A stretch of 64,000 bases of DNA, taken from an uncultured Desulfobacteraceae bacterium (GTDB lineage Bacteria; Desulfobacterota; Desulfobacteria; Desulfobacterales; UBA11574). The notes beneath the pieces are model-generated. The model saw only the letters and a list, made by a program, of their open reading frames with translations. It searched no databases and was not told the DNA's origin. Where the stretch lies: contig CAZQAF010000001.1 of the NCBI GenBank assembly GCA_964591175.1, forward strand, positions 12,879-76,878, written 5' to 3'. The translations under genes were made by a program, and so were the position numbers. Of the stretch, positions 1 to 64,000 are shown piece after piece (the stretch's first letter is position 1; every line of letters starts with the position of its first letter).

Positions 1-820
1 ACAGCCTCGAACTCATGTTCCCGCCTAAAATGGTGTTCATCAAAGAATAGGCGAACCGTCTCGGGTCGGTGATCGACAACCCCTTGGTTCCCAGGCAGAT
101 ATGAACCTGTTCCAGGTCCTTATAATGCAGATTAACGGTACATCGTTCATCGGGTTCCGTGCGCTGGGGAAAAGGATCTCCCGGGCGGATCGATTCGAAC
201 GCGGGGCCGGCGATATCCATGAAATGGCTGTGGTCCAGGTTTCCTGCGACGGAAATAACGATGCGTTCGGGCTGATAAAAACGATGGAAAAAGCGTTTGA
301 TGACGCCGGAATCGAAACGGCTCACATTTTCACGATTGCCCAAAACGGAACGGCCCAGAGAATTTCCGCTCCAGAAATTCATGCCTGAAAGGATGTGAAT
401 ATATTCGTCCGGACTGTCTTCCGCCATTCCGATTTCCTGCAGGATTACCGCACGCTCGTTTTCGATTTCTCTGTCATCAAAGAGAGAGTTTAAGAAGATA
501 TCCGATAGAATGTCGACCATGGTTTCCATATGGGTGTCGATCACTTTTGCGTGATAGCAGGTATTTTCGGTACTGGTAAACGCATTGCTCTGACCACCGA
601 TGGCATCGAACTCCTTGGCGATCTGGAAGGCTGTCCTTTTTTGGGTTCCTTTAAAAATCATGTGTTCGATAAAATGAGACATACCGCTTTCGGAAGAAGA
701 TTCGTCCCGTCCGCCGACATTCACCCAGACCCCCATGGATATCGATCGAAGGTGCGGCATGGTTTTGGTGATGACCTTGATGCCGTTTGAAAGAACGGTT
801 TTGGAAACATCATGACCCAT
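1..820 (-). CDS. M16 (pitrilysin) family zinc peptidase, N-terminal part only (gene runs off the left edge)
   Basis: Absent from the ORF track because it has no stop in the window. Hand translation of the minus strand from ATG 820..818 gives MGHDVSKTVLSNGIKVITKTMPHLRSISMGVWVNVGGRDESSSESGMSHFIEHMIFKGTQKRTAFQIAKEFDAIGG..., with the inverted zinc motif HxxEH (HFIEH) and ...NTILGGNMSSRL at the edge. The frame is open to position 1 and starts 3 nt after the pnp stop. Confidence 0.85.
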   Translation of the reverse strand, partial: MGHDVSKTVLSNGIKVITKTMPHLRSISMGVWVNVGGRDESSSESGMSHFIEHMIFKGTQKRTAFQIAKEFDAIGGQSNAFTSTENTCYHAKVIDTHMETMVDILSDIFLNSLFDDREIENERAVILQEIGMAEDSPDEYIHILSGMNFWSGNSLGRSVLGNRENVSRFDSGVIKRFFHRFYQPERIVISVAGNLDHSHFMDIAGPAFESIRPGDPFPQRTEPDERCTVNLHYKDLEQVHICLGTKGLSITDPRRFAYSLMNTILGGNMSSRL

Positions 821-823
821 GGG

Positions 824-2908
824 TTATCCTTCCTCTTCCAAAGCAGCCTTGTAACTCAATCGGATTTTACCGTCTTTTCCGATCTCGAGAACCTTGACCT
901 TGATTTGATCTCCTTCTTTTACGATATCCGATACCCGATTGACGCGATGTGCGGCCAGTTGAGAGATATGCACCAGGCCGTCGACATTGGGAAGTATCTG
1001 GACGAATGCGCCGAAGTCCATAATTTTGACGACCGTGCCGTCATAAATTTTTCCGACTTCGGGTTCGACAACAATTTCTTTGACCATATTCAGAGCCGCA
1101 TCGGCCTCTTTTTGAGAAAAGGCCGCGATTTTAACCATACCGGAGTCGTCGATCTCTATTTTTGTGTCGGTTTCGTTTTGGATGGCCCTGATGGTTTTTC
1201 CGCCGGGACCGATGATTTCCCGGATTCTGTCGGGATTGATTTTGAAGGTAATGATTTTCGGGGCAAACGGCGAAATTTCCTGGCGGGGTTCCTGTATGGC
1301 TTCGGTGAGTTTACCCAGGATATAAAGCCGTCCGTTTCGGGCCTGCTCCAGTGCCTTTTCCATGATATCTTTGGACAACTCATGAATTTTAATATCCATC
1401 TGAAGCGCGGTGATGCCGTCCTTTGTGCCGGCTACCTTGAAGTCCATGTCGCCGGTATGATCTTCATCTCCCAAGATATCGGAAAGAATGACGACATCAT
1501 CTCCTTCTTTGACCAGTCCCATGGCAATCCCCGATACCGGCGCCTGGATGGGGACGCCACCGTCCATCATCGCCAGTGTCCCGGCGCAGACGGTGCCCAT
1601 GGATGACGAACCATTGGATTCAAGAACTTCCGAAACAATCCGGATGGTATAATCAAACGCTTCTTTTGGCGGGAGAATTTTTTCGAGAGCCCGTGTGGAA
1701 AGTCCGCCGTGGCCGATATCTCTCCGGCTCGGTCCGCCGATGCGCCGCACTTCTCCCACCGAATAAGGCGGGAAATTGTAATGGAGCATAAAGGGCCTGA
1801 GTTCGTCTCCGATCAAGGTTTCCACACGCTGTTCATCCTGACCCGATCCAAGGGTCAGCACGGCGAGCACCTGGGTTTCTCCCCGTGTAAAAAGCGCACT
1901 GCCGTGGGGTCTGGGCAATATTCCGACTTCACAGGTAATCGGCCTTATTTCGTCGAATCTTCTGTTGTCGATTCGCCGTCTTTCTTTAAGGATGATATCC
2001 CGGCTGATTCTTTTCAGCAGGTCTTTCAATATCGCCTTTATTTCATCCTGCCGGTCCGGATAGGTTTCTTGCAGCGCGTCGAGCATCTCTGATTTTACCT
2101 GAAAAAGCGCTGCATTTCGATTTGTCTTCTCGGGAACGCACAGGGCGGAGTAAATTTTTGAAGCGGCCTTGGTCTCGATGATTTGAACCAGCGCCTCATC
2201 TCTTTCGGGAGGAGAAAAGGGCCGTTTGGCGACACCGTTGATCTCTTTGAGTTTCAATTGCATGTCGATAATCGGCTGCATGGCCTTATGGCCGAAAAAA
2301 ATGGCTTCCAGCATATCCGATTCATTGACGATATTGCCCCCGCCTTCGACCATCACGACGCCGGTCCTGGATCCGGCGACAATAATATTGATGTCGGAGG
2401 ATTCATATTCATTGTGGGTCGGATTGATTTTCAACTGGCCGTCGATTCGGGCGACACGAACACATGCTATGGGCCCTTCAAAAGGAATGTCCGATATTTC
2501 AAGGGCCGCGGATGCGCCGATCATGGCCAGGATGTCGGGGTCGTTTTCCTGATCCATGGAAAGAACAGTGGCGATGACTTGCGTTTCAAATCGATATTCT
2601 TTGGGGAAGAGCGGCCGGATGGGTCGGTCGATGATGCGGGCGGTCAGGGTTTCCTTTTCGCTGGGCCGGCCGATTTCCCGCCGGAAATAATTTCCGGGGA
2701 TACGGCCCGCTGCATATCCTTTTTCCTGGTATTCAACGGTCAGCGGTAGAAAATCCGTCGTTCGCTCTTCATTAGAAGATACGACCGCCACCAATACAAT
2801 GGTATCTCCGTAACGAACCTCAACCGCGCCGGATGCCTGCTTGGCGAGTTTGCCGCTTTCGATGCTCAGAGTTCTACCTCCGATTTCTGTTTTGAGTAAA
2901 GTTTCCAT
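824..2908 (-). CDS. pnp: polyribonucleotide nucleotidyltransferase (PNPase)
   Basis: 694-aa ORF. Two RNase PH-like halves plus C-terminal KH and S1 regions (…[33 protein letters not shown]…). AGGAGA lies upstream of the ATG. Position downstream of rpsO is conserved. Confidence 0.97.
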
Positions 2909-3088
2909 AAATTTCTCCTATACATCAAACGGCTTCGGACCTGTGATTGTGAACCAACTTGAAAGTTCTCTTTTGGGGAACAGACAATAGCGCATCAGGC
3001 AATACAGGCATCTATTCGTTTGAATTGTTTGGTCAAACGTTTAGGTTTTTGAGCGACAAATCGTTTTAAAAATCCAAACGGTTGCTGG

Positions 3089-3358
3089 CTATCTTCTGAG
3101 TCCTAAGGTTTCGATGATTTCCCGGTATCGCTTCACGTCTTTGTTTTTGACATAGTTCAGAAGTCTGCGTCGCCTGCCCACAAGGATCAAAAGTCCTCTT
3201 CTGGAATGATGATCTTTCTTATGAATTTTCAAATGTTCCGTTAAATAGGTGATACGGTGGGTTAAAAGGCCCACCTGTACTTCGGGCGATCCGGTATCGT
3301 TTTCATGCAGCTTGAACCGATCAATCAATTTCTTTTTTTCATTTGATGTTAAGACCAA
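3089..3358 (-). CDS. rpsO: 30S ribosomal protein S15
   Basis: 89 aa; …[38 protein letters not shown]… is typical S15. The start codon is TTG at 3358..3356, with AGGAGG about 9 nt upstream. Confidence 0.95.
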
Positions 3359-3495
3359 TTTTGTTCGCCTCCTTTTGCAAAAAAATACCTCATATCACTG
3401 CTGTCCAATTAAAATTTTAGATAATCTTGAAATAGCTCACCGCCCATTCCCCACGCCTTCGCGGTGAATAATAATAATCCTTCCACACATGCTCT

Positions 3496-4419
3496 CTAAT
3501 TGTTGAGCACACAGACATAATCGTATTTGTCCCTGTTACCGGCATGCTTGAGGACGGCGATGAGCTGTTTTTCGGCATCGACGATCTTCATAAATCCTTC
3601 CGTTGGGTCTTCCGTCCCGGATACAATATCATTTTTTGTCAGAATTTGACCATGTTTTATTTTTTGTTCCAGCATATGATCGGCGGTATGCTCGGGAAAA
3701 TTCTTCAGCGCATTCGACATACTGATGATCCTGCCGGAAAGTTGATTTGTCAGTGCAAGGTCTTTGAGTTCTTCCAATGTTACCGCTTGTTTTATCGTAA
3801 ATCCGCTGCTTTCGATTCGACGGAGCTCTTTCAAATGACCGCCGCATCCCAGGGCTGCGCCGATGTCGGCACATAGGGTTCTGACATATGTGCCTGCCGA
3901 GCAAAAGACCTCGAAACAGATGGTCGGCAGTTGAATGTCTCGTATTTTGAGATCAATGATGGAAATTTTTCTTGCCGGCTTCTGAACAGGCTTGTCGCTG
4001 CGGGCAAGTTTGTAGAGCGGTATCCCCTTATATTTCAAAGCCGAGTAAACCGGCGGGGCTTGCGTCAGTGCTCCCTCATATCTTTTAAATACGGATTGTA
4101 TTGTTTTTTCCGAAAATTTGCCGGGATTGCATACACGCGTAACATTTCCCGTCAAATCCTGGGTGTCGGTTTCAATCCCCAGGTGAAGAACAGCTTCATA
4201 TTTTTTATTGCCCCGTAAGAAAAAACGGGCCAGCTTTGTTGCGCGATTCATACAGCATATCAGCACGCCTGTTGCAAAGGGATCCAATGTTCCGGTATGC
4301 CCCGCTTTTTTTGCTTTCAGCAATGCTTTTACCCGTGCCACCACCTTGGCGGAACTGATGCCTGCGGGTTTATCAACAATCAGAATTCCGCTGATGCCGC
4401 TATTCATAGTTAAAATCAC
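3496..4419 (-). CDS. truB: tRNA pseudouridine(55) synthase
   Basis: 307 aa; GILIVDKPAGISS…GHTGTLDPFATGVL (catalytic Asp motif). The GTG start forms a GTGA overlap with the upstream stop. An ATG at 4407 is an alternative start. Confidence 0.9.
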   Translation of the reverse strand: MILTMNSGISGILIVDKPAGISSAKVVARVKALLKAKKAGHTGTLDPFATGVLICCMNRATKLARFFLRGNKKYEAVLHLGIETDTQDLTGNVTRVCNPGKFSEKTIQSVFKRYEGALTQAPPVYSALKYKGIPLYKLARSDKPVQKPARKISIIDLKIRDIQLPTICFEVFCSAGTYVRTLCADIGAALGCGGHLKELRRIESSGFTIKQAVTLEELKDLALTNQLSGRIISMSNALKNFPEHTADHMLEQKIKHGQILTKNDIVSGTEDPTEGFMKIVDAEKQLIAVLKHAGNRDKYDYVCVLNN

Positions 4420-5384
4420 ATGGTGTTCGCCAGGTTTAAAATTATCGATTTTATTTCCGAAAGCGTCGACTCGATATTGAATCCCGCGGCGCTGGAGTGA
4501 CCGCCGCCGCCAAACATGGATGCGATGGTCGCCACATCAATTGATCCGTCGGAGCGGAGACTGACATGATACATGTTTTGATTTTCCGATGGTCCATTGC
4601 CGTTGTGATCCTCCTGGATCAGCGCTGCAACCTTGATATCCTCAATTCGTTTTGCATAATTGATAAGACCGTCTCCATCTTCGGGTTGCGTGTGTGTTTC
4701 GGCAAACATGTCTTTGGTCAATGTCATAATCGACACTTTTCCGTTATTGGAAATTTCGATAGAGTCCAGGGCAAGGTTCAACAGTTTTATCCGTCCCAGA
4801 GAGTAGGTGCCGTATACACGCTGTGAAATATCATAAGGATCGACGCCCAAATCCAGCATTTCCTGGCAAATGGCAAAAGCGGCCCTGTTCGTATTTGAAA
4901 AACGAAACGAACCCGTATCCGTCAAAATGCCGGTATATATTGCCGTAGCAATGAATTTATCCAAGGGGATGTCCATTTGTTTGATCAGCCAGTACACGAT
5001 TTCCGATGTGGCGCACGCGGACGTGTCGATCAGCTGAATATGCCCGAAGTGCGTATTCGTAATATGATGATCGATGTTTACGATCAAAGGGACCTGGTTT
5101 ACGACAGAGACGGCCGTTCCGATACGATCCAGGTTGCTGCAATCCAGAATGATCGCCAGATCATAATCGGTCTTTTCGATCTTCCGGACGACACGATGCA
5201 CTTCCGGCAGAAAACGATATACCGCCGGTATGGGGCTTTCGTTATATAAGGTTGTTTTTTTATTCAGCGCCTTGAGGGAAAGTCCCGTGGCGATCAGCGA
5301 TCCGATGGCATCTCCGTCAGGATTGGTGTGACTGATCACCAGGATATGGTGACTGTTTTTTACTTGATGTATGAGTGAGTCCAT
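4416..5384 (-). CDS. DHH/DHHA1 family phosphoesterase (NrnA-like oligoribonuclease/pAp phosphatase)
   Basis: 322 aa; HTNPDGDAIGS, NIDHH and GGGH motifs of the DHH/DHHA1 superfamily. Located between rbfA and truB. Confidence 0.8.
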   Translation of the reverse strand: MDSLIHQVKNSHHILVISHTNPDGDAIGSLIATGLSLKALNKKTTLYNESPIPAVYRFLPEVHRVVRKIEKTDYDLAIILDCSNLDRIGTAVSVVNQVPLIVNIDHHITNTHFGHIQLIDTSACATSEIVYWLIKQMDIPLDKFIATAIYTGILTDTGSFRFSNTNRAAFAICQEMLDLGVDPYDISQRVYGTYSLGRIKLLNLALDSIEISNNGKVSIMTLTKDMFAETHTQPEDGDGLINYAKRIEDIKVAALIQEDHNGNGPSENQNMYHVSLRSDGSIDVATIASMFGGGGHSSAAGFNIESTLSEIKSIILNLANTM

Positions 5385-5390
5385 GATGGT

Positions 5391-5789
5391 TTAATGATCT
5401 TCGGAATTTGTTGATGACGGCGCATTGTCCCGGTCTTGTCTGTCGTCATCATGAATACGGCTTAATAGGTTATCGATGCGACCGCCGTATTCAAACGATT
5501 CATCATAAAAAAACCTAAGCTCCGGCATATATCGTAATCCCAGCTCTGCGGCAAGTTTATATTTTACATATCCAAGGGCGCTTTTGAACCCGTCAATGGT
5601 TTTATCGACCGTATTTTCGTTGTCGGATGTAATAAAGTAAACGCGCGCGATTCTTAAATCGCGGGACATTTTTACGCCCGTAATCGAAGCCGATTTCAAA
5701 CGCGGGTCTTTCACCCGTTTAAGGAGTATGTCCGACAATACTTTTTGTATTTGGCCGCCGACTCGGTCGGCACGCGCAAAGGGTTTCAT
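5391..5789 (-). CDS. rbfA: ribosome-binding factor A
   Basis: 132 aa; RADRVGGQIQKVLSDILLKRVKDPRL… is a typical RbfA N-terminus. Position after infB is conserved. Confidence 0.9.
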   Translation of the reverse strand: MKPFARADRVGGQIQKVLSDILLKRVKDPRLKSASITGVKMSRDLRIARVYFITSDNENTVDKTIDGFKSALGYVKYKLAAELGLRYMPELRFFYDESFEYGGRIDNLLSRIHDDDRQDRDNAPSSTNSEDH

Positions 5790-6073
5790 ATATTGATAAT
5801 CTCCATTTCACTGCCGATGATTTCGGCTAGATTGAGTTCTTCGACAAGGTTAAAGATTTTGTCTATCTTGGAGTTTATCACAGCCCGGTTATTGCCGACA
5901 AGGGCAAAACCGATCATGGCGCGTTGATAGATATCGTTGGATCCGACTTCGGCAACCGAGACATTAAAATGGTTGCGCAACTGGCTGATAATCGATTTTA
6001 CAATTTTTCTTTTGGCCTTTAGAGAACGACACTCATGCAGCCTGAACGTGACAATACCTAGACCGGCCACCAT
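5786..6073 (-). CDS. DUF503 (YlxP-like) protein
   Basis: MVAGLGIVTFRLHECRSLKAKRKIVKSIISQLRNHFNVSVAEVG… matches the DUF503 pattern, and the resulting size (~95 aa) fits the family. The ATG at 6073 is preferred over the track's TTG at 6121 (family length, GAGGGG upstream). The start is uncertain. Confidence 0.7.
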   Translation of the reverse strand: MVAGLGIVTFRLHECRSLKAKRKIVKSIISQLRNHFNVSVAEVGSNDIYQRAMIGFALVGNNRAVINSKIDKIFNLVEELNLAEIIGSEMEIINI

Positions 6074-6163
6074 GATCCCCTCACTCGATACATCAAACGC
6101 TTTGGTTTTATGTTGCCACAAAATATTTTAAGTTTACAAATTAAAAAATCCAGATACCCATGG

Positions 6164-8818
6164 CTATTCGACTTCAGGCCTTATTTCTTCCACGTAGAAA
6201 CATTCGATGACGTCGCCGAGTTTGATGTCATTGTAATTTTTAATGACGATGCCGCATTCATAACCGCTTTGAACTTCTTTTACATCGTCTTTGAAATGAC
6301 GAAGGGAAGCGATCTTGCCTTCATAAGTGACAACCCAGTCTCTGAGTATGCGGGCAATCTGTCCGCGCTCGATTTTACCCTCTGTGACATAACAACCGGC
6401 AACAGCCCCGATTTTGGGGACATGGAACACTTCTCTCACTTCGGCTTTACCCAGAATGCGCTCTTCAAACGTAGAGGACATCATGCCGACAATGGCATTC
6501 TTGATATCATTGATGACATTATAAATAATGTTGTAAAACCGGATATCCACATTTTCCTCGTTGGCAAGCGCCTGAACTTTGGAACTGGGACGGACATTGA
6601 AGCCGATAATGATCGCGTCCGATACGGTTGCAAGGGAAATATCCGATTCATTCAAAGCGCCCGTCGCCGAATGAATCACATTGATCTTGACTTCCTCATT
6701 GGAAAGCTTGGTTAACGCATCCGAAAGGGCTTCGATGGAACCATGCACATCGGCCTTGATGATGAGATTCAGATCTTTAACCTCATTTTCCTGCATTTTT
6801 TCGTAAAGCTTTTCAAGGCTTAACCTGCTGGTCTTGGCAAGTTCCCTTGATCGCTGTTTCTGGGTCCGATGCAAACTGACTTGTTTTGCATTTTTCTCGT
6901 CCGACAATGCCACCAACTCATCTCCTGAATTGGGGACACCCGAAAGACCGATGATTTCAACGGGAATCGACGGGCCTGCAGATGATACCTGCCATCCTAT
7001 GTCGTTCAAGAGGGCGCGAACTTTACCGTAATGAACCCCGCAAACCACTGCGTCGTGTATTTTTAAAGTGCCTTCCTTGACCAGAACCGTGGCAACAGGA
7101 CCTCTCCCCGCATCCAGTTTGGCCTCAACAACATGTCCGACGGCGAGTTTTTCCGGATTGGCCTTCAGTTCCAGAATTTCCGCCTGTAACAGCACCATTT
7201 CGAGCAAATCGTCTATCCCGCGATTTTCCTTGGCAGATACCTCTACAAAGATGGTATCGCCGCCCCAGTCTTCGGGCACGACACCGACCTCTGCAAGTTC
7301 TCTTTTGACCCGTTCCGGATTTGCATTTTGCTTGTCGATTTTATTAACCGCTACGATAACCGGAACTTTTGCGGCCCTGGAATGGTTGATGGCCTCTATG
7401 GTTTGAGGCATGACACCATCGTCGGCGGCAACGACAAGAATGACCAAATCGGTAACCTTTGCCCCGCGGGAACGCATCTCGGTAAACGCTTCATGGCCCG
7501 GGGTATCCAAGAAGACGATTTGACCTTTGTCTGTATCGACATTGTAGGCGCCGATATGCTGCGTGATTCCGCCGGCTTCATTTTCCGTAATTCTGGTTTT
7601 ACGAATAACGTCAAGAAGAGATGTTTTGCCGTGATCCACATGGCCCATGATGGTCACCACAGGGGGCCTGGAGATGAGTTTGTCGGGGTCATCCGTTTCT
7701 ACTTTCAGGACGGACTGTTCTTCAAAGGAGGCGTTTTCGAGCTCATAGTCGAATTCAGAGGCAACCATCGCAGCGGTGTCAAAATCGATGATCTGATTCA
7801 CCGTCACCATAACGCCGAGGTCCATCAATTTTTTAATCATTTCATTGGCTTTAATGCCCATACGTTTGGCCAGATCGGACAGGGCGATGGCGTCGTCGAT
7901 TTTGATTCTGCGTTTAATGGCCTTGGGCACCGTAATCTGAGGTTTTTGTAAGGGGCCTGCTGCTTTTCCCTTAACGGACTTTCGACCCTTGCGGCCCCGA
8001 TGCCCCTTGGTATAAAGATCCGCTCCTTCCACAACCTCTTTTTTACGAAAGGAAATCTTTTTCTTGAAAAACTTCCGGTCCGTCACGGGTTCGTCAGGTT
8101 TTTTACCCCATTTTTTCTTTGCCTTTTTCGTTTCTTTGGCAGACTCATCTTCGGCGGATGTTTTGGCTGCAGGCTGTTTTTTAACTTCCTTTTCAGGTTC
8201 GACGCCCCGATCCTCTTCGATCTCAGGCGCCTTTTTCTTCGGAGGCGGCGAAACCGGCATCTTTATGATTTTTGCCGGTGTGTCTTTTTTACGTTTTCTG
8301 ACGGCTTTTTTCGGTGTTAATTTTTTAACGACAACCGGTTTTTCACCTTCGGGTTCCGCTTTTGCAGCATCGGATGGCGGGGCGCCAGCTTCCGAAACTT
8401 CGGCTGTTTTTGCTGCTTCTTGTTCTTTGTTCTCGGCTCCCGGAACGGCTTTCTTTTCCGGCGCCGGGGTTTCTTTTTCAAGGACGGGTTCCTTGGGTTC
8501 AGCAGCCTTATCAGATGGTGGCTCGGCAGCTTCTGCTTCTTCCTCGGGTGATTCCGGTTCCGCGACGGTCTTTGTTTCAACCGGCTCCGGACGCACGGGT
8601 TTTCTGCGTCTTCTGATCAGTGTCGGTTTTATACGCGTTTCTTCGACCTCCTTTGCCGGCGAACCTCGAAGATTTCGTTTAATCGTGTCCACTGTGTCAT
8701 CATCCAGAGAACTCATATGGCTTTTTGCTTCAATATCCATATCCTGTAACTTGTCGAGCAACATTTTATTCGTCATGTTAAGATCTCTGGCAAGCTCATA
8801 TATTCTGATCTTTGCCAT
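6164..8818 (-). CDS. infB: translation initiation factor IF-2
   Basis: [13 protein letters not shown]… is the canonical IF-2 N-terminus, with AGGGGG upstream of ATG 8818. The track's start at 8872 is an over-extension. GTPase motifs GHVDHGKT and DTPGH are present, and the N-terminal linker is long and K/E/P/A-rich. Confidence 0.95.
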
Positions 8819-8929
8819 TAAACCCCCTGTTGTGTTTATTGGTAGCCCGTTTTGTATGCAAAGCCTTTGCAAAACATCTCATACGGCAAATGGTTTTCTA
8901 TCCGTTACCTGAACGATTATCCTTATTCT

Positions 8930-10348
8930 TTATTCTTTAGCGGAATCCGCTGCATCCTGGCCATCCGACAGTATCGTTTGCTCAGGCAAATCCTCATCTC
9001 GGCCTGTCGCGTCGTCCGGGACGGTTTGCGAATCCGAGACATCTGCCGCCTCGACGTCCTCTTCTTTTTCCGATATCACATCTTCTTTGGAAGTTTCATC
9101 GCCGTGTTCCGTGTTTGGTATATAATTCCTGGCAGCTTCAATCAGTTGCAGGGCTTTTTCCTCGGTAATATCTCTGATTTGGGCCAGATCTTCTACAGAG
9201 GCTTTGCCGAGTTCATCTGCGGAAAAAAAGCCCTTTTCATAGAGTGCATCCGCCAAACTGATGCCGACATCCGGCAGGGATATCAAAGAATCATATCCGT
9301 ATTGCATGGCTTCGCTGTATCGTGTCTCGCTGATGACATCAAGGTGCCATCTGGTCAATTTTGAAGCGAGCCGTACATTTTGCCCTTTTTTCCCGATGGC
9401 GATGGAGAGAAATTCATCAGGGACGATGACTTCCATGGAGCTGTTTTCTTCATCAATAATCACCCTGGAAATTTCCGCAGGTGCAAGGGCGTTGCACACA
9501 AATTTTGCAGGATCGATGTGATACGGGATGATATCTATTTTTTCCCCTTTAAGTTCCTGAACGACGTTTTGTACCCGGCTGCCTTTCATTCCGACACAGG
9601 CGCCGACAGGGTCTATATCGGAATCGTTTGAGGTCACCGCGATTTTTGCTCTGATGCCGGGTTCGCGGGTTGCGCCGATAATGGTAACGATTCCCTCATT
9701 TATTTCAGGCACTTCTGTTTTGAAAAGGGCGATCAGAAAGTCCGGATGCGTCCTGGACAGAACAATTTGCGGACCCCGCGTATCATACAGGACATCGATG
9801 ATGTACGCCCTCATGCGGTCCCCCCGTCGGTAAGATTCCTTGGGAATCTGTTCGCGGGAAGGAAGGATTCCTTCTGTATGACCGAGATTGACAATGATAT
9901 CGTTTCGATCAAAACGTTGAACGATTCCGTTGATGATTTCACCCTTTCGGTCAATAAAACTCGAGTACACGGCATCTCTTTCCGCATCTTTCATTTTTTG
10001 AATAATGACTTGCTTGGCGGACTGAGCAGCGATACGACCAAAGGTGGAGGTATCCATTTTGGTTCCGAGGCTGTCGCCCACTTCACAATCCGGATCGAGC
10101 TTTCGCGCCTCTTTGAGGCTGATTTGCAAATCCGGCTCTGTAACGGTTTCGGCAACATCCTTGAACTGAAAAACCTCTATTTCACCGGTTGATTCATTGT
10201 ATTGAACTTCAATGTCGACATTGGCACCGAATTTTTTTCTCGCGGCAGATCCCAATGCTTCCTCAAGGGCCTTGATCAGAATCTCACGATTAATGCCTTT
10301 ATCTCGACTGACTTGTTCAACAACACGTTTGATATCTGTGATAAGCAT
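8930..10348 (-). CDS. nusA: transcription termination/antitermination factor NusA
   Basis: 472 aa; N-terminal domain, S1 and KH regions (…GTKMDTSTFGRIAAQSAKQVIIQKMKDAERD…) and an acidic C-terminal tail. Order rimP-nusA-infB is conserved. Confidence 0.95.
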   Translation of the reverse strand: MLITDIKRVVEQVSRDKGINREILIKALEEALGSAARKKFGANVDIEVQYNESTGEIEVFQFKDVAETVTEPDLQISLKEARKLDPDCEVGDSLGTKMDTSTFGRIAAQSAKQVIIQKMKDAERDAVYSSFIDRKGEIINGIVQRFDRNDIIVNLGHTEGILPSREQIPKESYRRGDRMRAYIIDVLYDTRGPQIVLSRTHPDFLIALFKTEVPEINEGIVTIIGATREPGIRAKIAVTSNDSDIDPVGACVGMKGSRVQNVVQELKGEKIDIIPYHIDPAKFVCNALAPAEISRVIIDEENSSMEVIVPDEFLSIAIGKKGQNVRLASKLTRWHLDVISETRYSEAMQYGYDSLISLPDVGISLADALYEKGFFSADELGKASVEDLAQIRDITEEKALQLIEAARNYIPNTEHGDETSKEDVISEKEEDVEAADVSDSQTVPDDATGRDEDLPEQTILSDGQDAADSAKE

Positions 10349-10401
10349 CCATTTTCTCCACTATTGTGTATTTGCAATCATAAGCCGGGTGCACACCATT
10401 C

Positions 10402-10938
10402 TCAATGAGAACTTTCCGAGAGACGCGCCGTCAGGATTTCCTGATACGGAATCGCCACGGTTCGGTCTCCCATTGAAACGCTGACCATATCTTCGGATAT
10501 CCCCAGCAAAATACCGCTGATTTTTTTTTTGCCGTCAACAAGGGAAGCGGCTTTGATGATGATCCGGTTCCCTTTGAATCGATCAAAGTCGCGCTTTTTC
10601 CCCAGCGGCCGATTCGGCCCCGGCGATGACACCTCCAGATTATAGGGTCCTGCGTCTTCCAGAAAAACATCCAGTAAGTCACTGGACTGGCGACTGATAT
10701 TGGTACAATCGTCCAGGGTCACGCCGCCGGGGCTGTCGATATAAAGGCGAAGTATCCTTCCTCCAGCCTCACGTTGACACTCGACATGCACCAGTTCTAT
10801 TCCCTCTGCCGTACAGAGCGGATCCAAGACGTTTTTTACCCGGACGATCATTTTTTTCAAATTGTCCGGCGACCAGGTATTTTGTTCCCGGTGTTCGGTT
10901 TTTGAGCTGTCGCTTTTTTTACTTTTTTTGGGTTTCAA
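10402..10938 (-). CDS. rimP: ribosome maturation factor RimP
   Basis: …VLDPLCTAEGIELVHVECQREAGGRILRLYIDSPGGVTLDDC… is RimP-like. The track start is TTG 10938, which gives a Lys-rich 29-aa extension. ATG 10851 (MIVRVKN…, 149 aa) is an equally plausible start. Confidence 0.8.
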   Translation of the reverse strand: MKPKKSKKSDSSKTEHREQNTWSPDNLKKMIVRVKNVLDPLCTAEGIELVHVECQREAGGRILRLYIDSPGGVTLDDCTNISRQSSDLLDVFLEDAGPYNLEVSSPGPNRPLGKKRDFDRFKGNRIIIKAASLVDGKKKISGILLGISEDMVSVSMGDRTVAIPYQEILTARLSESSH

Positions 10939-10980
10939 CGGTCTTCTACCAATCTAATCTAAAAAAACAACAATGGGTCT

Positions 10981-11018
10981 AAAAAAAAGCAAAAACGGGC
11001 TGTCGCCCGTTTTTTTTC
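10981..11018. terminator. bidirectional intrinsic terminator-like hairpin between tRNA-Gly and rimP
   Basis: aaaaacgggc-tgtc-gcccgttttt (10991..11014) is flanked by an A-run on the left and a T-run on the right, so both strands read as hairpin plus U-tract. Confidence 0.6.
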
Positions 11019-11204
11019 TCATACAGGTAGATCTCTATGGTGGATTGAAAAGCTTTACCTGTTCATTTAATGACCCATGAGAGAAAAATTAAATCCAAAT
11101 CACACCCACATTCCCAGAACCTGCGTTCAGCAACGAGACCTTGAAACTGATCGAACATAAGCATTCTTCAAAAGTCCCGCAACCTACTCAAAGGCGACCT
11201 TTAA

Positions 11205-11279
11205 TGGAGCGGGCAACGAGATTTGAACTCGCGACTCCAAGCTTGGGAAGCTTGTACTCTACCACTGAGTTATGCCCGC
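11205..11279 (-). tRNA. tRNA-Gly (anticodon CCC), CCA encoded
   Basis: The minus-strand sequence GCGGGCATAACTCAGTGGTAGAGTACAAGCTTCCCAAGCTTGGAGTCGCGAGTTCAAATCTCGTTGCCCGCTCCA was folded by hand. It gives a 7-bp acceptor stem, 4-bp D stem, 5-bp anticodon stem with loop TTCCCAA, and 5-bp T stem with loop TTCAAAT. Confidence 0.93.
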
Positions 11280-11407
11280 TCTTCAAAAAAAATAAGCTAT
11301 TACAAATGATTTGCAATGTCAATAATTTTCAATAACATTTGATGAATTCGCAAAAATTCGAATACATCAGGTTCTTGGTGTTTAGTGTTTCGTATAAAAA
11401 AGAGAGG

Positions 11408-11755
11408 TTAAGCTAATAGGTCTTTGATTTTTTGAAGTTCTGCGGCGATTTCTTGAAGAATATCGGCGGAAGGCGATTCTTTTTCCGCCGGAGACTGCGC
11501 TTTCAAATATTGTTTGGCGCCTTGAATGGTAAATTTTTTTTCATATAAAAGATGTTTGATCCACAAAATCAGTTCCACATCTTTTTTCCGGTACAATCTC
11601 TGTCCCGAAGGGGTTCGTTTGGGATTTATTTTCTTGAATTCGGACTCCCAGAATCTTAATACATACGCCGGCACGCCGACGATTGAACTGACTTCTCCGA
11701 CCTTGAAATATAACTTATCCGGCAATTCTTTATGACAGGACGGTTTGTTTTGCAT
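11408..11755 (-). CDS. MerR family transcriptional regulator
   Basis: 115 aa; YFKVGEVSSIVGVPAYVLRFWESEFKKINPKRTPSGQRLYRKKDV is the MerR-type winged HTH. Confidence 0.8.
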   Translation of the reverse strand: MQNKPSCHKELPDKLYFKVGEVSSIVGVPAYVLRFWESEFKKINPKRTPSGQRLYRKKDVELILWIKHLLYEKKFTIQGAKQYLKAQSPAEKESPSADILQEIAAELQKIKDLLA

Positions 11756-11774
11756 TTTTATGCGTCAAGAGCGG

Positions 11775-14195
11775 TTATATGGCCGGCAAGGTTGCATCAA
11801 AGGTTTTCATGAGCCGGGCCGTGATGTTTTTATGAATATCATTGACTCGGTTATCTTCCAAGGTTTCTTGTGAAGATCTGTAGGTCACTCTCAAAGAAAC
11901 ACTCTTTTTTCCCTTTGGAATCGGATTGCCTGCAAAAACGTCAAACAGATGCAGATTTTCCACCAGTTCCTCTTGGAACGATTCAACGCTGTAAATAATT
12001 TTATATGTTTCAATGTCATTGTCAATAATAAGCGTGATATCTCTCGATGTTGCCGGGAATTTTGGAATGGGACGGGCGGATTTTGCGTCCGGAATGGATT
12101 GAACCAGCCGGTCGAGGTCGAGTTCAAATATAAAAGCCGCTTGCTTCAAATCGTAATTGCGAATCACCTTGGGGGCAACCTCCCCAACCAGGCCCACGGG
12201 TTCATTTTCGTTGATAATCTGCGCTGTATGGCCGGGTTTTGTATAAAAACACGATGCTGCCGGCATTCGGGTAAATGCGGCATTTACGATACCGATGTTT
12301 TTTAACAGCTCTTCGACAATGCCTTTCATATCAAAAAAATCACACGCGACCTCTTTTGAAGACCAGGTCGAATCGATTCTATTTCCGGTCCAAAGCCCGG
12401 TGATCATCTCGACTTCATCCGGCTGGCGGTCTGTTTTGCCGGTGTGAAAGAAGGCATGACCGATTTCAAAAATTTTAAGATTCTTGTTTTGCTGTGACAG
12501 ATTGTATTTCATCGTTTGAAGAAGCCCCGGGATTAAAGAGGTGCGCATCACCGACTGGTCTTCTGAAATTGGGTTGAGAATATGGACCAGGTTTCTTTTG
12601 GGATCCTCGGCCGGGAGCTCGAGATGATCGCAGGATTGCTGGCTGATAAAACTGTAATTGATGGCTTCACTGAACCCCAGCCCGGTCATCATCGTTTTTA
12701 TCCGGTATCTGGACTCGATTTTTTTATCCGGGTGCCGGGCATCGGCCGGAATCAGCGGAAACGTCGTTTCGATGTTATTGTAACCGAACAGACGGGCGAT
12801 TTCTTCTGTAATATCTTCAAATCTTGCGATATCGACCCTGAAGGAAGGCGGTGTCACCCGAAACCTGTCCGGATCTATTTTTTCGACGTCAAACTCGATG
12901 GAATCCAAATAATCCTCTATGGCCTTGTCGTCCAGTCGGGTGCCCAGATGCCGATTCAACCGCCCGATGTTCACCTCGACGGTCTTTCCGGAAACGGGGG
13001 ACGGGTATTCATCGATGATGCCTTGAATGCATTTACCGCCGCCGATGTCGACAATCAGCTCCAAAGCCCGTTTTAACGCCGCGACGGTGCCGCCGGGATC
13101 CACACCGCGCTCGAAACGGTGAGAAGCATCCGTGCTCAATCCTGTTTTTTTGGATGTTTTTCGAATGCAGACCGGATCGAAATAGGCGCTTTCAAGCAGG
13201 ATGTTGGTTGTGGCGTCTTCAATTTCCGAATTGAGCCCGCCCATGACCCCTGCAAGGGCTACTGGTTTTTCGCCATCGCAAATCATCAGCATTTCCGGAT
13301 CGAGACGGCGTTCTTTCCCATCCAGGGTGACAAACGTTTCGTTTTCCCGGGCTGTCCGGACGACGATTCGATTCTCGGCAAGGCGATCGCAGTCAAAGGC
13401 ATGCAGGGGTTGCCCGGTTTCCATCATGACGAAGTTGGTAATATCCACAATATTGTTGATCGGTTTTAGACCCACCGACATCAACCGGTCCTGAAGCCAG
13501 AAGGGAGAAGGCTTAACGGCGATATCGAAAACGAGACCGGCGGCATATCTCGGACAGAGGTCGGTGTCCAGCAGGGTTACGGAAGTGCGATCGGCGATGT
13601 CGTCGGTCGATTCCGGCAGAGAAATTTCAGGGTATCTCACTTTTTTGCCGGACAGCGCGGCCACTTCACGGGCGATCCCGATGATGCTGAGGCAGTCCGG
13701 CCGGTTGGGCGTCAGGTCGATTTCCAGCACCGGGTCCGAGAGTCCCAGGGCTTTATTCAGCGAATCACCTTCGGACAGGCGACCGTTCAGTTCCATAATC
13801 CCGCTTCCGTTGTCTCCGAGCCCCAACTCGAGCTCGCTGCAGAGCATTCCTTCCGAGGTTTTTCCGCGAATGGTGCTTTTTTCAAGAACGATGCCCCTGG
13901 GGAACACCGTGCCCGGAAGCGCGCACGGCGCAAGCATATCCGTTTTGACATTCGGCGCGCCGCAAACCACGGGAATGATACTGGCCCCGATATTTACATC
14001 GCAAAGTTTTAACGTGTCGGCGTTGGGGTGGGGGGTCACATTGACGATCCGGCCCACGCGAACAGTGTTTAACTGTTCGTACCGGTCCGATACGGCTTCG
14101 ACTTCAAGACCGGCCATGGTAAGGGCGTCCGCCAATTCATCGACGCTCAGGTTCAGATCCACATATGCCTGCAACCAGCTTAAACTGACCTTCAT
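11775..14195 (-). CDS. pheT: phenylalanine--tRNA ligase beta subunit
   Basis: 806 aa; MKVSLSWLQAYVDL… N-terminus, with tRNA-binding, B3/4, B5 and FDX-ACB regions recognisable. Directly follows pheS. Confidence 0.95.
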   Translation of the reverse strand: MKVSLSWLQAYVDLNLSVDELADALTMAGLEVEAVSDRYEQLNTVRVGRIVNVTPHPNADTLKLCDVNIGASIIPVVCGAPNVKTDMLAPCALPGTVFPRGIVLEKSTIRGKTSEGMLCSELELGLGDNGSGIMELNGRLSEGDSLNKALGLSDPVLEIDLTPNRPDCLSIIGIAREVAALSGKKVRYPEISLPESTDDIADRTSVTLLDTDLCPRYAAGLVFDIAVKPSPFWLQDRLMSVGLKPINNIVDITNFVMMETGQPLHAFDCDRLAENRIVVRTARENETFVTLDGKERRLDPEMLMICDGEKPVALAGVMGGLNSEIEDATTNILLESAYFDPVCIRKTSKKTGLSTDASHRFERGVDPGGTVAALKRALELIVDIGGGKCIQGIIDEYPSPVSGKTVEVNIGRLNRHLGTRLDDKAIEDYLDSIEFDVEKIDPDRFRVTPPSFRVDIARFEDITEEIARLFGYNNIETTFPLIPADARHPDKKIESRYRIKTMMTGLGFSEAINYSFISQQSCDHLELPAEDPKRNLVHILNPISEDQSVMRTSLIPGLLQTMKYNLSQQNKNLKIFEIGHAFFHTGKTDRQPDEVEMITGLWTGNRIDSTWSSKEVACDFFDMKGIVEELLKNIGIVNAAFTRMPAASCFYTKPGHTAQIINENEPVGLVGEVAPKVIRNYDLKQAAFIFELDLDRLVQSIPDAKSARPIPKFPATSRDITLIIDNDIETYKIIYSVESFQEELVENLHLFDVFAGNPIPKGKKSVSLRVTYRSSQETLEDNRVNDIHKNITARLMKTFDATLPAI

Positions 14196-14196
14196 A

Positions 14197-15204
14197 TTAA
14201 AACTGCCTTAGAAATCTTAGATCGTTTTCAAAATACTTACGGATGTCGTCGATACCGTATTTCAGCATGGCAATTCGTTCCACGCCCATCCCGAAAGCAA
14301 ATCCGGAATAGCGGGTCGTGTCGTATCCGACATTTTCAAAGACGGCGGGGTGAACCATTCCCGAACCCAGCACTTCTATCCAGCCGGTGTTTGAACATAC
14401 CCTGCACCCCGTCCCTTTGCAGATCACGCAACGGATATCGACTTCGGCACTCGGTTCGGTAAAAGGGAAATAACTGGGCCGGAACCTTAAACCGGTTTCA
14501 GGGTCGAACATCTGATGGACAAAGGTGGTCAATATGCCTTTTAAATCCCCGAAGGATATATTCCTGTCAACCAGGAGCCCTTCCACCTGATGGAACATGG
14601 GGGTGTGCGTCAGGTCGGAGTCGCATCGGTAGACCTTGCCGGGAGCGACAATTCTCACCGGCGGTCGCTGCTTTTCCATGATTCGGGGTTGAGTCGGCGA
14701 GGTATGGGTTCTTAAAACAATGGCATTGGAAATATAAAACGTATCCTGCATATCCCGTGCAGGATGGTTTTGGGGGATATTCAGCGCTTCAAAATTATAA
14801 TAATCGGTTTCAACCTCCGGGCCTTCGGCAACATCAAATCCCAGGCGGGTGAAAATGTCGCAGATTTTTTGGTTGATCTGGGTAATCGGATGTAAAGATC
14901 CTCTCGGCGTCACTCTTCCAGGGAGTGACACATCGATCCAATCATCGCTTTCCCGGGATGATGATTCAAGATGCATCAGGGTTTTTTTAAATAATGCATC
15001 CAGATTTTTTTTGGCTTCGTTTGCCTTTTTCCCCGCTTCCGGTCTGATTTGGGCGGGCAGGCTGGAAATGTTTCTTAAAAATTGAGTGACGGCTCCCTTT
15101 CGACCCAGGTATTTGATAGAAATGGTTTTGACGTCTTCTGCATCGCGGGCGGATTCGAGTTCTTTCAGCGCTTCCCGATGAATCTGTTGTATTGTTTTTT
15201 CCAA
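14197..15204 (-). CDS. pheS: phenylalanine--tRNA ligase alpha subunit
   Basis: Class II core motifs are present (…FRPSYFPFTEPSAEVDI…, GFAFGMGVERIAMLKYGI). The track start (15321) would overlap rplT by 95 nt. An in-frame TTG at 15204 gives MEKTIQQIHREALKELESARDAEDVKTISIKYLGRKG, the usual PheS N-terminal spacing. The start is uncertain. Confidence 0.85.
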   Translation of the reverse strand: MEKTIQQIHREALKELESARDAEDVKTISIKYLGRKGAVTQFLRNISSLPAQIRPEAGKKANEAKKNLDALFKKTLMHLESSSRESDDWIDVSLPGRVTPRGSLHPITQINQKICDIFTRLGFDVAEGPEVETDYYNFEALNIPQNHPARDMQDTFYISNAIVLRTHTSPTQPRIMEKQRPPVRIVAPGKVYRCDSDLTHTPMFHQVEGLLVDRNISFGDLKGILTTFVHQMFDPETGLRFRPSYFPFTEPSAEVDIRCVICKGTGCRVCSNTGWIEVLGSGMVHPAVFENVGYDTTRYSGFAFGMGVERIAMLKYGIDDIRKYFENDLRFLRQF

Positions 15205-15226
15205 TTTGGGGTCTATGTGTTTCGCG

Positions 15227-15577
15227 TTATAATTGTTCCGATGCCAGACCGGCGATTTGACGAAAACCCAATGGGTCGGATACCGCCAATTCAGCCAAAA
15301 CTTTTCGGTCCAATTCAACACCGGCCAGCTTCAACCCGTGAATGAATTTGCTATAGGACAGATTATTCATGCGTGCCCCGGCATTAATTCTGGCAATCCA
15401 GAGTTTTCTGTAATCACGCTTGCGCGTCCTGCGATCCCGATATGCATACATGAGTGCTTTATCGACAGCATCTGCAGCCGTACGGAATAACTTGCTTCGT
15501 CCCCCACGATAGCCTTTGGCGAGTTTTAAAACTTTTTTCCTGCGCCTTCTTGCTTTGTAACCTCTTTTGATTCGCAT
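15227..15577 (-). CDS. rplT: 50S ribosomal protein L20
   Basis: 116 aa; [32 protein letters not shown]… is canonical L20. Confidence 0.96.
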
Positions 15578-15595
15578 ACCAATTCTCCTAATCCG

Positions 15596-15793
15596 TCATC
15601 CATTGGGAAGCAGCAGCTTAAGTGCTTTGACGTTGGTTTTATCGATAATATGACTTTTTCTTAACGTGCGTTTTCGCTTTGTGGTCTTTTTGGTCAAAAT
15701 ATGGTTTGCATGTGATTTTGAAAAAACATACTTACCGGTACCGGTTTTTTTAAATCGCTTTGCAGCGGCTCTATTTGTTTTTATTTTCGGCAT
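15596..15793 (-). CDS. rpmI: 50S ribosomal protein L35
   Basis: [36 protein letters not shown]… is canonical L35. The track start (15817) adds 8 aa that are probably not translated. Confidence 0.93.
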
Positions 15794-15913
15794 CTTCAGT
15801 CCTTTCAAGCGTTTCAAACAACGATAGCGTGAACCATCTCAGATTCAGCTCACGCCATCTTTGCGAGACCTCTTTATAAAAATAGTTAACAGTTGATCAT
15901 TTAACAAATAACG

Positions 15914-15951
15914 AAAAAACAGCGTCCTGCGAATCCGTCAACCCATCGCTG
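15914..15951 (-). terminator. weak terminator/attenuator-like hairpin plus U-tract between infC and rpmI
   Basis: The minus strand reads CAGCG-(22 nt)-CGCTG followed by TTTTTT. The stem is only 5 bp, so this is tentative. It sits in a 187-nt infC-rpmI spacer. Confidence 0.3.
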
Positions 15952-16004
15952 GCGATTGTTTCATATGAATTAATTAACGGGGTGTCAGGGCGTCTTTATT
16001 TTGA

Positions 16005-16547
16005 TTATGGTTTCGGCGCCAGGACCATAATCATTGTTCGACCCTCAAATTTGGGAGGTTGTTCGACAATCGCAATCTCTTCGGTTTCTTGAATAATCTT
16101 TTCCAGCAACTCCTTGCCCAGATCCGTGAGTGTAATTTCTCGTCCCCTGAACATGACGGTGACTTTGACTTTGTCTTTTCTGGTGATGAATTTATTAATG
16201 TGGCCGATCTTCGTTTTCAGATCATGGTCGCCGGTCTTTGGTCGAACCTTGATTTCCTTGAGTTGAAATGTGGTTTGTTTCTTTTTTGCCTCCTGTTTTT
16301 TCTTGGTTCGTTCATACTTGAACCGGCCGTAATCCATTATTTTACAAACGGGGGGACTTGCATTTGGAGAAATTTCCACCAGGTCAAGGCCAAAATCATT
16401 TGCAACGGCAATGGCTTTATAGGTTGGGATGATGCCGATCTGGTTTCCCTCGGGGTCGATCACCCGGACCTCTTTTGCCCTTATATTTCGATTGATATTT
16501 ATTTTGTCTGATCTGCTTGCCCGATCTGTACGTTTCGAATTAGCTAT
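16005..16547 (-). CDS. infC: translation initiation factor IF-3, probable non-canonical ATA start
   Basis: The track ORF starts at GTG 16463 (MIDPEGNQIG…), but the frame stays open upstream. It encodes (I)ANSKRTDRASRSDKININRNIRAKEVRV, the conserved IF-3 N-terminus. GGAGGTG lies 5 nt upstream of ATA 16547..16545. Confidence 0.85.
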   Translation of the reverse strand: MANSKRTDRASRSDKININRNIRAKEVRVIDPEGNQIGIIPTYKAIAVANDFGLDLVEISPNASPPVCKIMDYGRFKYERTKKKQEAKKKQTTFQLKEIKVRPKTGDHDLKTKIGHINKFITRKDKVKVTVMFRGREITLTDLGKELLEKIIQETEEIAIVEQPPKFEGRTMIMVLAPKP

Positions 16548-16703
16548 GCCTTCACCTCCTGAGCTAAAGATTTTTTTCGATCACGATATATGCAACACAC
16601 AAACCGTCGATTTCGCACCGTGATATTCTTCCTCAAAGTGAGACTTGAAATATATAACAACGTTAATAAATGCAAGAAAAAAATGCAAGAAAATAAAACC
16701 GCT

Positions 16704-17222
16704 TTACTGTTGAATCGTATATTGGGCCAAAAGACTATTTTGCCAGTACGAATTTTCGAGATTATTGAAAAACGTTTTAAAGAGTGTCAGACTTTCTTGA
16801 CGCATAATATGCGGTACAATGGTTATGCCATTGTTTTTATACAGGGGTGTCATTTTTGACAAATCACAGCGTGTTCCGCCGCCCATGACGTCTTCGTAAG
16901 CATACACCACTTTACGGATGCCGCTGAGCATCATTGCACCCAGGCACATCAGACAGGGTTCCATGGTTGTATATAGAACGATTTCCATGCTGTTTGCAGC
17001 GATTTCCATATCTGCCAACCGTTTCAAAGCCATCATTTCCGCATGTTCGATTTCATTGGGATATTGTCCGGCCGTGCCTTTTCTGGCGCCTGTCGCCAGA
17101 ACCCGGTTTTGATGGACCAGGACGCATCCGACAGGGAATTCTCCGGCATCCAACGCATTTTGGGCCTGTTCCAGGGCCTTTTTCATGAAATGTTCATAGT
17201 TCGTGTTTCTATTTGAGCGCAT
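16704..17222 (-). CDS. nucleoside/nucleotide deaminase, CDA (TadA/guanine-deaminase-like) family
   Basis: 172 aa; zinc motifs HAEMMAL and PCLMCLGAM (H-A-E … P-C-x2-C). Confidence 0.8.
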   Translation of the reverse strand: MRSNRNTNYEHFMKKALEQAQNALDAGEFPVGCVLVHQNRVLATGARKGTAGQYPNEIEHAEMMALKRLADMEIAANSMEIVLYTTMEPCLMCLGAMMLSGIRKVVYAYEDVMGGGTRCDLSKMTPLYKNNGITIVPHIMRQESLTLFKTFFNNLENSYWQNSLLAQYTIQQ

Positions 17223-17265
17223 ACCCTATACCCCTGCCGTCAGAAATATTACAAAGCCTTCTGGT

Positions 17266-17396
17266 AAGTGCCTAAAGTTTGAAGTGATCTAAAGTGCCTA
17301 AAGTTAAGGTATGTTATCCATTTTGGTTGTAATTGATCGTGCTGAAAGCGCGTTCCACAACTTTAGCTCATTTCAGGCATTTCAAACTTCAAACTT
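17266..17396. repeat. intergenic word-repeat / long imperfect inverted repeat
   Basis: aagtgcctaaagtt occurs twice (17266..17279 and 17292..17305). The right arm, aactttagctcatttcaggcatttcaaacttcaaactt (17359..17396), is an imperfect reverse complement. The reverse complement of the right arm closely matches 32587..32615. Confidence 0.6.
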
Positions 17397-17410
17397 ATGA
17401 ATATTGGTTC

Positions 17411-17977
17411 TTAGTCCAACCGGCATATGGTGTCATCGCAGGGACAACTGTCATCGACTTCAAACGCATAAAGGATTCTCGCTTCCATTTCGATTTGCTT
17501 GTCCGAGAGTCGGTCAAAGCGGGCGCTTCGGGCAATTTCGACAAGTTCGGACTTGGCGGGAATCGATTCGAGGCCGCGCCCGATGATGCTGCCGGTTGTG
17601 CCATCAATGATATCCGCATCCAGACCGTTGGAAACCACGACAATCGGCACCGAATACAATGCCAGAAGTCTCGACGCCGCCAAGGCCGGCCGGTGCCGGG
17701 TAGTGAGCGATCCGGGGCCGTATTTCACGATCATGCAAATTTTATCAAAAAGAGAGATCGTGTAGTCGATGGTGATCATCGCTGATTTATCGACGGCTTT
17801 AAAAAAGAGTTCGCGGCGGGCGTCGATGTCTTTTTTAGGATATCCCTTGTGCTCCACCAGCAGACGGGCGAGCGATTGTCTATATCTTTCGTCATGGGTG
17901 TCGCAAATCGTGCTGCCGGTGATAAAGTCGACGCGCTTGCCGAGAATGAGATGATGTCCTTTTTTTTCTTCCAACAT
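17411..17977 (-). CDS. HsdR_N-like (type I restriction enzyme R N-terminal, PD-(D/E)xK-like) domain protein
   Basis: 188 aa; HHLILGKRVDFITGSTICDTHDERYRQSLARLLVEHKGYPKKDI… resembles stand-alone HsdR N-terminal domain proteins as I remember them. Not verifiable here. Confidence 0.5.
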   Translation of the reverse strand: MLEEKKGHHLILGKRVDFITGSTICDTHDERYRQSLARLLVEHKGYPKKDIDARRELFFKAVDKSAMITIDYTISLFDKICMIVKYGPGSLTTRHRPALAASRLLALYSVPIVVVSNGLDADIIDGTTGSIIGRGLESIPAKSELVEIARSARFDRLSDKQIEMEARILYAFEVDDSCPCDDTICRLD

Positions 17978-18126
17978 GGATCGCGTGAACCTATGGCTTA
18001 TTTTTTTGGCCTAAATTGCATAAAACTTAACACGGTTGTATAATAAAGACTAAAATATGGTTTACGGATTGTAAAGTATCAAATATTCCTTTACAATACA
18101 AAATTCTTGTGAATAGGTTTGATGTC

Positions 18127-19182
18127 ATGAGTATTCGTGAAGATTTTGAAAAACGTGAAGAAGGCTTTATTTCTCCTTTTGGATGCCGGAGCGCCGAATC
18201 CCGTGGCCGCATTAGAGAAGAGGCTCCGTGTCCCATCAGAACGGCATTTCAGGTGGATAAGGATAGAATTGTCTATTGCAATGCCTTCAGGCGGTTAAAA
18301 TACAAAACCCAGGTGTTTCTCTCCCCGTTGGGCGACGAATACCGAACCCGTTTGACCCATACCCTTGAAGTGTCGGAAATCGCAAGAACCATAGCCCGGG
18401 CCATGCGCCTGAACGAGGACCTGGTGGAAGCCATTGCATTGGGTCATGACCTGGGCCATACTCCCTTCGGACACGGGGGTGAAACGATTCTCAAAGAGAT
18501 ATTTTCCCAGGATTTTTCCCATAAAGCACAGAGCCTTCGCGTGGTGGATATCCTGGAAAACAACGGCAAGGGCTTGAATCTGACCTATGAAGTTCGCGAC
18601 GGGATTTTGAAGCACTCCAAAGGATATGGGAAGATCCTTCCCGATGATCCCGGGGAACAGGCATATACCGTTGAAGGCAATATTGTCCGCATCGCCGATA
18701 TTATGGCCTATTTGAATCACGACCTGGATGATGCCATCCGGAGCGGTGTTATCGGCTCCCATCAGGTGCCGGATTCGTGCATCAAGATTCTTGGGCAGAC
18801 ACACTCCGAACGCGCCAATACCATGATCAAAGATCTTGTATTTACGTCCCATGTCGAAAACGGCAAGCTGGTGCTGCAAATGAGCGATGAGGTGTATTCC
18901 AGCATGACCGTATTAAGGGAGTTCCTGTATGAAAAGGTCTATCGTTCACCCCGGGTGCACAAGGAGTTTATAAAAGCAAAAAAAATTTTGTCCGAACTTT
19001 ATACATGTTTTTTGGAAAATGAGGATTTGCTGCAAAAAGGGCTCAAAGATATGAGAATGTCGGGATGCAATCACAACAACCAATCCCACGAAAGAATCGT
19101 TTGTGATTTCATTGCCAGCATGACGGATCGATATGCGCTGACCCTTTATGAAAAAATCTTTTTCCCTTCGCCGCAGTTTTGA
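18127..19182 (+). CDS. dGTP triphosphohydrolase-like HD-domain protein
   Basis: …RTRLTHTLEVSEIARTIARAMRLNEDLVEAIALGHDLGHTPFGHGGE… is the HD motif of the Dgt family. The ATG at 18127 (MSIREDFEKRE…) is preferred over the track's GTG at 18109. Confidence 0.85.
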   Translation: MSIREDFEKREEGFISPFGCRSAESRGRIREEAPCPIRTAFQVDKDRIVYCNAFRRLKYKTQVFLSPLGDEYRTRLTHTLEVSEIARTIARAMRLNEDLVEAIALGHDLGHTPFGHGGETILKEIFSQDFSHKAQSLRVVDILENNGKGLNLTYEVRDGILKHSKGYGKILPDDPGEQAYTVEGNIVRIADIMAYLNHDLDDAIRSGVIGSHQVPDSCIKILGQTHSERANTMIKDLVFTSHVENGKLVLQMSDEVYSSMTVLREFLYEKVYRSPRVHKEFIKAKKILSELYTCFLENEDLLQKGLKDMRMSGCNHNNQSHERIVCDFIASMTDRYALTLYEKIFFPSPQF

Positions 19183-19193
19183 CGTGATCGTAT

Positions 19194-19814
19194 ATGCACC
19201 TGCCATTGATGACATCAGACGTAAAGATCGGAATCGACCCTGACGACGGCACTCCTTTTTTAGATCGCTTGGATATCCTTTATACGGCTATGGATCGAAA
19301 GTACCAAGCGGCAGCGGATTATTACGGGTTCCAATGCAACGGTTGTGAAGACAATTGTTGTTATACGCGTTTTTATCACTACACCCTCCTGGAATACCTG
19401 TATATCCGGAAAGGATACCATTTGCTCGATAGGAAAAGACAGGCCGAAGTCAAGCACAGCGCCCTGGATGTCTGCCGGAAAACAGCGGCGGCCGATAAAA
19501 AGGGGAGAGCGGTAAAACTGATGTGCCCTGTCAACATTGCCGGCTTGTGCTTGCTCTATGCGTATCGGCCGATGATATGTCGTTTGCATGGAATTCCTCA
19601 CGAGCTGACCATTCCCGGCCGAGGAATATCGAAGGCTTCGGGGTGCGGCGATTTTGTCCGGAAATGTTCTGGAAAACCGTATTACAAATTTGACCGAACC
19701 CCCTTTTACACCCAAATGGCAGCGCTGGAAAAGGCGCTGAGACAGTCGGTACGCGGGATGCACAAGATTAAAATGACGGTTGCGGAGATGGTCGCAACAT
19801 TTGAAAATAAGTGA
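19194..19814 (+). CDS. cysteine-cluster protein, YkgJ/UPF0153 (CxxCxxCC-type) family, paralog A
   Basis: 206 aa; FQCNGCEDNCCYTRFYH … LMCPVNIAGLCLLYAYRPMICRLHG. Confidence 0.65.
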   Translation: MHLPLMTSDVKIGIDPDDGTPFLDRLDILYTAMDRKYQAAADYYGFQCNGCEDNCCYTRFYHYTLLEYLYIRKGYHLLDRKRQAEVKHSALDVCRKTAAADKKGRAVKLMCPVNIAGLCLLYAYRPMICRLHGIPHELTIPGRGISKASGCGDFVRKCSGKPYYKFDRTPFYTQMAALEKALRQSVRGMHKIKMTVAEMVATFENK

Positions 19815-19865
19815 TGACGTCGCTCCGGTTCAAAAATCGGTGTTCAAATTCTGGAAATCAATGAT

Positions 19866-20648
19866 ATGAAATATATAGACCTTAATGAAATCGACAAACT
19901 GCCCGGCAGAAGACTTGAAAAAAACGACACCTTTAATTTTCGATGTTATCCTGAAATTGCCTGCTTTAACCGATGCTGTCGCAATTTAAATCTTTTCCTA
20001 TATCCTTATGACATTGTGCGCCTGAAAAAAAAGTTGAATGTGACGTCCGATGCGTTTTTGGAAAAATATGTGGATATTGTTTTGAGGCCTTCCAATTTTT
20101 TCCCGGAAGTTCTGTTGAGCATGGCCGACAACCCCGAGAAAACCTGTCCTTTTTTACGGCCTTCCGGATGTTCGGTGTATCCGGATCGTCCGGATGCGTG
20201 CCGTGCATTTCCCGTGGAACAGGGCGTACTATATGATGTTGCGCAGGATAAGACAGAAACCATTCATTTTTTCAGACCCCCTGATTTTTGCCTGGGACAA
20301 GACGAAGAAAGCGTGTGGACCACCCGTACGTGGTCGGATGATCAGGATGCGAAGGTGTATCATGAAATGACCGCCCGCTGGTCGGAACTCAAGCGATTGT
20401 TCCAAACAGACCCCTGGGGTTCCCAGGGTGCGGACGGGCCCAAGGCGAAGATGGCTTTTATGGCCACATACAACATGGATCAATTCCGGGAATTTTTGTT
20501 TAAAAGCACCTTTTTAAAGCGGTACAAGGTAAAACCCAAAGTTTTAAAACGGATTCGATATAACGAAGCTGAATTGATGAAGTTCGGTTTCCAGTGGGTC
20601 AAATTTTACGTCTGGGGGATTCCGTCCAAGGACTTCAGATTGAGGTAG
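19866..20648 (+). CDS. cysteine-cluster protein, YkgJ/UPF0153-like, paralog B
   Basis: 260 aa; FRCYPEIACFNRCCRNLNLFLYPYDIVRLKKKL … CPFLRPSGCSVYPDRPDACRAFP. Clearly paralogous to 21538..22275. Confidence 0.65.
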   Translation: MKYIDLNEIDKLPGRRLEKNDTFNFRCYPEIACFNRCCRNLNLFLYPYDIVRLKKKLNVTSDAFLEKYVDIVLRPSNFFPEVLLSMADNPEKTCPFLRPSGCSVYPDRPDACRAFPVEQGVLYDVAQDKTETIHFFRPPDFCLGQDEESVWTTRTWSDDQDAKVYHEMTARWSELKRLFQTDPWGSQGADGPKAKMAFMATYNMDQFREFLFKSTFLKRYKVKPKVLKRIRYNEAELMKFGFQWVKFYVWGIPSKDFRLR

Positions 20649-20716
20649 CCGATATATTTCATCAAAACAAATCCGATCTGAAAAAAAGCAAAGGCGTGCC
20701 CTTTGGGACAGCATGA

Positions 20717-21541
20717 TTATTTTAACACCCCTTTGGGCATGGGCACCATCTTCTCACCTCCCAAAACATACCCGCCGTCAAGCCTTAGGACGCTTCCGGT
20801 CATAAAGGGTGCATCCTTGATCATAAAGAGGACGGTTTTCACGACATCCGATATGGATCCTGAACGGGACAACAACGTATGATCGGTAATGGCCGCTTTT
20901 TGCTCATCGGTCAGCAACCCCCAGCCCCGGGTGTTTTTTCCGTGCCGTGTGTCAAAAAACCCGAGCATGATTTCATTGACGCGAACTTCCGGCGCGCCCA
21001 GGCGCGCCCAGGTTTCGGTCAGCAGCGAGATGCCGCGATTGGCGGATGCATATCCTTCATTGAATACGACGCCGGCAGGACCCGACCGTCCCACAATTCC
21101 TGCGATGGATGACAGGTTGATTACAATGCCGTCTTTGGACGCTTTAAGATGCGGCAGGGCAGATTCGAACACCCATTGTTTGGCGCGCAGGGTGGTGGCC
21201 GTTTCCAGGTCCCACTGCTGCTGATCATAGGATCCGTGAACCACCGGCCAGCCGCCGCGCTCGATATTGTTGATCAAAATATCGAGACGGCCGAAGCGAT
21301 CCACGACGGTTTTGATCAGGGCCGGAATTTCCCCGGTGTCGAGCAAATCCGTTTTGAGGATGAGGTGATCCTGACCGGTCCGGGCAAAGTCCTTTTTTAG
21401 ATTCGGCAGTTCCTCTTCCCAATCGAAATAATTTAATGCAACGCGGACCCCTTCCTGTGCGAGGGCAAGCCCGATGCCTTTGCCGATGCCCTTTACGGCC
21501 CCGAGTACCAGGGCGACTTTGTTTTTAATTTCCATTGTCAT
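20717..21541 (-). CDS. short-chain dehydrogenase/reductase (SDR) family protein, atypical active site
   Basis: 274 aa; Rossmann motif KVALVLGAVKGIGKGIGLALAQEG and NLSSIAG. The expected YxxxK position reads YASANR, so no Lys is present. The start forms an ATGA overlap with the stop of the upstream cysteine-cluster gene. Confidence 0.8.
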   Translation of the reverse strand: MTMEIKNKVALVLGAVKGIGKGIGLALAQEGVRVALNYFDWEEELPNLKKDFARTGQDHLILKTDLLDTGEIPALIKTVVDRFGRLDILINNIERGGWPVVHGSYDQQQWDLETATTLRAKQWVFESALPHLKASKDGIVINLSSIAGIVGRSGPAGVVFNEGYASANRGISLLTETWARLGAPEVRVNEIMLGFFDTRHGKNTRGWGLLTDEQKAAITDHTLLSRSGSISDVVKTVLFMIKDAPFMTGSVLRLDGGYVLGGEKMVPMPKGVLK

Positions 21542-22275
21542 TCCCGTTCAAAATTGTCGAAAAGCATGTTTTTGATCCATTGATGACTCAGTTTCAACAA
21601 CGCGACATCATCCATTTTCAGGGTGTCCATCGTTTCTGCGTCAAGATGCCATCGATCAAGGATATTGTTTTCAAATATGTTCGATCTGAATGCATCGATG
21701 TCATAAAGGGCCATATGAAAGCAGCGTCTGGATTTGACGTCCAAAGAACCGGACAGGTTCTGATTTTTCAAAGAGATGATTTCCAGGAGCATGTCATTCA
21801 TTTCATTATAGAAAGAGGCCTCCTGATTTTCAATCCATTCATGGATGCTCCAGGTTCGGCCCTGCTTAAAACCCAGACAATGGGGCTCTTTTAAGAGCAA
21901 GGACCGCTCGGTGATCTTGCCGGTTTCTCTGGATCGGGATGCAAGGCGCACCAGCGGATAGGTTCGACACGATGACGGGCGGTCTTCGTACACGCTGCAT
22001 CCTGAGGACGTCACAAACGGACATTTCAATTCTTTGGCGAATCGGGTTTTCAGGCTGACGATGGGGAGACCTGTTTCAGGACCGGTTTGTTGAAAACCAT
22101 ATTGCTCAAGAAAGCGGCTCGACGATAAACCGAGACGGTTTTTCAAACGCAGGATATCGTAAGGGGTAAGAAACTGATTCAGGTCTCGACAGCATGCATT
22201 GAAACACGGCACTTTTATCGAACATGAAAACATGAACCTATCGGTTTGGGAAAGGGGGATGATATTATTTTCCAT
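21538..22275 (-). CDS. cysteine-cluster protein, YkgJ/UPF0153-like, paralog C
   Basis: FSCSIKVPCFNACCRDLNQFLTPYDILRLKNRLG … CPFVTSSGCSVYEDRPSSCRTYP. The ATG at 22275 (MENNIIPL…, AAGGA upstream) is preferred over the track start at 22341. Confidence 0.65.
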   Translation of the reverse strand: MENNIIPLSQTDRFMFSCSIKVPCFNACCRDLNQFLTPYDILRLKNRLGLSSSRFLEQYGFQQTGPETGLPIVSLKTRFAKELKCPFVTSSGCSVYEDRPSSCRTYPLVRLASRSRETGKITERSLLLKEPHCLGFKQGRTWSIHEWIENQEASFYNEMNDMLLEIISLKNQNLSGSLDVKSRRCFHMALYDIDAFRSNIFENNILDRWHLDAETMDTLKMDDVALLKLSHQWIKNMLFDNFERE

Positions 22276-22610
22276 GAAAGTGATTCCTTGATAAAATAAT
22301 CGCGCATATTTTGAATATGGTGGCACCATTTGAGTCATCAATGACCAATTCCGCGGCAGATGTCAATCCCCAAAAACAATATTTGAGGGGAATGGGCTTT
22401 GACGTTCTGTAATCATTTAAAATGACGCGTTATGCTCCCGATTCGCGAAAAAATACTGTATGAGATTCATATCCTGAATGGTTTCTACAACATGAACCCC
22501 ATTAAGTACAATATGTGGTGTATTTTGTATGGATATAAACAAAATAAAGGTCCGGGACAATCTGCTGAATCGGCGCTCAAAAATTTATAATTTTGTTTTC
22601 CCAAAAGTAC

Positions 22611-22639
22611 TTGACAAGAATAATGTTAATTGTTATCTA
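22611..22639 (+). promoter_or_regulatory. candidate sigma70-type promoter for aprBA
   Basis: TTGACA (22611..22616), a 17-nt spacer, then TATCTA (22634..22639), inside a 556-nt AT-rich spacer. This would give a 5' UTR of roughly 250 nt. Confidence 0.35.
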
Positions 22640-22897
22640 ATTCCTTTGGTTTTCTTGTCTTTTCTATCTCCTTGATTTTATAAGGAATCACTCATCCGAT
22701 CAGCTTGAATTTTTAAATCACTCGTTCAAGTGATTTCGTTGATAAGAATAGAATTTTTCAAAGTCATCAAAACAAATGACGGCCATTATGGGTCAAGATA
22801 ATGAAGGGAGGTGCAAAAAGCTTACCGACTGTACCGAAAGTTATTTGGAAGAGGATAAAATAACGAAGTTTTTAAAACAAAATTAGGAGGTAATTAA

Positions 22898-23335
22898 ATG
22901 CCAAGTTTCGTAATTGCTGAAAAATGCGATGGCTGCAAAGGCGGCGACAAGACCGCCTGCATGTACATTTGCCCCAATGACCTGATGGTTTTGGACCCCA
23001 ATGCAATGAAGGCTTACAATCAGGAGCCGGATCAGTGCTGGGAATGTTTTTCATGCGTAAAGATCTGCCCGACCCAGGCGATCGAGGTGAGAGGTTATGC
23101 CGACTTTGTGCCGCTGGGAAGTAGCATTATGCCCATGCTGGGAACCGAGGATGTCATGTGGACCTGTAAGTTCAGAAACGGCACCATCAAACGCTTTAAG
23201 TTCCCCATCCGGACCACTCCGGAAGGCGCTGCCAATGCATATCCGGATCTTAAGGGAAAAGATCTTGACAACGAATTGCTGTCCACCGAAGAGGCGGACG
23301 GCAGACAGTTGCCGACACCGATCGCAACGGTTTAA
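22898..23335 (+). CDS. aprB: adenylylsulfate (APS) reductase beta subunit
   Basis: 145 aa; MPSFVIAEKCDGCKGGDKTACMYICPNDLM … CWECFSCVKICP (two 4Fe-4S motifs) plus the AprB-specific C-terminal tail. AGGAGG RBS. Confidence 0.97.
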   Translation: MPSFVIAEKCDGCKGGDKTACMYICPNDLMVLDPNAMKAYNQEPDQCWECFSCVKICPTQAIEVRGYADFVPLGSSIMPMLGTEDVMWTCKFRNGTIKRFKFPIRTTPEGAANAYPDLKGKDLDNELLSTEEADGRQLPTPIATV

Positions 23336-23408
23336 TACGGATACCGGTTTTCAAAGATCAATATATCGATAACATCTTATGACAACATATATTTAAGGAG
23401 GATGTAAT

Positions 23409-25382
23409 ATGGCATTACCGAATAAACCTTTGGGAGAAATCAAGGCCGTCAGGGATCCTGAAGTGGAAGAGCGTGAGGTTGACATCCTGATCGTGGGCGG
23501 CGGCATGGCTGCTTGCGGGACTGCGTTCGAGATCAAGAAATGGGCCGGCGACAAGAAGGTCCTGCTGTGTGACAAAGCTGCCATGGAGCGTAGTGGCGCT
23601 GTTGCCCAAGGTCTCTCAGCCATCAATACATATATCGGAGAAAATACACCGGATGACTATGTGCGAATGGTTCGCAACGACCTGATGGGGATTGTCCGCG
23701 AAGACCTGATCTTTGATCTGGGCTGTCACGTTGACGACTCCGTTTTCCTGTTTGAGGAATGGGGTCTTCCGATGTGGAAACTGTCCGAAGACGGAAAGAA
23801 AATGGACGGCAAAAAAGGCCAGAAAATGGGGACCTTGAAGTCCGGCGCCAAACCGGTCCGTACCGGCAAATGGCAGATCATGATTAACGGCGAATCCTAC
23901 AAAAGAATCGTTGCCGAAGCTGCCAAACTGGCTTTGGGTGAAGACAACATTCTCGAGCGTTGCTTTATCGTCGAGCTTCTCCTGGATGCCAACGAAGAGA
24001 ACCGGATCGCCGGAGCCGTCGGTTTTTCCGTTCGTGAGAACAAAGTGTACATCATCAAATGCAACACCATGATGGTGGCCTGTGGTGGCGCGGTCAATAT
24101 CTATCAGCCCAGAAGCGTGGGTGAAGGAAAAGGCCGTGCCTGGTATCCGGTCTGGAACGCCGGTTCTACCTACACCATGTGCATGAAGGTCGGTGCCGAG
24201 CTTACCATGATGGAAAACCGTTTCACCCCGTCGCGTTACAAAGACGGTTACGGCCCGGTGGGCGCCTGGTTCCTTTTGTTCAAGGCCAAAACCGTCAACG
24301 GTCTGGGTGAAGGCTACGTGGGCAGCGAAGCAGCCCAAAAAGAACTTCAAAAGTATGCGCCATACGGCACCGCAGCCATAACGCCGACCTGTCTCCGTAA
24401 CCACTTGATGCTCTTTGAGATGAAGGAAGGCCGTGGCCCGGTCATGATGGATACGGTATCAGCCCTTAAAGAAATGGGTGGAAAGTTGGACAAGAAAGAA
24501 ATGAAGGCTCTGGAATCAGAAGCCTGGGAAAACTTTCTGGATATGACCTGCGGACAGGCCAACCTCTGGTGCGGCACCAACACCGAGCCTGACAAGAAAA
24601 TGTCGGAGATCATGCCCACCGAGCCGTACCTGCTCGGATCGCACTCAGGATGCTGCGGGCTTTGGACCTCCGGTCCGGATTTCGATTGGGTACCCGAAGC
24701 ATACAAGATCCGTTACAAAGACAAGGTCTATAACCGCATGACCACCGTAAACGGGCTGTTTACCGCCGGCGACGGTGTGGGCGGTTCCGGTCACAAATTT
24801 TCATCCGGTTCCCATGCCGAAGGACGGATTGCCGCTAAGGCCATGGCCCGGTTTGTACGTGACAATGCCGACTTCAAACCGACCCTGAGCCAGTCCAACC
24901 AAGAACTGGTGGATTTGATTTACAAGCCGGTGAGAACGTTCCTGGAGAATAAGGATTATACCACGGCCATCAATATCAACCCCAATTATCTCAAGCCCGA
25001 AGGGATGATGTATCGCTTGATGAAGGCCACCCATGAGTACGGCGCCGGTACGGCCACCTACTACATGACCAGCTCCAAGAGTCTGGAAATCGTCATGGAC
25101 ATGCTCCTGATGATGCGCGAAGACTGCGAAAAGCTGGCTGCCGGTGACCTCCATGAGCTGATGCGCTGCTGGGAAATCTTCCACCGCATCTGGACGGTTG
25201 AGTCTCATCTCCGTCACATACAGTTCCGGAAAGAAACCCGTTATCCGGGATTCTACTATCAGTCCGACTTTCCGGGACAGGATGACGAGAACTGGTTCTG
25301 CTTTGTCAACTCTAAGTATGATCCCAAAGCCGGAACGTGGGATACGTTCAAGAAAGAATATATCAAGATTATCCCGGATTAA
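23409..25382 (+). CDS. aprA: adenylylsulfate (APS) reductase alpha subunit
   Basis: 657 aa; FAD motif DILIVGGGMAACGTAFE and overall AprA-typical sequence. AAGGAGG RBS. Confidence 0.97.
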   Translation: MALPNKPLGEIKAVRDPEVEEREVDILIVGGGMAACGTAFEIKKWAGDKKVLLCDKAAMERSGAVAQGLSAINTYIGENTPDDYVRMVRNDLMGIVREDLIFDLGCHVDDSVFLFEEWGLPMWKLSEDGKKMDGKKGQKMGTLKSGAKPVRTGKWQIMINGESYKRIVAEAAKLALGEDNILERCFIVELLLDANEENRIAGAVGFSVRENKVYIIKCNTMMVACGGAVNIYQPRSVGEGKGRAWYPVWNAGSTYTMCMKVGAELTMMENRFTPSRYKDGYGPVGAWFLLFKAKTVNGLGEGYVGSEAAQKELQKYAPYGTAAITPTCLRNHLMLFEMKEGRGPVMMDTVSALKEMGGKLDKKEMKALESEAWENFLDMTCGQANLWCGTNTEPDKKMSEIMPTEPYLLGSHSGCCGLWTSGPDFDWVPEAYKIRYKDKVYNRMTTVNGLFTAGDGVGGSGHKFSSGSHAEGRIAAKAMARFVRDNADFKPTLSQSNQELVDLIYKPVRTFLENKDYTTAININPNYLKPEGMMYRLMKATHEYGAGTATYYMTSSKSLEIVMDMLLMMREDCEKLAAGDLHELMRCWEIFHRIWTVESHLRHIQFRKETRYPGFYYQSDFPGQDDENWFCFVNSKYDPKAGTWDTFKKEYIKIIPD

Positions 25383-25412
25383 GATGGATATGAAATAGCA
25401 GTAATAAATACG

Positions 25413-25451
25413 CCTCCAGGCACCTTACTTTTTTGGTGCCTGGAGGTTTTT
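25413..25451 (+). terminator. intrinsic terminator after aprA
   Basis: A perfect 12-bp stem, cctccaggcacc (25413..25424) with ggtgcctggagg (25435..25446), followed by ttttt. Confidence 0.8.
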
Positions 25452-25523
25452 ATTAGTTTGTAATCGTTTTTTAAAACCCCTGAACTTCAGGATTTCTGAA
25501 ACTATTGTTTACGGAGGGATAGC

Positions 25524-26801
25524 ATGACAGAAAGCAAAGCAGCCCCTTCAAATGGGAGCATTTTGGTTGTTGGAGGAGGGATAAGCGGGTTGACGACGGC
25601 CCTCGAAGCTGCCGAAGTAGGGTACGAGGTCTTTTTGGTGGAAAAAAATCCCTACCTTGGCGGAAGAGTGGCACAGTTGAATAAATATTTCCCGAAGCTA
25701 TGCCCTCCGAGCTGCGGACTGGAAATCAATTTCCGAAGAATAAAAGACAATCCGAAAATAAAGGTGTTAACACTGGCTGAGGTGGAAAAGGTCGAGGGTG
25801 CACCGGGCAGCTATGATGTCACGGTTAAAATGAACCCGAGATATGTCAACCAGAATTGCACCTGTTGCGGCGATTGTTCGGCAGCCTGTGAAACAGAGAT
25901 CTCCAGCGATTTCGATTTCGGAATGAAAAAAATAAAAGGCGCTTATCTGCCCTTTGAAATGGCGTTTCCCGCCCGTTATGTGATTTCACCTCAAATTATC
26001 GGAACCGGGGATGCAGAACGCTGTAAACAAGCGTGCAAATATGATGCCGTTGATTTGGATATGGCGCCGAAATCCATGGACCTTAACGTGGGTGCCATTG
26101 TCTGGGCCACCGGCTGGGAGCCGTACGATGCCTCAAAAATCGATAATCTGGGGTTCGGTCAGTATCCGAATATTATCACCAATATGATGATGGAGAGGCT
26201 GGGTTCTCCCAACGGACCCACGAAAGGGAAAATCACGCGGCCGTCGGACGGAAAAGAACCCGAAAGTATCGCCTTTGTCCAGTGCGCCGGTTCAAGGGAT
26301 GAAAACTATCTTCCCTATTGTTCCTATATTTGCTGTATGGCGTCTTTGAAACAGACCACCTATATCAGGGAACAGTATCCCAATTCGAAAGTCTATATCT
26401 TTTATATTGATGTTCGCGCGCCGGGTCAACGTTACGAGAAGTTTTACCAAAAGATTAAAGAAGACGAGAATGTCGTTTTAATCAAAGGCAAGGTCGCCGA
26501 AGTGGCCGAAGACCCGCAAACAGGAAATATCACCGTGGTGGCAGAGAATGCCGTCACCGGAGAAAAGATCAGACAGACGGTCGAAATGGTTGTTCTTGCC
26601 ACAGGGATGCAGCCGACAACCGCAACAACCAAACTGCCGGCTGACCTGAAATATAATGAAGACGGCTTTATCGTCAATGATTTTGAAAAAGGCGGGATGT
26701 TTGCGGCAGGATGCGCCAACAAACCGGCGGATGTGGTTTCCTCGAACCAGAATGCGACCGGTATGGCCCTTAAAGCGATTCAAACCCTGGTGAAGCGGTA
26801 G
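25524..26801 (+). CDS. qmoA: quinone-interacting membrane-bound oxidoreductase subunit QmoA (HdrA-like flavoprotein)
   Basis: 425 aa; ILVVGGGISGLTTALEAAEVGYEVFLVEKNPYLGGR. HdrA-like. Position after aprBA is conserved. Confidence 0.93.
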   Translation: MTESKAAPSNGSILVVGGGISGLTTALEAAEVGYEVFLVEKNPYLGGRVAQLNKYFPKLCPPSCGLEINFRRIKDNPKIKVLTLAEVEKVEGAPGSYDVTVKMNPRYVNQNCTCCGDCSAACETEISSDFDFGMKKIKGAYLPFEMAFPARYVISPQIIGTGDAERCKQACKYDAVDLDMAPKSMDLNVGAIVWATGWEPYDASKIDNLGFGQYPNIITNMMMERLGSPNGPTKGKITRPSDGKEPESIAFVQCAGSRDENYLPYCSYICCMASLKQTTYIREQYPNSKVYIFYIDVRAPGQRYEKFYQKIKEDENVVLIKGKVAEVAEDPQTGNITVVAENAVTGEKIRQTVEMVVLATGMQPTTATTKLPADLKYNEDGFIVNDFEKGGMFAAGCANKPADVVSSNQNATGMALKAIQTLVKR

Positions 26802-26811
26802 GAGGTTATCC

Positions 26812-29148
26812 ATGGATAAAAAATATGGTGTTTATATTTGCACAGGCTGCGGCATCGGGGATGCCCTTAATATTGAAGCGCTGTGCGGGGTCCCCGAGGA
26901 AGAAGGCCTTCCGGTAAAAACGCATCCTTTTCTGTGCGGAAAGGATGGGGTTGAACTCATCAAAAAAGATATTGCCGATAAGGGCATCAACACAATGGTG
27001 ATCGCTGCCTGCTCGCGTCGCGTAAACTTCGATATTTTTAAATTTGAAGGCTGCATTGTAGACCGGGTTAATTTGAGGGAACAGGTGGTTTGGTCGCATC
27101 CCAGGTCGGAATTCCCTGCGTTGACCGAGGACCAGATCGATGACGGCATCCATTTCGACCGTCTTCAAATGCTGGCCGAAGATTATCTGAAAATGGGAAT
27201 GGCCAAGGTTGAGAAGGTTAAACTGCCGGAACCTTACCAGGTGGAAACCTTGAGCAAAAAAATTCTGGTTATCGGCGGCGGTATCACCGGAATTTCGGCG
27301 GCCCTCGATGCCGCCAAAGCCGGTTATGACGTCACCATCGTCGAGAAAGAAGCCTCCCTTGGGGGATATGCGGCCAAAATCCGCAAACAGTTGCCGGATC
27401 AAGATCCCTATGAAACGCTTGTTCAACCGTCGGTGGAAAGCAAAATCAGGGAACTTGAGAGCTATGACAATATTACCGTTCGAACGAACACCCTGGTGGC
27501 CCGTTTGGCCGGTGAACCCGGCAATTTTACCGTAACGCTGAAAAAACCCGGTGAAAAGATCGAGTTCGATGTTCCGTTTCCGCTGCCTGAAGAGATGAAG
27601 TTTGATGAAAACGGAAAAGAGCTTGATGTTGAAGCCCAGCATAAGCGGTATCTGGAATATAACGAGGGCAGGGTCGATATCTTGACGTTCGATTCCAGCG
27701 GTGAAAAATTCGGCGCCGTGGTCCTTGCCGCGGGTTGGCGGCCGTATAAACCCGAGGGCGATGAATTTTCTCACTTAGGATACGGCGAACTTCCGAATGT
27801 CGTTACCAATCACCAGTTTGAAGAAATGGCGGCCAAGGGAAAAATTACCACCGCAGACGGCAGGGAAGCCAAATCCGTTGTTTTTGTCCAGTCTCCGGGG
27901 AAAGGGGAAGACGATGCCGATTTCAATTATTGCGGTTCGGTGACCAGCATGGTGGCACTCAAGCAGGCCAAATATGTACGGGAAGATTATACCGACGGCA
28001 AGGCGTATATCTTCTACCAGCACATGCGGACTCCCGGTCTTTTGGAAAATTTTTACAAAAGTATCCAGCAGGATGAGGGGATATTTTTGACCAAAGGCGA
28101 GGTGATCAACGTCTCCAAAAACGGTGACGGCATGATTGTTGAAGCCGACAATACCCTGCTGGGAGAAAAGCTGAAGGTCAAGGCCGATATGGTGGTGCTC
28201 GCTACCGGTATGGTGCCGCTTACCGTGGATGGTCCGGTGGTCAATATGGCGTATCGTCAGGGACCGGCGTTTCGCGACATCGGTCTTTTTGAAGGATATT
28301 GTGACTCAAATTTTATCTGTTTTCCCTATGAAACCCAGCGAACCGGTATTTATGCGGCCGGCGCTATTCGGCGCAGCATGACCATGGAAGAATCGATTGA
28401 AGATGCAACCGGAGCGACGCTCAAAGCGATTCAATGCATCGAATCGGTTAATCGGGGAGTTTCCGTTCATCCGCGGTCCGGTGATATGACGTTTCCGGAT
28501 TTCTTTTTCCAAAGATGTACCCAATGCAAGCGGTGTACGGAAGAATGCCCGTTTGGCGCCCTGGATGATGATGAAAAAGGAACGCCCAAGCCCAACCCGG
28601 CCCGGTGCCGGCGCTGCGGAACCTGCATGGGCGCCTGTCCTGAACGGATCATCGGATTTGCCGATTACAATATCGACAGTGTCGGTTCCATGGTCAAATC
28701 CATCGGCGTACCTTCCGAAGATGATTACGAAGAGCCCCCTTTCAGGATCGTCGGGTTTGTATGTGAAAACGATGCCTATCCGGCGCTTGATATTGCCGGC
28801 TTGAACCGGTTGACCTATTCAGCCGATGTCCGGTTCATTCCGGTTCGATGCCTGGGTTCCATGAACGTGATCTGGATTAAAGACGCCCTTGCTCAGGGCA
28901 TGGACGGCGCGTTTCTTTTGGGGTGCAAGCATGGGGATGACTACCAGTGCCACTTTGTTAAAGGAAGTGAGCTTGCGGACATCAGAATGAAGAAAATCGG
29001 TGATGCCCTCTCAAGCCTGGCCCTGGAGGATGAACGCGTAACCCAGTTCGAAGTCGCTATTGATGACTATGACAAGCTTCCGAAAATGATCAACGAGTTT
29101 GTGGAAACCGTGGAAGAACTCGGCCCGAACCCGTTTAAAGGATTTTAA
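26812..29148 (+). CDS. qmoB: QmoB (HdrA-like flavoprotein with FeS and MvhD-like C-terminal domain)
   Basis: 778 aa; ILVIGGGITGISAALDAAKAGYDVTIVEKE, ferredoxin motifs CTQCKRCTEECP / CRRCGTCMGACP, and an MvhD-like tail (…VGFVCENDAYPALD…IPVRCLGS…). Confidence 0.93.
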   Translation: MDKKYGVYICTGCGIGDALNIEALCGVPEEEGLPVKTHPFLCGKDGVELIKKDIADKGINTMVIAACSRRVNFDIFKFEGCIVDRVNLREQVVWSHPRSEFPALTEDQIDDGIHFDRLQMLAEDYLKMGMAKVEKVKLPEPYQVETLSKKILVIGGGITGISAALDAAKAGYDVTIVEKEASLGGYAAKIRKQLPDQDPYETLVQPSVESKIRELESYDNITVRTNTLVARLAGEPGNFTVTLKKPGEKIEFDVPFPLPEEMKFDENGKELDVEAQHKRYLEYNEGRVDILTFDSSGEKFGAVVLAAGWRPYKPEGDEFSHLGYGELPNVVTNHQFEEMAAKGKITTADGREAKSVVFVQSPGKGEDDADFNYCGSVTSMVALKQAKYVREDYTDGKAYIFYQHMRTPGLLENFYKSIQQDEGIFLTKGEVINVSKNGDGMIVEADNTLLGEKLKVKADMVVLATGMVPLTVDGPVVNMAYRQGPAFRDIGLFEGYCDSNFICFPYETQRTGIYAAGAIRRSMTMEESIEDATGATLKAIQCIESVNRGVSVHPRSGDMTFPDFFFQRCTQCKRCTEECPFGALDDDEKGTPKPNPARCRRCGTCMGACPERIIGFADYNIDSVGSMVKSIGVPSEDDYEEPPFRIVGFVCENDAYPALDIAGLNRLTYSADVRFIPVRCLGSMNVIWIKDALAQGMDGAFLLGCKHGDDYQCHFVKGSELADIRMKKIGDALSSLALEDERVTQFEVAIDDYDKLPKMINEFVETVEELGPNPFKGF

Positions 29149-29149
29149 G

Positions 29150-29226
29150 GATTGATGATTTGCGATTGATGATTGTATATTGATGCCGATGAATATCAAT
29201 CCATCGTCAATCGACAATATTCAATA
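29150..29226. repeat. heptamer-phased word array in the qmoB-qmoC spacer
   Basis: Read in 7-nt phase: gattgat gatttgc gattgat gattgta tattgat gccgatg aatatca atccatc gtcaatc gacaata ttcaata. ATTGAT words fill the first half and their complement (ATCAAT/GTCAAT/TTCAAT) fills the second half. Confidence 0.6.
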
Positions 29227-29243
29227 TTACAGGAGGTATTCAT

Positions 29244-30392
29244 ATGACAGACAAATACCTGGTGGAGCCTGATGTCAACTTTATAAAAGAGATTATCGGG
29301 CTTGGGGGCGACACCTTGAAAAAGTGCTTTCAATGTGCAACCTGCTCGGTGGCCTGCCCCATTTCACCGGACACAAAGCCTTTTCCCCGGAAGGAAATGG
29401 TCGCCGCATCATGGGGGTTGAAAGATAAATTGGTGAGCAATCCTGACATCTGGCTGTGCCACCATTGCGGTGACTGTACGACAAGGTGCCCTCGGGGCGC
29501 GAAGCCGGGGGATGTTTTGGGAGCTGTTCGTTCTTATGCCATTACAGAGTATGCCGTCCCCAAAGCCTTGGGGAAGGCTGTCAAGGATCCGAAAAAACTG
29601 CCCTTTCTGTTGGCCGTACCGGTCGTTATTTTTCTGGCGGTGGGTCTGATCCTTAAGCTCTTCGGTGTCAATTGGCTCAATTTTTCACCACACGGCGGGG
29701 AAATCTGGCAGGACCATTTTATTTCCAATTACCTGGTGGATTCCATAATGGTTCCCACATTTTTTGGGGCTATTGCCGTTTTTGCCCTGGGCCTCAAACG
29801 GTTTTTGGCGGATATACATGCCAATGCCCTTGCCGAAGGAAAAACCGAAAAAGAGAAGATCGATCCAGCCGGATTTATAAAGGCCCTGTTGCGTGTCGTT
29901 CCGACAATTCTCAAACATCAAAAGTTTAATGAATGTTCTGAAAACAGCGAACGAACCACTCCCCACATGATGGTGCTATTAAGCTTTATCGGTCTTTTTG
30001 TTGTCACCACCTGTTTTTTTCTGGCGGAGTGGGTCTTTCTCATTGACGGACCGTATTCCCAGCTCAATCCTATAAAATGGCTTGCCAATGTCAGCGGCAT
30101 CGCTCTGATCATCGGCGGCTTTTTGTTGATAAAAAACCGTGCTGCGAAGAAAGATCAGGTTTCTACTTACTGGGACTGGACGCTGGTCTGGTTGGTGCTT
30201 CTTCTGGGATTGACCGGCTTGCTGACTGAAACAGCCAGACTGGGGGGGATTGCCTGGCTGTCATATTTTTTGTATGCGATTCACCTTGTGCTGGTATGGT
30301 CTCTATTTGCCTACACCCCTTTTTCAAAGCTGGCCCATCTCGTCTATCGAACCGTGGCCCTAACCTATAATGAGTACTCGGGCAGGCAGTAG
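29244..30392 (+). CDS. qmoC: QmoC (HdrC-like FeS domain fused to HdrE/NarI-like membrane cytochrome b domain)
   Basis: 382 aa; CFQCATCSVACP and CHHCGDCTTRCP, followed by about 6 hydrophobic helices. AGGAGG RBS. Confidence 0.92.
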   Translation: MTDKYLVEPDVNFIKEIIGLGGDTLKKCFQCATCSVACPISPDTKPFPRKEMVAASWGLKDKLVSNPDIWLCHHCGDCTTRCPRGAKPGDVLGAVRSYAITEYAVPKALGKAVKDPKKLPFLLAVPVVIFLAVGLILKLFGVNWLNFSPHGGEIWQDHFISNYLVDSIMVPTFFGAIAVFALGLKRFLADIHANALAEGKTEKEKIDPAGFIKALLRVVPTILKHQKFNECSENSERTTPHMMVLLSFIGLFVVTTCFFLAEWVFLIDGPYSQLNPIKWLANVSGIALIIGGFLLIKNRAAKKDQVSTYWDWTLVWLVLLLGLTGLLTETARLGGIAWLSYFLYAIHLVLVWSLFAYTPFSKLAHLVYRTVALTYNEYSGRQ

Positions 30393-30413
30393 ATTTCGGA
30401 CTTTATATTGACT

Positions 30414-30449
30414 AAAAAAGGGGAGACCAATTGGTCTCCCCTTTTTTTT
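30414..30449. terminator. bidirectional intrinsic terminator shared by qmoC (+) and sat (-)
   Basis: aaaaaa-ggggagacc-aatt-ggtctcccc-tttttttt: a 9-bp GC-rich stem with A6 on the left and T8 on the right. Confidence 0.85.
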
Positions 30450-30500
30450 AGTTAAGCAACTATAGACGATCGCCAAACGGCGTATCGCCTCATCGTTTTT

Positions 30501-31784
30501 CTATTTTTTGCTATCGCCGGTAGCTGCCCCGTGCATCTTGATTTCGACTTTTTCAGTCAGTCCTTCATAGTACTTTCTGAGAATTTCAACTACCTCATCG
30601 CGACCGAAATGATCCGGGAGCTCGCCGCCTTCTGACAGGAGTTTTCGGAGCATGGTTCCGGAAAGCAGCACCCGGTCCGCCTTGTCATGGGGGCAGGTTC
30701 TCAAGGATGCCATGCCGTCGCATTTGTAGCAGTAGAATGTCCAGTCGATCTTCAAAGGCATGCAGAGCAGCGCCTTGCCGGGTTCTTGGGGGTGGGGAAT
30801 TTTGTCGAAAATAGTCTGCGCTTCGAACATGCCGTAGAAATCGCCCACGCCGGCATGGTCGCGGCCGATGATCATTCTGGAGCATCCGTAATTCTGACGG
30901 AAAGTGGCATGCAAAAGGCCCTCTCTGGGACCGGCATAGCGCATATCCAGAGGATAGCCGCCTTGGACCACATTTTTCTCCACAAAATAGTTCTTGACGA
31001 GGGAGTCGATGCATTTGACGCGGACATCGGCAGGAATGTCGCCGGGTTTCAGATTCCCTACCAAAGAGTGAATATAGACGCCGTCGCACACTTCTACGGC
31101 AATTTTGCAAAGATATTCGTGGGACCTGTGCATGGGATTTCTGAGTTGCAGCGCGGCGATTTCGCTCCACCCTTTTTCTTCAAAAATCTTTCGGGATTCT
31201 TCAGGCCTCATATAAACACCGGCATATTTGGTGGGAAATTCGCCTTCGCTCAGCACTTTGACCGGCCCGGCAAAGTTGACACCTTTTTGATTCATTACCA
31301 TCTGTACACCGGGGTGATCGTCCTTGGCGATTTTCCAAAATTCTTCAGGGGTCGGGGTCCCTTCACCCATATAGACTTTTTCACATTCAAACTTTTTGTC
31401 GGCTTCTGTCAATTCATATTTTTCCGTGACTTTCATGGTTCCCATGATCTCGCCGCTGTCCGGATCACAGAGGGCGATTTCATCGCCGCTGTTGATGCCG
31501 TCGGCATCGGCTTTGTCCACGGAAAGGGTTACCGGGATGGGCCAGAACGTTCCGTCGGCCAGCAAGAAATTTTCACAAACACCTTTCCAGTCCGCTTTTG
31601 TCATGAAGCCTGTCAGGGGGCTGAATCCGCCGATACCCATCATGATCAAATCGCCAACTTCTCGATGGGACATCGTAATCTTTTTCAGGCCCTGGGCCTT
31701 TTTCTTTTCTGCCTCAAGCTCGGCGCCTTCGAGCAGGCAGCAGGTCAAACCTTTGCCGCCATGGGGTGGAATTAGTTTTGACAT
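30501..31784 (-). CDS. sat: sulfate adenylyltransferase (ATP sulfurylase)
   Basis: 427 aa; [10 protein letters not shown]…, [11 protein letters not shown] and GRDHAGVG motifs. AAGGAGA RBS. Confidence 0.96.
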
Positions 31785-31860
31785 TGCTTAGGGTCTCCTT
31801 TCGACTTTTTGTATTATAATAAATGGCTTTTAAACACCATCTCGATTTTCACAAAGGCGA

Positions 31861-31890
31861 ATTATTAGTAGGGATAAAGGTGTTTGTCAA
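31861..31890 (-). promoter_or_regulatory. candidate sigma70-type promoter for sat
   Basis: The minus strand reads TTGACA (31890..31885), an 18-nt spacer, then AATAAT (31866..31861), about 75 nt upstream of the sat ATG. Confidence 0.3.
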
Positions 31891-32132
31891 GGAGAATCAA
31901 TGAGGCCTTTGAAAAACGCTTCCTTTTGCCCGATCCGCCGGAGGCGGACAAGTCTCAGCGCCCCGTGAAATGCGAAGCCTATTTCTCTGGGGTCAGACTC
32001 AAATTCTAATCCTCGAAATACCAACTGTATTTCTGCGGTTGAAATTTTCCTCTTCTCCCGCTCAAAGTCCGGGATCTTCGACTTGACATTGGACAAAATT
32101 AAACATTTTTCAAAGACCTCATTTTTGTACAA
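31887..32132 (-). CDS. hypothetical small protein (81 aa), doubtful
   Basis: The only ORF in the yjbQ-sat gap on the same strand as both neighbours. No motif recognised and no clear RBS. Confidence 0.2.
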   Translation of the reverse strand: MYKNEVFEKCLILSNVKSKIPDFEREKRKISTAEIQLVFRGLEFESDPREIGFAFHGALRLVRLRRIGQKEAFFKGLIDSP

Positions 32133-32138
32133 AAGATC

Positions 32139-32570
32139 TCAAAGAACGCCGATAATGGTGACTTCTATGGTTCGTGTCCTTGGGCGATTGTCGTGATTGA
32201 CGGCAACTACCTGCTGCCAGGTTCCCAGTTCGAGCCTTCCGTTTCGAACCGGCAAGGCAATGGACGGACCGAGCAGTGCGGCCTGGACATGGCTGTGTCC
32301 GTTGCCGTCGTGCCAGGCTTTTTCATGGGCATATTCCAGACCCGGCGGCGCCAGGATGGTGATGGCTCTTTTCAGGTCCTCGATCACACCGGGTTCGAAT
32401 TCAATGGTGGTGATCGATCCGGTGGATCCCACGACTGTCGCCGACAGATTCCCGGTTTGGATCTTCGACTCGCTGATCAGGTTTTTAAGCGCCGGCGTAA
32501 TATCGCACATATCCGGCCCGATTTTTAATTTGGCCTCAATGGGTGCACAAAATATAGATACGGGTTTCAT
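32139..32570 (-). CDS. YjbQ/UPF0047 family protein (secondary thiamine-phosphate synthase-like)
   Basis: 143 aa; …HDGNGHSHVQAALLGPSIALPVRNGRLELGTWQQVVAVNHDNRPRTRTIEVTIIG is the UPF0047 signature region. Confidence 0.8.
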   Translation of the reverse strand: MKPVSIFCAPIEAKLKIGPDMCDITPALKNLISESKIQTGNLSATVVGSTGSITTIEFEPGVIEDLKRAITILAPPGLEYAHEKAWHDGNGHSHVQAALLGPSIALPVRNGRLELGTWQQVVAVNHDNRPRTRTIEVTIIGVL

Positions 32571-32586
32571 TGTCGTCCTCCGATTG

Positions 32587-32615
32587 GAAGTTTAAAATGC
32601 CTAAAATGATCTAAG
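32587..32615. repeat. copy of the 17.3-kb intergenic repeat
   Basis: gaagtttaaaatgcctaaaatgatctaag compared with the reverse complement of 17368..17396, gaagtttgaaatgcctgaaatgagctaaag. By eye there are only about 3 substitutions plus 1 indel. Confidence 0.55.
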
Positions 32616-32661
32616 AAAAATATCCTAATATAGCACACCACAACGGCTCCGGATTTTAATA

Positions 32662-34650
32662 TCAAAAAAGCCCCATTTCCCAGTTCCACAACCCGGGTCT
32701 TTTTTTAAGTGTTACATCTTTTGGAATCGGTTCTAAAAGATGCACAAACAGACGGTAACCTGCCATTTCGAGAGTTTTTCTTTGGGATTTTAAATCGAGC
32801 CGCCAGTTGGGGTACACCCAATAATCGGATTCGATTTTTGTTGCCCAGGCTGCTTCGCCTTTGGGACTCGTAAAAAGCGTTTCAGTTTCCAATTGGTCGG
32901 ACAGCGCGCGAGAAACACATAGGGGCCAGTTGCCGTAAAGAACGATTCCCAGAGGCAAAGGGCTTTGTCTGGGAAGCATTAGATAATCTTTTTGCCCGAG
33001 TTCGGGAGTGACGATAACCCCTTTGAAACCCATAGATTCCAGAATCCTGATGGCCGAAGCATTGGCGATATTGCAAAAAGGACCGGCCCACAGGGAAATT
33101 TTTTTTACATCGTTAAACAGTGCACGCTGCCACGGCGCATTCAGCACGAAGTGTCCGGCGCCGGTATTTTGTACTGAATCGATGAGGGCTTTAAGTTCTT
33201 TTTCGTTATCCGGCCAGATCACCGGGGGCAGCCACCACCATATCCGGGACCGGAGTTTTTTGGGAAGCTGCGCTGCGGATTGTTTTGAAAGCCAAAGTCC
33301 TGTTGTATCGTGAGGTTTGATTTTACCGGGTTGACGAAAAACGATAAGGTTGGTAATTTTCTCTTTTTTATTTTCAAATCTTTCGGAATGTTTCTCGACG
33401 AAAACCGACCGGGTGGATGTCAATACCGGTGTTTGGATCAAGTTCTTTTCGAGTTCGGATATCCTGTCCATAAGATCCTTTTCCCGGCGGTCGATCAAAA
33501 ACACCGGAATATTTTTAGCGCCGTTTTTTTTCAGAAGGGGCTTTAGAGTAAGTCGCCCGCTTTTTGGAACATACTTGCCCACCCTGACGGTTTTGTGCCA
33601 TTTTTGGTCCTCATATCCTATGCGAAGGAGATCGCCCGGCAGCAGCATTTCTTTTGGATTTAAAAACGGTTGTTGAGCGCTTCCTTTTACGGTCCCCACG
33701 AAAAGTCCGGATCCGGTTCGATCATCAAGATGGATCGGATTTTGAGGTCTTTGAGGCAAGAAATGATAATGGGTTCCAGGCCTTCCCAAAGTATAGGATA
33801 GCAGATAAAGCGCCTCTTTTTTTGCTTTGGGATCGGTTCCGTGGTCTCTTATCATCTGGTAGGCCTTGATCGTATAAAAAACAGTGTGTGGGCCTTTTTT
33901 ACGGCCTTCGATCTTCCAGGCGCGGATTTGCGGAATCGTCAGAAGGACTTTGACGAGCACATCCAGACTGAGATCCCGGCAGGAAAAGGATCTTTCATTT
34001 TGTTTTTTTTGCCGGTATACTCGGCGACAGGGCTGGACGCATCGTCCCCGAAGCCCGCTTTTTCCACCGAGATAACTGCTCCAGTAGCATCTTCCGGAAA
34101 CACCATAGCACAGCGCGCCGTGTATGAATACTTCCAGATCCAGCCCCCTGGGACAGGCTGTGGCCATGGTTTTGATTTCATCGATATTCAGTTCCCTGGG
34201 AAGCACGATCCGGTGAACGCCGAAGCTTTTTTGAACCTGTTGAAGGGCCGCTGAAAAACTGACATTGGACAAGGTCGAAAGATGAATTTCGCCTTTAAAA
34301 CCGGCTTGGCCGGCGAGGTCGACAAAAGCCAGGTCCTGAATGATAATGCCGTCCGGTTTCACGTGGCTGCCCAGTTGTTGGAGCAGTCTTTGTGCCGTGT
34401 GCAGTTCTTCCGGCTTCAACAGCGCGTTCAACGCCACATGAACTCTGACCCCTTTGTCATGGGCCAGCAGTGTCAGAGGGATAAGCTCCTCTATGGTAAA
34501 ATTTTCGGCGGCCATGCGTGCCGAAAATTGGCGTAGCCCGCAGTATATTTCATCGGCACCTGCGGCAAGGGCGGCCAAAAAGGCGGCCTTGTTGCCTGCG
34601 GGCGCCAGGATCAAAGGGCGGAGAGGTATCGGTGTTTCATCGTTTTTCAT
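32662..34650 (-). CDS. peptidase U32 family protein
   Basis: 662 aa; N-terminus LILAPAGNKAAFLAALAAGADEIYCGL… and Cys-rich core (…GALCYGVSGRCYWSSYLGGKSGLRGRCVQPCRR…) are typical of U32. Confidence 0.8.
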   Translation of the reverse strand: MKNDETPIPLRPLILAPAGNKAAFLAALAAGADEIYCGLRQFSARMAAENFTIEELIPLTLLAHDKGVRVHVALNALLKPEELHTAQRLLQQLGSHVKPDGIIIQDLAFVDLAGQAGFKGEIHLSTLSNVSFSAALQQVQKSFGVHRIVLPRELNIDEIKTMATACPRGLDLEVFIHGALCYGVSGRCYWSSYLGGKSGLRGRCVQPCRRVYRQKKQNERSFSCRDLSLDVLVKVLLTIPQIRAWKIEGRKKGPHTVFYTIKAYQMIRDHGTDPKAKKEALYLLSYTLGRPGTHYHFLPQRPQNPIHLDDRTGSGLFVGTVKGSAQQPFLNPKEMLLPGDLLRIGYEDQKWHKTVRVGKYVPKSGRLTLKPLLKKNGAKNIPVFLIDRREKDLMDRISELEKNLIQTPVLTSTRSVFVEKHSERFENKKEKITNLIVFRQPGKIKPHDTTGLWLSKQSAAQLPKKLRSRIWWWLPPVIWPDNEKELKALIDSVQNTGAGHFVLNAPWQRALFNDVKKISLWAGPFCNIANASAIRILESMGFKGVIVTPELGQKDYLMLPRQSPLPLGIVLYGNWPLCVSRALSDQLETETLFTSPKGEAAWATKIESDYWVYPNWRLDLKSQRKTLEMAGYRLFVHLLEPIPKDVTLKKRPGLWNWEMGLF

Positions 34651-34866
34651 TGGGCTGCAGACTTTCAGGTTCAGGATTCAGGGTTTGACAGCAACAATAA
34701 CCATTTCAAGGGGCATTATCAAGTGAAAGGGCGAATAAATGCTCTTGCTCCGACGATATCCTGTGTTATATTCAAGATTAAAAGAAACGTAATGGTTTCG
34801 TAAGATGAATTCGAAATTTTACGGATCCATCAAACTGTAAATTCAAGAAGCCCGAAAGGATACATT

Positions 34867-35622
34867 ATGAAACTTGCAGTGAGCGGCAAAGGGGGCGTTG
34901 GGAAAACAACCTTTTCGGCACTTTTGATACGGACGTTGAATGCTCAGGGAAAACATGTGCTGGCTATTGATGCGGATCCGGACGCCAACCTTGCGGCGGC
35001 ATTGGGCATACCGGATGCGGACAGCATTACGCCCATTTCGGAGATGAAAGAACTCATATTCGAGAGGACCGAAGCGAGGCCGGGCAGCATCGGCGGTTTT
35101 TTTAAACTCAACCCCAAAGTGGATGACCTTCCCGAAGCGCTGTCGGCAAAGATGGACGGCATCAAACTGATGCGTCTTGGGGGCGTTCAAAAAGGGGGCG
35201 GCGGCTGCATCTGCCCGGAGAGTACCCTGTTGCGGGCGTTGATCACCCATATTGTCCTGGCGCGTGATGAAGTGGTGGTGATGGACATGGAGGCCGGAAT
35301 CGAACATTTGGGAAGAGCCACCGCTTCGGCGGTGGATCGCTTGATCGTGGTGGTGGAACCCGGCCGGAGAAGCATGGATACCGCCGGCCATATTCGAAAG
35401 CTTGCTTTGGAAATCGGACTTAAAAACATCGTCCTCGTGGGCAATAAAATCCGCAACCCGAAAGACGAGCTGTTTTTAAGGGAGCATTTGCGCGATTTCG
35501 AGTTTCTCGGATTTATTCCTTATGACGAAGCCTTGATAGAAGCAGACCTGAACGGCATTTCACCCTTTGATGTAAATTCGGTTGCAAAAGAGAATGTTAA
35601 TGCGATGATTGTCAGAATTTAA
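34867..35622 (+). CDS. CooC/AcsF-family nickel-insertion ATPase (MinD/ParA-type P-loop)
   Basis: 251 aa; deviant Walker A KLAVSGKGGVGKTT and the CooC-specific GGGCICPES (CxC) motif. Confidence 0.8.
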   Translation: MKLAVSGKGGVGKTTFSALLIRTLNAQGKHVLAIDADPDANLAAALGIPDADSITPISEMKELIFERTEARPGSIGGFFKLNPKVDDLPEALSAKMDGIKLMRLGGVQKGGGGCICPESTLLRALITHIVLARDEVVVMDMEAGIEHLGRATASAVDRLIVVVEPGRRSMDTAGHIRKLALEIGLKNIVLVGNKIRNPKDELFLREHLRDFEFLGFIPYDEALIEADLNGISPFDVNSVAKENVNAMIVRI

Positions 35623-37745
35623 TGAGCGGTTCAACACGACACTTTTATAAGACAAAAAAAAGAAAAGGCGGATACAGCCGGCGGCGCCGGCCTCCCAAAA
35701 TCAGGCCCGGGGCCGACGCAGGGCTCAAGCGGATTTTTGCCGGCATCGGCGTCCCTGATGAGACACCTTTCAAACCCGACCCCTATCAGATCCAGGCATT
35801 GTCGGCGGTTAAACGCTCGGACTGCCTGGTGACGGCACCGACCGGATCCGGCAAAACATGGATTGCCGAGCAAGCTATCGCCAGGATTCTAAAAAAGGGG
35901 GGCAAATCGTGGTATGCCTCCCCCCTAAAAGCGCTGAGCAATACAAAATACAGTGAATTTTCACAAATATTCGGGCCGGAAAACGTCGGCATTTTAACCG
36001 GTGACCGAAAAGAAAACCTGGATGCGCCCGTTATTGTGGGAACCACCGAAATCCTTCGGAATCAACTATACGACGCCATGTATCAAGGTGTGATGCTCCT
36101 TACCGATATTGTTGTTCTGGACGAAGCGCATTTTTTGGGAGATGAAGACCGGGGGGTCGTGTGGGAAGAGATCATGATATATCTTCCCCCCAGGATACCC
36201 CTTCTTTTGCTCTCGGCCACCATCGGGAATGCAAAGGACATTGCCCATTGGCTTTCGACCATTCGCTTGAAGGAGTGCATTGTTGTCGAAGAAACCAAAA
36301 GACCCGTGCCGTTGCACGCCCTTTTTTTTCACCCTTCGGGAACCCTGCTTCCGCTGCTTTCCCGGGGAAGCCCGAAAAAGAGCAGATTATCCAAAAAAGT
36401 GGCTTCTTATGTGACCGCAAGCCGTCCGCTGTTTCTTTCGCCGCCCCATAAGCTGCCGCCTTTCGGGGATATTTTGCGCGTCCTCAATAAATATCGGCTT
36501 CTCCCGGCGATATTTTTTCTCAAATCCAGAGCCGATTGTGACAATGCCCTCGATCTCTGCGATCAGACTTTGGGAAACAATTTGACGAGAAAGGACCGGC
36601 GAAGCCGAAGAATCGAAGAACTTGTGGCGCATAATTCCCACATTGCCGGGCACCGGCAAATGTGGCACCTCGAACAATTGGCTGTGGGCGCCCATCACAG
36701 CGGCCAGCTCCCGGCATGGAAGCTGGTGCTGGAAACCTTGATGACGGAAGGGCTTCTAGATGCGGTTTTCGCCACGTCAACCGTTGCCGCCGGTGTGAAT
36801 TTTCCGGCCAGAACCATCGTCTTATTGAACTCCGACCGGTTCAACGGCAGGGAGTTTATGCCGCTTTCTCCGACGGAGTTTCATCAAATGACCGGACGGG
36901 CCGGACGAAGGGGAATGGACCATATTGGATTTGCGGTGGCGATTCCCGGCAAATTCATGGACATTCGGCTGACGGCAAAACTGATGTCTTCGCCGCCGTC
37001 GGATGTGTCCAGCCAGATCAAAATAAACTTTTCCATGGTGCTCAATCTCCTTTTGTCCCATTCGCCGGACCAGATCGAAGACCTGCTTCAAAAATCCTTT
37101 GCAGCCCATCAGATGTTTCAGGCAAAAAACAAACAGCGGCGCCAACAATCCGCGGAAAATGATCCCAAACAGCTCTGGCAGGCTTTTGTGCGTCATCTCG
37201 ATTTTTTAAAGGAAACCGATTATGCGGAAAAGAGCGGCCGGCTTACCGTCGACGGCGTTTGGGCCTCTCAACTTCGAGTGGATCATCCGTTGATGATTGC
37301 CGAAGGCTTCCGGAGAGGGGTTTTGCCGAAAAATGATCCGATGCTCCTCGCCGCCATAATGACGATGTTTGTCAATGAACGCGAGTCCGATGAGAAACTC
37401 GACGAGGCATTTACACCCAAAGCGCTGATCGGCAGCTTTTTCAAGGTGAAAAAAGGACTGGCATCATTTTCAGCCCGGATGACCAAAAAAGGTTTTGAAA
37501 CCCGGCCACTGGTGCTGTCGCCGGCGGCGATGATCTACGCCTGGGCGTCCGGGTTGCCTTGGGAAAAGGTGCTGAACATCGGAAAAATGGAAGAGGGAGA
37601 CCTGTGTATGCTGATTCTCAGGACGGCGGACAACCTGAGACATGTCAGAACCCTTAAAGATGTCTTCCCCGAGGCCGCCTCGGCTGCGGGTGAGGCAATA
37701 GAGCTTATCATGAGATATCCCGTGGTGATGGATTATGACATTTGA
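35622..37745 (+). CDS. Ski2/HelY-like DEAD/DEAH-box helicase
   Basis: 707 aa; motif I TAPTGSGKT, motif II VLDEAH, SAT, a QMTGRAGRRG motif, and a DSHCT-like C-terminus (…MEEGDLCMLILRTADNLRHV…). The start ATG overlaps the CooC stop (TAATG). Confidence 0.85.
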   Translation: MSGSTRHFYKTKKRKGGYSRRRRPPKIRPGADAGLKRIFAGIGVPDETPFKPDPYQIQALSAVKRSDCLVTAPTGSGKTWIAEQAIARILKKGGKSWYASPLKALSNTKYSEFSQIFGPENVGILTGDRKENLDAPVIVGTTEILRNQLYDAMYQGVMLLTDIVVLDEAHFLGDEDRGVVWEEIMIYLPPRIPLLLLSATIGNAKDIAHWLSTIRLKECIVVEETKRPVPLHALFFHPSGTLLPLLSRGSPKKSRLSKKVASYVTASRPLFLSPPHKLPPFGDILRVLNKYRLLPAIFFLKSRADCDNALDLCDQTLGNNLTRKDRRSRRIEELVAHNSHIAGHRQMWHLEQLAVGAHHSGQLPAWKLVLETLMTEGLLDAVFATSTVAAGVNFPARTIVLLNSDRFNGREFMPLSPTEFHQMTGRAGRRGMDHIGFAVAIPGKFMDIRLTAKLMSSPPSDVSSQIKINFSMVLNLLLSHSPDQIEDLLQKSFAAHQMFQAKNKQRRQQSAENDPKQLWQAFVRHLDFLKETDYAEKSGRLTVDGVWASQLRVDHPLMIAEGFRRGVLPKNDPMLLAAIMTMFVNERESDEKLDEAFTPKALIGSFFKVKKGLASFSARMTKKGFETRPLVLSPAAMIYAWASGLPWEKVLNIGKMEEGDLCMLILRTADNLRHVRTLKDVFPEAASAAGEAIELIMRYPVVMDYDI

Positions 37746-38211
37746 TGAATTCGACAAAAACAAAAACGCAACGTTTTAATTGACGAATACGGGTTTCGGG
37801 TGTTTTTATATTAAAAATCAACTGCTTTCATTTCATCCGGTATTAAGAAAAATGCCATATTGACAATACGACGGGCATCGGATACCATATTTTATATGAT
37901 TGCCGCAACATGGCAGATGCCGGATATCTGACCGCGTACCCGTTGTGATGCTTCATGCGAAGCCATACAACCGTTATTTTTTTAGTTGTTTCAATCTCAA
38001 AAAGCGAATTTGATTCACTTCGCTCTCATCACTATCATTTCACTTAATTCGATATCGGATGCTTTGAAAAATTGCCGCTACGGCAGCGGGACATTACGGT
38101 TTAAATTCCGAAATGGTGGTTGCAGCGTCTGGTCGGAGAGAACAGGTGGATATTCAGATCCGGGAAAAAGGCAACTGATGCCGATGACTTATGTGTCGAT
38201 AAGGAGGCAGC

Positions 38212-39561
38212 ATGAAGGCATATCATATCTTTCGCGGTGCGATGGGCTTGCTGATCCTCTTTTTCCTGGCCCAACCGTTCAGCTTATCGGCCCGGGCAGC
38301 GGAGAAGGGGTACTCGCAGGAGCAGTTGAGTCAGATGCTGGCACCGATTGCCCTCTATCCCGACGACCTGCTTTCCCAGGTGCTGATGGCATCGACCTAC
38401 CCGCTGGAGGTCGTGGAGGCCGATCGCTGGGTCAGGAAAAATCCGCTGCTGACCGGCGCCAGTCTCGACGAAGCGCTCAAGGACAAGGACTGGGACGCCA
38501 GCATCAAAGCCCTTTGCCATGTTCCCGCGGTGCTGGCCCTGATGAGTGAGCGGCTGGAAGAGACCACCGACCTGGGCAACGCCTTTCTGAAACAGGAATC
38601 GGAGGTGATGCGCGTCATCCAGGATCTGCGCCACAGCGCTTACGAGGAGGGGAATCTCAGCTCCAATGACAAGCAAAAGGTTATTTATAAGTCCAACGGC
38701 ACTATCGTCATCGAGCCGGCCGATCCGCAGATCGTCTACGTGCCCTACTACAGCACCCGCTACGTTTACGGCCCCTGGCTGTATCCGGCTTATCCGCCCT
38801 GGTACTGGGGGCCTCCCGGAGTGATTGTGGGAACCGGCGTCTATTTTTGGCCTGACGTCTACGTCGGTTTCAGTTTCGGCTTCGGATACTGGTGTCACTT
38901 TGACTGGCCGAGGCGGACCATCATCATTAACGTCCACCGCCGGCCCGGATTCTTCCGGCATGACTATGATTGGGCGTCTCACCGGGGACCGTGGCGCCAT
39001 GAACCCCGTCACCGTCGGGGTGTCGTGTATCGCGACCGGATTACCGCCGAGAAGTTCGGGCAGTATCCCAAAAGCGGCCAGGTTTTCTACCGCGGGCGAT
39101 GGCGTTTTCCCGAGCAGCGGATGGAAAACCGGCTGAACCGGGAGCGACGCGGCGGCAGTTCCGTCCGGGGGCGGGCAACGGCCCGTCCTGCCCCGGTTGC
39201 CAAACCGGCGGCTCGCAAACGAACATCGACAGGGACGCGGCGCGTCACCTCGGTTCCGGAACGGCGCGTCACCTCGACTCCGGAGCGGCGCCAAGAAGAA
39301 GCGTGGCGAAGAGAGCGGGTCGAAAGGCGGGAGCACACCACGGTCTTCGGCGGTATCATGGACGGCCGGGAGGAAGGAAGATCGAGTATCCGCGGCGGCG
39401 CCAGCCGTGGCGCCATGTACCGGCGCGGACGGGAAGAGCGGCGTGGCATCCCATCTACTTCTCAGCAACATCGGAGGCAGGGCGGCGGAGGTCGCGCTAC
39501 TCCATCCACTTCTCAGCAGCATGAAGGACGGGGCGGCGGAGGGCGCGGTGTTCACCGGTAA
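38212..39561 (+). CDS. DUF3300 domain secreted protein with Arg/Gly-rich repetitive tail
   Basis: 449 aa; signal peptide, then YSQEQLSQMLAPIALYPDDLLSQVLMASTYPLEVVEADRW (DUF3300 signature as I recall it). AAGGAGG RBS. Confidence 0.8.
   Translation: MKAYHIFRGAMGLLILFFLAQPFSLSARAAEKGYSQEQLSQMLAPIALYPDDLLSQVLMASTYPLEVVEADRWVRKNPLLTGASLDEALKDKDWDASIKALCHVPAVLALMSERLEETTDLGNAFLKQESEVMRVIQDLRHSAYEEGNLSSNDKQKVIYKSNGTIVIEPADPQIVYVPYYSTRYVYGPWLYPAYPPWYWGPPGVIVGTGVYFWPDVYVGFSFGFGYWCHFDWPRRTIIINVHRRPGFFRHDYDWASHRGPWRHEPRHRRGVVYRDRITAEKFGQYPKSGQVFYRGRWRFPEQRMENRLNRERRGGSSVRGRATARPAPVAKPAARKRTSTGTRRVTSVPERRVTSTPERRQEEAWRRERVERREHTTVFGGIMDGREEGRSSIRGGASRGAMYRRGREERRGIPSTSQQHRRQGGGGRATPSTSQQHEGRGGGGRGVHR
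39241..39288 (+). repeat. 2 x 24-nt in-frame tandem repeat inside the DUF3300 gene
   Basis: cgcgtcacctcggttccggaacgg / cgcgtcacctcgactccggagcgg encodes RVTSVPER / RVTSTPER. Confidence 0.85.
39451..39552 (+). repeat. 2 x 51-nt in-frame tandem repeat at the DUF3300 3' end
   Basis: ccatctacttctcagcaacatcggaggcagggcggcggaggtcgcgctact / ccatccacttctcagcagcatgaaggacggggcggcggagggcgcggtgtt encodes PSTSQQHRRQGGGGRAT / PSTSQQHEGRGGGGRGV. Confidence 0.85.
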
Positions 39562-39626
39562 TCTAAAGTGATTCTGACATGAGCTGAAAAACGAAAGTTC
39601 AAAGGGATCAACCGAAGGAGGCGTTC

Positions 39627-40583
39627 ATGTTCGATATTCGTAACATGTTGCTTTGGATTGGGATACTGACCGTGCTGACGGCTTTACCTGCATTACCGGC
39701 ACCGGCCCGGGAGACGGCCCGTGCACCAGCGCAGACCGTTTTCGTTTCTCCGGAGAAAGCGGTGCAGTCCCTGGTGACGGATGTGCGCGAAGACAACGAC
39801 AGCGGACTCGCCGCCATATTCGGAACGGGATCGGAAGACCTCATCTCCTCCGGCGACCGGGTTGCCGATCGCAACGACCGCCAGCATTTTCTCAAGGCTT
39901 ATGCCGAGAAAAATTATTTGGAACGGCACGATGACAACCAGGTGGTGCTGCATATCGGCAAGTCGGATTATGCCTTTCCCATCCCCATCGTACGCCGGGA
40001 GAAAGGCTGGGCTTTCGACACACCGGCCGGCAGGGAGGAGATCCTCAACCGGCGTATCGGCCGTAACGAACTGCGTACCATCGAAGTGCTGCGCGAATAT
40101 GGTGACGCCCAGCGCGATTATGCCGATCGTCTGCAACAAAAAGGGAAGACCGCCCATTTCGCGCGGCGGCTGATCAGTACCGAAGGGTCCCATGACGGTC
40201 TTTACTGGGCGGCCGGAAAAGGTGAGAACGAGAGTCCCTTCGGTCCGTTGATCGCCCGGGCCGGCGAAGCCGGCTATTCGGGCAAGCTTATGGGCAAGGG
40301 GGCCGAACCCTTCAACGGCTATTACTTCAAGATTCTTACCGCCCAGGGGCCGCACGCCGTCGGCGGTGCCTTTAATTATCTGGTCAACGGAAAACTGATT
40401 TTAGGTTTCGGATTGCTGGCCTATCCGGCGCGGTATGGTTCTACGGGCGTCAAGACCTTTATCGTCAACCAGGAAGGGGTGGTTTATGAAAAGGATCTGG
40501 GTGAGAAAACCGGCGAGGCAGCGGCCATGACCACCTATAACCCCGATGACACGTGGAAGCAATCCAAGGACCCGCCAGAATAA
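39627..40583 (+). CDS. DUF2950 domain secreted protein
   Basis: 318 aa; signal peptide and …GYYFKILTAQGPHAVGGAFNYLVNGKLILGFGLLAYPARYGSTGVKTFIVNQEGVVYEKDLG. The family usually pairs with DUF3300. GAAGGAGG RBS. Confidence 0.75.
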   Translation: MFDIRNMLLWIGILTVLTALPALPAPARETARAPAQTVFVSPEKAVQSLVTDVREDNDSGLAAIFGTGSEDLISSGDRVADRNDRQHFLKAYAEKNYLERHDDNQVVLHIGKSDYAFPIPIVRREKGWAFDTPAGREEILNRRIGRNELRTIEVLREYGDAQRDYADRLQQKGKTAHFARRLISTEGSHDGLYWAAGKGENESPFGPLIARAGEAGYSGKLMGKGAEPFNGYYFKILTAQGPHAVGGAFNYLVNGKLILGFGLLAYPARYGSTGVKTFIVNQEGVVYEKDLGEKTGEAAAMTTYNPDDTWKQSKDPPE

Positions 40584-40639
40584 CCGGAATCGACTGCAGT
40601 GGCGGTGCCGGCAAAACAAAAAAAGGTTATATAAAATCC

Positions 40640-41902
40640 ATGACCCAAATACAAAACGACGAAAAATTGATGGCGAAGGGATATCGAAAAGCCATGGATC
40701 TGCTGGGAGAATGTAGCCGTCCCGAGGGTTTTCTGGCCAGCCCGACGGACGATCAGAACTACCGGCGCATTTGGGGGAGAGACAGTGTCATCATCGGCCT
40801 GGCCGCCCTTTTGACCGACGATAATGAACTCCATGACACCTTCAAACGAAGCCTCGAAACGTTGGCCCGCCACCAGGGACCACACGGTGAGATACCCAGC
40901 AACGTAGATCCAAAAAGCGAACGGGTGAGCTACGGCGGCATGACCGGGCGGGTGGATGCGGACCTTTGGTTCATCATCGGCTGCGGAGAATACTGGAAAG
41001 CGACCGGTGACCTGGATTTTCTCGGTAAGATGCTGCCGGTCATCGAAAAGGTTCGGTTTCTGCTGGGCGCCTGGCAGTTCAACAACCGGGGCCTGCTTTA
41101 TGTTCCGGCCACCGGAGACTGGGCCGACGAGTACCTGCACAACGGCTATGTCCTTTACGATCAGCTTCTCTACCTACAGGCGCTTCGCACCATAGGAGAG
41201 GTCCGGACCCAGTGCCACGATAGCCATGACCATCGGCTCGACGAACAAAAAAGCCGGCTTAAACACCTGATCCGGGACAATTACTGGTTCGCCGATGATG
41301 CCGATGTACCGGACGATGTCTACCACGACGTCATCTACCAGAAGGGGAAAAAGATTGCCGCCGGCAATAAGAACCGCTACTGGATGTCTTTTTTCTCTCC
41401 CCACGGCTATGGGTACCGGTTTGACGCCCTGGCCAACATTTTTGCCTCTCTTTTCGGCGTGGCGGACGAACGGCGCCGGCGGCTTGTGGACAGGTATATC
41501 GAACAGGAACTGGCGGACGAAGAGCTCAAGCTGGTGCCGGCCTTCCATCCGGTGATCACTCCTGTGGACAAGGATTGGGAAGAGCTTCATATCATTTTTT
41601 CCTACCATTTCAAAAACAGGCCCTATGAATATCACAACGGCGGCCTCTGGCCCATGATCACCGGCTTCTATGTGGCCGACCTGAGCCGGCGGGGTCTGAT
41701 GGATGCGGCCCGGGAATACCTGATCGGGATCCATCGGGCCAACCGCATGGAAATGGAAGGAGAGGCCTGGGGTTTTCCCGAGTATGTCCATGGCAAAGAG
41801 TACACTCCGGGCGGCACCCGTCATCAGGGCTGGAGCGCGGCTGGCGCTATCGTCGGCCATTATGCCCTAAAAGGAAAGGAGATGTTTCGTATCCATGGAT
41901 GA
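40640..41902 (+). CDS. (alpha/alpha)6-barrel glycoside hydrolase, GH100 (neutral invertase)/amylo-alpha-1,6-glucosidase-like
   Basis: …GFLASPTDDQNYRRIWGRDSVIIGLAAL…HGEIPSNV…GRVDADLWFIIGCGEYWKATGDLDFL… The ATG at 40640 (MTQIQNDEK…) is preferred. The track start at 40553 overlaps the upstream gene. Confidence 0.65.
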   Translation: MTQIQNDEKLMAKGYRKAMDLLGECSRPEGFLASPTDDQNYRRIWGRDSVIIGLAALLTDDNELHDTFKRSLETLARHQGPHGEIPSNVDPKSERVSYGGMTGRVDADLWFIIGCGEYWKATGDLDFLGKMLPVIEKVRFLLGAWQFNNRGLLYVPATGDWADEYLHNGYVLYDQLLYLQALRTIGEVRTQCHDSHDHRLDEQKSRLKHLIRDNYWFADDADVPDDVYHDVIYQKGKKIAAGNKNRYWMSFFSPHGYGYRFDALANIFASLFGVADERRRRLVDRYIEQELADEELKLVPAFHPVITPVDKDWEELHIIFSYHFKNRPYEYHNGGLWPMITGFYVADLSRRGLMDAAREYLIGIHRANRMEMEGEAWGFPEYVHGKEYTPGGTRHQGWSAAGAIVGHYALKGKEMFRIHG

Positions 41903-42785
41903 TCCAATTGAAATTCTTTTGTGCAGCGACCTGGACCGTACCATTCTTCCCAACGGCGAGGCGCCCGAATCGCCCGGAGCCCGGGAGGTGCTGCGGCGGA
42001 TTGCCCGGCGCGCGGAGATTCGGCTGGCTTATGTCAGCGGTCGAAACCGCAAGCTCATCGAGGAGGCTATCGAAAACTATCGTCTGCCCCTTCCCGACTT
42101 TGCCATCGGCGATGTGGGCACGACGATTTACGACCTGGATAAAGGGCACTGGAACGAGTGGGCGGCCTGGAACGAAGAGATTTCCAAAGACTGGCCCGAA
42201 GGAGGGCGTGATGAACTGGCCGGAAAACTGTCGGACATGACCCGTCTGCAGCTGCAGGAACCCGAGAAGCAGAACCGTTTCAAGTTGAGCTATTATACCG
42301 ACGCCGACGCCGACCAGCAGCGGCTCGTTCAGGAGATCCGCCAGCGGCTCGAAGGTCGCGGCGTCCGGCCCAGCGTCATCTGGAGCGTGGACGAACAGCG
42401 TGATGTCGGGCTGATCGACATTTTGCCGAAGCGGGCCAACAAGGTTCACGCGGTCAGATTTCTGGCCCAAAGAAAGGGCGTTTCAAAAAAGCGTGTGGTC
42501 TACGCCGGGGACAGCGGAAACGACCTGGCGGTGATGGTCAGCGACATTCACTCGATTCTGGTTCGAAACGCCGCCGAAAAGGTCCGGCGCGAAGCGCGCG
42601 AATCGGTTGAAAAAAGCGGTCTCGAGGAAACCTTATACGAGGCAAAGGGAGGCTTTTTGGGGATGAACGGCAACTACACCGCCGGGGTCCTCGAGGGGCT
42701 GGCACACTTTCTGCCCGTTACCCGTGAATGGATCGAAAAAGCACTTGTCGAGTCCGATACCGGCACTTCCCCTATTTCCCAGTGA
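41895..42785 (+). CDS. HAD-IIB hydrolase, sucrose-6-phosphate phosphatase-like
   Basis: 296 aa; LLCSDLDRTILP (DxD nucleophile motif), …YVSGRN…, FKLSYY, DILPKRANKVHAVRFL, YAGDSGND. Has an 8-nt overlap with the upstream hydrolase gene. Confidence 0.7.
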   Translation: MDDPIEILLCSDLDRTILPNGEAPESPGAREVLRRIARRAEIRLAYVSGRNRKLIEEAIENYRLPLPDFAIGDVGTTIYDLDKGHWNEWAAWNEEISKDWPEGGRDELAGKLSDMTRLQLQEPEKQNRFKLSYYTDADADQQRLVQEIRQRLEGRGVRPSVIWSVDEQRDVGLIDILPKRANKVHAVRFLAQRKGVSKKRVVYAGDSGNDLAVMVSDIHSILVRNAAEKVRREARESVEKSGLEETLYEAKGGFLGMNGNYTAGVLEGLAHFLPVTREWIEKALVESDTGTSPISQ

Positions 42786-43202
42786 ATTCCCATACCCGGT
42801 TCTGCGGATATCGTCTATTTCACCCCATCTGAAAAAAATACCTTCTTGACAGCATAAACCGGTATCGGGTAGTGTTTTAAGTATCACTTATTAACTCATC
42901 ACTTGCCGCAGTATGTTAGTTGCTTGATATCCTTTCCCGTTGCATGACGGGTGTTTCATGCTACGGTGCTCAACTTTAAATTTTTTCTTATCCAAATTTC
43001 AAGAAAAGGATCCTTACCAACTATCCAATCCGTTTGGACGGGTAACGTTCCATTTAGTACCCGTTAAAATCTGCGGCCAAAACCTTAAGATGCTAAAGAT
43101 TCACGATTTCGTTTTTAAACATATTTTTAGGCATGATCATCGATCAGAGCCGATTCGGTCCTTCAAAATGAGTATGATTTTGTGAATGGAAAGGATGGAA
43201 AA

Positions 43203-44474
43203 ATGAGACGGATATGGTTGGGAAGCATCTTTTCAGTTGTTTTATCAATTCTTTTTCTCGCATTTTTCTCCGGCAAAGCAAATGCGATTCCGGCATTTGC
43301 CAGAAAATATAAGACATCCTGCGTGCTATGCCATGCCCCGTTTCCCAGGCTGACCGCAATGGGCGAGGCCTTCAGATTGAACGGGTACAAATTGCCTCAG
43401 GCCGACGAGATTTATGTGAAAGAGCAGCCGGTTTCCATGGGCGCCGAAGCTTACAAGAAAGTATTTCCCGAAGCGATCTGGCCGTCCACGATTCCCGGCT
43501 TGCCCCCCCTTGCCGTTCGTATTATCGGGGATGCGAATTATCATCCTTTCGGCCACCAAACAGACCGCAGCGAATTCAATTTCCCCCAAGAGTTTACAAT
43601 CCTTAGCGCGGGTTCATTCGGTGAAAACTTTGCTTTTTTTGCCGATGTCGGGTTTGAGAAAGAAGATGACAGTTACTCGACAAATCCCAAAGCCTGGCTG
43701 ATGTGGCAGAATCTTTTTTCAGGGCTGGTGGGCGAACATCATTTCAACCTCAAGGCAGGCAATGTGGGCCGGCACACCATTGCTTTGCCGGATACGAGAA
43801 ATGAAAACAGTTTTACCATAGAAGACTATCTTTATGTCACCGAGCTTGATTTTGATAACGAACCCGGCTTTCAGGTGGACGGGTACGGCCGGCATTGGCG
43901 ATACGGCGTCGGCGTTGTGGAAACAGACACGGACAACAGCGACAAGGATTTTTACGGGACCGTTGCCTGGAAATTCGGAGGGCTTGGATATGACGGCTCC
44001 GGGGGAAAATCCGAGGCAGGCGGTGTCGGCACCACCCCGTCGGGTTACTGGCGGGATGATTCGGTGCTTTTCGGCGGTTTCATTTACAGGAGCCGGGTCG
44101 GTATAAACGCCGATCCCTATGATCGGATCGGTGGAGATGCCCGGATCAATTATAAGGACGTTTCCCTGGCTGCCGGATACATCCACGGCAGCAATGACCA
44201 GACCAAAGAGAATAAAAATATCTGGTTTGGCGAAACATATTATTTTGTTTTTCCATGGATGGTGCCTTACCTTAGGTATGAGAACCTTTCCGTAACAAAT
44301 GTCGGAAACAAGGATCAAGCAAGATTTGTCGTGGGTTCGGCGATGCTTTTGCGGGCCAATATCAGGGCCAATGTGGAAGCAAGGATTTACACGAAAAATG
44401 AACCGCGAGAAGCCGCCGGCGGCGAAAAAAAGGATGACGATCAGATCGCCTTCCGATTGGATTGGGCGTTTTAA
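43203..44474 (+). CDS. Cyc2-like fused monoheme cytochrome c / outer-membrane beta-barrel protein (putative)
   Basis: Signal peptide MRRIWLGSIFSVVLSILFLAFFSGKANA, then IPAFARKYKTSCVLCH with a single CxxCH (nt 43320..43334). About 380 aa follow that are rich in alternating amphipathic stretches and G/Y/D/N turns, ending …QIAFRLDWAF with a C-terminal aromatic. The ATG at 43203 is preferred over the track's GTG at 43182. Confidence 0.6.
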   Translation: MRRIWLGSIFSVVLSILFLAFFSGKANAIPAFARKYKTSCVLCHAPFPRLTAMGEAFRLNGYKLPQADEIYVKEQPVSMGAEAYKKVFPEAIWPSTIPGLPPLAVRIIGDANYHPFGHQTDRSEFNFPQEFTILSAGSFGENFAFFADVGFEKEDDSYSTNPKAWLMWQNLFSGLVGEHHFNLKAGNVGRHTIALPDTRNENSFTIEDYLYVTELDFDNEPGFQVDGYGRHWRYGVGVVETDTDNSDKDFYGTVAWKFGGLGYDGSGGKSEAGGVGTTPSGYWRDDSVLFGGFIYRSRVGINADPYDRIGGDARINYKDVSLAAGYIHGSNDQTKENKNIWFGETYYFVFPWMVPYLRYENLSVTNVGNKDQARFVVGSAMLLRANIRANVEARIYTKNEPREAAGGEKKDDDQIAFRLDWAF

Positions 44475-44490
44475 AAAAGGAGGATACCAG

Positions 44491-45135
44491 ATGATGGAAT
44501 CAATAAAAAAATATTTTTCTTTCGGATTATTTTGGGGCGTGGTTTTTCTTATTTTCTTGCTCGCTTTTGCGGTTCGGATACCACAGGCCAAAGCAGGGGG
44601 ACAGGGGGGAATCATCAAGGGAACAGTGGATTCCCCCTATGTCAGCCGGTTTCCGGCGCTGGTTTACATCGACCATGTGGACGGATCGTTTCCGTTGTCC
44701 AAAAAGAATCCCCACATGAGCCAGAAAGGCATGGTTTTCAGGCCTCACATCCTGCCGATTCTAAAGGGCGCCACGGTTGATTTTACCAATGACGATACCG
44801 TGGCCCACAATGTGTTTTCGCCCCCGGGGTCGGCCACGCCATTTAACCTCGGAATATACGGCACGGGCGTCAAAAAGACCGAAACCTTCAATCATTTGGG
44901 AGAGGTGCCGCTTCTTTGCAGTGTCCATCCGGAAATGAGCGCCTTTGTGATCGTTTTACAAAATCCCTATTATGCGCTGACCGACAATGATGGAAACTTT
45001 GAAATAAAGAATGTGCCGCCCGGAAAATATCAATTGAAAACCTGGGATGAAAAACTAAAGGCGTCTTCACAGCCAGTGACGGTGGCGCCAGGAAAAACAA
45101 CAACCGTGGAATTCAAAGGAATGACCAAAAGATAG
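44491..45135 (+). CDS. cupredoxin (type-1 copper ligand set) fused to a carboxypeptidase-regulatory-like beta-sandwich
   Basis: N-terminal hydrophobic anchor or signal. …GATVDFTNDDTVAHNVFS…PLLCSVHPEMSAFVIV gives H…C-x2-H-x2-M. The C-terminal TDNDGNFEIKNVPPGKYQLKTW is CarboxypepD_reg-like. AAAGGAGGA RBS before ATG 44491; the track start at 44299 is an over-extension. Confidence 0.7.
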   Translation: MMESIKKYFSFGLFWGVVFLIFLLAFAVRIPQAKAGGQGGIIKGTVDSPYVSRFPALVYIDHVDGSFPLSKKNPHMSQKGMVFRPHILPILKGATVDFTNDDTVAHNVFSPPGSATPFNLGIYGTGVKKTETFNHLGEVPLLCSVHPEMSAFVIVLQNPYYALTDNDGNFEIKNVPPGKYQLKTWDEKLKASSQPVTVAPGKTTTVEFKGMTKR

Positions 45136-45162
45136 ATCCCGGAGAATTAATTGGAGGTTTTT

Positions 45163-45978
45163 ATGATCAAAAATAAGCGATCGGGGTTGTTGTTTGTCAT
45201 TATTCTGATCGGTCTGTTTTCTTTTCCATGCTTTGCGGATGACATCGTGTTTCGGAATCCTAAGGGTTCGCAAACCGGCGTGGTTGTCGGAGAGGATGAT
45301 CAAAGCATAACGATCCGCTTTCCAAAAGCGGCGATAAAATCCGTAAAAAGGAGCGATGGCGAACCATCGACCACTCTTTCAGGCAAGGTGATCTGGGAAG
45401 AAAGAAAAGATTATCTGATTTTGAAAATTCCGCGCGGCAGCATCCGCATGGTCCAACAAAAAACCGGGCCAAGCGCGCCGTCCGTGGAACAGGAATCAGG
45501 ATCCACCGGATTTTCCCAAAAGAATGAAACGGCGGTCCGGCCCGAAAAGCCGCCCGGGAAGATCGGAAAAGCCGGGACTGAACACATCTCCGGTTCCCCG
45601 GTCAATATGAGTGCCCACCAGGAGTTGTTGAAAGAAGAGATGGGGAGCGTAGAAGGGGTGATCCTGTGGCAGGGAAAACCACTGAGAAACCGTCCGGTAA
45701 AAATCGTCCTCGAACGGTATACGGGATTTTCCCGGGCTGCCCTCGAGAAATGGTTTGCAGCGGAGAAAGGAACGTCTTTGCAGGACGGAATTATTCTGGG
45801 GACGCGGACCGATTCTTTGGGTCATTATATCTTTCACGAAGTTCCCCCGGGATATTATCGGCTGTATTGGATGCCGGATGCCAGTACGGGTTGGATCCGA
45901 CGGCTTCGGGAAAAACCGGACATGGACATCACTACCGGGAACCTGAGCGTCACGAATGTTCCGGAGAAATTAAAATAG
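45163..45978 (+). CDS. secreted hypothetical protein with C-terminal CarboxypepD_reg-like domain
   Basis: MIKNKRSGLLFVIILIGLFSFPCFA signal peptide. C-terminus …TDSLGHYIFHEVPPGYYRLYW. GGAGG RBS before ATG 45163. Confidence 0.6.
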   Translation: MIKNKRSGLLFVIILIGLFSFPCFADDIVFRNPKGSQTGVVVGEDDQSITIRFPKAAIKSVKRSDGEPSTTLSGKVIWEERKDYLILKIPRGSIRMVQQKTGPSAPSVEQESGSTGFSQKNETAVRPEKPPGKIGKAGTEHISGSPVNMSAHQELLKEEMGSVEGVILWQGKPLRNRPVKIVLERYTGFSRAALEKWFAAEKGTSLQDGIILGTRTDSLGHYIFHEVPPGYYRLYWMPDASTGWIRRLREKPDMDITTGNLSVTNVPEKLK

Positions 45979-46002
45979 AAAAAAATGGTTAAGGAGACAA
46001 TC

Positions 46003-47046
46003 ATGGGAGTGAGACATAGCGTTTTTATCGGGTCGGTAAGCATCGGCATCTTTATCGTCTTTGCCGCGGTTCTTTTGCTTGCGAGCAGCGGAAACACGGG
46101 CAAAGGGCCGGTGGCTGATCATCGCCAAGGGATCGGCGACGCACAACACTTCGATCCGGTCGATCCGGTGACACCCGCTCACGGTCCCAGTTGGATCAAA
46201 CATATCGGCATCTTCGATATCAGGGCCACCGCCATGGGAGAAATGGGAGGGTATGATCCACCGCCCCCGTCACCCCGTAAAGAACCGGAGTTTCCCGTAG
46301 AAACAGCACGGCCGGGAAATCCCACGGGAATGGGAATGGGCGGCATGATGGGACGATCTTATAACAACTACCGGCTCAGTCCCGCTGAAACGGAAAGACT
46401 GATGGGGGAGCGGTTTTTTCTCGCCGGCAGCGACCTCTACCGTCTGGACTGCCGGTCCTGCCACGGGCCGAACGGCGATGGGGCGCCGCCTGAAATCAAC
46501 TCGCTCATCGGCCCGTTTCAGGGAACATCACCCGTTCTTCTTGAAAGGCGTATGAAAAAATTGGGCAGGCCCATCGGTGCGAAGCTGGCAAAGGAGCTTG
46601 CCGGCCAGGCAGAGCAAAACATCCGTCAGCGGCTTCAAAATGGGGGCAAAAAAATGCCGCCGTTCCGGCATCTCGATGGAAAAGAAGTCGATGCCTTGTT
46701 GAGCTACCTGAAAGGGCATGTCGGGGCTCCCGAAGCTCAGGGAAAACCCATGCTGGTCATGGAGTCCGTTTCCCGGGTGGGTGAACATCTGGTGAAGGGA
46801 ACCTGCCAGATCTGTCACGACGCGACGGGTCCGGGAATCGGACGGATGGGGATGATGCGGGGGATTATCCCGTCGCTGGCCAGTTTTCCCTGGGAACAAT
46901 CGATGCAAAGCATCGTCTTGCAAGTTGAACTCGGATCGCGGATGATGATGATGGGCGGGCAGCGAATGCCGGCATACCCCTATATCACCGCCGAAGAATC
47001 CGCCGCGGCTTATCTGTACCTTTTGCAGTATCCACCGTATTACTAA
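46003..47046 (+). CDS. membrane-anchored diheme c-type cytochrome with Met/Gly-rich segments
   Basis: N-terminal TM helix. Two CxxCH motifs: CRSCH (nt 46450..46464) and CQICH (nt 46804..46818), each followed by a candidate distal Met (GGKKMPPF, GGQRMPAY). AAGGAGA lies 5 nt before ATG 46003. Confidence 0.75.
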   Translation: MGVRHSVFIGSVSIGIFIVFAAVLLLASSGNTGKGPVADHRQGIGDAQHFDPVDPVTPAHGPSWIKHIGIFDIRATAMGEMGGYDPPPPSPRKEPEFPVETARPGNPTGMGMGGMMGRSYNNYRLSPAETERLMGERFFLAGSDLYRLDCRSCHGPNGDGAPPEINSLIGPFQGTSPVLLERRMKKLGRPIGAKLAKELAGQAEQNIRQRLQNGGKKMPPFRHLDGKEVDALLSYLKGHVGAPEAQGKPMLVMESVSRVGEHLVKGTCQICHDATGPGIGRMGMMRGIIPSLASFPWEQSMQSIVLQVELGSRMMMMGGQRMPAYPYITAEESAAAYLYLLQYPPYY

Positions 47047-47136
47047 GTAAATACGGTATGGTACCGGTTATTGAAATGTATTTGATATTTGGAATTTTTT
47101 ATTCGGTTTTCAAAGATGGGTCATTGACAATAGGGA

Positions 47137-47174
47137 TGACGTGCCATAATTTTAAATAATTATGGTTGCCGTCA
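47137..47174. promoter_or_regulatory. palindromic candidate operator upstream of the pentose-phosphate operon
   Basis: TGACG-tg-CCATAATT-ttaaat-AATTATGG-ttgc-CGTCA. The inner 8-bp arms are perfect. TTGACA lies at 47124..47129 just upstream, and a second perfect TGACGTCA lies at 47462..47469. Confidence 0.35.
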
Positions 47175-47526
47175 TATGGCGGTGGCGCGATCTTTGGTCC
47201 TGCGATATGTTTTTAAAGCATGACACTGCCGGACACAAGTCTGCGGTACACAAATTTAAGCTTTTCCTAATTCCGGTAAAGATACTGGTTCAAAACAGCC
47301 TCTTTTTTTGCAGACAGAATTAGAAAGGGTCAAAAGAGACCCAGTCAATGGGAAAACCCCTTTTATTTCAATTCAAATACAACAAATACCAGGTTGAAAT
47401 ACTGTAAGGTGCAAATGTACGGTCAATACTGTTTTTAACAATTTAAAAGCAATGCATTTTTTGACGTCACAAAGATCTGGCAAGGGCTGTTAAAAAAACA
47501 TTGCATATAGAAAGGCATTTCTCGCC

Positions 47527-49371
47527 ATGACAGATGAAAAACAACATAACGAACTGAAAAAGCTATCCACATTAATACGATATTATATCCTGACCGCCAC
47601 GACCCATGCCGGGTCCGGCCATCCGACGTCTTCGCTGTCGGCAACCGAGCTGATGTGCGGCCTCTTTTTCGGCGGTATTTTCAGATATGATCTCGATCAG
47701 CCGGATCACCCCAACAACGACCGTTTGATTTTTTCCAAAGGCCATGCTTCTCCGCTGTATTATGCGTTGTGGGCGGCCGCCGGAAAGCTGTCGGAAGATG
47801 ACCTCATGACGTATCGTCAATTCGGAAGCCCCCTGGAAGGTCATCCGACGGTTTCGTTCCCCTATACGGATGCGGCCACCGGCTCCCTGGGTCAGGGCCT
47901 TTCCATCGGCGTGGGCATGGCATTGAACGCAAAATATCTCGATAAACTGCCATACCGGACATATGTTCTTCTCGGCGACAGCGAAATGGCGGAAGGGTCG
48001 CAGTGGGAGGCCATGGAAATCGGCGCATATTACAAGCTGAATAATCTCATCGGCATCCTCGATGTCAACCGGCTGGGCCAGCGGGGCGAAACCATGTACG
48101 GCCATGATCTGGCGGCCTATGAAAGACGAATTTCCGCCTTCGGATGGAAAACCATCCTCATCGACGGCCATTCTTATTCCGAAGTTCTTGAAGCCTATCA
48201 AAAAGCAATCAGCGTCCAGAACAGGCCGGTGATGATCATTGCCAAAACCATTAAGGGCAAAGGCGTTTCATTTATCGAAGACAAAAACGGCTGGCACGGC
48301 GTTGCGCTTTCAAAAACGGACTGTGAACGCGCCGTAACAGAGCTGGGCACCATTGACAAGTCGATCCGCGGCCGTATTTCGAGCCCGGATGACCGCCGGC
48401 CCGAAGATGTCCAGGCGAATCCGGCCGACCCCATGCACTACCCGGCCGATGAACCCGTTGCCACCCGTGATGCTTACGGCAACGCGCTTAAGCGGATTTA
48501 CCGGCAGTTTCCGAAGATCGTGGCGGTCGATGGCGAAGTGAGCAATTCCACCCGTGCGGAAAGATTTAAAGACGCCTATCCGGACCGGTTTTTTGAAATG
48601 TATATTGCCGAACAAAACATGGCGGGTGTCGCCCTCGGGCTTGGGTGCCGGGGGAAAATCCCCTTTGCCTCCAGTTTTGCGGCATTTTTGACGCGCGCGT
48701 TCGATCAGGTCCGGATGAGCCAGTATTCGGACGCGAATATAAAATTTGTGGGTTCCCATGCGGGAACGTCCATCGGTCTTGACGGACCTTCACAAATGGG
48801 GCTTGAAGATATCGCCATGTTCAGAACGATTCATAACGGCGTCGTCTTGTATCCGTCGGATGCCGTATCTACGGAAAGGGCCGTTGAGCTGGCTGCCGAA
48901 TATAACGGCATTGCGTACATTCGCACCACACGGATGAAAACGCCGGTCATATATGATGCCGATGAGACATTTTCGATCGGCAAAAGCAAAGTTTTAAAGA
49001 AAAACGAAAAGGACAGCGTCACCGTTATCGGCGCCGGCGTCACACTCCATGAAGCCCTCAAGGCATATGATGAACTTCAGAAAGAAGAGATCTTCATCCG
49101 TGTCATCGATCTTTACAGCATCAAGCCCATCGATGAAAAAACGCTTCAAAAGGCCGCCAAAGAAACCTCGTGTATCATCACCGTTGAAGACCACTATCCG
49201 GAAGGCGGCATCGGCGAGGCGGTCAGGAGCGGACTGGGCACGGTCTCGGTGCCGCTGTTTTCCCTGGCGGTACGAAAGAAGCCGAAAAGCGGCAAACCCG
49301 CAGAACTTCTTGATTTTGAAGAGATCTCAAAGGATGCCATCATCCAAACCGTTAAAGAAAATCTGAATTGA
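47527..49371 (+). CDS. tkt: transketolase
   Basis: 614 aa; …THAGSGHPTSSLSATELM…SKGHASPLYYA…GSLGQGLSIGVGMA… (TPP-binding) plus the pyrimidine-binding and C-terminal domains. Confidence 0.92.
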   Translation: MTDEKQHNELKKLSTLIRYYILTATTHAGSGHPTSSLSATELMCGLFFGGIFRYDLDQPDHPNNDRLIFSKGHASPLYYALWAAAGKLSEDDLMTYRQFGSPLEGHPTVSFPYTDAATGSLGQGLSIGVGMALNAKYLDKLPYRTYVLLGDSEMAEGSQWEAMEIGAYYKLNNLIGILDVNRLGQRGETMYGHDLAAYERRISAFGWKTILIDGHSYSEVLEAYQKAISVQNRPVMIIAKTIKGKGVSFIEDKNGWHGVALSKTDCERAVTELGTIDKSIRGRISSPDDRRPEDVQANPADPMHYPADEPVATRDAYGNALKRIYRQFPKIVAVDGEVSNSTRAERFKDAYPDRFFEMYIAEQNMAGVALGLGCRGKIPFASSFAAFLTRAFDQVRMSQYSDANIKFVGSHAGTSIGLDGPSQMGLEDIAMFRTIHNGVVLYPSDAVSTERAVELAAEYNGIAYIRTTRMKTPVIYDADETFSIGKSKVLKKNEKDSVTVIGAGVTLHEALKAYDELQKEEIFIRVIDLYSIKPIDEKTLQKAAKETSCIITVEDHYPEGGIGEAVRSGLGTVSVPLFSLAVRKKPKSGKPAELLDFEEISKDAIIQTVKENLN

Positions 49372-49443
49372 ACGATAAAAAAATCCTATGGGTCCGGGCA
49401 TCGCCGCCGGCCATGACGAAAGAAACTGAAAGGAGACAGCGCG

Positions 49444-52293
49444 ATGAAGCAAAACCCGCTGCTTAAAGTACAGGAATTCGGACAGAGCCTCTGGCAGGAC
49501 TATATCCAAAGAGGCCTCATCCTGTCCGGCGAGCTCAAACAGCTTATCGATGAAGACGGCATCCGGGGAGTGACCTCCAACCCGAGCATCTTTGACAAGG
49601 CCATTGCCGGCAGTCGCGACTATGACGGTGACATTCGCGCCATGGCGCTGGAAGGCAAGAGCATCGAGCAGATCTACCGGTTTCTCACCGTCCGGGACGT
49701 CCGGGAAGCCGCGGACTGTTTCAGATCGCTGTATGACCGGTCTGAAGGAAAGCACGGGTTTGTCAGTCTGGAAGTCAACCCCCATCTGGCCCATGACGAA
49801 AACGGTACCCTCCAGGAGGCACGGGAACTATGGAAAGCGCTGGACCGTCCGAATGTGTTTATCAAAGTGCCTGCTACCCGGGAAGGCTTGATATGCATTC
49901 GAAGGCTTATCGCCGAAGGCATCAACGTCAATGTCACACTGCTGTTCGGATTACCCCGATACCGGGAAGTTGCTGCTGCCTATATCGGCGGCTTGGAAGA
50001 CCGGGCCGCACAGGGTAAACCGATTGACCGGGTATCGTCCGTGGCCAGTTTTTTCCTGAGCCGGATCGACGTCCTGGTGGATCAGGAACTTGAAAAGATT
50101 ATGGAAGGAGACACCGAAAAAGCAGGCCTTTCTAAAAAATGTCACGGTGAGGTGGCCATCGCCAGCGCAAGGCAGGCCTATCAGATATACAAAAAGATTT
50201 TCCAGGATGAGCGGTTTCGTAAGCTTGCGGACCAGGGAGCCCGGCCACAGCGCCTCTTGTGGGCCAGCACCAGTACCAAGAATCCCAAATACTCAGATGT
50301 CAAATATGTCGAGGCCCTGATCGGGCCGGACACGGTCAATACCCTGCCCCAGGAGACGATTAAGGCTTACCGGGATCATGGCAACCCTGCCGCGCGGCTG
50401 GAGCAGGATCTGGATGTGGCCGGGGAAGTATTTGAAAGTCTTCTATCACTTGACATCGATATTGATAAAGTCACCCAGCAGCTCGAAGATGAGGGCGTTG
50501 AGAAATTCAACAAGCCCTATGACAGTCTCATGGAAACGCTCGAGAAAAAGCGGGTCTCGGTACTCAAAGAACCGGTGGATGTTCAGTGGATCAACCTTGC
50601 CGGTTACGGTTCTGAGGTGGAAAAACAGATCGACAATATGGAAAAAGACGACTTCGTCGCCCGACTGTGGCGAAAGGATACCGCTTTGTGGAGCGCAGAC
50701 CCAAAGGATCAGGAGGTGATCCGCAAGGCCATGGGATGGCTGCATGCAGCTGATAAAATGGAAGAAAACATAAAAGAACTGACCGATTTTACCAAAGAAG
50801 TCAAAAATGCCGGTTTTACCCACGTGGTCCACATGGGCATGGGCGGCAGCAGCCTGGCACCATTGGCCTTTCAACGGACATTTTCCCAAACAGAACATGG
50901 ACTTCGCTTGATTGTATTAGACACCACGGATCCGGCCACCATTGCCGATATTGAAAAACGCGTGCCCTTAAAACAAACCCTTTTTATCGTTGCCAGCAAA
51001 TCCGGGACCACTGCCGAACCGCTGGCGTTTATGGAATATTTTTTCGAAAAAATTAAAGCCGAAAAAAATAAATATGCCGGAGAAAATTTTGTGGCGATCA
51101 CGGATCCTGAAACACCGCTTACGGATCTGGCTAAAAAGCGAAATTTCAGGCGTGTATTTCTCAATTTCAAAGACATCGGCGGCCGTTATTCCGCATTGTC
51201 GTATTTCGGCCTGGTACCCGCAGCCCTGATGGGCATCGATGTGGCGGAACTTCTGGTAAGATCGTTGAGAATGAAACACGCCTGCGAATCGAACATGTCC
51301 ATCCGTGAGAATCCCGGCATCCATCTGGGCGTTGTGCTGGGTCAACTCGCAAATAAAGGGCGAAACAAGGTCACTTTTCTGGTTCCGGAGGCGATCTCGA
51401 CTCTAGGGACGTGGCTGGAACAGCTTTTGGCTGAAAGCACCGGCAAGAACGGCACCGGCTTGATCCCGGTGGCCCTTGAACCGGTGGGATATCCGGTCGT
51501 ATACGGTAATGATCGGGTGTTTGTCCATATCCGAATCAAAAATGAAATCGATGAGTGCCTTGACCGGAGCGTAGAACAATTGCGCACGGCCGGACAGCCC
51601 GTGGTGACCATTGAAATGACGGATCGAATGGATCTTGCCCAGGAGTTTTTCCGCTGGGAAATCGCTACGGCAACGGCCGGCGCAGTTTTGGGGATCAATG
51701 CCTTTGACCAGCCCAATGTCCAGGAAAGCAAAGACAACACCAATCGGCTTTTGAAGCTTGTCGAGGACAAAGGCAAGCTGCCGGAGGAAAAACCGAACAT
51801 TACTGACGGGTTGCTCAGCCTTTACAGTAAAGAAGATGAAAAGATAACCGGCATTGCCGATGGTCTCATCCGGTTCTTGGGCCGAAAGATAAACCCCGGC
51901 GATTATATCGCGATACTGGCTTATCTGACCGAAGAAACCGCTACGGAGGTTATCCTTGAAAATATTCGCCTGACGTTGCAGTCTAAATTGAAAATCGCGA
52001 TCACCATGGGGTATGGTCCCCGGTATCTTCACTCAACCGGCCAGCTTCATAAAGGCGGTCCAAATGCGGGAATCTTTCTGCAGCTCACAACAGACGCGTC
52101 CTATGACATGAATGTACCTGGGAAACCTTATACTTTCGGCGTTTTTAGACAAGCACAGGCACAGGGCGACCTGGAAGCATTGTATAAGCATGGCCGTCGC
52201 GCATTACGGATCCACCTTTCCGGGGACCAGGGGCAAGCACTGCTCCAATTAATAAAGGCAATGAATACCGCTCTGTCAGGAGTAAAGCTATAG
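49444..52293 (+). CDS. bifunctional transaldolase / glucose-6-phosphate isomerase
   Basis: 949 aa; N-terminal transaldolase (…GVTSNPSIF…FIKVPAT…) fused to a PGI domain (…LFIVASKSGTTAEPL…GGRYSALS…). Confidence 0.9.
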   Translation: MKQNPLLKVQEFGQSLWQDYIQRGLILSGELKQLIDEDGIRGVTSNPSIFDKAIAGSRDYDGDIRAMALEGKSIEQIYRFLTVRDVREAADCFRSLYDRSEGKHGFVSLEVNPHLAHDENGTLQEARELWKALDRPNVFIKVPATREGLICIRRLIAEGINVNVTLLFGLPRYREVAAAYIGGLEDRAAQGKPIDRVSSVASFFLSRIDVLVDQELEKIMEGDTEKAGLSKKCHGEVAIASARQAYQIYKKIFQDERFRKLADQGARPQRLLWASTSTKNPKYSDVKYVEALIGPDTVNTLPQETIKAYRDHGNPAARLEQDLDVAGEVFESLLSLDIDIDKVTQQLEDEGVEKFNKPYDSLMETLEKKRVSVLKEPVDVQWINLAGYGSEVEKQIDNMEKDDFVARLWRKDTALWSADPKDQEVIRKAMGWLHAADKMEENIKELTDFTKEVKNAGFTHVVHMGMGGSSLAPLAFQRTFSQTEHGLRLIVLDTTDPATIADIEKRVPLKQTLFIVASKSGTTAEPLAFMEYFFEKIKAEKNKYAGENFVAITDPETPLTDLAKKRNFRRVFLNFKDIGGRYSALSYFGLVPAALMGIDVAELLVRSLRMKHACESNMSIRENPGIHLGVVLGQLANKGRNKVTFLVPEAISTLGTWLEQLLAESTGKNGTGLIPVALEPVGYPVVYGNDRVFVHIRIKNEIDECLDRSVEQLRTAGQPVVTIEMTDRMDLAQEFFRWEIATATAGAVLGINAFDQPNVQESKDNTNRLLKLVEDKGKLPEEKPNITDGLLSLYSKEDEKITGIADGLIRFLGRKINPGDYIAILAYLTEETATEVILENIRLTLQSKLKIAITMGYGPRYLHSTGQLHKGGPNAGIFLQLTTDASYDMNVPGKPYTFGVFRQAQAQGDLEALYKHGRRALRIHLSGDQGQALLQLIKAMNTALSGVKL

Positions 52294-52295
52294 AC

Positions 52296-52919
52296 ATGAC
52301 TAAAAAACCCATCGTTGCACTTTTTCTCGATATCGGAGGCGTTTTACTCACCAACGGCTGGAGTCGCGATCTTAGAAAGCGCGCGGCCGACACGTTCGGA
52401 CTCGATTATAAAGATATGGATGAACGGCACAATCTGACGTTCGGCACGTATGAAGAGGGAAAACTCAGCTTGGATCAGTATCTGAACCGGGTTGTTTTTT
52501 TCAAGGACCGTCCCTTTACCCGGGAAGATTTCAAGGCATTTATGTTTGCCCAGTCCGAACCCTTGACGGAAATGATCGAGTTTGTCTGCCGGCTCAAGCA
52601 AAGGTATCCGCTCAAAATTGCCGCGGTCAGCAACGAAGGGCGGGAGCTCACCATTTACCGAGTCACCAAATTCAATTTAAAACGCTTTATCGATTTTTTT
52701 ATCGCATCGTGTTTCGTGCATTTTCGAAAACCCGATGAAGACATATACCGCATCGCTCTGGATTGCGCCCAGGTGCCGGCCGAAGAGGTCGTCTATATCG
52801 ATGATCGGGCCATGTTCGTAGAAATCGCGCAGGGGTTGGGGATTCGAGGTATTGTTCATCGTGGATTCGAATCCACCCGGGAAAAGCTGAAAGAAATGGG
52901 GCTGGAGATTCATGCATAA
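52296..52919 (+). CDS. HAD-IA family hydrolase
   Basis: 207 aa; LFLDIGGVLLTNGW (DxG nucleophile region), …AAVSNEGREL…, YIDDR. Confidence 0.75.
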   Translation: MTKKPIVALFLDIGGVLLTNGWSRDLRKRAADTFGLDYKDMDERHNLTFGTYEEGKLSLDQYLNRVVFFKDRPFTREDFKAFMFAQSEPLTEMIEFVCRLKQRYPLKIAAVSNEGRELTIYRVTKFNLKRFIDFFIASCFVHFRKPDEDIYRIALDCAQVPAEEVVYIDDRAMFVEIAQGLGIRGIVHRGFESTREKLKEMGLEIHA

Positions 52920-52989
52920 CCGTCGACGCTATTCCATCATTTACAGTGTACAATTTCAGAAACCTTAATACAGACCAGGAGAAATAAAC

Positions 52990-53541
52990 ATGGCCGATCA
53001 TGATAACCATAAAAAATGCAATATCGGATTGATCGGGCTGGGGGGCATGGGGCGCAATTTTGCGCAGAACATGGCCGATCATGGATTCTCTGTTGCAGGA
53101 TATGACCGGGACAAAGAAAAAAATCAGGCGTTGATGACTGAAAAGACCAAGCAAGAGGATCTGCGCGCCGCTCATGACATCAAAGAATTTATCGGCCTTT
53201 TTTCCCGGCCCAGAAGTGTGATGATGCTGGTGCCCGCAGGAGATCCCGTGGACGCCGTAATCGATGAACTCCTTTTGTATCTTGAACCCGGGGATCTCAT
53301 TATCGACAGCGGCAATTCGCGGTTTACGGATACGAACCGGCGCATTCGATCCATAGAAAGCAAAGGGTTCCAATATCTGGGAATGGGAATGTCCGGCGGT
53401 GAAAGCGGGGCCCGCCGGGGTCCGAGCCTGATGCCGGGCGGCACCCGTAAAGGATATGAGCGAATTGCCGAAATTCTTGAAGCGGCCGCCGCCCGGGTGG
53501 ATGCCGCCGGAACCTTTCACACCAGATGGGGAAAGCAATAA
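52990..53541 (+). pseudogene. gnd: 6-phosphogluconate dehydrogenase, N-terminal NAD(P)-binding domain only (truncated)
   Basis: 183 aa; IGLIGLGGMGRNFAQNMADHGF … GMGMSGGESGARRGPSLMPGG is the long-type Gnd N-domain. The ORF stops 9 nt before zwf. The catalytic C-terminal domain (GxGHxVKMVHNGIEYG region) is absent from every frame downstream. Confidence 0.7.
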
Positions 53542-53550
53542 GGAGTTCAT

Positions 53551-55107
53551 ATGAAAAACGGAAAATCGCTGGATGCGACGCTTTTTGTTATTTTCGGAGC
53601 CGCGGGGGATCTGACGCAGCGAAAATTGATTCCCGCCCTTTACAATCTGTATTTGAACGGCTGGATGCCCGAAAAATTCGAAGTCATCGGCACGAGTTCC
53701 AGAGAGATGAATGATGTGAAATTCCGGGACCATCTTCGCAAGGGTGTGAATCAGTCCTCCCGGCGGGGAAAGGTGAAAGACGAAGATTGGAAAAATTTTG
53801 CCCAATGTCTCCATATCATCAAAATGGACCTGACCGAAGCAAAAGCATACAAAACTCTGGCCAAGATACTCGCCGACCGGGAAAAGGAATGGGGCGAGCA
53901 AGCAAACCGCATTTTCTACCTGGCCTTGCCGCCGAGCATGATTGAACCGGTGACCCGGCATCTGGCGGCGTCAAAACTGAATCAAGAACGGAAAAGGGCC
54001 CGGATTGTCGTTGAAAAACCCTTTGGGCATGATCTCGAGTCGGCCGGAACGTTAAACCGCCTTTTGACCGGGATTTTCGAAGAGCGGCAGATTTTTCGCA
54101 TCGACCACTATCTGGGAAAGGAAACCGTACAGAATATTCTGGCCTTCCGCTTCGGCAATACCCTTTTCGAGCCCATCTGGAACCGGCAGTATATCGATCA
54201 TATTCAGATTACCGTGGCCGAAGACCAGGGAATCGGCCACCGGGGGCGATACTATGATAAGGCCGGCGCCCTACGGGACATGATCCAGAATCATCTGCTG
54301 CAGATACTCTGTCTGATCGCCATGGAAGCCCCGGTGTCCTTCGACGATAATGAGGTTCGCAATAAAAAAGTGGATGTGCTTCATGCCATACGGCCCATTT
54401 CCCATGAGCAGGTGCATCGCCATGCCGTGCGCGGCCAGTACGGTGCGGGAAAAATCAACGGGGAATATGTTAAAGGATATCATGACGAAGAAAACATCTC
54501 CGAAAATTCCTTCACGGAAACGTTTGCGGCTATTAAACTTTACGTCGATAACTGGCGATGGCAGGGCGTACCCTTTTTTTTAAGGAGCGGCAAGCGGCTG
54601 CCGGCAAAAATCTCTGAGGTTTCCATTCAATTCAAGCCGGTTCCCCACCAGACATTTCCGACTTCCGCAACATTGGACTGGCGCCCCAACCGGCTGCTGA
54701 TCGCCATCCAGCCGGAAGAGGGGATCCTGTTGCGATTCGAGGTCAAAAAGCCCGGTCCCATATTCCAGCTTTCTCCGGTAATGATGCAGTTTTTCTATCG
54801 TGAGGCGTTTAAAGCCGTGCCACCGGAGGCTTATGAGACATTGCTGCTGGATATCATGAAAAACGACGCCACTCTTTTTTTGAGAGGGGATCAGGCGGAG
54901 GCGGCATGGTCGGTCATCGGCCCTGTTTTAGATGTCTGGAGCAGTGTGAAATCCACCGATTTCCCAAACTATCAGGCCGGTACCTGGGGGCCTGAAGAAT
55001 CCGACATACTCATTGCCCAAGACGGTTTCTCCTGGATTACACCCACCACGCTCAAGTGCCAGGAAGATGCGTCGGTATGCCGGATTATTACGGAACCGCT
55101 GCCATGA
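53551..55107 (+). CDS. zwf: glucose-6-phosphate 1-dehydrogenase
   Basis: 518 aa; FVIFGAAGDLTQRKLIPALYNL, RIDHYLGKE, and the …DMIQNHLLQ… motif. Confidence 0.95.
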   Translation: MKNGKSLDATLFVIFGAAGDLTQRKLIPALYNLYLNGWMPEKFEVIGTSSREMNDVKFRDHLRKGVNQSSRRGKVKDEDWKNFAQCLHIIKMDLTEAKAYKTLAKILADREKEWGEQANRIFYLALPPSMIEPVTRHLAASKLNQERKRARIVVEKPFGHDLESAGTLNRLLTGIFEERQIFRIDHYLGKETVQNILAFRFGNTLFEPIWNRQYIDHIQITVAEDQGIGHRGRYYDKAGALRDMIQNHLLQILCLIAMEAPVSFDDNEVRNKKVDVLHAIRPISHEQVHRHAVRGQYGAGKINGEYVKGYHDEENISENSFTETFAAIKLYVDNWRWQGVPFFLRSGKRLPAKISEVSIQFKPVPHQTFPTSATLDWRPNRLLIAIQPEEGILLRFEVKKPGPIFQLSPVMMQFFYREAFKAVPPEAYETLLLDIMKNDATLFLRGDQAEAAWSVIGPVLDVWSSVKSTDFPNYQAGTWGPEESDILIAQDGFSWITPTTLKCQEDASVCRIITEPLP

Positions 55108-55826
55108 TTCGCGTCCTTTCCGATTTGGAATCTTTAAGCCTGGAGGCGGCCGGGATTTTTGTTCAGCAGGCACAGTCTTCGGTAGACCGGCGGGGACGTT
55201 TCTGCGTGGCGCTTTCCGGAGGCCGCACACCCACGCGCCTGTATGAAATACTGGCCGGCCCGATTTTTCATAATAAAGTTCCCTGGGACCGAACCTATAT
55301 TTTCTGGGGGGATGAACGCTGCGTCCCGGCAGATGACCCAAAAAACAACGCGCTGATGGCACGACAGAGGCTCCTTGACCACGTTCCCGTACCGCCGGAA
55401 CAGATTCACCCGATTCTGTGCCATGAAGCACCGGCAAAATCCGCTAAGCAGTACGGTGACTTGCTGTATCATTTCTATGCCGCCGGTCCGCCGGCTTTCG
55501 ACTTTGTTTTACTGGGGCTGGGAGAAGACGGGCATACCGCGTCCCTTTTTCCATACGATGAAATCTTGAATGATCAAGATGCATGGACGTCTGCCGTTTA
55601 TGTTCAAGAACAGGACATGTACCGGGTAACCCTGATGCCGGCTGTCATCAACCGGGCGCGGATGGTGGTGTTTCTGGTTTCCGGAGATTCCAAAGCATCT
55701 GTTTTAAAAGAGGTGATTGCCGGACCGGCAGACCCTTTCCGGCTGCCGGCCCAGCTGATCCGGCCGGTACCCGGTGAACGGGTCTGGCTGGCCGACCGCG
55801 CGGCTGCAGCCTTGCTGGATCTGTAG
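55104..55826 (+). CDS. pgl: 6-phosphogluconolactonase
   Basis: MIRVLSDLESLSLEAAGIF…ALSGGRTP…WGDERCVP…LLGLGEDGHTASLFP. ATG 55104 forms an ATGA overlap with the zwf stop; the track start at 55056 is an over-extension. Confidence 0.9.
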   Translation: MIRVLSDLESLSLEAAGIFVQQAQSSVDRRGRFCVALSGGRTPTRLYEILAGPIFHNKVPWDRTYIFWGDERCVPADDPKNNALMARQRLLDHVPVPPEQIHPILCHEAPAKSAKQYGDLLYHFYAAGPPAFDFVLLGLGEDGHTASLFPYDEILNDQDAWTSAVYVQEQDMYRVTLMPAVINRARMVVFLVSGDSKASVLKEVIAGPADPFRLPAQLIRPVPGERVWLADRAAAALLDL

Positions 55827-55883
55827 ATCACTCCCCTTTCCTAAAATCCCAATATTTTATCCGGTTTAAAGAAAAAAGCCGTC

Positions 55884-55912
55884 TTGACAATATTTCTGGC
55901 GTGCAATATTTT
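55884..55912 (+). promoter_or_regulatory. candidate sigma70-type promoter for the acetate-channel gene
   Basis: TTGACA (55884..55889), a 17-nt spacer, then TATTTT (55907..55912). It lies between the arms of a 12-bp perfect inverted repeat (55846..55857 and 55965..55976). Confidence 0.35.
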
Positions 55913-56150
55913 AAAATAAGTCGTTGTTGCCGGAGCATGAGGCTGTCTGATATCCCGATCTACGAAATATTGGGATGGTTGATGCTTTGGCACAAAATGT
56001 TAACTTTTTCCTTATTCCTAACTCGAAAGGTAATTCTTCTCACTTCATACTCACTTCACTTTTTCCCGAATTTAAAATGACAATTCATATCACTCAAAAG
56101 GAAAATCTCATTACTTTTCATTATTAAGATACATCTAAAAGGAGGCTCAA

Positions 56151-56741
56151 ATGAATGAAGCAAAATTAGGCAACCCCGCTGTTGTCGGTCTAGGCGGATT
56201 CGGTATGACCACGTTATGCTTGCAGTTCCACAACCTTGGCTGGGTCGGAATTGGACCTGTGCTGTGGCTGGGGCTTATATTCGGAGGCAGCGCCCAATTG
56301 ATTGCGGGCCTGCTGGAGTTCAAAACAGGCAATAACTTTGGTTTTTGCGCGTTCAGCGGATACGGCGCATTCTGGATCGCTTTATGTTTTTATGTTATTT
56401 TCGGAACCAATGCAGAGCTCATAAAAATGTACCCCACCCTGAAATTGACAGGCCATGGTTTAGGCATTTTTCTGCTCATGTGGACATTTTTTACCTTTAT
56501 TTTATTCATCGCGTCCATGAAGCATCACTCTACACTTGCCTGGATATTTCTCACCTTGCTCTTAGGGTTTATCGGGCTGGATTTCAAAGAGCTGGCCGGG
56601 AACAAACTTCTGGGTACACTCGCTGCCTGGGATCTCATCGTCTGCGCGCTGCTGGCCTGGTATCTCATGGCCCATGTGGTTTTTGCAGAGGCCGGTATCA
56701 ATCTGCCCGTTGGCAAGCCATGGATCAAGAGCGGCAGCTAA
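56151..56741 (+). CDS. GPR1/FUN34/YaaH (SatP) family acetate/succinate channel
   Basis: 196 aa; NPAVVGLGGFGMTTL…GGSAQLIAGLLEFKTGNNFGFCAFSGYGAFW with six hydrophobic helices. AAAGGAGG RBS. Confidence 0.85.
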   Translation: MNEAKLGNPAVVGLGGFGMTTLCLQFHNLGWVGIGPVLWLGLIFGGSAQLIAGLLEFKTGNNFGFCAFSGYGAFWIALCFYVIFGTNAELIKMYPTLKLTGHGLGIFLLMWTFFTFILFIASMKHHSTLAWIFLTLLLGFIGLDFKELAGNKLLGTLAAWDLIVCALLAWYLMAHVVFAEAGINLPVGKPWIKSGS

Positions 56742-56959
56742 TATTTCGGGCTTCGGCCCAATAGCTTAGCAACGCATTTAACTGTGCCCCGTCTGCAAAA
56801 AGCAGCCGGGGCATCGACTGCCGGAACCCCGCCGCCTGCAAAGAGGCCGCAATCTTTTTTCATGCCGGGTGTTTTTCCGTTTTGATTTATGGTATAGTAC
56901 ATTTTTAACTGCGGCGGCGCGCGACAAATTTATTAATTTAGCATTCTGGAGGCTACCTC

Positions 56960-59710
56960 ATGATACAGAAGAAACGGTTATGGGTTGTTGGAGGGCTGGT
57001 AATTATCGTTTTGGCTGCGCTGAGCTTGTTTATGCATTACTACGGCGATTGGCTTTGGTTCCAAAATTTGGGCTTTTCGCAGGTTTTTACCACGGTTTTG
57101 TGGGCAAAGTTCTTAGCTTTTGCAGCGTTTTTTATCATCTTTGCTATTTTTGCAGGGGTGAACATTTTTATCGCCAGAAAATGGGGGGCGCCGTCTCGAT
57201 CTCTCAGGACGGTTACGCCTCAATCACCGGTCACATCCCTGGATATTCTTTTTCAAGAGAAATACGCTCCCTATGTATGGGCCCTTATCGTCGTGTTCCT
57301 GTCCGGCATCATGGGTGTGAGTGCGTCCAACTCATGGATGACTTTTTTGCAGTTCATCCACAATTCTAAATTCGGGGTTTCGGATCCCATTTTTTCCAAA
57401 GATGTGGGCTTTTATGTCTTCAAGCTGCCGCTCTATAATTTTTTGCAGCAGTGGTGTTTATTTGCGTTGTTTTTTGTGATCGTCGCCGTCGGTCTCTCCT
57501 ATTATATGGATCAGGCCGTAGGGGTTCAGCAAAACCGGTTCTATTTTGATTCCAAGGCAAAGGTCCATCTGGTGGTGCTGGGCGGACTTTTTGCGCTGAG
57601 ACTCGCCTGGTCCTACTGGCTGAAAATTTACGGTCTGATGTATTCCAACAGCGGCGTCGCCTACGGGGCCAGTTACGCGGATGTCCATGCACAATTACCC
57701 GCCTACCGGGTTCTGTTGGTTTTGAGCGTTCTTGTGGCTATTTTGCTGTTTTTCATGCCCGTTCTGAAAAAATGGAAGTGGGTAATTTATGCCATCGGGA
57801 TTTATTTTGTGGTTCTGGTCAGCTTTTCCTGGATTTATCCGGGCATCATCGAGCAATATGTGGTGAAGCCCAATGAACTCACCAAGGAAACCCCCTACAT
57901 AGAGAACAATATCAAGTTCACCCGTCTTGCTTATGGTTTCAACAAGGCAAAGGAAGAGCCGTTTCCGATCAAGGACACCATGACATACAGCGATATTAAG
58001 AAAAACGAATCCACGATCCACAATATCCGGTTGTGGGATCGCCGGCCGCTGATTCAAACCTACAAGCAGCTTCAGGAAATCAGGCTTTACTACGATTTTA
58101 ACAGCGTGGATGTGGACCGTTACCATTTGAAAGGCAAGTACACGGAAGTCGCCCTTGCCGGAAGGGAACTGCCCGCGTCGCAGCTCCCCGCGCGTGCCAG
58201 AACCTGGGTCAATATGCACCTCGTTTACACCCATGGCTACGGGGTGGTCATGAGCCCCGTTAACGAATTCACTTCGGACGGTCTTCCCAATTTTATCGTC
58301 CAGGATATTCCGCCCCGCTCCAGCACTTCCATCGACATCACGCAGCCTGAAATCTACTATGGTGAAGAAACCAATGAATTTACCATCGTCCATACCACTA
58401 CCCAAGAATTCGATTATCCCAAAGGCGATCAGAATGCGTATACTTCATATCGTGGAAAAGGCGGCGTGCAGCTTTCCAGCTACTTCCGAAGACTGGTCTA
58501 CAGTCTGGATTTGTCCGATATCAATTTCATTCTGTCCCGCCATATCACAAATCAAAGCCGGGTCATGTTCCACCGCGTGATTACCGACCGGGACCGGACA
58601 ATAGCGCCGTTTCTTTCGTATGATTCGGATCCCTATTTGGTGGTGGGCGATAACGGTCATCTGTATTGGATTCATGACGCCTATACGACCACCAACATGT
58701 ATCCCTATTCGGAACCTGTGGTTCAGAGCCGTGAAAAGAACGGCATCAATTACATCCGAAACTCGGTCAAGGTCGTGATTGACGCTTACAACGGGGACGT
58801 TTCTTACTACATCATCGATCCTTCGGATCCCCTGGTTCAGACCTACAGTAAAATATTTCCCGTCTTGTTCAAACCGGCAAAAGACATGCCTAAATTTCTG
58901 AGGGCACATATCCGTTATCCCATGGATCTCTTTATCATCCAGGCACAAATGTACGCCACGTATCATATGACCGACCCGCAGGTTTTTTACAACCGGGAGG
59001 ATTTATGGAGCATCCCTCAGGAAATTTATGAGAATAAACAACAATCCATACTGCCTTATTACATCATTATGAAATTACCGGGTGCCCAAACAGAAGAATT
59101 CATCCTGATGCTTCCGCTGACGCCGTCGAAAAAAGATAATATGGTCGCCTGGATGTGCGCTCGCTGCGATGGCGACAATTATGGGCAGCTCCTGATCTAT
59201 ACACTGTCCAAAGAAAAGTTGATTTACGGTCCCATGCAGATCGAGGCGCGCATCAACCAGCAGCCGAGCATATCTTCGGAGCTGACGTTGTGGGGCCAGC
59301 AAGGCTCCAACGTGATTCGAGGAAATCTGCTCATCATCCCCATCGCCCATTCCTTTTTATACGTAGAGCCGGTTTATCTCCAGTCGGAACAGGGCCAGAT
59401 ACCGCAGTTGAAACGGGTGATCGCCGTTCAGAATGGACAGTTGGAAATGAGAAAGAACCTCGATGCGGCGCTGCGTGCAATCTTTTCCATTGAAGGCGTG
59501 CCGGAAAAGCAGCAACAAAAAGTGCTCAGCGGCCTGCCTGCCGGCCCCCTTTCCGACATGGCCCAACAGGCGCTCACTCACTACAACAAGGCTCTGGAAT
59601 ATCTCAAACAGGCCAACTGGCGCAAGTACGGCGATGAACTGGATCAAATCCATCAGATACTGCAGTCCATGGCAGGAAATAAAAAGGAAAGGCCGGCCGG
59701 GAAGAAATGA
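56960..59710 (+). CDS. UPF0182 family large membrane protein
   Basis: 916 aa; N-terminal multi-TM region beginning …YYGDWLWFQNLGFSQVF…, then a large soluble region (…VNMHLVYTHGYGVVMSPVN…). This matches my recollection of UPF0182. Confidence 0.75.
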   Translation: MIQKKRLWVVGGLVIIVLAALSLFMHYYGDWLWFQNLGFSQVFTTVLWAKFLAFAAFFIIFAIFAGVNIFIARKWGAPSRSLRTVTPQSPVTSLDILFQEKYAPYVWALIVVFLSGIMGVSASNSWMTFLQFIHNSKFGVSDPIFSKDVGFYVFKLPLYNFLQQWCLFALFFVIVAVGLSYYMDQAVGVQQNRFYFDSKAKVHLVVLGGLFALRLAWSYWLKIYGLMYSNSGVAYGASYADVHAQLPAYRVLLVLSVLVAILLFFMPVLKKWKWVIYAIGIYFVVLVSFSWIYPGIIEQYVVKPNELTKETPYIENNIKFTRLAYGFNKAKEEPFPIKDTMTYSDIKKNESTIHNIRLWDRRPLIQTYKQLQEIRLYYDFNSVDVDRYHLKGKYTEVALAGRELPASQLPARARTWVNMHLVYTHGYGVVMSPVNEFTSDGLPNFIVQDIPPRSSTSIDITQPEIYYGEETNEFTIVHTTTQEFDYPKGDQNAYTSYRGKGGVQLSSYFRRLVYSLDLSDINFILSRHITNQSRVMFHRVITDRDRTIAPFLSYDSDPYLVVGDNGHLYWIHDAYTTTNMYPYSEPVVQSREKNGINYIRNSVKVVIDAYNGDVSYYIIDPSDPLVQTYSKIFPVLFKPAKDMPKFLRAHIRYPMDLFIIQAQMYATYHMTDPQVFYNREDLWSIPQEIYENKQQSILPYYIIMKLPGAQTEEFILMLPLTPSKKDNMVAWMCARCDGDNYGQLLIYTLSKEKLIYGPMQIEARINQQPSISSELTLWGQQGSNVIRGNLLIIPIAHSFLYVEPVYLQSEQGQIPQLKRVIAVQNGQLEMRKNLDAALRAIFSIEGVPEKQQQKVLSGLPAGPLSDMAQQALTHYNKALEYLKQANWRKYGDELDQIHQILQSMAGNKKERPAGKK

Positions 59711-59756
59711 TGACGCAAGTGACGGCAAGATCATCTCGGACGATCTGTATCGATGC

Positions 59757-60977
59757 CTACATTATGATCGGCGCGTCTTTTGCTGCTTCGTATTGTTCCT
59801 TTCGAACAGGCCAATACCAGACGGCGCCGTCGGCAGCCATTAAAAAGCCTGCGATGATGAGGAATAAATCCACGATGGTCAACATGCTCAGGCCGAAGTA
59901 TTCGATAAGACCCAGCCCGATGCTCATGAAGGCAACGCCGGTGCGAATGAAGGAAAGGCCGGTTCTGGCACGCGCATAGATGGTCCGGTAACAGCCTTCC
60001 ACCGTACGTTGGGCCGCAAGGGCGTTTCTTTCATGGGCCAGAGAGGATCGCGCCTTGTTGTCCAAAGAGGGTTCGATGAACACGCAGCTGTTGGGAAGCA
60101 TGTCGGCAAGCCGTGCCAGCATGGTCCATTTTTCGGACGGCTTTTCCGGCTTTCTTTCGACATACTGATAGTTTTCGAGAAAATACAGGGTCGCTGCGGA
60201 TACCTCCACTAGGGTCTGGTGCTTCGGCGGACGCAAAATGGATCTTTTGATCCTAAAGTAGGTGGAGATCCCGACAAGGACGATGCAAAACCCCGACCCG
60301 ATCATCACCCAGTAAAGGGGAACCAAAGATGGGACCGGCCGGATACGCAGCAGTGCTCTGCCCAGCATGATGAGTCCCAATCCCCAGCGGAGCAGGCTGA
60401 GGTAGGTTCTGGCTCTGGCAAAATCGGTTCGATAGCAGGCCAGTTTCGTTCTCCAGCGGGCCATGGTATTGCGCCAGAAAGCAAGACCGGTTCGTTCATT
60501 GCCGATGATTTGTTCGGGAATGGAATTCAGAAAGTCCTGGATAAAGGCTCTGATGTCCTCTCCCAGAGCAACCCTGAATTCAAAGTCTTTTGCCGGGATG
60601 CATCTTTTGACTTCGTCGACCATCCGGGAATCCTGCGGGTCGCTCGCTGCAACCACAACCGTCTCGTGATCCTTGATGATGGGGAACCACTGGCCGGCAC
60701 AGAGCATATCGGCATCCAGTCCTGCCAGCAATTCCGGCGGCACGGGAAGTCTCTCGTCATATTCGGCCCACCGGCAATGATAGTACTCGGAAAGGGCCTC
60801 GAGAATTTTTCGCCGGGGAACATCATATTCGTGGCGAAGCACCCATTCCAATTCCATGTTGCGGCACACCGCATCATGGCTCTCCGCACGGAGTTCTTCC
60901 AGGCTTATCTCGCCGGCATCGACCAAATGCAAAAGCCTTTCCATCTCTTGCGGCGGCATGTCATTAGAGATCTTCAT
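59757..60977 (-). CDS. T2SSE_N (GspE/MshE N-terminal-like) domain fused to 2 x DUF202 membrane modules
   Basis: 406 aa; …ILEALSEYYHCRWAEYDERLPVPPELLAGLDADMLCAGQWFPIIKDHETVVVAASDPQDSRMVDEVKRCIP…FRVALGEDIRAFI (T2SSE_N pattern). DUF202-type ERT/RT motifs follow (GNERTGLAFWRNTMARWRTKLACYRTDFARARTYL; LAHERNALAAQRTVEGCYRTIYARARTGLSFIRTG), each followed by TM helices. Confidence 0.65.
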   Translation of the reverse strand: MKISNDMPPQEMERLLHLVDAGEISLEELRAESHDAVCRNMELEWVLRHEYDVPRRKILEALSEYYHCRWAEYDERLPVPPELLAGLDADMLCAGQWFPIIKDHETVVVAASDPQDSRMVDEVKRCIPAKDFEFRVALGEDIRAFIQDFLNSIPEQIIGNERTGLAFWRNTMARWRTKLACYRTDFARARTYLSLLRWGLGLIMLGRALLRIRPVPSLVPLYWVMIGSGFCIVLVGISTYFRIKRSILRPPKHQTLVEVSAATLYFLENYQYVERKPEKPSEKWTMLARLADMLPNSCVFIEPSLDNKARSSLAHERNALAAQRTVEGCYRTIYARARTGLSFIRTGVAFMSIGLGLIEYFGLSMLTIVDLFLIIAGFLMAADGAVWYWPVRKEQYEAAKDAPIIM

Positions 60978-62775
60978 GACTGAATATCACTTTCTTCCAT
61001 AACGGGGAGGGGGTTGCATACTCCGGGAACACGATTTCCATATCGGCAAAGCAATACGGAAACCCTTTTTTGGTCTTTTCTGCCGGCAGGTGCCAGTAAA
61101 AACCGTCCGCGATCAGGAACACTCCCACCAGTATCAGGGCTGCATTGTGAAGCGTCCACAGGAGATTGGCGGAGCCGAAGTAGACCTGAAGCCCCAAGCC
61201 TATGGAAAAAAAACTGGCCCCTGTTCTTATAAAAGACATACCGGTTCTTGACCGGGCCATGACGGTGCGAAGCCTCGACTTGACGTTGCGACGGTCGGCA
61301 ATCAGCGTCCTTTCCAGAGCGAGCCCCGTCGTTCCCCAAATCCCCGGGGCATGCGAGCCCTTGATGGTAAGGGTATGGGGAAGGTCGTCCAGATGAAGCC
61401 GCTTGTGAAACGGGCGGAACATGAAATCCCAGATGGACACTTTTCTCTGGATGTTTTTGATCGCCTCGGCGCTCACCTTGGATGTTTTTCGGCCCGGAAT
61501 ATACCAGTAAAAACCTTCCAATGTGATGGCAATGCCAATAAGAATGAGAACCAGATCAAAGATTCTCCATGCGCTGGCAGGGAACTGCCTCAGCAGCGCA
61601 ATCCCAAGGCCTGAAAATGCGATTCCCGTTCGCGTAAACGCCAGACCGGTGCGGGCACGCGCCATAATCGTACGATAATTGGCAAGGATGGTTCGTTCTT
61701 CGGCCAGATCGGTCCTGTCGATGGCCAAAAATCGCCGTTTCGTGACCGGTGTGAGACAGTTCCAACGCCTGCGAAGCGCCTCCGCACTTTCTATGGGCTG
61801 GGTTCGTTTAAAAGTGGGCTTGCCATCCTGATAATCGAATTCAAGAACGGTTGTCCCGAACGTGGGCTCTGTCGGAATATAATCGACCCGGGTCTTTTTC
61901 ACTTTTCTGGCCGGCAGATACCAAACGAGCCCGTCGACGAACATCACGATGCCAACCACCAGCATCAACGCTTCCAGTACATTCAGAATCCCCACGCCAA
62001 AAACCCTGAACAGCACCAGGGCAATGGACACGAAGGCCAGTCCGGTGCGGATAAACGCCAAACCGGTTCTGCCCTTGGCAAGAGACGTTCTATACTGGGC
62101 CAGCATCGTTCGCTGATCCGCCAGCCATGTTCGAAGCCTGGCAAGGGGTGTTCTTCCGGCCGACGGCGGAAAATTGTGGTTCACGTCCCGGCTGGTTTCA
62201 ATCATGAAACGGATGTCGGATGGCAGCGAAACCAGGAATCGAATCTCTGAAACATTCAGCATTTTTCTTGCTGCTTCGGCAACTACAGGATCCCGGGGAT
62301 CGGAAGCGGCAACGCAGGCTTTTTTCCCCCTTACCGAGATGGGGTACCAGCGCTTCTCCATGAGTTGATCCAGATCCAGCAACCGGATGACATCCGGTTC
62401 AACCTGGATCATCTCATCGTATTCCAAAGGGGCGACACCGTAATGATCCGAAAGAAGATTCAACACCTCATGCCTGGACACTTGCCGGTTTAAGATCAAT
62501 GTCTCCAGATATTCGACAGCGCCGGTTTGCTCTTTCAGTATCCTCTCCAGCGCTTCTTTGGCGATCCGTCCTCCAGCCGCTATTTCGGGAACATTTGGGC
62601 TTTGGGCATCTTTAGCTTGGGAACCTTGGGCCCCGTTCATTTTAACATTCATCGTCTCATTACTCATCATTTCCTCGTGCCGAAAAACAAGATCTGCGAA
62701 GCCGTTTATCCGGCCGGCCTTAATGTGCGCCATGATGGATTTATTTTCAAGCTCTGATTTTGTTCGGGCTCTCAC
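60964..62775 (-). CDS. T2SSE_N-like domain fused to 3 x DUF202 membrane modules (paralog of the downstream gene)
   Basis: 603 aa; …VLNLLSDHYGVAPLEYDEMIQVEPDVIRLLDLDQLMEKRWYPISVRGKKACVAASDPRDPVVAEAARKML…, then three repeats of the …L(A/I)xxRTxLAxYRTxxAxxRTGLAFxRTG… type with TM pairs. Has a 14-nt overlap with the downstream paralog. The start is uncertain (GTG 62775; ATG 62733 also possible). Confidence 0.65.
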   Translation of the reverse strand: MRARTKSELENKSIMAHIKAGRINGFADLVFRHEEMMSNETMNVKMNGAQGSQAKDAQSPNVPEIAAGGRIAKEALERILKEQTGAVEYLETLILNRQVSRHEVLNLLSDHYGVAPLEYDEMIQVEPDVIRLLDLDQLMEKRWYPISVRGKKACVAASDPRDPVVAEAARKMLNVSEIRFLVSLPSDIRFMIETSRDVNHNFPPSAGRTPLARLRTWLADQRTMLAQYRTSLAKGRTGLAFIRTGLAFVSIALVLFRVFGVGILNVLEALMLVVGIVMFVDGLVWYLPARKVKKTRVDYIPTEPTFGTTVLEFDYQDGKPTFKRTQPIESAEALRRRWNCLTPVTKRRFLAIDRTDLAEERTILANYRTIMARARTGLAFTRTGIAFSGLGIALLRQFPASAWRIFDLVLILIGIAITLEGFYWYIPGRKTSKVSAEAIKNIQRKVSIWDFMFRPFHKRLHLDDLPHTLTIKGSHAPGIWGTTGLALERTLIADRRNVKSRLRTVMARSRTGMSFIRTGASFFSIGLGLQVYFGSANLLWTLHNAALILVGVFLIADGFYWHLPAEKTKKGFPYCFADMEIVFPEYATPSPLWKKVIFSHEDL

Positions 62776-62912
62776 GGCACACCCTCGGGATGCTCATGCG
62801 ACGCCACTATGTCATTCCTGGCCGGCACGTTTACCGGCAGAAAAATGAGTTGTATATCACATTTCCACGAAAGCTGCAATTGCATCGGTTAATCTTCGCA
62901 GATCCAAAGGAA

Positions 62913-63055
62913 GTGTTCAGTGCTCAAAAGAAGTGTTCGGTGTTCAGTGTTCAGTGTTCAGGGATACAGAATTCAGGCAGGATAAATTTTTCGTTAAAAA
63001 TCTGCTCTTCGTATCGCGTGTAATTGCCCTTTCTGAACTCTGAACCCCTGAACAC
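62913..63055. repeat. GTGTTCA heptamer array with inverted TGAAC words
   Basis: GTGTTCA GTGCTCA aaagaa GTGTTCG GTGTTCA GTGTTCA GTGTTCA ggg (62913..62963). After about 70 nt comes tgaactc tgaaccc c tgaacac (63034..63055). gtgttcaggg and ccctgaacac form a perfect 10-bp inverted repeat. Confidence 0.7.
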
Positions 63056-63236
63056 TACAAGAACAAATCAATATTTTAATTGACAAATTTGTTTGAGATG
63101 ACCAGAATACTTACGTGTTGTTATGCTTATTTATTTTCGAACCGTCGCGGAATTTGGCTGTGAATTTTTAACGGAAATACAACATGTTGAAATGCTATGC
63201 GCCGATGTCATGGCTGTGTTCTGAGTTGAATATTTC

Positions 63237-64000
63237 ATGAAACTGGTCCATAAAATCATCCTGGGCAATGTCCTGGGTATTGTTACCATTGTCTTGATAT
63301 CGTTTTTTTCGTATCATGAGGTTAAGCTTATTCAGGCCAAATTGCGTTTTGTCGAGATAGCAGACAATCTCAATGCATCTTTTCTGGAGATGAGACTGTC
63401 GGAAAAGAACTATTTTTTGTACAAGGATCCGCTGGCGCTCCAGTCAATTAAGACGGAATTGCATGAGAGCGAACAAATGATCCGCAGCATGCGAGAAAAC
63501 ATCATCACGGCTGTAGGGATCGAAAATTTTAAAAAGCTCAATTCCAACCTCAAAGAATACGGAGAAGAGGTTGAAAAAATAGACATAAGCGGGAAAAATG
63601 TCAAAGTTTTGGAAGCCGGTATACGAGAGTCGGGCAGAGCTTTAAGGATGTTTTCCGAGAGCATCATAAAGCTTGAAAGAAACAAGGTTAATCAAATTAT
63701 TTCCGCTTCAAGTAAGGGGCTGCTTTATTTTTTCTGCCTGGTCCTGTTTGGGGCGACAACCAGCACATATTTATTTTTTTCAAAAATATTCAAGTCCCTC
63801 CGCCAAATTGAAAAAACGGCCAATTCCATATCCGAAGGAAACTTCCTTGAAACCGAATGCAAAATATCCAATGATGAACTGGGTTCCGCCATGCAGGCCA
63901 TCAACTCAATGTGCGTCGAACTTAAGACCCGGCATGAACAACTTATCCAGTCCAAAAAATTGGCGTCTATCGGGGTTCTCACGGCCGGCGTGGCCCATGA
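63237..64000 (+). CDS. sensor histidine kinase with HAMP domain, 5' part (runs off the right edge)
   Basis: Absent from the track because it has no stop in the window. Hand translation from ATG 63237 gives MKLVHKIILGNVLGIVTIVLISFFSYHEV… (TM1), a periplasmic or sensor stretch, TM2 (LLYFFCLVLFGATTSTYLFF), a HAMP-like segment (…SKIFKSLRQIEKTANSISEGNF…NDELGSAMQAINSM…) and an H-box onset, QSKKLASIGVLTAGVAH. Confidence 0.8.
   Translation, partial: MKLVHKIILGNVLGIVTIVLISFFSYHEVKLIQAKLRFVEIADNLNASFLEMRLSEKNYFLYKDPLALQSIKTELHESEQMIRSMRENIITAVGIENFKKLNSNLKEYGEEVEKIDISGKNVKVLEAGIRESGRALRMFSESIIKLERNKVNQIISASSKGLLYFFCLVLFGATTSTYLFFSKIFKSLRQIEKTANSISEGNFLETECKISNDELGSAMQAINSMCVELKTRHEQLIQSKKLASIGVLTAGVAH

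What the first reader, a model, noticed from the sequence alone, without database searches (positions are those of the whole stretch)
59757..62775. Tandem paralogs fusing a T2SSE_N (MshEN-like) domain to repeated DUF202 membrane modules
Seen in sequence:
- Two overlapping (14 nt) minus-strand genes of 603 and 406 aa.
- Each has a cytoplasmic N-terminal region with the GspE/MshE N-terminal pattern (…DHYGVAPLEYDEM…WYPISVRGKKACVAASDPRDP…; …YYHCRWAEYDERL…WFPIIKDHETVVVAASDPQDS…).
- Three and two copies respectively of an ERT…YRT…RTGLAF.RTG motif follow, each with paired TM helices (the DUF202/YidH signature).
- There is no ATPase domain.

Established knowledge: the MshE N-terminal domain family includes high-affinity c-di-GMP receptors.

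Inference: these may be nucleotide-second-messenger-gated or protein-docking membrane proteins of unknown function. This domain architecture is not one I know to be characterised. A divergent histidine kinase lies next door.
Basis: partly seen in the sequence, partly recalled or inferred. Interest (0 to 1): 0.55.

Follow-up and report, generated by a model that had tools for sequence, protein, structure and literature searches.

The report
Arginine-ladder membrane protein pair with kinase
Two overlapping genes encode membrane proteins that together carry five copies of the pore module of the yeast polyphosphate channel, each with six invariant arginines at 7-residue spacing, and they travel with their own sensor kinase in sulfate-reducing bacteria; this is probably an uncharacterised regulated channel for negatively charged molecules.

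Summary
Two overlapping minus-strand genes (A, up to 603 aa; B, 406 aa) each encode an MshEN/GSPII-like domain followed by three and two DUF202 modules, with no ATPase.

The c-di-GMP idea is not supported. The ligand-contacting Gly and Arg of both half-sites are replaced in about 90-99% of 250 family members, while the fold-determining residues are kept.

29 of 30 rung positions are Arg, at 96-100% conservation.

The modules are homologous to TM1-TM2 of the yeast VTC polyphosphate channel. That channel is a 3:1:1 pentamer, and its two pore-lining basic rings (Vtc1 K24, R31) align with rungs -2 and -1.

A and B are always paired. In 66 of 70 informative species-level loci they sit next to an orthologous histidine kinase, nearly always with a stand-alone receiver. 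About half the loci add a PEP-synthase-like dikinase.

Best reading (confidence about 0.4): an A:B pseudo-pentameric (3+2), arginine-lined conduit for anions or polyanions, controlled by the two-component system. The degenerate MshEN domains would act as docking modules.

The system is unnamed in databases and in the searched literature.

The parts
60964..62775 (-). Gene A: MshEN-like domain + three DUF202 arginine-ladder hairpins (maximal ORF 603 aa; probable start at 62670, 62667 or 62652)
62188..62574 (-). A residues ~68-196: degenerate MshEN/GSPII domain (four-helix subdomain plus alpha/beta subdomain)
   Evidence: Pfam; profile vs PDB hits PilF/PilB/MshE; Foldseek TM ~0.6 to PilF GSPII-B, MshE, XpsE; c-di-GMP contacts lost
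61891..62154 (-). Module A1 (aa 208-295): ladder helix with R208/215/222/229/236/243, TM2 with D281
61444..61737 (-). Module A2 (aa 347-444): R347/354/361/368/375/382, TM2 with E420
61063..61332 (-). Module A3 (aa 482-571): T482, R489/496/503/510/517, TM2 with D557; followed by the conserved C-terminal FPYCF...WKKV(V/I)FSH segment with two short strands
59757..60977 (-). Gene B: MshEN-like domain + two DUF202 arginine-ladder hairpins, 406 aa; its start overlaps the end of A by 14 nt
60528..60950 (-). B residues ~10-150: degenerate MshEN/GSPII domain
60237..60497 (-). Module B1 (aa 161-247): R162/169/176/183/190/197; the only module without the conserved TM2 acidic residue
59784..60050 (-). Module B2 (aa 310-398): R310/317/324/331/338/345, TM2 with D383
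63237..64000 (+). 5' part of the dedicated sensor histidine kinase (TM1, ~140-aa extracytoplasmic helical sensor, TM2, HAMP, start of HisKA). It runs off the window; in the 93%-identical relative the stand-alone receiver gene follows it.
62776..63236 (.). Divergent A/kinase intergenic region, AT-rich, with a sigma-70-like site at 63080-63108 (+) and an array of GTGTTCA heptamers

Best explanation
A and B are the two subunits of one cytoplasmic-membrane complex. Each DUF202 module is a helical hairpin. Its first helix is ~52 residues long and runs from ~35 residues out in the cytoplasm into the membrane. It carries six arginines at exact 7-residue spacing on one face (R-T-x-L-A-x-x), flanked by Leu and Thr, while the opposite face is variable.

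The hairpin is homologous to TM1-TM2 of the eukaryotic VTC polyphosphate channel, in which five TM1 helices (3 Vtc1 + Vtc3 + Vtc4) line a pore with two rings of basic residues. I infer that one A (3 hairpins) and one B (2 hairpins) close a pseudo-pentameric ring. Its lumen and ~50-60 Å cytoplasmic vestibule would be lined by 29 arginines, forming an electropositive conduit for an anionic substrate, most plausibly a phosphate-rich anion or polyanion.

The two N-terminal MshEN/GSPII-like domains keep the fold but have lost the c-di-GMP contacts. I infer that they serve as cytoplasmic docking or plug domains. The co-transcribed sensor kinase and its output-less receiver are the regulators: an extracytoplasmic signal leads to the phosphorylated receiver, which acts directly on the complex (docking on the MshEN domains is my guess), or on the PEP-synthase-like dikinase encoded downstream in many genomes.

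Shown: the domain content, the ladder and its conservation, homology and register to Vtc1, obligate A-B pairing, the operon with kinase and receiver, and loss of the c-di-GMP motif. Inferred: the 1:1 pentameric ring, pore function, substrate class, and mode of regulation.
For: Domains.

Ladder: 29 of 30 rung positions are Arg at 96-100% in 125 A and 117 B sequences, down to ~38% identity. Position 5 is Ala/Ser and position 4 is Leu/Met, so the conserved arc of the helix is centred on Arg/Ala. The same stripe stays Ser/Gly/Ala through the membrane and ends in a further basic residue at the outer mouth in A1, A2 and B1.

Structure: AlphaFold models are confident (pLDDT 81.4 and 80.7) and show five long-helix + TM2 hairpins.

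Homology to VTC: four of the five modules scanned on their own pass Pfam's DUF202 cutoff and A3 falls just under it (22.2 vs 23.4 bits). Yeast Vtc1 hits the same model at 1.9e-17, with K24, R31 and N38 at profile positions 1, 8 and 15, which are rungs -2, -1 and 0. hhalign gives the same register at low probability. Vtc4 is listed as DUF202-containing. VTC is a 3:1:1 pentamer whose TM1 helices line the pore with K24 and R31 rings needed for polyP translocation.

Pairing: 79 of 80 species-level loci have A followed by B, and the start/stop overlap is kept in three lineages. All aligned A proteins have 3 modules and all aligned B proteins have 2. No single-chain 5x fusion or other stoichiometry appears among 1.84 billion representatives.

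Regulators: 65 of 70 informative loci have an orthologous kinase directly downstream (64 of them also the receiver) and 1 has it divergent.

Wider guild: MshEN-less ladder proteins sit with the same partner types (HAMP kinase, receiver, dikinase, TauE, Alph_Pro_TM) in rearranged order.

Docking role: GSPII/N1 domains are known docking modules for EpsL, PilZ and PilM.
Against: No oligomer model could be computed, so the ring is numerology plus homology.

Four Nitrospirota loci carry A-A-B (3+3+2), and one locus adds a single-module ladder gene, so five is not the only possible count.

Each module has 2 helices, not the 3 of Vtc1/YidH, and VTC's E30-R83 inter-subunit lock is absent.

The VTC link was not confirmed by structure or direct sequence comparison. 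Foldseek against the PDB and a module profile against PDB sequences found no VTC match, and hhalign probability was only 7.9%.

Relatives with more than 20 heptads look more like long stalks than pores.

No polyphosphate kinase, SPX or TTM domain is present, and no substrate is indicated by the window's own neighbours.

The small-xxx-small pattern in the membrane part could simply reflect tight helix packing.
Confidence: 0.4

Rival explanations
1. Signal-input or scaffold model. A/B are not a conduit but an accessory membrane sensor or scaffold of the two-component system. The arginine heptads form an anion-stabilised coiled-coil stalk (Arg layers bridged by phosphate, sulfate or polyP) whose assembly state reports cytoplasmic anion or polyP level, or membrane state, to the kinase. 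Alternatively it tethers a cytoplasmic partner or granule to the membrane.
For: Relatives have 20 or more consecutive RT heptads, far longer than any pore needs. The receiver has no output domain, so A/B could lie upstream rather than downstream. Periplasmic loops are only 5-8 residues. Small-xxx-small patterns in TM1 fit tight packing. Stress genes (Usp, BON, small HSPs) recur nearby.
Against: The kinase has its own ~140-aa extracytoplasmic sensor. The hairpin is homologous to a proven pore-lining hairpin, and the basic-ring positions are precisely the conserved ones. A polar or charged stripe running right across the membrane span is hard to place anywhere but in a lumen.
Confidence: 0.25
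2. One reading: the MshEN domains are c-di-GMP (or other cyclic dinucleotide) receptors that gate the membrane modules.
For: Significant MshEN Pfam hits and fold match; the nearest solved relatives are c-di-GMP-bound PilF GSPII-B and MshE. The hydrophobic skeleton of both half-sites is kept. One kinase-less locus has a GGDEF gene nearby.
Against: No strict or relaxed motif in 122 sequences, whereas half-site I of PilF GSPII-B scores as a positive control. Position-3 Gly is replaced by F/L (half-site I) and E/D (half-site II). Position-1 Arg and the terminal Gln are mostly lost. Small deviations already abolish binding in PilF GSPII-A. No GGDEF/EAL gene is a conserved neighbour.
Confidence: 0.07
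3. Type II secretion / type IV pilus accessory: the MshEN-like domains mimic the N1 domain of GspE/PilB and anchor A/B to a GspL/PilM-type platform.
For: Some database entries call B 'type II secretion protein' or 'GspE/PulE/PilB domain-containing'. The N1 domain normally binds platform proteins.
Against: No pilus or secretion genes are among the conserved neighbours in 80 loci. The conserved partners are a kinase, a receiver and a dikinase. The names derive only from the domain hit.
Confidence: 0.03

Closest known systems
Eukaryotic VTC polyphosphate polymerase/translocase: membrane domain of Vtc1/Vtc3/Vtc4 (Pfam DUF202, PF02656)
   Same: Same Pfam family. TM1-TM2 hairpin with the (E)RT signature. 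The basic residues 7 apart on the pore-lining TM1 (Vtc1 K24, R31) align with rungs -2 and -1. The membrane part of TM1 is Gly/small-rich. Five modules in total, split 3 + (1+1) in VTC and 3 + 2 here.
   Different: Six basic rungs instead of two, including one deeper in the membrane where Vtc1 has Asn38. Two helices per module instead of three. Modules are fused in two chains rather than five. The E30-R83 'ionic lock' is absent; instead there is an acidic residue in TM2 of four modules. No SPX or TTM polymerase domains. Bacterial, and regulated by a two-component system. Not detectable by direct sequence or Foldseek comparison with VTC structures.
Bacterial YidH/YidG-type DUF202 proteins
   Same: Same Pfam family; small inner-membrane proteins whose function is also unknown. 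YidH surfaced only as an unconfirmed hit in a D-alanine export screen.
   Different: From memory: YidH is a ~115-aa single-module, three-TM protein with two RT motifs. There is no ladder, no tandem modules, no MshEN domain and no dedicated kinase.
MshEN / GSPII (T2SSE_N) domains of MshE, PilB, PilF, GspE/XpsE
   Same: Homologous over both subdomains (profile E 1e-12 to PilF; Foldseek TM ~0.6). The hydrophobic skeleton and the turn Gly of both half-sites are kept.
   Different: Not attached to a secretion ATPase. The c-di-GMP contact residues are replaced in both half-sites, resembling the non-binding PilF GSPII-A and XpsE N domains, which act in protein docking.
CorA-type pentameric channels (analogy only)
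   Same: Two TM helices per unit. A very long helix runs from a cytoplasmic funnel into the membrane as the pore liner. Five units make the pore. This is a weak Foldseek hit only (rank 35).
   Different: No sequence homology, cation-selective, and a homopentamer with a large alpha/beta cytoplasmic domain.

Membership tests
Pfam MshEN / GSPII domain (PF05157) | Profile match above the gathering score | tested here: met
   A 39.8 bits and B 47.4 bits against a cutoff of 23.1
Pfam MshEN / GSPII domain (PF05157) | Two-subdomain fold (four-helix bundle plus alpha/beta subdomain) | tested here: met
   AlphaFold secondary structure. Foldseek TM 0.57-0.62 to PilF GSPII-B, MshE and XpsE N domains.
MshEN-type c-di-GMP receptor | Two tandem 24-residue motifs RLGxx(L/V/I)(L/V/I)xxG(L/V/I)(L/V/I)xxxxLxxxLxxQ separated by 5 residues | tested here: not met
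   No strict or relaxed motif in 122 sequences. Position 3 Gly is F/L (half-site I) and E/D (half-site II), position 1 Arg is mostly lost, and the terminal Gln is S/A or Y.
MshEN-type c-di-GMP receptor | Measured c-di-GMP binding | not testable with these tools
   Needs ITC or DRaCALA on the purified N-domains
GspE/PilB secretion ATPase | N2 and C-terminal ATPase domains with Walker motifs | tested here: not met
   No T2SSE ATPase hit. The TIGR02538 match covers only PilB positions 11-136.
Pfam DUF202 (PF02656) | Profile match above the gathering score | tested here: met
   A 48.9 bits (3 stretches) and B 32.2 bits (2 stretches). Isolated modules score 30.2, 33.8, 22.2, 27.2 and 24.9 bits against a cutoff of 23.4.
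Pfam DUF202 (PF02656) | Three transmembrane helices per domain, as in Vtc1 and YidH (from memory) | tested here: not met
   Each module has two helices only. An even number is required to keep the topology in tandem repeats.
VTC-type polyphosphate channel | Basic residues on pore-lining TM1 at the K24 and R31 positions | tested here: met
   Pfam coordinates place Vtc1 K24 and R31 on rungs -2 and -1, which are Arg in all five modules. hhalign gives the same register.
VTC-type polyphosphate channel | Five DUF202 domains forming one pseudo-symmetric ring | not testable with these tools
   3 + 2 = 5 and obligate A-B pairing are consistent. No multimer prediction or coordinates were available.
VTC-type polyphosphate channel | Inter-subunit E30-R83 ionic lock | tested here: not met
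   The E30 equivalent is G/A/S, and the TM3 region carrying R83 is absent
VTC-type polyphosphate channel | Attached SPX sensor and TTM polyphosphate polymerase domains | tested here: not met
   No such Pfam hits in A, B or the conserved neighbours
Two-component signalling system | HisKA + HATPase_c kinase paired with a receiver-domain protein | tested here: met
   The kinase has HAMP/HisKA/HATPase_c and there is a 121-aa receiver in the 93%-identical locus L004. The window holds only the kinase's first 254 codons.
Known anti-phage defence systems (PADLOC) | Match to any defence-system protein model | tested here: not met
   No hits for A, B, the kinase or the dikinase; only generic receiver-domain hits

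The most novel reading that the evidence does not exclude
The system is a bacterial counterpart of the eukaryotic VTC machine. In this reading the 3+2 arginine-lined DUF202 ring translocates polyphosphate, or another phosphate-rich polymer, across the cytoplasmic membrane. The PEP-synthase-like dikinase (ATP-grasp plus swivelling phospho-histidine) that recurs with ladder proteins would feed or energise it, and a dedicated two-component system would switch it. That would be the first membrane polyphosphate translocase in bacteria and the first function for bacterial DUF202.
Probability: 0.1. Interest if true: 0.9.

Novelty: new variant of a known kind. Interest (0 to 1): 0.66.

Why it matters
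DUF202 is a widespread bacterial membrane domain with no assigned function. Its only understood relative is the pore of the eukaryotic polyphosphate polymerase.

This system offers an unusually legible version of the domain. It has five modules in fixed 3+2 stoichiometry, a perfectly conserved 29-arginine ladder that marks the working face, and a dedicated kinase/receiver that could be used to switch it.

If the ring-and-conduit model holds, it would show how bacteria move highly charged anions or polyanions across the membrane. It would also explain why VTC is a pentamer, and it would add a case of a GSPII/MshEN domain recruited away from both secretion ATPases and c-di-GMP sensing.

The system is confined to sulfate-reducing and related anaerobes (Desulfobacterota and Thermodesulfovibrionia-type Nitrospirota). 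It may therefore bear on phosphorus or sulfur anion handling in anoxic sediments. A cultured carrier, Desulforhabdus amnigena, makes it experimentally reachable.

Tried and rejected
- **Module profile:** a profile of the isolated modules found nothing among PDB sequences at E ≤ 10.
- **Natural fusion:** I looked for a natural A+B (5-module) fusion to fold as a single chain. None exists among the best 150 of 1.84 billion representatives.
- **P0250:** this protein (DUF202 hairpin + receiver + PPDK_N) first looked like a Rosetta-stone fusion. Both the receiver and PPDK_N matches are truncated and overlapping, and the locus lacks A, B and the kinase. I treat it as a deletion remnant.
- **RNA elements:** Rfam found no riboswitch or leader. 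The single sub-threshold 'miRNA' hit is the heptamer palindrome.
- **Defence systems:** no PADLOC membership.
- **Kinase-less loci:** the three loci without a kinase show no common substitute partner.
- **Cytidylate_kinase-like genes:** they accompany MshEN-less ladder proteins but are absent from the A/B loci and from the window.
- **Module counting:** regex-based counting proved fragile for B's first module and was replaced by alignment-column counts.
- **Literature:** searches for DUF202, YidH and MshEN found no description of this architecture.
Full report
**1. Observation**

The two minus-strand ORFs are exactly where stated: 60964-62775 (603 aa, GTG start) and 59757-60977 (406 aa), overlapping by 14 nt.

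Pfam gives gene A an MshEN domain (E 4.4e-10) and DUF202 in three stretches (8.8e-13). Gene B gets MshEN (1.9e-12) and DUF202 in two stretches (1.5e-7). All scores are above the curated thresholds, and there is no ATPase domain. NCBIfam matches only the first ~130 positions of PilB.

The 603-aa length is the maximal ORF. Homologues are 545-600 aa, and a GAGGA site precedes M36/M37. The real protein is therefore probably 562-568 aa.

The neighbouring kinase starts at 63237 on the plus strand, divergent from A, and runs off the window.

**2. Anatomy**

With the five modules placed in register, the repeating unit is R-T-x-(L/M)-A-x-x, six times per module. B's first module was re-anchored at R197 using Pfam coordinates.

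Counted on alignment columns of 125 A and 117 B proteins, down to ~38% identity, 29 of the 30 rung positions are Arg at 96-100%. The exception, A3 rung -5, is a near-invariant Thr (123 of 125). Position 5 is Ala/Ser and position 4 is Leu/Met.

On a helical wheel the conserved residues form one arc centred on Arg/Ala and flanked by Leu and Thr. Positions 3, 6 and 7 vary.

AlphaFold2 models built on deep alignments are confident: A has pLDDT 81.4 and pTM 0.76, and B has pLDDT 80.7 and pTM 0.58. Each module is a hairpin:

| Module | Long helix | Second helix |
|---|---|---|
| A1 | 208-259 | 265-295 |
| A2 | 343-397 | 404-444 |
| A3 | 483-533 | 538-571 |
| B1 | 161-212 | 216-247 |
| B2 | 310-361 | 367-398 |

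The long helix is ~52 residues and the second is 31-41 residues. Only ~17-19 residues after the last rung are hydrophobic. About five rungs (~50 Å) therefore project into the cytoplasm, and the outer loops are 5-8 residues long.

The Arg/Ala stripe continues through the membrane as Ser/Gly/Ala. It ends in another basic residue at the outer mouth in A1 (R257, 83%), A2 (R396, 98%) and B1 (R/H).

Four modules carry a near-invariant acidic residue in TM2 (D281, E420, D557, B-D383). B1 does not, so any ring would be intrinsically asymmetric.

The linkers are also strongly conserved (PTEPTFGTT, RWNRLSPVMRRRFLAIDRTD, SIWDFMF, PGIWGTTGLALERT, C-terminal FPYCF…WKKVVFSH).

**3. The MshEN domain and c-di-GMP**

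A family profile hits PilF GSPII domains (1e-12), PilB and MshE over both subdomains. Foldseek gives TM ~0.6 to c-di-GMP-bound PilF GSPII-B and MshE, and to the XpsE N domain. Domain membership is therefore solid.

[quoted passage not shown] Neither this nor the authors' relaxed pattern occurs in any of 122 family sequences. The relaxed pattern does find half-site I of PilF GSPII-B, which serves as a positive control.

With PilF GSPII-B aligned in, the skeleton positions (6, 7, 10, 11, 17) are conserved, but the contact residues are not:

- Position 3 Gly is F/L in half-site I (about 76% of A, with no Gly among the commonest residues, and about 95% of B).
- Position 3 Gly is E/D in half-site II (85% of A, 91% of B).
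- Position 1 Arg is mostly absent.
- The terminal Gln is S/A or Y.

The PilF GSPII-A study shows that small deviations abolish binding, and that Gly-to-Ala alone costs 10-30-fold. Canonical c-di-GMP binding is therefore not supported.

GSPII/N1 domains are otherwise known as docking modules for EpsL/GspL, PilZ and PilM.

**4. Relation to VTC**

Vtc4 is listed as containing DUF202.

It reproduces the five landmark residues cited in the structure papers (K24, E30, R31, M42, R83). It hits PF02656 at 1.9e-17, with residues 24-85 on profile positions 1-67. The five isolated modules start at profile position 1 two heptads before the last rung.

The mapping is therefore:

| Vtc1 residue | Ladder position |
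|---|---|
| K24 | rung -2 |
| R31 | rung -1 |
| N38 | rung 0 |

hhalign gives the same register, at low probability.

In VTC the membrane domain is a 3:1:1 pentamer of three-helix DUF202 domains. Five TM1 helices line the pore, and the K24 and R31 rings make the vestibule electropositive and are required for polyP translocation. E30-R83 forms an inter-subunit lock.

The present family keeps both rings, adds one deeper rung and three more cytoplasmic rungs, lacks TM3, and lacks the E30-R83 lock. Direct comparison with solved structures did not recover VTC. The link therefore rests on shared Pfam membership and register.

**5. Distribution and context**

A has more than 1000 homologue clusters at 90% identity. 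All are 'hypothetical' or 'YidH (DUF202 family)'. B behaves likewise, with occasional 'type II secretion protein' labels and one cultured source, Desulforhabdus amnigena.

An exhaustive HMMER pass over 1.84 billion representatives finds 38 at E ≤ 1e-30 and no five-module single chain.

A scan of 185,579 species genomes finds 224 carriers. Of the best 80, 41 are Nitrospirota (Thermodesulfovibrionales, Dissulfurispiraceae, Ca. Sulfobium) and 37 are Desulfobacterota.

In those 80 loci:

- 79 have A followed by B.
- Of the 70 with at least 2.2 kb downstream, 65 have an orthologous kinase directly downstream, and 64 of these also have a stand-alone receiver.
- One, from the window's lineage, has the pair divergent upstream.
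- One has a frameshifted kinase.
- Three have none.

Gene calls overlap or abut (A/B by 14-26 nt, RR/dikinase by 4 nt), which indicates an operon.

The kinase has two TM segments around a ~140-aa helical sensor (sub-threshold 4HB_MCP match), then HAMP, HisKA and HATPase_c. The receiver has no output domain.

An ~860-aa PEP-synthase-like protein follows the receiver in 33 of 41 Nitrospirota loci and lies nearby in 6 of 37 Desulfobacterota loci. It has a PPDK_N ATP-grasp domain and a PEP-utilizer swivel domain with the TSH motif, but no pyruvate-binding C-domain. TauE, Alph_Pro_TM and Usp genes recur upstream, mostly in Nitrospirota. None of these extras is in the window.

**6. A wider ladder family**

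The exhaustive search also recovered two further kinds of ladder protein without MshEN:

- small single-hairpin proteins with 5-7 RT heptads;
- proteins with more than 20 consecutive heptads.

Their neighbourhoods repeat the same partner types in different orders:

- The P0195 locus has a dikinase, a metallophosphatase and the ladder protein. On the other strand it has a cytidylate-kinase-like/BON protein, a receiver, Alph_Pro_TM, TauE and a HAMP kinase.
- L089 has a dikinase fragment, a cytidylate-kinase-like gene, a long-ladder protein and a HAMP protein.
- P0196 lies immediately after an A-B-kinase-receiver operon.

This argues that the ladder proteins, the two-component pair and the dikinase are functionally linked, rather than merely syntenic.

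**7. Interpretation**

I commit to the following model: an A:B complex whose five ladder helices form an arginine-lined vestibule and pore for an anionic, probably phosphate-rich, substrate. The degenerate MshEN domains act as docking or plug elements. The kinase and receiver act as post-translational regulators.

The steps that are shown and the steps that are inferred are listed under the best explanation. The main rival is that the ladder is an anion-stabilised stalk serving as a sensor or scaffold. The A-A-B loci, the extra single-module gene and the very long ladders are the observations that sit least comfortably with a strict pentameric pore.

**8. Novelty**

No paper in the searched library describes an MshEN-DUF202 protein, the RT heptad ladder or this operon. 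Bacterial DUF202 has no assigned function; YidH appeared only as an unconfirmed candidate in a D-alanine export screen.

I rate the finding as a new variant of a known kind (DUF202/VTC-type membrane modules), with a realistic chance of revealing a new transport or signalling principle.

Noticed in passing
window 62912-63056: The A/kinase intergenic region holds four direct GTGTTCAG copies (6 in the whole window against 1.1 expected) facing an inverted set (arms 62953-62981 / 63028-63056, 83% complementary). This produced a spurious sub-threshold Rfam miRNA hit. The array is absent from all 86 related loci fetched by then, even those whose A protein is 84-93% identical. It could be a lineage-specific operator or a small repeat element.
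   Followed up: partly
P0179, P0195, P0190, P0178, P0184; loci L089 and the P0195 contig: A wider family of MshEN-less DUF202 proteins carries 20 or more consecutive 'RTxLAxx' heptads before a single 2-TM hairpin, i.e. predicted helices well over 200 Å long. They sit next to cytidylate-kinase-like (PF13189), PEP-synthase-like dikinase and HAMP kinase genes. The purpose of the variable ladder length is unexplained.
   Followed up: partly
L062, L068, L075, L084 (Nitrospirota): Four loci carry two full-length A paralogues in tandem before B (A-A-B-kinase-receiver-dikinase). This is either alternative A subunits or a stoichiometry other than 3+2.
   Followed up: partly
L087:139-5803: One metagenomic locus has A split into two ORFs (304 + 175 aa), then B, the kinase and the receiver, followed by an extra single-module ladder protein (P0196, 124 aa).
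   Followed up: partly
L086:10001-11872 (P0250): A 623-aa ORF joins a B-like last hairpin, the first half of a receiver domain and a PPDK_N/PEP-utilizer enzyme lacking its N-terminus. It is probably a deletion remnant of a B-kinase-receiver-dikinase operon. It sits after three small heat-shock genes and a DnaJ gene.
   Followed up: yes
L004:1-7337 (93%-identical relative, beyond the window's right end): Past the kinase and receiver lie an aldo-keto reductase and a PstS-like (PBP_like_2) ABC transporter with two permeases and an ATPase. A phosphate-uptake system next to the module is suggestive, but it was seen in this lineage only.
   Followed up: no
window 53551-59710: Context genes on the plus strand: glucose-6-phosphate dehydrogenase-like (53551-55107) and 6-phosphogluconolactonase-like (55056-55826) ORFs, both named from the translation only. 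Then come a GPR1/FUN34/YaaH-family channel (56151-56741) and a 916-aa UPF0182 membrane protein (56960-59710) that ends 46 nt from the end of B (convergent). None recurs with A/B in other phyla.
   Followed up: partly
L073:12830-15234: In one of the three kinase-less loci, a CheZ-like gene and a PAS-GGDEF diguanylate cyclase lie just downstream of B. This is the only c-di-GMP gene seen near the system.
   Followed up: no
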